A stretch of DNA of 16,801 bases from Candidatus Nanohaloarchaea archaeon (lineage in GTDB: Archaea; Nanohalarchaeota; Nanosalinia; Nanosalinales; Nanosalinaceae). The stretch spans positions 1 through 16,801 of the forward strand of contig JAWOFP010000005.1 in assembly GCA_046497485.1 (NCBI GenBank), in the 5' to 3' direction. Both the position numbers and the translations under genes were made by a program. Of this stretch, positions 1-16,801 are shown piece by piece (the first letter of the stretch is position 1; each line of letters opens with the position of its first letter). The notes under the pieces are model-generated. The model had not been told where the DNA came from and did not search any database. It saw nothing but the letters and a program-made list of their open reading frames with translations.

Positions 1-2
1 GA

Positions 3-95
3 TTGACGGATGTAGAACCTGATGCCGAGGAAATATTCGAGAAATTCCAATCAGAAGTTCCAAAAGAAGCCAGCTACGTGGTCAAAGTAGATTAA
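3..95 (+). CDS. 3' end of an unidentified protein, truncated by the window edge (...LTDVEPDAEEIFEKFQSEVPKEASYVVKVD*)
   Basis: Open acidic frame from the window start to TAA at 93-95, 3 nt before the next ATG, so probably co-transcribed. The product cannot be assigned. Confidence 0.7.
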   Translation: MTDVEPDAEEIFEKFQSEVPKEASYVVKVD

Positions 96-98
96 AGC

Positions 99-545
99 AT
101 GAAAACAGATCAAAAAGACGTCAAAAGACTGGAAAAGGCAGCAAATAAAGCGATGGAGAACTCCTACACCGCAGTATATGATTTTCCTGTAGGAGCATCT
201 GTACTGGCCTCTTCAGGCAAGATTTACAGTGGCTGTGTAGTCGACGGAATGGTGAATGGAAACGGAACATGTGCAGAGCAGAACGCAATCAATAACGCTG
301 TAAGCAACGGAGAATACAGCTTTAAAGCAGTATATGTGACGGCAGAGAAATCTGACAGTATCAGGCCCTGCGGAAACTGTCTCCAGTTCATAGCAGAATT
401 CGCTAAACTAGCCGAAAACAACACAGAGATAATCATGGGCAGGAATGGAGAGAATGAAGTTCAGAAAATAAATGAGATGCTTCCTAAGACGGTTAATCCT
501 CAAAGCTTAAATGCAGATATAAAAAAGTATAAAAATAAGGAGTAG
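99..545 (+). CDS. cdd: Cytidine deaminase-family protein (homotetrameric type) with a divergent substrate pocket
   Basis: FPVGA motif, IYSGC, zinc/catalytic CAE and PCGNC motifs, 148 aa. Confidence 0.85.
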   Translation: MKTDQKDVKRLEKAANKAMENSYTAVYDFPVGASVLASSGKIYSGCVVDGMVNGNGTCAEQNAINNAVSNGEYSFKAVYVTAEKSDSIRPCGNCLQFIAEFAKLAENNTEIIMGRNGENEVQKINEMLPKTVNPQSLNADIKKYKNKE

Positions 546-584
546 AAAAAGTGCTAAACGTTAAATTTTCTAAAAATTAGAATA

Positions 585-1304
585 TTAGTTATTCAACTCA
601 AATTTCAATCTTTCAACATTTGAACCTTTACTTTTTCTCTCGATAATATTGATCTCTCCAATTTCATCTAGGTTGTCGACATGAGTGCCTCCACATGGAC
701 AGATATCTTCTCCACCGATCTCAACTACTCTCAAAGGATCAACATGGTTGGGAATCAAGTCTAGATTGGTGCGGCCTTCTGTCATCTGCTCCTCCACTAG
801 TTCGCGCTCCATCTCCTTTTTCTCTACTTTCAGGGCTTTCTCGATTAGTGAGTTAGCGCCGTTCTCAATCTTTTCTACATCTCTCTCACTGAATTCCACT
901 GGTTCAAAGTCGATCCTGCTGTAGTCTTCATGAATCTGGTTTCCAGCTGTGGACGCATCGTACATATTCAGTACTATCCAGGAAATCACGTGCTGGGCTG
1001 TATGCATTCTCATATGTTTATAGCGGCGATCCCAGTCGATTTCTCCATGAATTTCTTGATCAGGCTCTGGGAAGTCTCCTTCAATGTAGTGTCGGATTTC
1101 TCCCTGCTTTCTCTTTACTTTTTCAACTGAGGCCTCGCCGTCTTCCCAAGTTATTTTTCCTTTATCAGTCGGCTGTCCGCCGCCTTCCTTGTAGAAAAGC
1201 GTCTGATTCAAGGTGATGTAGCCCTTTGACTCTTTCTTTTTCTGGACTTTGGCGTCGAACTCTTTCTGGTATTCATTATTGGGGTAGTATAGCAGGTCTG
1301 TCAT
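585..1304 (-). CDS. alaXM: Alanyl-tRNA editing protein AlaX-M
   Basis: FYKEGGGQPTDKG, IDWDRRYKHMRMHTAQH (HxxxH) and CPCGGTH (CxxxH) motifs. The 239 aa length matches free-standing AlaX-M. Confidence 0.95.
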   Translation of the reverse strand: MTDLLYYPNNEYQKEFDAKVQKKKESKGYITLNQTLFYKEGGGQPTDKGKITWEDGEASVEKVKRKQGEIRHYIEGDFPEPDQEIHGEIDWDRRYKHMRMHTAQHVISWIVLNMYDASTAGNQIHEDYSRIDFEPVEFSERDVEKIENGANSLIEKALKVEKKEMERELVEEQMTEGRTNLDLIPNHVDPLRVVEIGGEDICPCGGTHVDNLDEIGEINIIERKSKGSNVERLKFELNN

Positions 1305-1382
1305 AACTATTATTTAGGATTGATACTCTTTTTGTCTTTCGGATGACCTATAAAATAAAAAACTTGTCTAGTGTTGTGAGTC

Positions 1383-1946
1383 ATGGGTAAAGGCGGGGCA
1401 GGAAATTATTCTTCAGAAGAACACTACGAACCAAATAATAGAGATACAGTTCCATATAATAGCGAATCTCCCTTCTTTCAAGCAGAAGGAACTGATGTAA
1501 CCGATCTTGCTTTTTTCATCGGACAGTTCGGCGAAGATGATGGAGAATTCAGCCTCAATGAGTATTGGACTGATCCAAAGACAGGCTTTAATTCAGAAAC
1601 TATAGGTCCTAAGACAGGAGAGTATATAGGAGGAGCAATTGGAGAGCGGCTTGATGACTTCCAGAACTCAGGTTACAATATTTCAGTATACGATTTTACT
1701 GGAGAAGATAGCTTGAAGGTAACTGCTGCCGTCAGCGAGTATTTTCCACGAAGTTTTAGACAGAGAGTTATAGCAAGTCCTCCAGAAATCAACCATGCAG
1801 ATGGAGGATTAACTGTGCGAGGAAATCTTGAAATATCAGGAGAAGATCTCTACGAAAGCGCTAAAAATTCTGATCTACAGGAAGCTAGATTATGGCCTCG
1901 AGCAGACTCTGCTCTTAGAAAAACTTTCCAAGTAGGTATGGATTAA
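1383..1946 (+). CDS. Hypothetical protein (187 aa, acidic)
   Basis: Long ORF with acidic composition like its neighbours and an AT-rich TATA-like stretch upstream (about 1349-1362). No family recognised. Confidence 0.75.
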   Translation: MGKGGAGNYSSEEHYEPNNRDTVPYNSESPFFQAEGTDVTDLAFFIGQFGEDDGEFSLNEYWTDPKTGFNSETIGPKTGEYIGGAIGERLDDFQNSGYNISVYDFTGEDSLKVTAAVSEYFPRSFRQRVIASPPEINHADGGLTVRGNLEISGEDLYESAKNSDLQEARLWPRADSALRKTFQVGMD

Positions 1947-1964
1947 ACTCCTTATCAGTAAGGG

Positions 1965-1970
1965 TTTAAG
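1965..1970 (+). promoter_or_regulatory. Putative TATA box of rps17e (leaderless spacing)
   Basis: TTTAAG ends 24 nt before the ATG at 1995. Confidence 0.55.
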
Positions 1971-1994
1971 AATGTTCAGGCCTGTAATTCGTGT

Positions 1995-2198
1995 ATGGGA
2001 AGAGTAAGGCAGACTTACATTAAAAGACTTGCAAGAGATCTTGTTGATTCAAACAAGGACTTTTCCGAGGACTTTGATGAGAATAAGGAAATTTTAAGCG
2101 AAACTCAGGAGTTTAATTCAAAGAGACTTCGTAACAGAGTAGCAGGTTACGTTACTACACTGAAAGGCCAAACAGAAGAACAGAAACAAGGCCTATAA
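1995..2198 (+). CDS. rps17e: 30S ribosomal protein S17e
   Basis: MGRVRQTYIKRLA...DFDENK...SKRLRNRVAGYVT signature, 67 aa. Confidence 0.96.
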   Translation: MGRVRQTYIKRLARDLVDSNKDFSEDFDENKEILSETQEFNSKRLRNRVAGYVTTLKGQTEEQKQGL

Positions 2199-4557
2199 TA
2201 TAGATCATTGTGGCTGTTAATCCTGGGACGCCTCTAGACTCTTGTTCTGAGCTTCTAACATACACAGGGAATTCTTCAACTGTTTCAGCACCAATCTGCT
2301 GATCGGTACTATTGAACCTCAATGCATCTTTTGCCGCACCAGCTCCTTCATCTGCCTCAACTTCAATTTGGAACCTCTTATTCTCCCCAGACTCTAATTG
2401 ATAAACTCCGCCACTGTAACTGGCAAAAGAAGCGTTAACATTGCCTTGAACTGTTGATACATCAGTAGTAATATTTTTAGGCTCAGGATGAGTATTCGCA
2501 ACTTCCAGCATCAAATTTGATTGTCCAGACTCTGTAACGATAAGAGAGCTATATTTGTATTCAATATTTTTACTTAACCTAAAGCTATCTGAAATAACTC
2601 TTCTAAAACTCCATGTCTCCTCATAAGTATCATAAGGATCTTCCAGTCTCACACCCCACTCAAAATCACCTAGTCCTACTTCCCAAATATATTCGTGGTT
2701 TGAGTTTAGATGTGCGTCTTCTACAGTTGCTATATCAGTGTTCTCTCTAGCATTAAAGAAAGTTAAATTAAATTCATCGCCTTCAGAGTCCGAAACCTCA
2801 ACCTCAAGATCTGCCTCTTCTCCTGTCACTATAGAACCATCCTGAGGAGATATTAACCGATCTATATCCGGCGCCTGATTAGGAATTTCATTACTACCAG
2901 TATCCCAGTTTGAGGTGCCTTTTTCATCCTCCACCGAAACATTGACATCTATATCATCATACACTTCAAAACCTGAAATAGAATTATTGACACTATCATA
3001 TCTACATTCTGCCCTTGTACTGGACTCAGCAGATAACTCGCCTTCAATCTTACCTGTCGAAGGATATCTATTGCCATCCTGGTCCTCAAAACTCATTGAA
3101 CATTCTCCAAAGTCTCCTGAACTAGTAAGCATATCCACATCAGCAACGACTTCAAAACCATGATGATCAGTCCAGTCATTAAAACCTATATTAGTTATCT
3201 GAGGAGGATAACCAAGATCAAGCTCATTATTACTCTCATCTGCCTCAAGTGTGTCTCCACGAGCTTCAGAAACTCCAACTTCAGAGTTTGAAACACTATT
3301 CCAGTAACCCTGATAATCAGCAATTATATTCAGATTTTCTACGTCATCTAATACTGAATTAGAAGCATCCACTGTAAAATCTATATTCTGGCTCTCACCT
3401 ACTGACAACGTAGGCAAGCTCTCCGAAACTCTATTACCGCCGTCATCAACTATTGAAACCTCTCTAGGCCTAGAACCAACTGTCCCTATATTCTCAACTT
3501 CAACTTCAACTTCTACATCGCCTAAATTTTCTCGGTGAGCATCAAAAGAAACCGCATCAAAATCGACTTCCTCAACATTATAACTATCTGAACCTGAGAA
3601 ACTGAATGTATTTGAACCTCCTTCATAATCCAAGAAAATCTCTGAATCACCGGTAACTAGTTCTTGATTACCAGGTACTGTAGGTCTCCACTCCAGATTG
3701 TGATTATAACTACCATCATCAATATCATTGTATTCTTTATCATATTCTGTTCCAGATTCAAACTTAGATATATCATCCGAGTATGCATCATCGTTCAATC
3801 TCATTCTTAAAGTTGCGTCAGTTTCAGTACTGACATCCTGTAGAATCGAATTATAGACACTATCAATAGTTCCTGTTTCGGCATACCAACAATTATCACC
3901 ATCATTATTCTCATCACTATTTTTAGTACATTGAGAAGCTCCCGATAATCTTTCAAACTCTCCGGCATCTGCGCCGCTACCATACATTATACCATGAACT
4001 TCAATCCCGTCATCTCTTGCATCATCGGCTGTATCCTCGGTATCAGTATCACTATCACCGTCTCCTAGAACTAACATTACTTCAATGTCGTTACCTCCAG
4101 AGTTTAGTTCATCATTAGCATCTTCAATAGCAGGAACTATGTCAGTACCTCCGCCATCGCTGATTTCATCAACTGCCTCTTTAGCATCATATTTGCTGCT
4201 AGTTAGTGACTGCTTCAAATCAGAACCTGTGTCAAAGGAAATAACCGCATTTTCATCTCCTTCAGCAGTTCTAGTATTATCGATATAATCTTTTGCAGCA
4301 TCCTGTGCATCACCTAGATCTTCACTCATACTTCCAGACTCATCAATTGCAAATACAGTATCAATCGGTTCATATGCTTCAATATCAAATTGGTAAGTGG
4401 ACTCCACAGGCCTTCCAAGGACATAATTAGTAGCTCCATCTGCCTGATCGGCCGACTCGCCTAGATTAGTGGCTACAGGATCATTAGCAGAAACTGAACT
4501 CATGAAAATCAAAAGAAATGAGATCAGTATCGCGTATTCAAAAATTCTAGACCTCAT
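2155..4557 (-). CDS. Large cell-surface glycoprotein: signal peptide, vWA (MIDAS) domain, CARDB/Ig-like domains, C-terminal membrane anchor
   Basis: Hydrophobic N-terminus ending VSA. MIDAS residues DESGS, GGTD and LGDG. CARDB-like VEVEVENIG...ADESNNE. Six NxS/T sequons in the C-terminal half. VPGL followed by a hydrophobic C-terminal helix. Confidence 0.88.
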   Translation of the reverse strand: MRSRIFEYAILISFLLIFMSSVSANDPVATNLGESADQADGATNYVLGRPVESTYQFDIEAYEPIDTVFAIDESGSMSEDLGDAQDAAKDYIDNTRTAEGDENAVISFDTGSDLKQSLTSSKYDAKEAVDEISDGGGTDIVPAIEDANDELNSGGNDIEVMLVLGDGDSDTDTEDTADDARDDGIEVHGIMYGSGADAGEFERLSGASQCTKNSDENNDGDNCWYAETGTIDSVYNSILQDVSTETDATLRMRLNDDAYSDDISKFESGTEYDKEYNDIDDGSYNHNLEWRPTVPGNQELVTGDSEIFLDYEGGSNTFSFSGSDSYNVEEVDFDAVSFDAHRENLGDVEVEVEVENIGTVGSRPREVSIVDDGGNRVSESLPTLSVGESQNIDFTVDASNSVLDDVENLNIIADYQGYWNSVSNSEVGVSEARGDTLEADESNNELDLGYPPQITNIGFNDWTDHHGFEVVADVDMLTSSGDFGECSMSFEDQDGNRYPSTGKIEGELSAESSTRAECRYDSVNNSISGFEVYDDIDVNVSVEDEKGTSNWDTGSNEIPNQAPDIDRLISPQDGSIVTGEEADLEVEVSDSEGDEFNLTFFNARENTDIATVEDAHLNSNHEYIWEVGLGDFEWGVRLEDPYDTYEETWSFRRVISDSFRLSKNIEYKYSSLIVTESGQSNLMLEVANTHPEPKNITTDVSTVQGNVNASFASYSGGVYQLESGENKRFQIEVEADEGAGAAKDALRFNSTDQQIGAETVEEFPVYVRSSEQESRGVPGLTATMIYIIGLVSVLLFGLSV

Positions 4558-4637
4558 AACAAATATTCAGTTAATCTAGAATAAAAAGTGTTACAAAAAA
4601 CCTAGATGTAATAAAATTTCTATCCTGTTTTATTTTT

Positions 4638-6710
4638 ATGGCCAGAAAAACAATCACCTCAGCACTTCCCTATATACATGGCGTACCTCATCTAGGAAAC
4701 ATTGTAGGCAGCCTATTACCTGCAGATATCTTTCATAGATACCAGGATTTGAGAGGGAATGACAATATATTTGTCTGCGGAAGCGATGTACATGGAACTC
4801 CTCTGGAACTTGAGGCCTTGGAACAGAATATTCCTGTAGAAGAGCTGAAGGAAAATAACCATGAAAAAGTCAAATCTGTTCTAAATGATTTTGACATGGA
4901 TTTCTCAATTTATTCAAATACTCACAGCGATTATAATCGAAAGCAGACTCACGACATGTTTGTAGAGCTTTATACTAACGGATATATTAAGGAAGAGACC
5001 CAAAAATTGCCTTATTCTGATGAAGACGATAGATTCTTGCCTGATAGATACATTGAGGGAGAATGTCCTAAGTGCGGAGGCCTCGCAAGAGGAGACCAGT
5101 GCGATGAATGTGGAACCTTACTAGAGCCAGAAGAATTAATTGAGCCTTATTCAACTATTTCAGGCAGCACAGATATAGAGTTCAGAGAGACAGAGCACCT
5201 ATTCCTAGATCTTCCACAGTTCAAGGATGAACTGCTTGAATGGTTGGAAAACGGCGAAGCACCGATTCCAGATAATAAACTGGAGGAAGTGAAGAACTCG
5301 ATTGAAGAGACAGAAATTAGATGTATTACACGAGACATAAACTGGGGATTCGAGATACCAGCGCAAAGAGTGAACAAAAGAATAGATGAAGAAGGCCTTG
5401 ATATTGAGGAATTAGATGCAGAAGTTTATGATGAGAAAGTCCTTTACGTATGGTTTGACGCGCCTATAGGTTACATCGGGTTCACTCGAGAACTATTTGA
5501 AGACGATGCAGAGTGGAAGGATTACTGGATGAACGAGCAGTCGGATGTATACTACTCAATCGGAAAAGACAATACGATCTTCCATACAGTGATCTGGCCT
5601 TCAATTTTACTAGGTTCAAACACCGAGGAAGAGGAATACAATTTACCTCATTATGAATTTATTCAGCAGTTCCTGATGGCTGAGGACACCAAATTCTCCA
5701 AGAGCAGAGGCAAAGGCCTCTCTACTGAAGACGCATTGGAAATGTATCCCAGCGATTACTGGAGATTCTATCTTGCGAGGAACCTGCCACAGCAGCATGA
5801 CTCAACCTTCTCTTGGGACGACTTTGAATCAGAGATAAACAATGTTTTGAATGATACAGTCGGAAACTTCGTGAACCGAACATTGAGCTTAGCAGAACAG
5901 TGGTTCGACAATGAAGTGCCTGTCGCAGACTTGAGGCCTGAAGATAGAGAAGTAGAGGATGAAGTACTGAATGTGGTTGATGAATATATTGAGGCCTTTG
6001 AAAACCATGATTTAAGGACCGGAGTAGAAAAAGCTGTAGAAGTCGCTAGAATTGGAGATCAGTACCTGAGCGAGGAGGAACCATGGAACAATGAAGATAG
6101 AAGAGAGGAGACAATCCATGTATCTTTACACTTGATCAGGGCTATCGGCGTCATGCTTTACCCATACACACCGGAGGCCTCAGAGAAGATTGCGGACATG
6201 CTGAACACAGAGATCCACACTGAGGAAGGTGATGACGAGCTTGTGGAACCGCTTCTAGGCAACCTTGGATCAGGTCACGAACTTGGCGAGAAAGAGATTC
6301 TTTTCGAGAAAATCGATGTTGAAGAAGACAGGCCTGAACAAGAAGATAAAAATGAAGAGGCCTCAGAACAAGGTATGGAAGAAGGCCTTGTAAGCTTCGA
6401 TGAATTCCAAGACATGGATTTGAGAGTTGGAGAAGTCCTTGAAGTTGAGGATCATCCAAATGCGGATAAGCTATACAAAGTCCAGCTAGACGTCGGAGAA
6501 AAACAGTTGCAGACATGCGCAGGCCTCGTAAACCATTACGAAAAAGAAGATCTAGAAGGCCGACAAGTAATTGTCTTAGCTAACTTAGAGCCGACAGAGC
6601 TTCGAGGAGAAAAATCTGAGTGCATGATGCTTGCTGCAGAAGATGAAAAAGAAAATGTGGAGCTGTTAGGCCTAGAAAATGAATTGAAGATAGGGAGTGA
6701 AATACGGTAG
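4638..6710 (+). CDS. metG: Methionine--tRNA ligase with C-terminal Trbp111-like tRNA-binding domain
   Basis: ALPY...HLGN (HIGH), CPKC/CDEC zinc knuckle, YVWFDA, IGKDN, KFSKS, and C-terminal DLRVG...HPNADKL...SECM. Confidence 0.98.
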   Translation: MARKTITSALPYIHGVPHLGNIVGSLLPADIFHRYQDLRGNDNIFVCGSDVHGTPLELEALEQNIPVEELKENNHEKVKSVLNDFDMDFSIYSNTHSDYNRKQTHDMFVELYTNGYIKEETQKLPYSDEDDRFLPDRYIEGECPKCGGLARGDQCDECGTLLEPEELIEPYSTISGSTDIEFRETEHLFLDLPQFKDELLEWLENGEAPIPDNKLEEVKNSIEETEIRCITRDINWGFEIPAQRVNKRIDEEGLDIEELDAEVYDEKVLYVWFDAPIGYIGFTRELFEDDAEWKDYWMNEQSDVYYSIGKDNTIFHTVIWPSILLGSNTEEEEYNLPHYEFIQQFLMAEDTKFSKSRGKGLSTEDALEMYPSDYWRFYLARNLPQQHDSTFSWDDFESEINNVLNDTVGNFVNRTLSLAEQWFDNEVPVADLRPEDREVEDEVLNVVDEYIEAFENHDLRTGVEKAVEVARIGDQYLSEEEPWNNEDRREETIHVSLHLIRAIGVMLYPYTPEASEKIADMLNTEIHTEEGDDELVEPLLGNLGSGHELGEKEILFEKIDVEEDRPEQEDKNEEASEQGMEEGLVSFDEFQDMDLRVGEVLEVEDHPNADKLYKVQLDVGEKQLQTCAGLVNHYEKEDLEGRQVIVLANLEPTELRGEKSECMMLAAEDEKENVELLGLENELKIGSEIR

Positions 6711-6714
6711 GAAT

Positions 6715-7026
6715 TTATTCAGCGTTGAGAGGCCTTGCAGCTTCTTCCACAGTCATTTCTCTTTCTAGGTCTTCTGATAGAATTCCTGCCGATAGAGATC
6801 CTCTTGATTCTCTGGCTCCATATACTTCTGCACCTTCACTTCTCAAATTTGCTTCTGCCTTCGCCTGACCGTTCTCAAAGTCTACTCCATAGGCTTCACC
6901 ATCTATCTTTACAACAGCATCGTAGTCAGAGATATTTTCTGATGAAGGATTTTCTTCGATTCTATCCGCTTGATCTCTCAAGACCTGATAAGTGCTTCTG
7001 TTTGATTCGAGCTTGTCTATTGTCAT
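6715..7026 (-). CDS. Hypothetical protein (103 aa)
   Basis: ATG-started acidic ORF convergent on metG. No family recognised. Confidence 0.7.
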   Translation of the reverse strand: MTIDKLESNRSTYQVLRDQADRIEENPSSENISDYDAVVKIDGEAYGVDFENGQAKAEANLRSEGAEVYGARESRGSLSAGILSEDLEREMTVEEAARPLNAE

Positions 7027-7056
7027 AGTTATATTTACTTATTGGTAACAACAACA

Positions 7057-7551
7057 TTATAAACCTTTTGCTAAACTGGTATGTCCATCTTCAAATTGGC
7101 CTAGATATTTATCGATAATTTCTCTATCTCCCGTAGAAATAATTTTTTCCATTGTAAAGCCTTCTGTGTTAGAACCGCTCTGATCATAAGTTAAAGAAGG
7201 CTCAATTTCCAATTCAACATCTTTACCTGACAAAGAACTATGTGTATTTGATAGACATTCTCTAGCATAACCTCCTGCCAAAACCACCTTCCCATAATTC
7301 TCTGCAAGAAATTCGGCATCATCTTCATGCAACTTACCAGAACCTACTTCATTTAGTATATTATCGTAACTAGAGGCATCCCCATAAGGACGCTCACACT
7401 GCCTAATCCCATCAAAAGGAACAACATAGGTATCGCCTTCAAACTGTTCAACATATTCTACAAAATTCTCTCCAACAATACCATGATCAAATTTTTCATG
7501 AGGATGAGTGACGACCAACGCCTTATCAGCTACTACTCCATCAGAAGACAT
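7057..7551 (-). CDS. Hypothetical protein, possible divergent isochorismatase-like (cysteine hydrolase) fold
   Basis: N-terminal ALVVTHPHEKF and central VVLAGGYARECL match the layout of the family's ALLVID and lvlxGxxtxxCV motifs. Confidence 0.55.
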   Translation of the reverse strand: MSSDGVVADKALVVTHPHEKFDHGIVGENFVEYVEQFEGDTYVVPFDGIRQCERPYGDASSYDNILNEVGSGKLHEDDAEFLAENYGKVVLAGGYARECLSNTHSSLSGKDVELEIEPSLTYDQSGSNTEGFTMEKIISTGDREIIDKYLGQFEDGHTSLAKGL

Positions 7552-7560
7552 AATAAATTC

Positions 7561-7842
7561 TTAAAATGAGATTAATTCCTCTAAAGCCTCATCATCTGAA
7601 TCTGGAGAATAGTTATCTTCCAAATATTCTAAGGCCTTTTGTGGGTTTTCAGCTACATCTTTTTCCAGTACTTCTGTACTTCCTAGCGACTCATCATTTC
7701 CGGTAAGCAGGAATCTGTCTCCATACTCAACTAACCTTGCGTCAACTTTTTCCGGAATTGTGTTGTCTTCATATTTTACCGCAAATTTTTCATCGTCTAT
7801 CTCCACAATATCAAATCTGCCAAACTTGTAATCTTCGCCCAT
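7561..7842 (-). CDS. Hypothetical protein, probably the 3' part of a gene that starts at 7967 and is split by a frameshift
   Basis: Acidic ORF with first ATG at 7842. The frame stays open upstream to 7875, inside an A7 run. Confidence 0.65.
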   Translation of the reverse strand: MGEDYKFGRFDIVEIDDEKFAVKYEDNTIPEKVDARLVEYGDRFLLTGNDESLGSTEVLEKDVAENPQKALEYLEDNYSPDSDDEALEELISF

Positions 7843-7853
7843 CTCTATCACTC

Positions 7854-7967
7854 TCAAGTATAGATACTCATTTTTTTATGCTGGATTTTAGGCCTTCCGA
7901 CCTCTTCTCTGAGATCGTCAAGGGCTTTTTCTGCGACATCTTCGTAAGTTTCAGTCGTCAAGCTCAT
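7854..7967 (-). CDS. Short ORF absent from the ORF track (37 aa, MSLTTETYEDVAEKALDDLREEVGRPKIQHKKMSIYT), probable 5' part of the frameshifted gene
   Basis: ATG at 7967 lies 22 nt downstream of TATTTAAG. The peptide is acidic and helical. One extra A in the A7 run would fuse it to the next ORF. Confidence 0.6.
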   Translation of the reverse strand: MSLTTETYEDVAEKALDDLREEVGRPKIQHKKMSIYT

Positions 7968-7989
7968 AGTTGTTATTTAGTAGTGACAA

Positions 7990-7997
7990 CTTAAATA
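7990..7997 (-). promoter_or_regulatory. Putative TATA box for the minus-strand orphan cluster
   Basis: TATTTAAG ends 22 nt before the ATG at 7967. Confidence 0.55.
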
Positions 7998-8049
7998 GTT
8001 TGTGGTGGAAAATCGGGCATATTTCAAATTTCAGGCCTCAATTTTTCCT

Positions 8050-8823
8050 ATGAAACTTCATTTTCTAGGAACTGGAGGAGGCCGGTTCGCGACAGGGAAG
8101 CAGTTAAGAGATACTGGAGGAATGATTCTGGAGTCGGACGAGACATCTATTTTCATTGATCCAGGGCCCGGAGCGCTAGTAAAAGCCCAAGATTATGAAA
8201 CTGAAAGTCTTGAAGGCCTGATCGTAACTCACTCTCACTTAGACCATTATAGTGATGCCGAATCGATAATTGAATTAATCTCGTTAATCCATGAGAACCC
8301 ATGTAAATTAATGGGTCCAGTGTCTGTGCTTGAAGGATATGGAGACATGGAGCAGTCAGTCTCAAACTACCACCGGAACCAGTGCACCAGAACAGTTAAT
8401 TTGACAGAAAAAGAGGAAACTGAACTCGGAGACCTTGAAATTGAGTCACAGGAAATGTTTCACAGTGAGCCCAAATGCAGAGGCCTGAAAATCTCAAATG
8501 GAAAAAAAGTATTCGGCTTCTGGACAGATTCAGCTTACAGCGACGAACTACTGGAATTTTATGAGGACTGTGATACACTGGTTATCAACTGTAACAGGCC
8601 TAGAGAAGGAAACATTAGAGGCCACCTATCTCTAAGCGAAGTGCCGAAAATATTGGAAGATTCAGGTATTTCTACCTTGATAATCACTCATTTCAGCGAT
8701 AAGTTCCTAGAAGCAAATCTAGAAGAAGAAAAGGCCTGGCTCGATGACCAAGTAAATCAGAAAGTCGTCTTTGCAGAAGATGGAATGACTTATCCTGGAG
8801 ATAGGAAGCTAAGTAGTTTCTAG
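8050..8823 (+). CDS. MBL-fold metallo-hydrolase (PhnP/RNase Z-like superfamily)
   Basis: MKLHFLGTGGGRF start, IDPGPG, THSHLDH (HxHxDH), downstream H, WTD, GHL and THF ligand motifs. ATG 8050 is preferred over GTG 8002 because the family begins at this strand. Confidence 0.9.
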   Translation: MKLHFLGTGGGRFATGKQLRDTGGMILESDETSIFIDPGPGALVKAQDYETESLEGLIVTHSHLDHYSDAESIIELISLIHENPCKLMGPVSVLEGYGDMEQSVSNYHRNQCTRTVNLTEKEETELGDLEIESQEMFHSEPKCRGLKISNGKKVFGFWTDSAYSDELLEFYEDCDTLVINCNRPREGNIRGHLSLSEVPKILEDSGISTLIITHFSDKFLEANLEEEKAWLDDQVNQKVVFAEDGMTYPGDRKLSSF

Positions 8824-10076
8824 GTAGCAGCCGACTGTTGGTTTTGTTGCATCCTGCCAACCATTATTCTTTTAGCCTGATTCAGAGCCTCATCTCTCTC
8901 AATATCTTCCTCTTCCATTAACTGAGTAACGGCTTGTTCAGGTACTTGTTCATCAGCTAGCTGTTGAGCCAACTGTTCCATATTTGATTCAATATCCTCT
9001 CCTTCACTTTGTTGCTGACCTGAATCAATTCCGTCAATAGTTGGATCATAACTCTCCGCATGGACTGTTTCCCCGTCCAGAATTCCTATTTCGATAGCTG
9101 CACCATTGTTTGTGTTTGCCACAGTTGTATCATAGATTTCATCAACCATTGGCTCTCCAGTGTGCCCTCCGCCAGTTAGAGCAATATCCTGTTGATATTC
9201 CTCTACTACTTTATCCACTACCGTCGATCCAAACCGATTTACTGCCGACGACATCACCCCATGATGTGCTAGGTAGATATTGTTTTCTGCATTTTCAATT
9301 CTGGAACCTAGGCCTTCCATCATTTCCATCGCAGCTTCATAGTCAATATGCTCCTGAGTGCGATCAAAGCCCTTAGGTAAATCGTCTAGCGAAAGCTCAT
9401 CAGGATTCGGAGATTTTTCGACCGAGAATAAGCTCCTGAAAACCCCTCCAACTATCGGAATACTGGACAAAAACCCGTTATAAGGTCTTTTTACAGTTAT
9501 TTCAGAAGCAACCTCCTCACCGTCATAATTTACATCTTCTAGGCCTGGTTCTTCTTCAAGGAACTCTCTTTCTGTCTCCTCTTCAATGTGATGGCTGCCG
9601 CCAACCACAGTCAAGTTCTCTAGCTCTAAAATATCGCTCTCGATATTAACTAAGTTATCATATTTCTCTTCAGTAAGGAACTTGTAAGCATTTCCATCAA
9701 ATTCTCTAAATCTTTCATGCTCCCCATCTAAAATTTCTTCAACTTGGCCTACAAATTCTTCATCTAAAACTTCGCCGTCAGGAGCATGAGCTCCGGCTAT
9801 CGGCGCGTGATTTCCGGGTAGAACGGCTACATCTACATCCAAGTCACCGCCTAATCTATCTAAAGTCTGATAAGTCTGGTCTAATTGCTCAATATAGGCC
9901 TCCGGGTCTAAATCGCTTTTCTTTGATGCATCACCAGCATACTGGATTAAATCGAGATCCCCTTCATCATACCTCTCAACAATCTTATCATAATCTAGGC
10001 CTTTATCCTCAGTATCACTTACCTGAAGGATATTTGAGTCAAGATTACCGAATTCTTGGTTTTCCGTAGAACTCAT
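8820..10076 (-). CDS. Calcineurin-like metallophosphoesterase-fold protein with degenerate metal motifs
   Basis: Motifs in the correct order: ILQVSDTE, YAGD, LPGNH, LAHHG, GGGHTG. Large central insertion and Q/E-rich tail. Confidence 0.75.
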   Translation of the reverse strand: MSSTENQEFGNLDSNILQVSDTEDKGLDYDKIVERYDEGDLDLIQYAGDASKKSDLDPEAYIEQLDQTYQTLDRLGGDLDVDVAVLPGNHAPIAGAHAPDGEVLDEEFVGQVEEILDGEHERFREFDGNAYKFLTEEKYDNLVNIESDILELENLTVVGGSHHIEEETEREFLEEEPGLEDVNYDGEEVASEITVKRPYNGFLSSIPIVGGVFRSLFSVEKSPNPDELSLDDLPKGFDRTQEHIDYEAAMEMMEGLGSRIENAENNIYLAHHGVMSSAVNRFGSTVVDKVVEEYQQDIALTGGGHTGEPMVDEIYDTTVANTNNGAAIEIGILDGETVHAESYDPTIDGIDSGQQQSEGEDIESNMEQLAQQLADEQVPEQAVTQLMEEEDIERDEALNQAKRIMVGRMQQNQQSAAT

Positions 10077-10100
10077 ACATTATAATTAGACAGCCAGACA

Positions 10101-10106
10101 TTTAAA
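10101..10106 (-). promoter_or_regulatory. Putative TATA box of the metallophosphoesterase-like gene
   Basis: TTTAAA ends 24 nt before the ATG at 10076. Confidence 0.5.
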
Positions 10107-10196
10107 CTTTGTGATCATACAGTAACAAATTCTATAGTTGAATCAAACTTGATTTAAAAATAGGCCTGCAGCGTTTATTTAGGGCGAATTAATTCT

Positions 10197-12758
10197 ATGG
10201 AAGGAGACTACAAGCCTCGTGAAGTCGAGGAAAAATGGCGTGAAAAATGGCAGCAAAAAGGAACTTATGAATACCAGGGAGACGATAATAAGGAAGTATA
10301 CGCAATCGATACTCCGCCTCCAACAGTGTCAGGTAACCTGCATTTCGGCCACACCTACGGAAATACTTTAACCGACTTTAAAGCCCGTTTCGAGCGAATG
10401 AAAGGGAAAGACGTCTTCTTCCCGTTCGGATTCGACAACAACGGAATCGCCTCAGAGAGACTCACAGAAAGAGAACTCGACATTAAACATGGAGACTTTG
10501 AACGGTTCGAGTTCCAGAAAAAAGTCCGTGAAGTCTGTGAGAAATACGAGCAGAACTTTGAGGACACAATGAAGGAATTCGCTTTCTCAATGGACTGGAA
10601 CAATACTTACAAGACAATCCAGCCAAAGGTTCAGAAGATTTCCCAGCTCTCGTTCATCGACCTATACATGAAAGACAGAGAATATCGGGAGAAAGCTCCA
10701 GCGATTTGGTGCCCTGAATGCGAGACCGCGATCAGCCAGGTAGAAACCGAGGACATGGAAAAAAGCAGCCATTTCAACAATATCGAGTTTGACTTAGCCA
10801 GTGGAAATGGCAGCATCACAATCTCCACGACCAGGCCTGAACTTTTACCGGCGTGTGTCGCAATCTTCGTCCATCCAGACGATGAATCTAACAGGCCTTT
10901 AATCGGAGAAAAGGCAGAAGTTCCATTATTCGACTACGAAGTCCCTATAATTGAAGACGAGAGAGTCGACATGGAGACAGGCACAGGAGTAGTAATGAGC
11001 TGTACCTTCGGAGACCAGAACGATATCGAATGGTACCAGGCTCATGACCTAGATCTGAGAGTCGCAATCGATGAGACAGGCACAATGACAGATCTGGCAG
11101 AAAAGTATGAAGGCCTATCAACTCATGAAGCAAGAGAAGAAATAGTAGATGATTTGGATGAGGAAGGAAAATTAACCGATAGATGGGCGATAGATCATAC
11201 AGTTCAAGTCCATGAAAGATGTGACACAGAGATAGAGTTCCTAGTAACAGAACAGTGTTATGTAGAAGTTCTGGATAAGAAAAAGAAATACTTAGAACTT
11301 GGCAGAGAGATGGACTGGTACCCAGAGAAAATGTTTACACGATACAAGAACTGGGTAGAAGGCCTAGAATGGGACTGGTGCATCTCCCGTCAGAGAGACT
11401 CCGGAATTCCATTCCCAGTATGGTACTGTACAGAATGTGGAGAGGAAGAGCTCGCTGACAGAGACCAGTTACCTGTAGACCCTATCGAGGACGAGCCACC
11501 CGTCGATAAATGTGATGAATGTGGGAACACAGAATTTGAGCCGGAGACCGATGTATTCGATACATGGGCAACCTCATCACTCACACCATTGATTAACGCC
11601 GGATGGGACGGCAAAGAAATGGAGAGACCTGAACTTTACCAGATGAACTTGAGGCCTCAAGGCCACGACATAATTTCCTTCTGGCTTTTCCATACAGTCG
11701 TGAAATGTTACGAGCACACCGGCGAAGTTCCGTTTGAATCAGTTATGATCAACGGAATGGTACTGGACGAAAACAGAGAGAAAATGTCTAAGTCCCGTGG
11801 GAACGTTGTCAGTCCAAAAGAAGTAGTAGAAGACTATCCAATTGATGCAGCCCGTTACTGGAGCGCTGGAAGCAAAGTAGGAGACGACCTACCATTCAAA
11901 GAAAAAGACCTAATCGGAGGAGAAAGACTGCTCAGAAAACTATGGAACGCATCCAAACTAGTAGAACAGCTGACAGATGAAGATACAGAGGCCTCAGAGT
12001 TTGAGGAAGTCGATAAGTGGATGTTAAAAAAGACTGATAGAATCGTCGAGGAAGTAACTCAACACTTTGAGGACCACGAATTCTCAAAAGCCAGGGACAA
12101 ATTAAGGAGTTTCTTCTGGAACAGTTACTGCGATGACTACCTAGAGATATGTAAGCAGAGACTGGAGAATGAGAATGAAAGTGCTGAACAGGCCTTGAGA
12201 AGGACTCATGGAAAGATTCTGCAGATGTTCGCGCCTTTCACGCCTCACATCACTGAAGAGATCTGGCAGAAAATGCATTCCAAGAACAGCATCCATAGAA
12301 GCGAATGGCCAGAACCTGAAGGAATCAATACAGATGAACAAAGAGGAGATCAGGCAATGGAAGTAATCTCCTCAATCAGGAAGTTCAAGTCTCAGAATCA
12401 GATGGCATTGAACGATGAGATCGAGAAGATTGAGGTCTTCGGAGACATCTCAGGATTCGAAAGCGCAATCAAGGAAGTCATGCATGTAGATGAACTCGAA
12501 ATCCGGGAAGACTCTCCCGAACTTGAGAAAAAGATCAAGGAAATCAAACTTGATTATTCAGTCGCAGGCCCAGAATACGGAGACAAAGTCTCTGAAATCG
12601 AAGAATCTCTAGAAAACAATGAGTTCATGATGGACGATGGAAGACTAGAAGTCGCAGATGAACACTTGAGGCCTGAAGAGTTCGAAGTAATCGAGGAAAA
12701 GACTTACACCGGTGACGGAAGCTTTGTCGATGGAGAGGTCTCAATTGTTGTGAAGTAA
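10197..12758 (+). CDS. valS: Valine--tRNA ligase (archaeal type)
   Basis: IDTPPPTVSGNLHFGH, TTRPEL and GTGVV editing-domain motifs, WDWCISRQR, DTWATSS, KMSKS. Confidence 0.98.
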   Translation: MEGDYKPREVEEKWREKWQQKGTYEYQGDDNKEVYAIDTPPPTVSGNLHFGHTYGNTLTDFKARFERMKGKDVFFPFGFDNNGIASERLTERELDIKHGDFERFEFQKKVREVCEKYEQNFEDTMKEFAFSMDWNNTYKTIQPKVQKISQLSFIDLYMKDREYREKAPAIWCPECETAISQVETEDMEKSSHFNNIEFDLASGNGSITISTTRPELLPACVAIFVHPDDESNRPLIGEKAEVPLFDYEVPIIEDERVDMETGTGVVMSCTFGDQNDIEWYQAHDLDLRVAIDETGTMTDLAEKYEGLSTHEAREEIVDDLDEEGKLTDRWAIDHTVQVHERCDTEIEFLVTEQCYVEVLDKKKKYLELGREMDWYPEKMFTRYKNWVEGLEWDWCISRQRDSGIPFPVWYCTECGEEELADRDQLPVDPIEDEPPVDKCDECGNTEFEPETDVFDTWATSSLTPLINAGWDGKEMERPELYQMNLRPQGHDIISFWLFHTVVKCYEHTGEVPFESVMINGMVLDENREKMSKSRGNVVSPKEVVEDYPIDAARYWSAGSKVGDDLPFKEKDLIGGERLLRKLWNASKLVEQLTDEDTEASEFEEVDKWMLKKTDRIVEEVTQHFEDHEFSKARDKLRSFFWNSYCDDYLEICKQRLENENESAEQALRRTHGKILQMFAPFTPHITEEIWQKMHSKNSIHRSEWPEPEGINTDEQRGDQAMEVISSIRKFKSQNQMALNDEIEKIEVFGDISGFESAIKEVMHVDELEIREDSPELEKKIKEIKLDYSVAGPEYGDKVSEIEESLENNEFMMDDGRLEVADEHLRPEEFEVIEEKTYTGDGSFVDGEVSIVVK

Positions 12759-12784
12759 TAAAGTTTAATTGAGGAATTGTTTCC

Positions 12785-14026
12785 ATGAGCAATGACGAAA
12801 AGCATGAAACGATGTCTAAGTACCGGCTGAAGAAGCTGATTAAGAAGCTGGAAGACATCAGAGGAAGGAACACAGAACTGGTTTCGCTTTATATTCCTGC
12901 AGGTTACGACATGTCCAAGATCTCAGAATTTGTGACGAGTGAGGCCTCGGAAGCTGAAAATATCAAGTCCAAGCATACCAGGAAAAATGTCCAGGCCGCA
13001 CTCGACAAGATAGGGAGAAAAGTAAAGGAGGAACAGCAGACGCCTGAAAACGGCGTGGCTTTCTTCGCAGGTAATGTTTCAGAACGTGAGGGAAGGCCCG
13101 ACATCCAGGTCTGGGAAGTAATCCCTCCACGCCCAATTGAATCACGACATTATAGATGTGACAAAGAATTTGTTTTAGAGCCTTTGAAGCAGATGGTAGT
13201 GGACGACAAAGTCTACGGATTAATAGTAGCAGACAAAAATGATGCCGCTATAGGATTTTTACAGGGTAATTCGATCAAGACAGAGCATGTAATGAGTTCT
13301 AATGTCCCAGGGAAAACAAAAGCTGGGGGACAGAGTGCGCAAAGGTTTCAGCGTTTCAGGAAAGAGATGTATCAGACTTGGATGAACGAAATAGCTGATA
13401 ACGCTAAGAAAAGCTTCCTGCCTAAGAAGAGACAGGATAAGTTATTGGGGATTATAATTGGAGGCCCAGGATTCACCAAAGACAAATTAATAGAGGATGA
13501 CTACATTCATCAGGAGCTTCAAGAGGATATAGTTACAACGGAATCAACTAATTTCTCAGGAGAAGAAGGCCTGGAAGAACTAGTATCGAAGGCTGAAGAC
13601 TCAATCCAGGATTCCCAGGTTGTGAAGGAGAAGAACCTAGTGACAGAGTTCTTCGAGAACTTGGAAAAAGAAAACGGTAAGTCAGAGTACGGGCCTGAAA
13701 GGGTTAAAGAGGCCTTAGATATTGGAGCAGTTGACACTATTCTGATTTCGGAATCGACCGAGCTTTATTATGCCGAGTTTGAATGCCCTGAAGACCACGA
13801 AGATCACATGTTTGAGGCAAAGGCAGAGATACCGGAAGATAAGGAGTGCCATGAATGTAACCAGGACATGGAATTAACTGAGTTGGCTGATATAGTTGAT
13901 GCTTTCGGAGAAAAAGCAGAGGAAATGAGCTCAGACCTAGAAATAATCGGTAACGAACACGAAGAAGGTCGCAGACTGGAAAATATGGGTGGCGTAGCAG
14001 CTATTCTTAGATATAGAATAAGATAA
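12785..14026 (+). CDS. prf1: Peptide chain release factor aRF1
   Basis: TELVSLYIP, NIKS, YRCDKEF (YxCxxxF), GGQSAQRF, and C-terminal GGVAAILRY. Confidence 0.98.
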   Translation: MSNDEKHETMSKYRLKKLIKKLEDIRGRNTELVSLYIPAGYDMSKISEFVTSEASEAENIKSKHTRKNVQAALDKIGRKVKEEQQTPENGVAFFAGNVSEREGRPDIQVWEVIPPRPIESRHYRCDKEFVLEPLKQMVVDDKVYGLIVADKNDAAIGFLQGNSIKTEHVMSSNVPGKTKAGGQSAQRFQRFRKEMYQTWMNEIADNAKKSFLPKKRQDKLLGIIIGGPGFTKDKLIEDDYIHQELQEDIVTTESTNFSGEEGLEELVSKAEDSIQDSQVVKEKNLVTEFFENLEKENGKSEYGPERVKEALDIGAVDTILISESTELYYAEFECPEDHEDHMFEAKAEIPEDKECHECNQDMELTELADIVDAFGEKAEEMSSDLEIIGNEHEEGRRLENMGGVAAILRYRIR

Positions 14027-14045
14027 TCAGAGAGCCCAAGAAATT

Positions 14046-14051
14046 TTTAAG
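14046..14051 (+). promoter_or_regulatory. Putative TATA box of the MazG-like gene
   Basis: TTTAAG within AAATTTTTAAG, ending 26 nt before the ATG at 14078. Confidence 0.45.
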
Positions 14052-14077
14052 TGAAGTGATTCCAACCTTTTCTTATC

Positions 14078-14359
14078 ATGAAAGATCTAGATAAGAGTGC
14101 TGAAGACATAATTGAGATTTATTCGAGAGAATTAAACGATAAGGAACAGTTCCATCATGCTCTAGAGGAACTTTCAAAACATCCCTCAAAAGTAGCCAAA
14201 CTCTTAGAAAGAGATCAGGAAGAGCATTTGAAAGAAGAGATAGTCGATATACTGCTTCTGTCTCACGTACTGAAGTTGAAAAAAGATATCAGCACAGAGG
14301 ATATTGATTCGGCAGCCCAGCACTTCATCCAGAAGATAGATGAGATCTATGAAGATTAA
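14078..14359 (+). CDS. Small all-alpha protein, MazG-like NTP pyrophosphatase fold
   Basis: 93 aa helical protein with ALEEL and HLKEEIVDILL, resembling the MazG EExxE and EExxD motifs. The first motif is degenerate. Confidence 0.6.
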   Translation: MKDLDKSAEDIIEIYSRELNDKEQFHHALEELSKHPSKVAKLLERDQEEHLKEEIVDILLLSHVLKLKKDISTEDIDSAAQHFIQKIDEIYED

Positions 14360-14427
14360 ACTCTAGTTAACTGAGACTGGATAAATATACCTCAATTCAA
14401 AGATTTAACCCTTAATTTCATTGAGCG

Positions 14428-14515
14428 AGCAAGGATCTGGAAATTATAGGGAACGAAGATGAAGAATGACATAAGAGGAAAGAACACAGAAATTTTACGT
14501 TAGAGGATCCGATAA
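14428..14515 (+). pseudogene. Relic 1: mosaic of diverged aRF1 fragments
   Basis: 14434-14466 encodes DLEIIGNEDEE (aRF1 384-394 DLEIIGNEHEE, 26/33 nt). 14468-14491 encodes DIRGKNTE (aRF1 24-31 DIRGRNTE, 22/24 nt). 14492-14515 encodes ILR*RIR* (aRF1 407-413 ILRYRIR*, 16/24 nt). Confidence 0.8.
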
Positions 14516-14520
14516 AAAAT

Positions 14521-14527
14521 TTTAAAC
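14521..14527 (+). promoter_or_regulatory. Putative TATA box of the scramblase-like pseudogene
   Basis: TTTAAAC ends 22 nt before the ATG at 14550. Confidence 0.5.
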
Positions 14528-14549
14528 GAATTTCTCAAATTAGGAATTA

Positions 14550-15153
14550 ATGGTTAATTCTGAGTTAAAATAAAGAATTGAGGAATCTCTTCAAGAAGGA
14601 TATACTCCAGAGGAGATTGTGAAGGCCTTAAGGGAAGATGGTTACAGTGATGATCTAATCTTTTCTGCAGTAAAGAAAGCTGAAAAAGATCTCGAATCCG
14701 GAAACCGTAGATCTAGTAGGTCTAACAACTCAGCAGATTCATCACAACAGGAAATGAGTGGAAACCAGAGCAGCAGAAGGCAGAATAATAGAAATCAGGA
14801 TACTAGGCCTCAGAATAACGAGACCGAAAAGAGAAATAATAATCAGAGGCATTCTAACAATAGCAAGGAGATTGTTCCTGGGGCGGATCTATCCGATAAC
14901 CAGTACACTCTGAAGCAGAGGCGGTATAGACATTTTGAGAATTTTAGGAGGAAAGATACCCTTTGTTGGTCTCTTGGTGAGCTTCATACCTCGCAAGTAT
15001 GATGTGAAAAAAGGAAGAGATGAACAGATAGGCACGATAGAAGGAAAAATTGGGATACACAATATATACAATATAGAAATCAACTCAGGGGAGATCCCAC
15101 AGGAAACTATGATTGCTTCAGCTGTGGCTATTGATGCCTTAGAAAACAATTAG
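14550..15153 (+). pseudogene. Disrupted gene: small helical N-domain, N/Q/R/S-rich linker and LURP-one/scramblase-like domain
   Basis: ATG 14550 is in frame with ORF 14619 but has TAA at codon 8 (14571-14573). The frame switches near 14914-14920 into ORF 14935-15153. DLSDNQYTLKQ and IPRKYDV...IGTIEG...IASAVAIDALENN resemble, from memory, the two ends of haloarchaeal LURP-one-related proteins, with the middle missing. Confidence 0.75.
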
Positions 15154-15173
15154 ATAAGATTTCGTTAATATTA

Positions 15174-15217
15174 TTTGGAGAAGTATTAGCACATCTCAAG
15201 AATGTAGAATAAGATAA
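15174..15217 (+). pseudogene. Relic 2: more decayed copy of the aRF1 3' end
   Basis: TAGAATAAGATAA at 15205-15217 is identical to aRF1 14014-14026. The region reads FGEVLAHLK[+2 nt]CRIR* against aRF1 MGGVAAILRYRIR*. Confidence 0.5.
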
Positions 15218-15247
15218 AATAGAATAAAAATAAGAGTTGTCAAATAT

Positions 15248-15540
15248 TCAGACTAGTTTATTTGGTTCATAAACCTGTACCTGCTTATTCTTCATACCAA
15301 CACCCTCTTTATAATCAACTAAACTCTGAAGAGCATCTGCATATTCATTATCTGGCGTATCCATCGAGACTGTAGCGTAACTGCCTGATCCTTCATGGAT
15401 TTTAAGTCTAGCAACTTCATTTTTCTTTCCATCTAAATATTTCAAAGTATTTCCAGTTCTTACTTGAGTATCCGCAAGCGGCATAAGTGCGTCTTCAATG
15501 TCTGAAATTCCAAATTCATTATCTAAATCATTCTCCGGAT
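15248..15540 (-). pseudogene. Hypothetical gene that appears to have lost its original start codon
   Basis: The frame of ORF 15248-15484 stays open and coding-like upstream (PENDLDNEFGISDIEDALM) with no start codon. AT-CCG at 15540 lies 20 nt from TTATAAAG (15561-15568). Confidence 0.5.
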
Positions 15541-15612
15541 ATGAAAATGAGACTACAAAACTTTATAAGCAGAAGAACCTGTCAAAGCCAGGATTAGAGA
15601 AATGTACCACAA

Positions 15613-15619
15613 TTTAAAG
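15613..15619 (+). promoter_or_regulatory. Putative TATA box of sufB
   Basis: TTTAAAG ends 22 nt before the ATG at 15642. Confidence 0.55.
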
Positions 15620-15641
15620 ATTCATTCTCGAATGACTAAAT

Positions 15642-16801
15642 ATGAGCGAGAACCAGAATATTGAGAAAAACCAAGAGAGATTTGAACACAAAATCGATAC
15701 TAAAGAAGGCTTCAATACCGGGAAAGGACTGACAGAAGAGACAGTCAGGAAGATTTCCGAGGACAAGGATGAGCCTGAATGGATGCTGAAAAGAAGATTA
15801 GCGGCTTTCAGACATTTCAAGAAAAGGCCTATGCCAGGATGGGGTCCAGATCTTTCAGAACTAGACTTTGAGGAAATCAACCACTACATCAGGCCTGATA
15901 CTGAACAAGCTGATGACTGGGATGATGTTCCTGAAGATATCGAAGAGACTTTCGATAAGTTAGGAATTCCTGAAGCAGAGAAAGAGGCCTTATCTGGTGT
16001 CGGCGCACAGCTAGAATCAACTGTCGTCTACCAGAACATGAAAGATGAATGGGAAGAGAAAGGAGTAATCTTCTGCGATATGGATAAAGCAGTACAAGAA
16101 CACGGAGATCTAGTGAAAGAATACTTCATGAAGAAATGTGTGCCTCCTCAGGATAACAAGTTTGCAGCTCTACACGGAGCAGTATGGAGTGGAGGTTCAT
16201 TTGTTTATGTACCCGAAGGAGTGGAAGTCGAAATACCGGTTCAGGCCTACTTCAGAATGAATCAGAAAGGCATGGGGCAGTTCGAACACACATTAATCGT
16301 TGCGGAAGAGAATTCCAAGATACACTACATCGAAGGATGTTCTGCACCACAGTATACTCAATCAAATCTTCACGCAGGATGTGTCGAAGTTTTCGTTAAA
16401 GAAAACGCACATGTCCAGTACTCCACAGTACAGAATTGGAGTAAAAATACTTACAACCTGAATACGAAGAGAGCCAAGGTCAAATCTGATGGAGTTATGG
16501 AATGGGTATCAGGATCGATGGGATCAAAAGTTACAATGCTTTACCCATCCTCGCATTTAAACGGTGAAGGCGCAAGAGCCAACCACATAACAATCGGATA
16601 TGCAGGAGACGGACAGAACATCGATACTGGTGCGAAAGTAATTCACAATGCTCCTAATACTAAATCAACGATTGAGTCCAAATCAATTTCTCAAGGAGAG
16701 GGAAGAACCAATTATAGAGGCCTTGTAAGAGTTCCAAAAGGCAGTCACGGAAGCAAAGTCTCGATTGAATGCGACGCACTGATGTTCTCAGATGAAGCCA
16801 C
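15642..16801 (+). CDS. sufB: Fe-S cluster assembly protein SufB (truncated by the window end, absent from the ORF track)
   Basis: Manual translation gives GLTEETVRKISEDKDEPEWML, WDDVPEDIEETFDKLGIPEAE, KFAALHGAVWSGGSFVYVP, GQFEHTLI, YIEGCSAP, LHAGCVE, STVQNWS and DTGAK. Confidence 0.96.
   Translation, partial: MSENQNIEKNQERFEHKIDTKEGFNTGKGLTEETVRKISEDKDEPEWMLKRRLAAFRHFKKRPMPGWGPDLSELDFEEINHYIRPDTEQADDWDDVPEDIEETFDKLGIPEAEKEALSGVGAQLESTVVYQNMKDEWEEKGVIFCDMDKAVQEHGDLVKEYFMKKCVPPQDNKFAALHGAVWSGGSFVYVPEGVEVEIPVQAYFRMNQKGMGQFEHTLIVAEENSKIHYIEGCSAPQYTQSNLHAGCVEVFVKENAHVQYSTVQNWSKNTYNLNTKRAKVKSDGVMEWVSGSMGSKVTMLYPSSHLNGEGARANHITIGYAGDGQNIDTGAKVIHNAPNTKSTIESKSISQGEGRTNYRGLVRVPKGSHGSKVSIECDALMFSDEA

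Follow-up and report, generated by a model that had tools for sequence, protein, structure and literature searches.

The window, that is, the whole 16,801-nucleotide stretch of DNA that was analysed, is of nanohaloarchaeal origin and belongs to contig C21 of a genome (G000) that is 97% complete in 66 contigs. The region under study runs from the release factor gene aRF1 to sufB, inside which the contig ends. An earlier sequence-only reading had placed between these two genes a MazG-like gene, a displaced copy of the aRF1 end (relic 1), a broken scramblase/LURP-one-like gene, a second displaced copy (relic 2), and a reverse open reading frame, and this order was recovered. Two further features that the earlier reading had missed, a decayed sufB head directly before relic 1 and a piece of the aRF1 5' end within relic 1, are included among the features below.

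12785..14026, + strand: aRF1 (archaeal peptide chain release factor 1), intact, 413 aa; upstream anchor
14078..14359, + strand: MazG-like gene, alpha-helical NTP pyrophosphohydrolase-like, intact, 93 aa; cargo of unit 1
14376..14429, + strand: decayed sufB promoter and first codons, TATA-like box and ATG both mutated
14430..14466, + strand: relic 1 block A, aRF1 codons about 382-394
14468..14491, + strand: relic 1 middle piece, 22/24 nt identical to the aRF1 5' region 12854-12877 (codons 24-31)
14492..14515, + strand: relic 1 block B, aRF1 codons 407-413 and stop (ILR*RIR*)
14550..15153, + strand: scramblase/LURP-one-like pseudogene, aligned to an intact 293-aa gene of L076; cargo of unit 2
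15174..15217, + strand: candidate relic 2, decayed aRF1 codons about 402-413 and stop, p about 0.002-0.03 against some tails
15248..15535, - strand: ORF3, small acidic open frame of no known family; cargo of unit 3
15593..15641, + strand: functional sufB promoter region
15642..16801, + strand: sufB (Fe-S cluster assembly), Pfam SUFBD_core and SufBD_N, running off the contig; downstream anchor

The aRF1 protein matches Pfam eRF1_1, eRF1_2 and eRF1_3, all above cut-off, and the genome holds one full copy of the gene. The MazG-like gene stays below the cut-offs of Pfam MazG and MazG-like (E 0.006-0.012; 17.4 bits versus 27 and 16.3 versus 22), and its Atlas neighbours are MazG/PRA-PH at 0.90-0.92; Atlas features and predicted-structure neighbours thus support a putative MazG-like fold and nothing narrower. 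The gene was found in 2 of 50 family genomes, G000 included, and stands directly behind aRF1 in L073, where 31 of its 50 differences from the window copy fall at third positions. The scramblase-like pseudogene is interrupted by a stop codon (14571-14573) and has lost 293 nt between 6-nt repeats at about 14917-14922. Because its counterpart in L076 is intact and the window copy is 96% identical to it over the last 240 nt, breakage in the window is recent. Atlas LOR clusters at 0.85-0.86 give only a lead on the family, and the intact L076 and L073 proteins matched no Pfam family at E 0.001, LURP-one/scramblase (PF04525) included. Of 32 family genomes outside the genus, 18 have a homologue no more than 1.6 kb behind aRF1. 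ORF3 has no Pfam match, but an intact 96-aa homologue is located directly behind aRF1 in L080, and a 33% identical homologue is located beside sufB in G025. The earlier description of this last gene as lacking a start holds with a caveat: in the window, the start that serves L080 is disrupted, yet 78 codons can be read from an ATG at 15484. A TATA box for each cargo gene had also been proposed, and TATA-like hexamers do lie about 30 nt upstream (14044, 14520, and 15568 on the minus strand), as consensus matches.

The interval between aRF1 and sufB was compared across relatives, as had been suggested, and its cargo is variable, with nine slot states in ten close loci whose aRF1 genes share 72-84% DNA identity; the slot measures 0-1.6 kb. 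Each cargo gene of the window lies directly behind an intact aRF1 somewhere, in simpler arrays than that of the window: L073 reads aRF1-MazG-scramblase-sufB, L076 reads aRF1-scramblase-ORF3, L080 reads aRF1-ORF3-sufB, and L081 reads aRF1-truncated scramblase-sufB. An allele with the MazG-like gene alone between aRF1 and sufB was not seen among the loci and contigs examined. Other contigs join window positions 14026 to 15561 or 15593, 15149 to 15593, and 13824 to 14572. In G002 and G003, aRF1 abuts sufB, and the last aRF1 codons and stop of these two genomes align with the first 9 nt of the window's sufB promoter region, at p 0.003-0.005 for tail-plus-downstream queries, the promoter being the main driver of the score.

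The aRF1 genes of L073 and L079 show 46 scattered codon differences over codons 1-375 and none over codons 376-401, and then differ at codon 402 and at seven of the last eight codons; their cargo also differs, and their sufB starts are 81% identical. This pattern is that of a swap of tail plus slot. The breakpoint lies at about codons 403-406, compared to about codon 382 for the start of relic 1, and these are too few events to judge whether the crossover point is fixed. The suspected incongruence between the aRF1 3' end and gene body is seen in the L073/L079 tail swap. The window's own aRF1 has no clear shift of affinity at its 3' end, in a sliding-window test that is uninformative for this gene, third positions being near-saturated.

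Relic 1 is the better supported displaced tail. Blocks A and B each rank second among about 1.93 million genome positions, behind aRF1 itself, with family matrices that contained G000's own tail. As the sequence-only reading had noted, block A (DLEIIGNEDEE) agrees with aRF1 residues 384-394 at 10 of 11 positions, with seven nucleotide differences. Of these, six lie at third positions, and five codons are synonymous; block B is likewise mostly synonymous, its eight nucleotide differences amounting to five synonymous codons and one nonsense codon. The two blocks together differ from aRF1 at 15 nt with 2 of 18 residues changed, a result that was matched by 0 of 200,000 neutral simulations but is overstated by them, because the blocks had been picked for protein likeness. 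Divergence is thus almost purely synonymous, which bears out the view that relic 1 is a former functional aRF1 end rather than a neutral duplicate, and it is not a copy of the resident aRF1 allele. The nearest sampled alleles to block A are those of L073 and L079 (4 differences in 33 nt), while block B is nearest to L081 and the gene downstream of relic 1 is nearest to L076; the exact source allele is none of those sampled. Block B runs on into an intergenic region and a gene, both of which align with the sequence that follows the true aRF1 end in L076. Between the blocks, the 24-nt middle piece is in frame with block B and matches the aRF1 5' end at blastn E 4e-5, the best match genome-wide (next best 20/24), with boundaries that were set after the fact. 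An nhmmer search with a 105-nt tail model scored relic 1 only at E 0.41-1.7, the signal sitting in the ungapped blocks. When 853 genes were scanned for tail relics genome-wide, aRF1 alone was clearly above the null (score 44, null maximum 31). Two further matches in the same scan scored 35. No further aRF1-tail copy elsewhere in the genome stood out in the family-matrix scan.

The sufB-head scar was the second of 1,931,024 positions when scored with a matrix of eight relatives' promoters from which G000 was left out (score 25.6; real promoter 35.4; next 19.7), and its score against the G000 or L080 promoter was reached by 0 of 3000 AT-rich windows. At the first junction, a sufB promoter and start lead into an old aRF1 tail. 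The junction falls at a short homology between the sufB start and aRF1 codons 381-387 (MSEDQEI versus MSSDLEI), although this homology was seen at one junction only and a later deletion could have produced that junction. A contig from another study (X9 record 23) spans 14224-14769 at 91% identity (48 differences and 3 gap letters) and crosses the MazG-like gene, both scars and the scramblase gene, with a first junction of the same length. L073 is without nearly the whole scar and yet has both genes. The incoming DNA had been thought to be foreign and to carry an aRF1 tail plus cargo; the tail and cargo stand, but the sufB promoter and start were also carried, which makes the corresponding chromosomal locus of a relative the likely donor, rather than a mobile element.

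Relic 2 is a weaker case. Its match is significant against the G000, G001 and G004 tails (p 0.005-0.033) but not against those of G002, G003 and G023, and it lies outside the top ten window sites of a gapped family profile. Its position, however, is that of the real aRF1 end in L080, and compared to L076 it is diverged with many indels while its flanks are 92-96% identical. The claim that relic 2 is an aRF1 relic is thus upheld by position, with a significance that depends on the tail used. A third relic candidate at 15530-15552 was rejected, as it was not significant and overlaps the ORF3 start region. The best score for a second sufB head before relic 2 (15149-15173) was reached by 168 of 3000 null windows, and no such scar is claimed. 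The expectation that aRF1-tail relics bound the cargo held for the window but not beyond it: in a scan up to 6 kb behind aRF1 at 41 loci, only the window passed, and elsewhere among the close loci any traces are weak or positional at best (L080 p 0.015, G004 p 0.09). Most slot changes leave no detectable relic.

Altogether, the stretch between aRF1 and sufB is a variable gene slot, of which three alleles stand in a row here, on balance probably stacked by recombination with close relatives' DNA from the same locus. Stacking likely proceeded by repeated splicing of close relatives' DNA without a dedicated enzyme. In the usual event, homologous crossovers in both aRF1 and sufB would replace the slot and leave no scar. 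Occasionally, one end would be homologous and the second join illegitimate, placed at short chance homology, so that a donor sufB start would be joined into the recipient aRF1 tail; aRF1 would remain functional with a new tail, and the old tail and cargo would be displaced downstream. The redundant scar, which has no predicted function, may later be eroded by microhomology-mediated deletions. RadA was found in the genome, and microhomology-mediated end joining has been demonstrated in Haloferax, according to the available portion of the source (PMC12281630). Neither ComEC nor DprA was detected in the genome at its 97% completeness, and classical transformation is therefore unsupported. The serial capture first proposed is partly retained: the relics once served as functional aRF1 ends, the gene behind each has its native place next to aRF1 in a relative, and swapping of tail plus cargo is seen in L073/L079. 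The array had also been taken as chronological, but clean decay with age is not shown, and the scramblase breakage is recent. A three-unit array could also arise by ordinary crossover of two two-unit arrays, of the L073 and L076 types.

The aRF1 5' piece in relic 1 is not accounted for by a single 3'-end event. Its 22/24-nt match, which reads in frame with the last codons, points to a complete spare aRF1 formerly present there, as would follow from a tandem duplication of the whole locus (a complete aRF1, slot and sufB start, added by a single crossover via a circle or by unequal crossover) with later erosion of the spare gene by short-repeat deletions. A deletion of this kind is shown in the scramblase gene, and L073 resembles the same junction after further deletion. 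This duplication is possible but rather unlikely: the order 382-394, 24-31, 407-413 needs three aRF1 copies and several deletions, and no intermediate of greater length was present among the loci or contigs examined. The end product would be nearly the same as that of homology-anchored stacking. In relatives, an intein lies directly after the GGQ motif of aRF1. It is doubtful that gene capture recurs at the aRF1 3' end as an integrase-free hotspot of this nanohaloarchaeal genus, driven by double-strand breaks that a homing endonuclease of the GGQ intein would make and whose repair from a relative's chromosome would drag in the donor tail and neighbouring gene and sometimes stack them.

Integration into the 3' end of a gene classically replaces the tail, and an integrative element or virus whose attP lay in the 3' end of aRF1 might have inserted repeatedly and later kept one cargo gene. 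The L073/L079 breakpoint falls among the final 12 codons, and the genome encodes tyrosine recombinases (two above cut-off and one below); however, the matches to Phage_integrase (PF00589) are on contigs C59, C28 and C17 and none is on C21, in keeping with the earlier statement that the window lacks an integrase. Site-specific integration is also made quite improbable by the chromosomal sufB promoter in the scar, by cargo that consists of ordinary aRF1 neighbours, and by the lack of any other aRF1-tail copy that stands out in the genome. No viral contig matched either of two aRF1-tail patterns in a collection where nanohaloarchaeal viruses may be poorly sampled, and none encoded the MazG-like gene or ORF3 in a scan that detects close relatives only. 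The scars might instead be kept for a function, e.g., the sufB promoter copy driving the downstream gene or the tail copies regulating termination, and the sufB-head copy is indeed still well recognisable, with a junction of the same length in a related strain. This is very unlikely, because the TATA-like box and ATG of that copy are mutated, L073 keeps both genes with nearly the whole scar gone, and, when the window is set against L076, relic 2 has diverged faster than the sequence on either side of it. An artefact, whether from misassembly of co-occurring strains or from chance resemblance in AT-rich spacers, is largely refuted and has next to no likelihood. The assembly is fragmented, the locus is polymorphic, no other contig examined spans the whole stretch, and relic 2 is only moderately significant; but the stops, indels and decay in the relics are unlike a chimera of intact alleles, the first junction is spanned by the independent 91%-identical contig and the second by L076, three separate blocks each rank second in the genome, and, of 853 genes, aRF1 yields the highest-scoring tail relic.

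Arrays built by sequential displacement are described for effector-immunity genes of the Vibrio cholerae T6SS, with orphan arrays of Rhs/CDI cited alongside (PMC5361080). According to the available text of that report, a conserved upstream anchor is followed by the new module, while older modules and 3' remnants of the displaced gene come to lie further downstream; the proposed mechanism is homology-facilitated illegitimate recombination, with no integrase, and scar-free replacement is commoner than stacking (PMC5361080). The window likewise has a conserved anchor beside variable cargo and a displaced 3' remnant (relic 2 being weaker), with simpler arrays in relatives. In contrast to Vibrio, the anchor here is an essential archaeal housekeeping gene, the cargo consists of unrelated small genes with no toxin-immunity selection retaining them, and the scar records both flanks, a sufB head and an aRF1 tail. 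By analogy, the locus would be a sequential-displacement array. In integrons and in islands in the 3' ends of protein genes, the newest unit lies nearest the fixed point, and the gene end is replaced and the old end displaced, as in this locus; here, however, there is no adjacent integrase, attC-like repeat or mobile-element gene, and part of the scar comes from the core gene downstream. Flexible genomic islands of the replacement type swap alternative gene contents between conserved core flanks, a likeness to the two-flanked slot seen here, whereas this slot is tiny and also gains further alleles in tandem. A comparison with integrons is drawn for displacement arrays, too, in the available text of PMC5361080. 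Homology-facilitated illegitimate recombination is known in Streptococcus, Acinetobacter and Pseudomonas and, as far as the available parts of the sources go, resembles the proposed event in its one homologous anchor and one illegitimate join with short homology; it was shown in naturally competent bacteria, whereas here competence genes were not found and the event is read from scars (PMC2884548, PMC5361080). A survey, at the level of listings, of literature on nanohaloarchaeal recombination and islands and on release-factor inteins, with subscription papers and supplements outside its scope, found no description of the locus or the intein.

Because both flanks are preserved in the junction scars, the steps are readable. 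The locus provides sequence-level evidence of gene exchange and addition between close species in a streamlined, host-dependent DPANN archaeon with no competence genes found, and it would carry the sequential-displacement array, known from bacterial toxin loci, over to an essential translation gene of an archaeon. The GGQ-adjacent intein would be a testable candidate trigger, and the slot itself is a small, countable locus at which replacement versus addition may be measured in salt-lake populations.

The feature was the interval between two genes identified with Pfam, aRF1 and sufB, on contig C21, all of which is the window, in a genome of 967,558 bases (G000; 66 contigs, 97% complete). The interval held a MazG-like gene, a scramblase-like pseudogene and a reverse acidic ORF (ORF3), together with the following elements.

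12785-14026, aRF1 (Pfam)
14376-14429, decayed copy of the sufB head (promoter and first codons)
14430-14515, relic 1 (block A 14430-14466; middle 14468-14491; block B 14492-14515)
15174-15217, relic 2
15642 onward, sufB (Pfam)

Relic 1 is a real remnant of aRF1. Blocks A (DLEIIGNEDEE) and B (ILR*RIR*) each ranked second, after aRF1 itself, among ~1.93 million genome positions scored with family matrices, and aRF1 was the best hit (score 44) when non-coding DNA downstream of 853 genes encoding 120 aa or more was scanned genome-wide for tail copies; the maximum of 828 random pairings was 31. Two other tail copies in this genome scored 35 (C4:1791-2544 and C34:10612-11887). The sequence-only reading had counted seven differences with five synonymous codons in block A, which was correct, and its claim that block B is mostly synonymously recoded also held, the eight differences there comprising five synonymous codons and one nonsense codon. 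Across both blocks, 15 nucleotide changes altered only 2 of 18 residues, a synonymous bias that 0 of 200,000 neutral simulations equalled, although this figure is biased by the choice of blocks. Relic 1 aligned with the point at which aRF1 truly ends in L076. In its middle, 22 of 24 nt agree with aRF1 12854-12877 (codons 24-31), more than at any other site in the genome; this 5' piece is in frame with the final codons (block B), giving the codon order 382-394, 24-31, 407-413. One relative has, ~2.7 kb upstream of its complete aRF1, an additional stretch that matches the N-terminus over 51 aa (G016:C1:154063-154215).

The spacer between the MazG-like gene and relic 1, overlooked in the sequence-only reading, proved to be a decayed sufB promoter and start. 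Position 14376 ranked second of 1,931,024 with a sufB-promoter matrix from eight relatives (window excluded), and the alignment score of the copy was reached by 0 of 3000 AT-rich windows against two promoters and by 1-249 of 3000 against the remaining ones. The copy passes into relic 1 at a short likeness between the sufB start and aRF1 codons 381-387, and the first junction therefore consists of cargo followed by a sufB head and then by an old aRF1 tail. A sufB head was also sought before relic 2, and none was demonstrable there.

Support for relic 2 as a second aRF1 tail is moderate. Its alignment was significant against the tails of G000, G001 and G004 (p 0.005-0.033) and not against those of G002, G003 and G023, and it was not among the top gapped-profile sites; it did align onto the true aRF1 end of L080. 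Between the window and L076 many small indels fall across relic 2, with flanks 92-96% identical, and several variants of it are present among population contigs. In L080, the last aRF1 codons are nearly repeated over 20 nt within the 24 nt that follow the stop (p 0.015), and a short repeat resembling this one follows relic 2 at 15218-15235.

Among relatives, aRF1 was traced in 40 fetched genomes. In the four of the same genus, sufB lay 41-478 nt after aRF1; in the 32 others of the family, no sufB was found among ORFs within 6 kb of aRF1, and 18 of the 32 had a scramblase-like homologue within 1.6 kb behind it. A metagenome scan with the genus-type motif yielded nine loci, four repeating G001, G003 or G004 (140 nt compared) and five new, the latter assigned to the genus by motif and 76-84% aRF1 identity only. 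The ten distinct loci held nine slot states.

Contents of the aRF1-sufB slot (G, genomes; L, individual loci)
Empty: G002, G003
97-nt spacer: G001
Unrelated reverse ORFs: G004, L079
ORF3: L080
Truncated scramblase: L081
MazG and scramblase: L073
Scramblase and ORF3: L076 (contig stops before sufB)
All three cargo genes: window

Each cargo of the window therefore stands directly behind an intact aRF1 in some locus. Variable cargo had been expected and was found; cargo bounded by tail relics was not a general feature, as 1 of 41 loci passed the relic scan, L080 (p 0.015) and G004 (p 0.09) showing weak traces and L073 one of 10 nt that is positional. The aRF1 genes of L073 and L079 are nearly identical, and codons 376-401 fully so, yet 7 of their last 8 codons, their cargo and 19% of the sufB start differ: tail and slot were swapped jointly. 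In L083 (G025:C11), of another genus, a sufB adjoining an ORF3 homologue encodes a protein 88% identical to that of the window (73-76% in other genomes labelled g2), which suggests that the sufB side was transferred as well. The interval 5' of valS likewise varies among close loci: a reverse gene of 377-418 aa occurs in the window, L080 and L081 and is missing from L073 and G001. Small acidic ORFs also lie between core genes of the window at 6715-7857 (-), 1383-1946 (+) and 8820-10076 (-), the first two without a match in a Pfam scan, and 2155-4557 (-) encodes an acidic protein of 800 aa that is probably secreted and has a C-terminal membrane segment and a vWA-like DESGS motif.

Compared with L076, the scramblase-like pseudogene is interrupted by a premature stop and has lost 293 nt between 6-nt repeats. 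The two agree at 230 of the final 240 nt, and the decay of the pseudogene is therefore recent; population contigs hold intact versions continuing at 14922. The first 24 nt are closer to L073 (20) than to L076 (17), and the next 96 nt closer to L076 (92) than to L073 (70). These short stretches hint that two stacking events and an ordinary crossover within the scramblase may have produced the three units, which makes the age order of the strictly chronological array proposed earlier doubtful.

Altogether, these data demonstrate that the slot between the two conserved genes is variable and that its single and double alleles occur natively; they also demonstrate a scar that has two sides and a short homology, and a short-repeat deletion. 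The feature is real, and the sequence-only interpretation is partly supported and sharpened into a probable stacking of slot alleles taken from the same locus of relatives. Same-locus DNA of a relative would usually replace the slot through two homologous crossovers, free of scars, which fits the scarcity of relics; occasionally the far end would join illegitimately, donor sufB start to recipient aRF1 tail, and the old tail and cargo would be shifted downstream and eroded. RadA is present in the genome; ComEC and DprA were looked for there and not found. Microhomology-mediated end joining is established in Haloferax volcanii (PMC12281630).

Duplication of the whole locus followed by erosion would give nearly the same end product as stacking and accounts better for the aRF1 5' piece; we consider it improbable, yet the rival to be taken most seriously. 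Site-specific integration is disfavoured and has little probability, since the scar derives from sufB, the cargo is chromosomal in nature, integrases lie on other contigs only and four viral scans gave no match. Retention of the scars for some function is very unlikely. Misassembly or chance is extremely unlikely: although no contig in four runs covered the whole stretch, one from X1, perhaps the source sample, was identical over 13937-14259, and one from a separate study (X9), which differed at 48 positions and had 3 gap letters over 14224-14769, crossed both first-junction scars. Contig joints, called at 85% likeness and some with short sides, represented alternative slot states (14026 to 15561, 14026 to 15593, 15149 to 15593, 15153 to 15554, and 13786 or 13824 to 14572).

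An insertion of ~500 aa directly after GGQ was found in aRF1 of 5 of 36 fetched family relatives (G004, at L075:2349-5081, and G006, G009, G013 and G017). It begins with C and ends in HN before S, and the single copy scanned for domains contained those of inteins, LAGLIDADG and HTH; matches to aRF1 are split in the same way in three genomes of the order (G045, G051, G056). Homing endonucleases raise nearby recombination. That breaks made by such an endonuclease drive gene capture at the aRF1 3' end is unlikely, and the aRF1 of the window has no intein, which argues against one as the cause of the window's own events. A largely open-access literature search at the level of titles returned no report of an aRF1 intein. 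The sufB loci of G036, G006, G072 and G063 have open frames of 829-890 aa compared with ~470, possibly reflecting an intein in sufB, and that of G063 is split near residue 120.

The same search returned no description of the aRF1-sufB locus. The closest system is the sequential displacement of Vibrio T6SS clusters, which PMC5361080 attributes to homology-facilitated illegitimate recombination (also summarised in PMC2884548) and likens to Rhs orphan strings and integrons. The window array works alike, but differs in its anchor, an essential gene, and in host domain, cargo and two-sided scar.
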